In this document: in pieces, positions 1-64,000 of the stretch
Position numbering within the stretch: the stretch's first letter is position 1
Layout: each line of letters starts with the position of its first letter
Origin: Glycera tridactyla
Lineage: Eukaryota
Length of the DNA: 64,000 nt
Assembly: GCA_965644265.1 (NCBI GenBank)
Contig: OZ286461.1
Location: 89,218,001-89,282,000, forward strand
Reading direction: 5' to 3'
The notes under the pieces: model-generated
The model's input: the letters and a program-made list of their open reading frames with translations, nothing else
Database searches by the model: none
Told to the model about the DNA's origin: nothing
Position numbers and translations under genes: made by a program

Positions 1-34793: not shown

Positions 34794-37177
34794 ACATATA
34801 TATACATGCAGGTACATACACAAACTCATAACCCCGCCCGAACCCCCATATGTGCAAGCACACACCCCACACCCCCACACACACATGAACACACAAAACT
34901 TCTCCATCCCGCTACCCCCCCCCCCAATACCCATCCCCTAACCCCATCAACCACCTCTTACACCCACCACCCACCAATCCCCCCAACCCTCCCCAACACC
35001 CACACACAAACTCCTCCACCCCTACCCCACCATCCCCACTCCACATGCACACACACACACCAAACATCCCCCGTCCCACCCCCAACCCCCATACACACCC
35101 AAACTCCTCCAACCCCATCTTGGCCCCCATCCCCTACCCCCACCCAACCACCCATCCAAACTCCTCCAAGCTTCCCCGGCCCCCACACACCCGGGCCCCT
35201 CAACCCCACACCCCCTACTCCCCCAAACACGTGCACACTTCTCCATCCCCCAATCCACCTCTCACACACATATGCCCACACACAGCCGAACTCCTTCAAC
35301 CCCCATCCCCGCGGCCACATCCTACACCCAACAATCCCTCACCTCTAACCCTCTCCCCCCCCCCCCCCCCCCCCACACACACACCAAAACTCCAACACCC
35401 GCCCGGCCCCACCCAACCCCACACACAAATGTGCACACACACCCAAACTCCTCCACCCCCATCCCTGGCCCCACCCTCTACCCCACCCACCCATCCCCTT
35501 CCCCGGCCACACCCCCTACCCCACCAACCACCTCCTACACCCACCACCCACCCATCCCCCCACACACCAAACTCCTCTACCCCTCCCCCACCATCCCCAC
35601 TGCCCCCACCCCACATGCACACACACCAAACATCCCCCGGTACCACCCCAACCCCCTCACACACCCAAACTCCTCCAACCATGCCCCCTACTCCCCCAAC
35701 ACACATGTGCACACTTCTCCACCACCCACCCCCCCTCCCCATCACCGCCACATCCTCTATCCCCACCACCCACCCCTACCCCCAACTACCCACCCATCCC
35801 AAACCCCGCCACCACGCCTCACACAGATGCAAACACACCCAAACTCCTCAACCATCCTCCACATCCCCCCTCCCGCCTCCACCTCCCACACACACATTCA
35901 CACACACACCCAAACCCCTTCATCCCTCTTCCCCCCGGCCACACCCTGTACCCCCACCACCCACCTCCTACACCCACCAATCCCTCAACCCCCCCCCCAC
36001 CCCTACACACATGTGTACACACTGGTGGTGGGTCTATGATCTAATATACTCGATGATTGGTCATTCACATCGCCGAACCAAGCGCTTACTTGCGGAAGTC
36101 AACAATCAATTTAATCCGAATAATCATCTAACAAAATTCGGGCTGAAATATCCGTCATATATCAGCAAATTTATCGCCAAAATTTAGGCAGAAAGCGGTT
36201 TTATTTGTTCGCAGGTGGAGAAACAAAACTCCAGCCGCCATTTTGATTGTTTACAATCCGATAGTTTTGAAAAAGACCGCCGCAAGGCAATAGTGCTACA
36301 TGCGCGATTAGTTCCCGGCCGAACCGCCAGGTGGGGGTGGCTAAGTCTGGTTCCTGGACCAACCACTAGATGTCAAAAAGCTCGGCGCGCCAACCGATTG
36401 TAAGCAATCATTGGTTGGTTGGTTGATCCCAACTGATGATCGATTGCGAAGAGCCAACCGATTCCCAACACTAGTACACACCCTCACCCCCTCCACCCCC
36501 ATCCCTGGCCCCCACCCACCCACGCACCCAAACTCCTCCAACCCCCCCCCCCACACTGACCTCCACACACACACATGTGCACACACACCAAAACTTCTCC
36601 ACCACCCCAATACACACGGCTGTTTGTGTAGAGGTAGGGTGTTGGGGGGGGGGGGGGATATATTCATATCTTGGTAGACAAAGTGGAGGAGTAGAGAAAC
36701 CAACACAGCCCTAATGAGGTATTGCATAACACAAGACAAGAACAACAGAAGCATGTTGGTTACTGGGAGAGCCTTCCCAACAATGAAAGGACAGTCAGAG
36801 AAATGGTGTACATTCCTTGTGGTCTTATGCAATACAGACAGAGTGAATGGGTTCAGCTCTCACAAAAAAATTCAAACTCACAAATTCTTCTTTTCACTCA
36901 AAATTGCCCAATAATATGGGGTGGATTATGAAAAAAGAATGCACCCATGTTGTTGTCCAACTACTTATGCATATGTACACCAAATTTGAAGAATGTAAGT
37001 GCAATATCAACTAAGGGAGGCTTTGAAGAAAAACTTGTACGCAAAACTTTGACCTAAAAGTTTACGTTCTCCGAAGTGATGACCGGACAGATGGACAGAC
37101 GGACAGATGCAACCAAACGGACAGACCACCTGCATCATCACATAGACTCGCATTTTGCTTCGCATGCAAGCCAAAAA
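34662..37177 (-). mobile_element. Second full copy of the same HINE family with a greatly expanded C-rich array and a nested hAT MITE
   Basis: AACAAG terminus; GGCTTGCATGC (34684) / GCATGCAAGCC (37162); conserved core homologous to 22318-22746. Confidence 0.75.
36023..36473. mobile_element. hAT-type MITE
   Basis: 8-bp TSD GTACACAC (36015-36022 and 36474-36481); TIR TGGTGGTGGG...CCCAACACTA. Confidence 0.85.
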
Positions 37178-37367
37178 GCATAATTGTAATGCAATACAAG
37201 ATTCTGTTCTGGATGACTGGGAAATACTTTTGTGAAACCCCATATGGATATCAAATTCCTGATCAAACATGTCCTATTCTGGTTTTGCAACCATGGATTT
37301 TTTTAAACAACTATGAACAGTGAAACCTGTTTTGAGAGACTCCTGTTTTGAGACTGCTCTCCTCTGT

Positions 37368-37595
37368 TGTGAGGTACTGCTCTCCATTGGTTCTTTTGAA
37401 TCTGACATAGTAAAATATACCTCCAAGAGTGACCGTATCTCACTAGCCTTTGAACAGCAAAGAAAAGATATCAAAAAGATATCCCCTGTCGTGAGGTACT
37501 GCTCTCCATTGGTTCTTCCGGTTCTGACATAGTAAAATATACCTCCAAGAGAGACCGTAAGCTCACTAGCCTTTGGCCAGCTAAGAAAAGATATC
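37368..37595. repeat. About 120-bp direct duplication downstream of ALG1
   Basis: gtgaggtactgctctccattggttctt...ctcactagccttt occurs twice. Confidence 0.9.
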
Positions 37596-37931
37596 ACTGA
37601 ATGACCTCACAATAGGCATACCTAATTTAAGGTTTGTTTCAACGAGTCTAGGCTCAATTATAAGCAATGTGAGACAAAAATTGCAGAACCAGTGTGACCT
37701 ACGATAAGACAGATTGTCTCTCTACATCCATGTCTGCCGAAGCTTTGCTGGTGCTTGGCCTCTGCTTGTTTCATCTGCATGCATCCTTTGTAACTATCTC
37801 CACCAAAACTTTACAGTCCATATACCCTTACAGACCTTGAAAACTCCCTATACTGTGAGATACACTGCATTACCCACTCAACAAATAACACAGGAATAGC
37901 TATCCATGAAATATCATTCACATACACTATA

Positions 37932-57440
<19,509 letters not shown>

Positions 57441-57599
57441 GACGGATGACCAGCTCAGGCGGTCCTATAGTGTTGTTATTCACGATTGCTTTTGTCGCCT
57501 TCGGAAACTAAAAACAAAAGTTAAAGTAATGTTGTGGTGGCCACACGGCTATATACCGCCGGCGACACTCCGGGGGCGAACCCCTAGCACTCTTTCCTA

Positions 57600-57800
57600 G
57601 TCCAACTGAACCAGTAGGACTGGTAGCCGCCGACTTATCGGCGACGCTGATTGGAGCAAGCGCCGCACCTTATCACCTCTCCGCCGTGATAACAGCCGCG
57701 CGCTCATTGGCGCCGTAGCGCGTAGAGTGTTTATTCAGTGGTGACCATGTGCACGCTCATCGGAGCTCCGGAGTGTTTATTCAGTGGCGACCATGTGGGT
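57600..57800 (-). promoter_or_regulatory. Probable ALG1 promoter region
   Basis: GC/CpG-rich patch 160-360 bp upstream of the ATG; ATTGG (CCAAT on minus strand) near 57651 and 57706; 27-bp direct repeat at 57725 and 57771. Confidence 0.4.
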
Positions 57801-57832
57801 GACTAGGACACCCGACGATCAGCACCAACACT

Positions 57833-58585
57833 ATGAATTCATTCATTCATCCATCCATCCATCAATACATCCATCCATCGATATATTCATACACCAGTCC
57901 ATCCATCCATTCATTCATTCATCGACCTATTCATTCATGCATCCATCCATCTTTCAATTCATTCATTCATCGATCTATTCATTCATTCATTCATTCATTC
58001 ATTCATTCATCCCCCCACCCACCCACCCACCCACCCACCCAACCATCCATTCATTTATCAATTCATTCATTAATCTATTCATCCATCTATCCATTCATCN
58101 NNNNNNNNNNNNNNNNNNNNNNNNNNNNNNNNNNNNNNNNNNNNNNNNNNNNNNNNNNNNNNNNNNNNNNNNNNNNNNNNNNNNNNNNNNNNNNNNNNNN
58201 NNNNNNNNNNNNNNNNNNNNNNNNNNNNNNNNNNNNNNNNNNNNNNNNNNNNNACCACCTACCTACCTACCTACCCTCCTACCTACCTACCCACCCACCC
58301 ACCCACCCACCTACCTGCCCACCTACCTGCCNNNNNNNNNNNNNNNNNNNNNNNNNNNNNNNNNNNNNNNNNNNNNNNNNNNNNNNNNNNNNNNNNNNNN
58401 NNNNNNNNNNNNNNNNNNNNNNNNNNNNNNNNNNNNNNNNNNNNNNNNNNNNNNNNNNNNNNNNNNNNNNNNNNNNNNNNNNNNNNNNNNNNNNNNNNNN
58501 ACCCACCCACCTAACCACCCACCTACCTACCTACCTACCCTCCTACCTACCTACCTACCCACCCTCCCACCCACCCACCCACCAT
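57833..58585. repeat. Compound tetranucleotide microsatellite (CATT/CATC/CCCA/CCTA) with assembly gaps
   Basis: Direct inspection. Confidence 0.95.
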
Positions 58586-58639
58586 ACTCACACGGCCGGC
58601 CTTTGTTACCCAGTCGGCATGCACAGGGCAAGCATGCTC

Positions 58640-59127
58640 ACGATTCATATCCTTTGAAAAAGCCAAATGTCTAAGAAAATCAAAAATGTTTTTTATGTAG
58701 GCATCCTTAAATAACTCTTACATGTCTTGAACATCATAATGGGTGATTCTTGTCGGTGCAAAGTCTGAACATTCAAGTAGAATATGCTTGACAGTCGGCT
58801 GGCACTGACATGCTGTGCACTCTGGTGGATCCTCTCTTTTCAGAAGATAGCTATGAGTCAGATGAGTATGACCTATTCTCAGGCGAGACAGGACAATCTC
58901 TTCTCGTCTACCCTGATGTCTTTGAATCCATCTACCTTTGACAAGTGGTCTGAAGCTATGGAGCTTATTCTTATCCTCCTTATCCCATCTCTTCTGCCAT
59001 AGATTATCAATATATATTTTGATGGAGGATTTGAAATCCAAGTAATGTATTGGCGTTACAGTGATCGGTAAATTGAGCGCTGCTTTTGCAGCTCTATCAG
59101 CCGCTTCATTGCCTGGTATTCCCCTAC
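58640..59127 (-). pseudogene. Decayed fragment of an RNase H-containing (I/Nimb-group-like) LINE ORF2
   Basis: GIPGNEAADRAAK (RNase H C-terminus), WQKRW, LSRLRIGHTHLTH, C-x2-C...TVKHILLEC zinc knuckle; in-frame stop near 58718. Confidence 0.85.
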
Positions 59128-62100
59128 AATGACAAAGTCCTCCTGGAGGGCGCAAAGGCCGACCAAAGGGCGCCCTTCGACACCACTGTGGCTGCGGATG
59201 AGCTGGCCTCAATGTTCAGCCGAAAAAAAAGTATGGGGCTTACAAGTTGGCTGAGCTGATGACGATCCAAATTGGTGAGTTGTCTTGTGAAATTGTAATT
59301 CACTCACACCATGACAGAATTGTCCTGGGAATACAACATAATAAAGGATGGAAACTATTAATAGAGATGTGTTTATCTTCATCAGTGGAGAACATTTATT
59401 TACATCCAATTAATGTACCGGCCTGCACTGTGGCATAATATCAGTTTGTCCGTCCATGCTTTGGGAAACAATCGTATTCTAAAGACTCTCTTCTCAATGC
59501 AACCATGCTTGGTGTTTTGTTTGTTTGTTTGTTTGAGTTTAACGTCACTTGAACCCACATTGGTTATATTGCAATTACAAGCTAATGTTTTTTGTTGTTG
59601 CAGTGGATGATATGATGGCAGGCAGGACAAGTGAGGGAGGTCATATGAGATGGATGGCCTCCAGAGAAAGCTTTTGCAATAGATAGGTCATCACCCTCGA
59701 AGTTCCCCGGGAGATTGTTGCGCATTGCTGCCATGGCACCAGATCTTGAGGAAGAAGCACGGAGGAGGATCCGGGCCATAGTGGGCGAAAGGGTAGGGAA
59801 TCCGGAAATTGCAAAACAAGCGTTCGAGCTAGCTCGAAAGTATAATTTCTGCAATCCCTACAACAACAAAGTCCTGCTGGAGGGCGCAAAGGCCGACCGA
59901 AGGGCGCCCTTGGACACCACTGTGGTTGCGGATGAGCTGGCCTCAAAGTTCAGCCGAAAGACAAAGTATGGGGCTTACAAGTTGGCTGAGCTGATGACGA
60001 TCCAAATTGGTACGTTGTCTTGTGAAATTTTATTTCACTCACATCATGACAGAATTGTCCTGAAAATACAGCATAATAAAGGATGGAAACTATTAATAGA
60101 GATGTGTTTATCTTCATCAGTGGAGAACATTTATTTACATCCAATTAATGTACCGGCCTGCACTGTGGCATAATATCAGTTTGTCCGTCCATGCTTTGGG
60201 AAACAATCGTATTCTAAAGACTCTCTTCTCAATGCAACCATGCTTGGTGTTTTGTTTGTTTGTTTGTTTGAGTTTAACGTCACTTGAACCCACATTGGTT
60301 ATATTGCAATTACAAGCTAATGTTTTTTGTTGTTGCAGTGGATGATATGATGGCAGGCAGGACAAGTGAGGGAGGTCATATGAGATGGATGGCCTCCAGA
60401 GAAAGCTTTTGCAATAGATAGGTCATCACCCTCGAAGTTCCCCGGGAGATTGTTGCGCATTGCTGCCATGGCACCAGATCTTGAGGAAGAAGCACGGAGG
60501 AGGATCCGGGCCATAGTGGGCGAAAGGGTAGGGAATCCGGAAATTGCAAAACAAGCGTTCGAGCTAGCTCGAAAGTATAATTTCTGCAATCCCTACAACG
60601 ACAAAGTCCTGCTGGAGGGCGCAAAGGCCGACCGAAGGGCGCCCTTGGACACCACTGTGGTTGCGGATGAGCTGGCCTCAAAGTTCAGCCGAAAGACAAA
60701 ACAAGCGTTAGAGCTAGCTCGAAAGTATAATTTTTGCAATCCCTACAATGACAAAGTCCTGCTGGAGCGCGCAAAGGCCGGCCAAAGGGCGCCCTTCGTC
60801 ACCACTGTGGTTTCGGATGAGCTGGCCTCAATGTTCAGCTGAAAAACTAGCTAACTAGTATGGGGCTTACAAGTTGGCTGAGCTGATGACAATCCACATT
60901 GGTGAGTTGTCTTGTGAAATTTTATTTCACTCACATCATGACAGAATTGTCCTGAAAATACAACATAATAAAGGATGGAAACTATCAATAGAGATGTGTT
61001 TTTACCTTCATCAGTGGAGAACATTTATTCCCATCCAATTAATGTACCGGCCTGCACTGTGGCATAATATCAGTTTTTTCCCTCAATGCAACCATGCTTG
61101 GTGTTTTGTTTGTTTGTTTGTTTGAGTTTAACGTCACTTAAACCCACATGGGTTATATTGCAATTACAAGGTAGTTTTTAGTTGTTGCAATGGATGATAT
61201 GATGGCAGGCAGGACAAGTGAGGGAGGTCATATGAGATGGATGGCCTCCAGAGAAAGCTTTTGCAATAGATAGGTCATCACCCTCGAAGTTCCCCGGGAG
61301 ATTGTTGTGCTTTGCTGCCATGGCACCAGATCTTGAGGAAGAAGCACAGAGGAGGATCCGGGCCATAGTGGACGAAAGGGTAGGGAATCCAAAAATTGCG
61401 AAACTAGCGTTCCAGCTAGCTCGAAAGTATAATTTCTGCAATCCCTACAACGACAAAGTCCTGCTGGAGGGCGCAAAGGCCGACCGAAGGGCGCCCTTGG
61501 ACACCACTGTGGTTGCGGATGAGCTGGCCTCAAAGTTCAGCCGAAAGACAAAGTATGGGGCTTACAAGTTGGCTGAGCTGATGACGATCCAAATTGGTAC
61601 GTTGTCTTGTGAAATTTTATTTCACTCACATCATGACAGAATTGTCCTGAAAATACAACATAATAAAGGATGGAAACTATTAATAGAGATGTGTTTATCT
61701 TCACCAGTGGAGAACATTTATTTACATCCAATTAATGTACCGGCCTGCACTGTGGCATAATATCAGTTTGTCCGTCCATGCTTTGGGAAACAATTGTATT
61801 CTAAAGACTCTCTCCTCAATGCGACCATGCTTGGTGTTTAGTTCGTTTGTTTGTTTGAGATTAACGTCACTTAAACCTGCATGGATTATATTGCAATTAC
61901 AAGCTAATGTTTTTTGTTGTTGCAGTGGATGATATGATGGCAGGCAGGACAAGTGAGGGAGGTCATATGAGATGGATGGCCTCCAGAGAAAGCTTTTGCA
62001 ATAGATAGGTCATCACCCTCGAAGTTCCCCGGGAGATTGTTGTGCGTTGCTGCCATGGCACCAGATCTTGAGGAAGAAGCACGGAGGAGGATCCGGGCCA

Positions 62101-64000
62101 TAGTGGGCGAAAGGGTAGGGAATCCGGAAATTGCAAAACAAGCGTTCGAGCTAGCTCGAAAGTATAATTTCTGCAATCCCTACAACGACAAAGTCCTGCT
62201 GGAGGGCGCAAAGGCCGACCGAAGGGCGCCCTTGGACACCACTGTGGTTGCGGATGAGCTGGCCTCAAAGTTCAGCCGAAAGACAAAACAAGCGTTAGAG
62301 CTAGCTCGAAAGTATAATTTTTGCAATCCCTACAATGACAAAGTCCTGCTGGAGCGCGCAAAGGCCGGCCAAAGGGCGCCCTTCGTCACCACTGTGGTTT
62401 CGGATGAGCTGGCCTCAATGTTCAGCTGAAAAACTAGCTAACTAGTATGGGGCTTACAAGTTGGCTGAGCTGATGACAATCCACATTGGTGAGTTGTCTT
62501 GTGAAATTTTATTTCACTCACATCATGACAGAATTGTCCTGAAAATACAACATAATAAAGGATGGAAACTATCAATAGAGATGTGTTTTTACCTTCATCA
62601 GTGGAGAACATTCATTCCCATCCAATTAATGTACCGGCCTGCACTGTGGCATAATATCAGTTTTTTCCCTCAATGCAACCATGCTTGGTGTTTTGTTTGT
62701 TTGTTTGTTTGAGTTTAACGTCACTTAAACCCACATGGGTTATATTGCAATTACAAGGTAGTTTTTAGTTGTTGCAATGGATGATATGATGGCAGGCAGG
62801 ACAAGTGAGGGAGGTCATATGAGATGGATGGCCTCCAGAGAAAGCTTTTGCAATAGATAGGTCATCACCCTCGAAGTTCCCCGGGAGATTGTTGTGCTTT
62901 GCTGCCATGGCACCAGATCTTGAGAAAGAAGCATGGAGGAGGATCCGGGCCATAGTGGGCGAAAGGGTAGGGAATCCAAAAATTGCAAAACTATCATTCC
63001 AGCTAGCTCGAAAGTATAATTTCTGCAATCCCTACATTGACAAAGTCCTGCTGGAGGGCGCAAAGGCCGACCAAAGGGCGCCCTTCGACACCACTGTGGT
63101 TGCGGATGAGCTGGCCTCAATGTTCAGCGGAAAGACAAAGTATGGGGCTTACAAGTTGGCTGAGCTGATGACAATCCACATTGGTGAGTTGTCTTGTGAA
63201 ATTTTATTTCACTCACATCATGACAGAATTGTCCTGAAAATACAACATAATAAAGGATGGAAACTATCAATAGAGATGTGTTTTTACCTTCATCAGTGGA
63301 GAACATTTATTTACATCCAATTAATGTACCGGCCTGCACTGTGGCATAATATCAGTTTGTCCGTCCATGCTTTGGGAAACAATCGTATTCTAAAGACTCT
63401 CTTCCCAATGCAACCATGCTTGGTGTTTTGTCTGTTTGTTTGTTTGTTTGAGTTTAACGTCACTTGAACCCACATTGGTTATATTGCAATTACAAGCTAA
63501 TGTTTTTTGTTGTTGCAGTGGATGATATGATGGCAGGCAGGACAAGTGAGGGAGGTCATATGAGATGGATGGCCTCCAGAGAAAGCTTTTGCAATAGATA
63601 GGTCATCACCCTCGAAGTTCCCCGGGAGATTGTTGCGCATTGCTGCCATGGCACCAGATCTTGATGAAGAAGCACAGAGGAGGATCCGGGCCATAGTGGG
63701 CGAAAGGGTAGGGAATCCGGAAATTACAAAACTAGCGTTTGAGCTAGCTCGAAAGTATAATTTCTGCAATCCCTACAATGACAAAAAAGTCCTGCAGGGG
63801 GGCGCAAAGGCCGACCAAAGGGCGCCCTTTGACACCACTGTGGTTGCGGATGAGCTGGCCTCAAAGTTCAGCCGAAAGACAAAGTATGAGGCTTACAAGT
63901 TGGCTGAGCTGATGACAATCCACATTGGTGAGTTGTCTTGTGAAATTTTATTTCACTCACATCATGACAGAATTGTCCTGAAAATACAACATAATGAAGG
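59127..64000 (+). repeat. Higher-order tandem array of 735/852/741-bp units, each with an exon-like ORF; continues past the window end
   Basis: Unit ATGs at 59733, 60468, 61320, 62055, 62907 and 63648 (spacings 735, 852, 735, 852, 741); partial unit from about 59127. Confidence 0.97.
59733..60009 (+). CDS. Putative repeated coding exon (92 codons, MAPDLEEEARRR...LMTIQI), unknown family; equivalents at 61320-61596, 62907-63183 and 63648-63927
   Basis: GCCATGG start context, open frame, phase-1 donor G|GTACGT or G|GTGAGT; no homologue recognised. Confidence 0.35.

What the first reader, a model, noticed from the sequence alone, without database searches (positions are those of the whole stretch)
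59127..64000. Gene-like higher-order tandem array: each 735/852-bp unit carries a start-context ORF and a splice donor
Seen: at least 6.5 units with ATG spacings 735-852-735-852-741, so a 1587-bp A-B dimer is itself repeated. Every complete unit has a pyrimidine-rich acceptor-like site (ttgttgttgCAG, mutated to CAA in the units at 61191 and 62778), a GCCATGG start and a charged, helix-like ORF (MAPDLEEEARRRIRAIVGERVGNPEIAKQAFELARKYNFCNPY...). Each also has a strong phase-1 donor sequence, which varies between two good forms (GTACGT and GTGAGT). I do not recognise the protein. GNPEIAKQAFELA fits the TPR helix-B spacing G15-A20-F24-A27, which is a weak inference. Options: an array of alternative or repeated exons for a gene lying to the right, a rapidly expanding orphan gene family, or a satellite derived from a gene. 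Caution: a hand count between units 59733 and 62907 gives 13 nonsynonymous and 4 synonymous changes, near neutral expectation, so purifying selection is not shown.
Basis: partly seen in the sequence, partly recalled or inferred. Interest (0 to 1): 0.78.

Follow-up and report, generated by a model that had tools for sequence, protein, structure and literature searches.

The report
Satellite built from a gene's tail
A 29-kb run of about 39 head-to-tail copies was made from the last two exons and the intron between them of a gene on another chromosome; the copies carry a formerly real coding frame but now drift like junk DNA, so this is an ordinary gene-fragment satellite, not a new gene family.

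Summary
Units start at 59587, 60322, 61174, 61909, 62761 and 63502 (spacings 735/852/735/852/741). The array runs 24 kb past the window: 29.3 kb in all, 38 full units plus one partial, and it is the only such array in the 2-Gb genome.

Each unit is a rearranged copy of two neighbouring exons and a shortened intron. The intact versions lie on contigs C10 and C1, 2.5 kb downstream of, and in phase with, the last catalytic-domain exon of a ubiquitin-specific protease (USP) gene. The GCCATGG start lies in a 38-nt junction with no counterpart at the parent locus.

The reading frame was truly coding. Differences fixed between parent and array are 17 synonymous to 5 nonsynonymous (p = 7e-7). Inside the array the changes are 14 synonymous to 43 nonsynonymous, which is neutral (Fisher p = 2.7e-5 for the contrast). 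Diversity in the ORF is no lower than in the intron part. Fifteen of 38 units carry stops or frameshifts, and 10 have lost the acceptor.

No upstream exons or host gene lie within 59 kb to the left or 15 kb to the right, and both flanks are transposon debris. The protein has no homologue, Pfam family or fold match, and the TPR idea is unsupported.

Verdict: a gene-fragment-derived macrosatellite decaying neutrally. No RNA data were available.

The parts
58718..59127 (-). 5'-truncated 3' end of an abundant LINE ORF2. It forms the left border of the array.
   Evidence: Genome search with its 135 aa gives at least 8998 candidate copies at 91-93% identity, many inside open frames of 1227-1233 aa. 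The array homology starts at 59122.
59122..59586 (+). Partial first unit (unit positions 270-735)
   Evidence: BLAST of unit 1: 96.4% identity over 466 nt.
59587..60321 (+). Unit 1, subtype A, 735 bp (the reference unit)
59587..59603 (+). 3' end of the parental intron with its acceptor (ttgttgttgCAG)
   Evidence: 17 of 17 identical to C10:78224590-78224606 (gene strand) in the local alignment.
59604..59701 (+). Copy of the start of the parental terminal exon (exon B). In the phase set by the upstream donor it reads VDDMMAGRTSEGGHMRWMASRESFCNR, then a stop (TAG at 59684-59686).
   Evidence: Aligned to the C10 terminal exon with a 1-nt indel that changes the frame after codon 16.
59702..59739 (+). 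38-nt junction of unknown origin. It holds the GCCATGG start (ATG at 59733-59735).
   Evidence: No counterpart in 47 kb around the parent locus. The only genome matches are the 38 array units.
59740..60009 (+). Copy of parental exon A: the CAG acceptor at 59740-59742, then a 267-nt, phase 1-1 exon at 59743-60009
   Evidence: 88% amino-acid identity to C10:78225588-78225857 and to the C1 copy. Homology begins exactly at the CAG. Fixed differences are 17 S: 5 N.
60010..60238 (+). Donor (GTACGT) and first part of the parental intron
   Evidence: BLAST of the unit to C10 and C1 covers unit positions 154-664 at 90-91%.
60239..60315 (+). 5' fragment of a dispersed SINE/MITE-like repeat. It replaces about 740 bp of the parental intron.
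   Evidence: Many 53-77-nt matches at 87-96% all over the genome, 825 candidates. Fuller copies of the same repeat sit at the right edge of the array.
60322..61173 (+). Unit 2, subtype B, 852 bp: the 150-bp internal duplication puts a stop at codon 125, before the donor
61174..61908 (+). Unit 3, subtype C, 735 bp; acceptor mutated to CAA
61909..62760 (+). Unit 4, subtype B, 852 bp; ORF cut short as in unit 2
62761..63501 (+). Unit 5, subtype D, 741 bp; acceptor mutated to CAA
63502..64000 (+). Unit 6, subtype E (696 bp in full), with a 3-nt in-frame insertion; it runs off the window. The array continues for 24.4 kb.

Best explanation
This is a macrosatellite made from a piece of a gene.

Shown: a segment holding a 267-nt coding exon, its downstream intron and the first ~100 nt of the terminal exon was copied to C7. 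Intact versions of that segment survive on C10 and C1. The intron was shortened by a deletion next to a SINE-like insertion. The piece was then amplified head to tail to about 39 copies (29.3 kb). The mosaic of six unit subtypes and the unique, more diverged units at the right end are what repeated unequal crossing-over would leave (inferred).

Shown: the splice sites and the ORF are inherited from the parent, and the ATG comes from the 38-nt junction created when the unit was formed.

Shown by the substitution pattern: the copies are not maintained as coding sequence. They accumulate nonsynonymous changes, stops, frameshifts and splice-site losses at the neutral rate.

Inferred from position, strand and phase only: the parent exons are the C-terminal tail of a USP deubiquitinase gene.
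For: Parent loci: C10 and C1 match unit positions 154-664 and 1-113 in the order exon A, ~990-bp intron, exon B, with an AG acceptor and a GTAAGT donor. The right edge of the array still continues into the part of the parental intron that the units lack (92.7% over 165 nt).

Selection: fixed parent-versus-array differences are 17 S: 5 N, with 15 of 22 at third codon positions (binomial p 7e-7 and 9e-4). Without CpG sites the count is still 10: 3 (p 2e-4). Within the array it is 14 S: 43 N (p 0.88 against the neutral 0.26). Fisher p is 2.7e-5 for the contrast, and 1.7e-4 using only the 23 gap-free units.

Nucleotide diversity is 0.045 in the ORF against 0.035 in the intron part. By codon position it is 0.033, 0.050 and 0.054.

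Fifteen of 38 units are broken, 10 of 38 acceptors are lost, and the longest run of intact exons is 4.

There are no USP or other partner exons in the window, and only transposon remnants to the right.

USP link: Pfam UCH matches the His-box exon at E 5.9e-10. The next exon ends '...GYILLFK G|gtgagt', a phase-1 donor that matches the phase-1 acceptor of exon A.
Against: No RNA data could be consulted, so transcription of the array is not excluded.

Twenty-three of 38 units still have an ATG, an open frame and a donor. With a stop fraction of about 3-4% per substitution and roughly 2% divergence per lineage, that is about what neutral decay predicts.

Without an outgroup, the fixed differences cannot be assigned to the parent branch or to the C7 branch. 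The C7 copy may therefore have been under constraint for a time before it was amplified.

Fixed synonymous divergence (17 of 63 sites) is about four times the fixed intron divergence (11 of 190), which I cannot explain.

The link between the USP gene and exon A rests on strand, distance and phase only.
Confidence: 0.8

Rival explanations
1. An expressed young gene family. Each intact unit would act as a mini-gene: the junction ATG, exon A, an intron of about 330 nt, then exon B with its stop in the next unit, giving a helical protein of about 119 aa.
For: A Kozak-like GCCATGG is present in 36 of 38 units and GT donors in 38 of 38. Nineteen units have an intact ORF followed by an intact acceptor in the next unit. 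AlphaFold gives a five-helix model with pLDDT 70 from the single sequence.
Against: Substitutions within the array are neutral (14 S: 43 N), and ORF diversity is at least as high as intron diversity. Fifteen of 38 units are broken. Only about 46 nt separate the stop of one mini-gene from the next ATG, which leaves no room for a promoter or poly(A) region of its own. The peptide has no homologue among 1.84 billion representative proteins.
Confidence: 0.08
2. A cluster of repeated or mutually exclusive exons belonging to a larger gene. Exon A is symmetric (phase 1-1, 267 nt), so exon-to-exon splicing could build a repeat protein or select one copy.
For: The exon is phase 1-1, and an AG is retained in front of exon A in every unit.
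Against: There are no constitutive exons within 59 kb upstream or 15 kb downstream on this strand. The tract before that AG is not pyrimidine-rich. Stops or frameshifts occur in 15 of 38 copies and the longest intact run is 4. Evolution is neutral.
Confidence: 0.03
3. A non-coding regulatory array. Transcripts or small RNAs from the array, in either sense, would act on the parental USP-linked transcript, as pseudogene-derived small-RNA loci do.
For: The array is 88-90% identical to the parental exon over 267 nt in 38 copies. Neutral change at the protein level is compatible with an RNA-level role. The precedent is Su(Ste)/Stellate in Drosophila (from my own knowledge, not tested here).
Against: There is no inverted arrangement and no known RNA family, and no small-RNA data. 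The genome is full of similar arrays that appear to be by-products.
Confidence: 0.07

Closest known systems
Human ORF-bearing macrosatellites (RS447 with USP17, D4Z4 with DUX4, TAF11-like, CT47); review PMC5687341
   Same: Tens of head-to-tail units, each with an ORF derived from a cellular gene; mosaic unit variants. By coincidence, a USP gene is involved here too.
   Different: Those units (3.3-4.8 kb) hold a whole gene with promoter activity and a functional product. This unit (0.7-0.85 kb) holds only a C-terminal exon, part of a second exon and a shortened intron. It has none of the USP catalytic domain, and its ORF evolves neutrally.
Splice-junction minisatellites ('mirages') noted elsewhere in this genome (earlier findings s1-320735, s1-314060, s1-333356)
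   Same: Tandem amplification of a segment that includes real splice sites, leaving many decoy sites. It is the same repeat-prone genome.
   Different: Those are short units inside the host gene's own intron, with the true exon at one end. This is a large unit containing a whole exon plus an intron, at a different chromosomal site from the parent gene and with no host gene.
Transposon-fragment macrosatellite of this genome (earlier finding s1-340401)
   Same: A young array of protein-coding scraps that evolves like neutral DNA.
   Different: That unit comes from LINE pieces. This one comes from a low-copy cellular locus (three sites in the genome), with a small SINE-like fragment.

Membership tests
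Gene-fragment-derived macrosatellite (tandem repeat) | Many head-to-tail units of hundreds of bp or more | tested here: met
   38 full units plus 1 partial, 696-888 bp each, 29.3 kb in total
Gene-fragment-derived macrosatellite (tandem repeat) | The unit can be traced to a low-copy gene locus elsewhere | tested here: met
   C10:78224493-78225857 and the C1 copy match at 86-91% in exon-intron-exon order
Gene-fragment-derived macrosatellite (tandem repeat) | Copies are free of coding constraint | tested here: met
   14 S: 43 N within the array; ORF diversity 0.045 against intron 0.035; 15 of 38 units broken
ORF-bearing functional macrosatellite (RS447/USP17 or D4Z4/DUX4 type) | A complete gene in each unit | tested here: not met
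   The unit holds one internal exon, a truncated terminal exon and a junction ATG, and no catalytic domain
ORF-bearing functional macrosatellite (RS447/USP17 or D4Z4/DUX4 type) | Transcription and a protein product | not testable with these tools
   No RNA or proteome data were available
Tandem alternative-exon cluster | Flanking constitutive exons of one gene | tested here: not met
   tblastn of the parental open frames from exon B upstream against 104 kb of C7 finds only dispersed repeats outside the array. ORF lists on both flanks show transposon remnants
Tandem alternative-exon cluster | Every copy keeps its frame and splice sites | tested here: not met
   15 of 38 units have a stop or frameshift
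TPR repeat (Pfam clan) | Profile match above the gathering score | tested here: not met
   No match for the 92-aa ORF. TPR_14 scores 14.3 bits against a cut-off of 23.5, and only for the duplicated form. Foldseek against the PDB finds nothing at E <= 0.001
USP/UCH peptidase (PF00443), for the presumed parent gene and not for the array | His-box region matches the profile above the cut-off | tested here: met
   39.6 bits against a cut-off of 23.9, E 5.9e-10, at C10:78228792-78229100. PDB USP chains match at about 1e-4
USP/UCH peptidase (PF00443), for the presumed parent gene and not for the array | Exon A is spliced to the USP exons | tested here: inconclusive
   Same strand, 2.5 kb apart, phase-1 donor to phase-1 acceptor. 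No transcript evidence

The most novel reading that the evidence does not exclude
The array is not inert. Either its intact units are expressed from the junction-born ATG as a young, lineage-specific small helical protein, or the array yields small RNAs that tune the parental USP-linked gene. Either would make it a gene-fragment satellite caught in the act of gaining a function.
Probability: 0.12. Interest if true: 0.55.

Novelty: new member of a known kind. Interest (0 to 1): 0.3.

Why it matters
The array is a clean worked example of how part of a gene becomes a satellite. The parent locus, the breakpoints, the shortened intron and the edge unit that still runs into the ancestral intron are all visible. 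A McDonald-Kreitman-style contrast separates 'was coding' from 'is coding'. It also warns annotators that start codons, ORFs and strong splice sites repeated in an array can be inherited relics. The finding adds one more case to a genome that is unusually prone to amplifying pieces with splice sites.

Tried and rejected
- **Pfam on the ORFs:** nothing significant.
- **HMMER of the parental exon against 1.84 billion representative proteins:** one spurious bacterial repeat protein at E 3e-4.
- **PDB sequence search:** only designed helical repeats at E >= 0.004.
- **AlphaFold plus Foldseek against the PDB:** a five-helix model with no match.
- **Rfam and tRNA scans of the array:** nothing.
- **Source of the 38-nt junction:** no match in the genome outside the array, nor in 47 kb around the parent locus.
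- **Junction as a spliced-on upstream exon:** not supported, because no such exon was found at C10.
- **Antisense 101-aa ORF:** rejected, because the fixed differences fall on its second codon positions (from the frame arithmetic).
- **Read-through of the donor (54 more open codons):** fixed differences there are 4 S: 7 N, which is uninformative.
- **C10 versus C1 comparison of the exon:** too similar to be informative, with 1 mismatch in exon A.
- **Left out by rule:** I did not search or fold a joined exon A plus exon B model. The exons were handled separately by reference.
- **Not run:** the word-index protein search, because the exhaustive HMMER search of the same collection had already found nothing.
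Full report
**Observation**

The window is C7:89218001-89282000 of a 2.04-Gb, 207-contig eukaryotic assembly. Earlier notes on this genome call it an annelid-like invertebrate; I did not verify that. It is not human.

The repeat search finds units starting at 59587, 60322, 61174, 61909, 62761 and 63502, with spacings 735, 852, 735, 852 and 741. A partial unit lies at 59122-59586. The 852-bp form equals the 735-bp form plus a 150-bp internal duplication and a 33-bp loss.

**Full extent**

I fetched 40 kb to the right of the window. The array runs to C7:89306433, making 29.3 kb with 38 full units plus the partial one. A genome-wide search with the ORF finds only this array and two single copies, on C10 and C1.

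Clustering the units at 1.5% divergence gives the subtype order ABCBDEDEFACCBDEFAEFACCBDCCBDEFB, followed by seven unique, more diverged units, GHBIJKL, at the right end. The local A-B dimer is therefore part of a mosaic with a recurring ACCBDEF block. That pattern is what unequal crossing-over produces, with the least homogenisation at an edge.

**Origin of the unit**

On C10, and in a 93-99% identical duplicate on C1, the same sequences lie in a gene-like order:

- an AG acceptor (ttctattttgacAG);
- a 267-nt exon in phase 1-1 that encodes DLEEEARRRIRAIV...MTIQI;
- a GTAAGT donor;
- an intron of about 990 bp;
- the acceptor ttgttgttgCAG;
- a terminal exon that reads VDDMMAGRTCEGGHTRMDGLQRKLLR and then stops.

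The array unit is that segment turned into a circle-like permutation:

| Unit positions | Content |
|---|---|
| 1-115 | End of the parental intron plus the start of the terminal exon |
| 116-153 | A 38-nt junction found nowhere else |
| 154-664 | The CAG acceptor, exon A and the first ~240 nt of the intron |
| 653-729 | The 5' end of a dispersed SINE/MITE-like repeat, which replaces the middle of the intron |

The GCCATGG start sits inside the junction. The parental exon has no ATG and must be spliced to something upstream.

At the right edge, the last unit runs through fuller copies of the same repeat into the part of the parental intron that the units lack (92.7% over 165 nt). This marks C7 as the site of an original single copy from which the array grew.

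The left edge abuts the 5'-truncated end of a LINE with thousands of copies, then microsatellites and masked N runs, which I left alone.

**Parent gene**

About 2.5-3 kb upstream of exon A on the same strand of C10 lie two exons of a USP deubiquitinase. The His-box exon matches Pfam UCH at E 5.9e-10 and PDB USP chains. The next exon ends '...AYAKTTGYILLFK G|gtgagt'. That donor is in phase 1, as is the acceptor of exon A, and the join would read G|AC, which is Asp.

This makes it plausible, but does not prove, that exons A and B encode the C-terminal tail of that USP. None of the USP exons is present on C7.

**Was the frame ever coding, and is it now?**

I compared the C10 exon with all the units. 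At 22 sites the C10 base is absent from every unit:

- 17 are synonymous and 5 nonsynonymous, and 15 are at third codon positions.
- Against a neutral synonymous fraction of about 0.26, the excess has p = 7e-7.
- Without CpG sites the count is 10: 3, p = 2e-4.
- Pairwise dN/dS between units and C10 is 0.11-0.20.

So this is a real protein-coding frame.

Inside the array the picture reverses:

- There are 14 synonymous and 43 nonsynonymous variants, p = 0.88 against neutral.
- Fisher p for the contrast is 2.7e-5, or 1.7e-4 with only the 23 gap-free units.
- Diversity is 0.045 in the ORF and 0.035 in the intron part, and it is flat over codon positions.
- Fifteen of 38 units are broken. The seven B units have a stop at codon 125, before the donor. 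The four F units and unit 35 have a stop at codon 71. Units 12, 33 and 37 have frameshifts.
- Ten of 38 units have lost the exon-B acceptor, and the longest run of intact exons is four.
- A stop arises from about 3-4% of random substitutions, so 61% intact copies is about what neutral decay gives.

The antisense 101-aa ORF is not coding, because the fixed changes fall on its second codon positions.

**What the protein is**

Nothing is known about it. There is no Pfam family, no real hit among 1.84 billion representative proteins and none in the PDB by sequence. A single-sequence AlphaFold model shows five helices at pLDDT 70, with no Foldseek match. The TPR suggestion is not supported.

**Surroundings**

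To the left the window holds LINE reverse-transcriptase ORFs, low-complexity tracts and masked gaps, and no partner exons. In the 15 kb to the right there are only short ORFs and transposon-like remnants. No Rfam family or tRNA lies in the array.

**Conclusion**

This is a gene-fragment-derived macrosatellite. Its gene-like features are inherited (splice sites and frame) or accidental (the ATG), and its copies decay neutrally. It belongs with the many tandem arrays already noted in this repeat-prone genome. It differs from functional ORF-bearing macrosatellites such as RS447/USP17 (PMC5687341).

**What remains open**

- Transcription and small-RNA output are untested.
- It is unclear why synonymous sites differ from the parent about four times more than intron sites do.
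- It is unclear why exon B holds 5 of the 21 C10-C1 mismatches in 81 nt.
- The USP-to-exon-A splice is not confirmed.

Noticed in passing
G000 C1:61671667-61689747 (not in the window): Pfam UCH/USP fragment matches recur every ~5828 bp. This looks like another tandem array, one that carries pieces of the USP catalytic domain.
   Followed up: no
G000, many contigs (e.g. C10:37738629-37739474, C17:56161372-56162217): Full-length, intronless UCH domains lie inside open frames of 1000-3400 aa at many sites. They may be carried by a large mobile element.
   Followed up: no
L008+L003+L007 (C10:78209000-78238999) versus L010+L004+L009 (C1:67807000-67836999): The two regions are 93-99% identical over more than 18 kb. 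Other genes also give paired hits on C4/C28/C11. These could be segmental duplication, homeologues or retained haplotigs.
   Followed up: partly
window 59743-60009 versus L003 6588-6854: Fixed synonymous divergence from the parent (17 of about 63 sites) is about four times the fixed divergence of the adjoining intron (11 of 190). CpG sites explain only 7 of the 17. Unexplained.
   Followed up: partly
L003 5510-5590 (C10 terminal exon): Five of the 21 C10-versus-C1 mismatches in a 2-kb alignment fall in the 81-nt coding part of exon B, and the array copy has a 1-nt indel there. The tail end of the protein seems poorly constrained.
   Followed up: no
window 60239-60315 and L005 4380-4445, 4946-5120: A dispersed SINE/MITE-like repeat that starts (GTTT)n GAGTTTAACGTCACTTAAACC...GGTTATATCGGACTGAAG. 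It has hundreds of copies in the genome (825 candidates).
   Followed up: partly
L005 5790-6176 (+), about 1.3 kb right of the array: An ORF with PRIVIYDHACKLEEYALNRDPRFFLYTKFLVDRFHWKNN, split by apparent introns. From memory it resembles a KDZ/Zisupton-type transposase remnant; not tested.
   Followed up: no
window 54467-56254 (+): A 595-aa ORF that looks like a LINE reverse transcriptase. The identification is by eye and was not checked against Pfam.
   Followed up: no
window 33600-36200: GC 0.59 with GC skew -0.71 and long Pro/Thr/His-rich low-complexity ORFs. Similar C-rich tracts lie upstream of the parental exon on C10.
   Followed up: no
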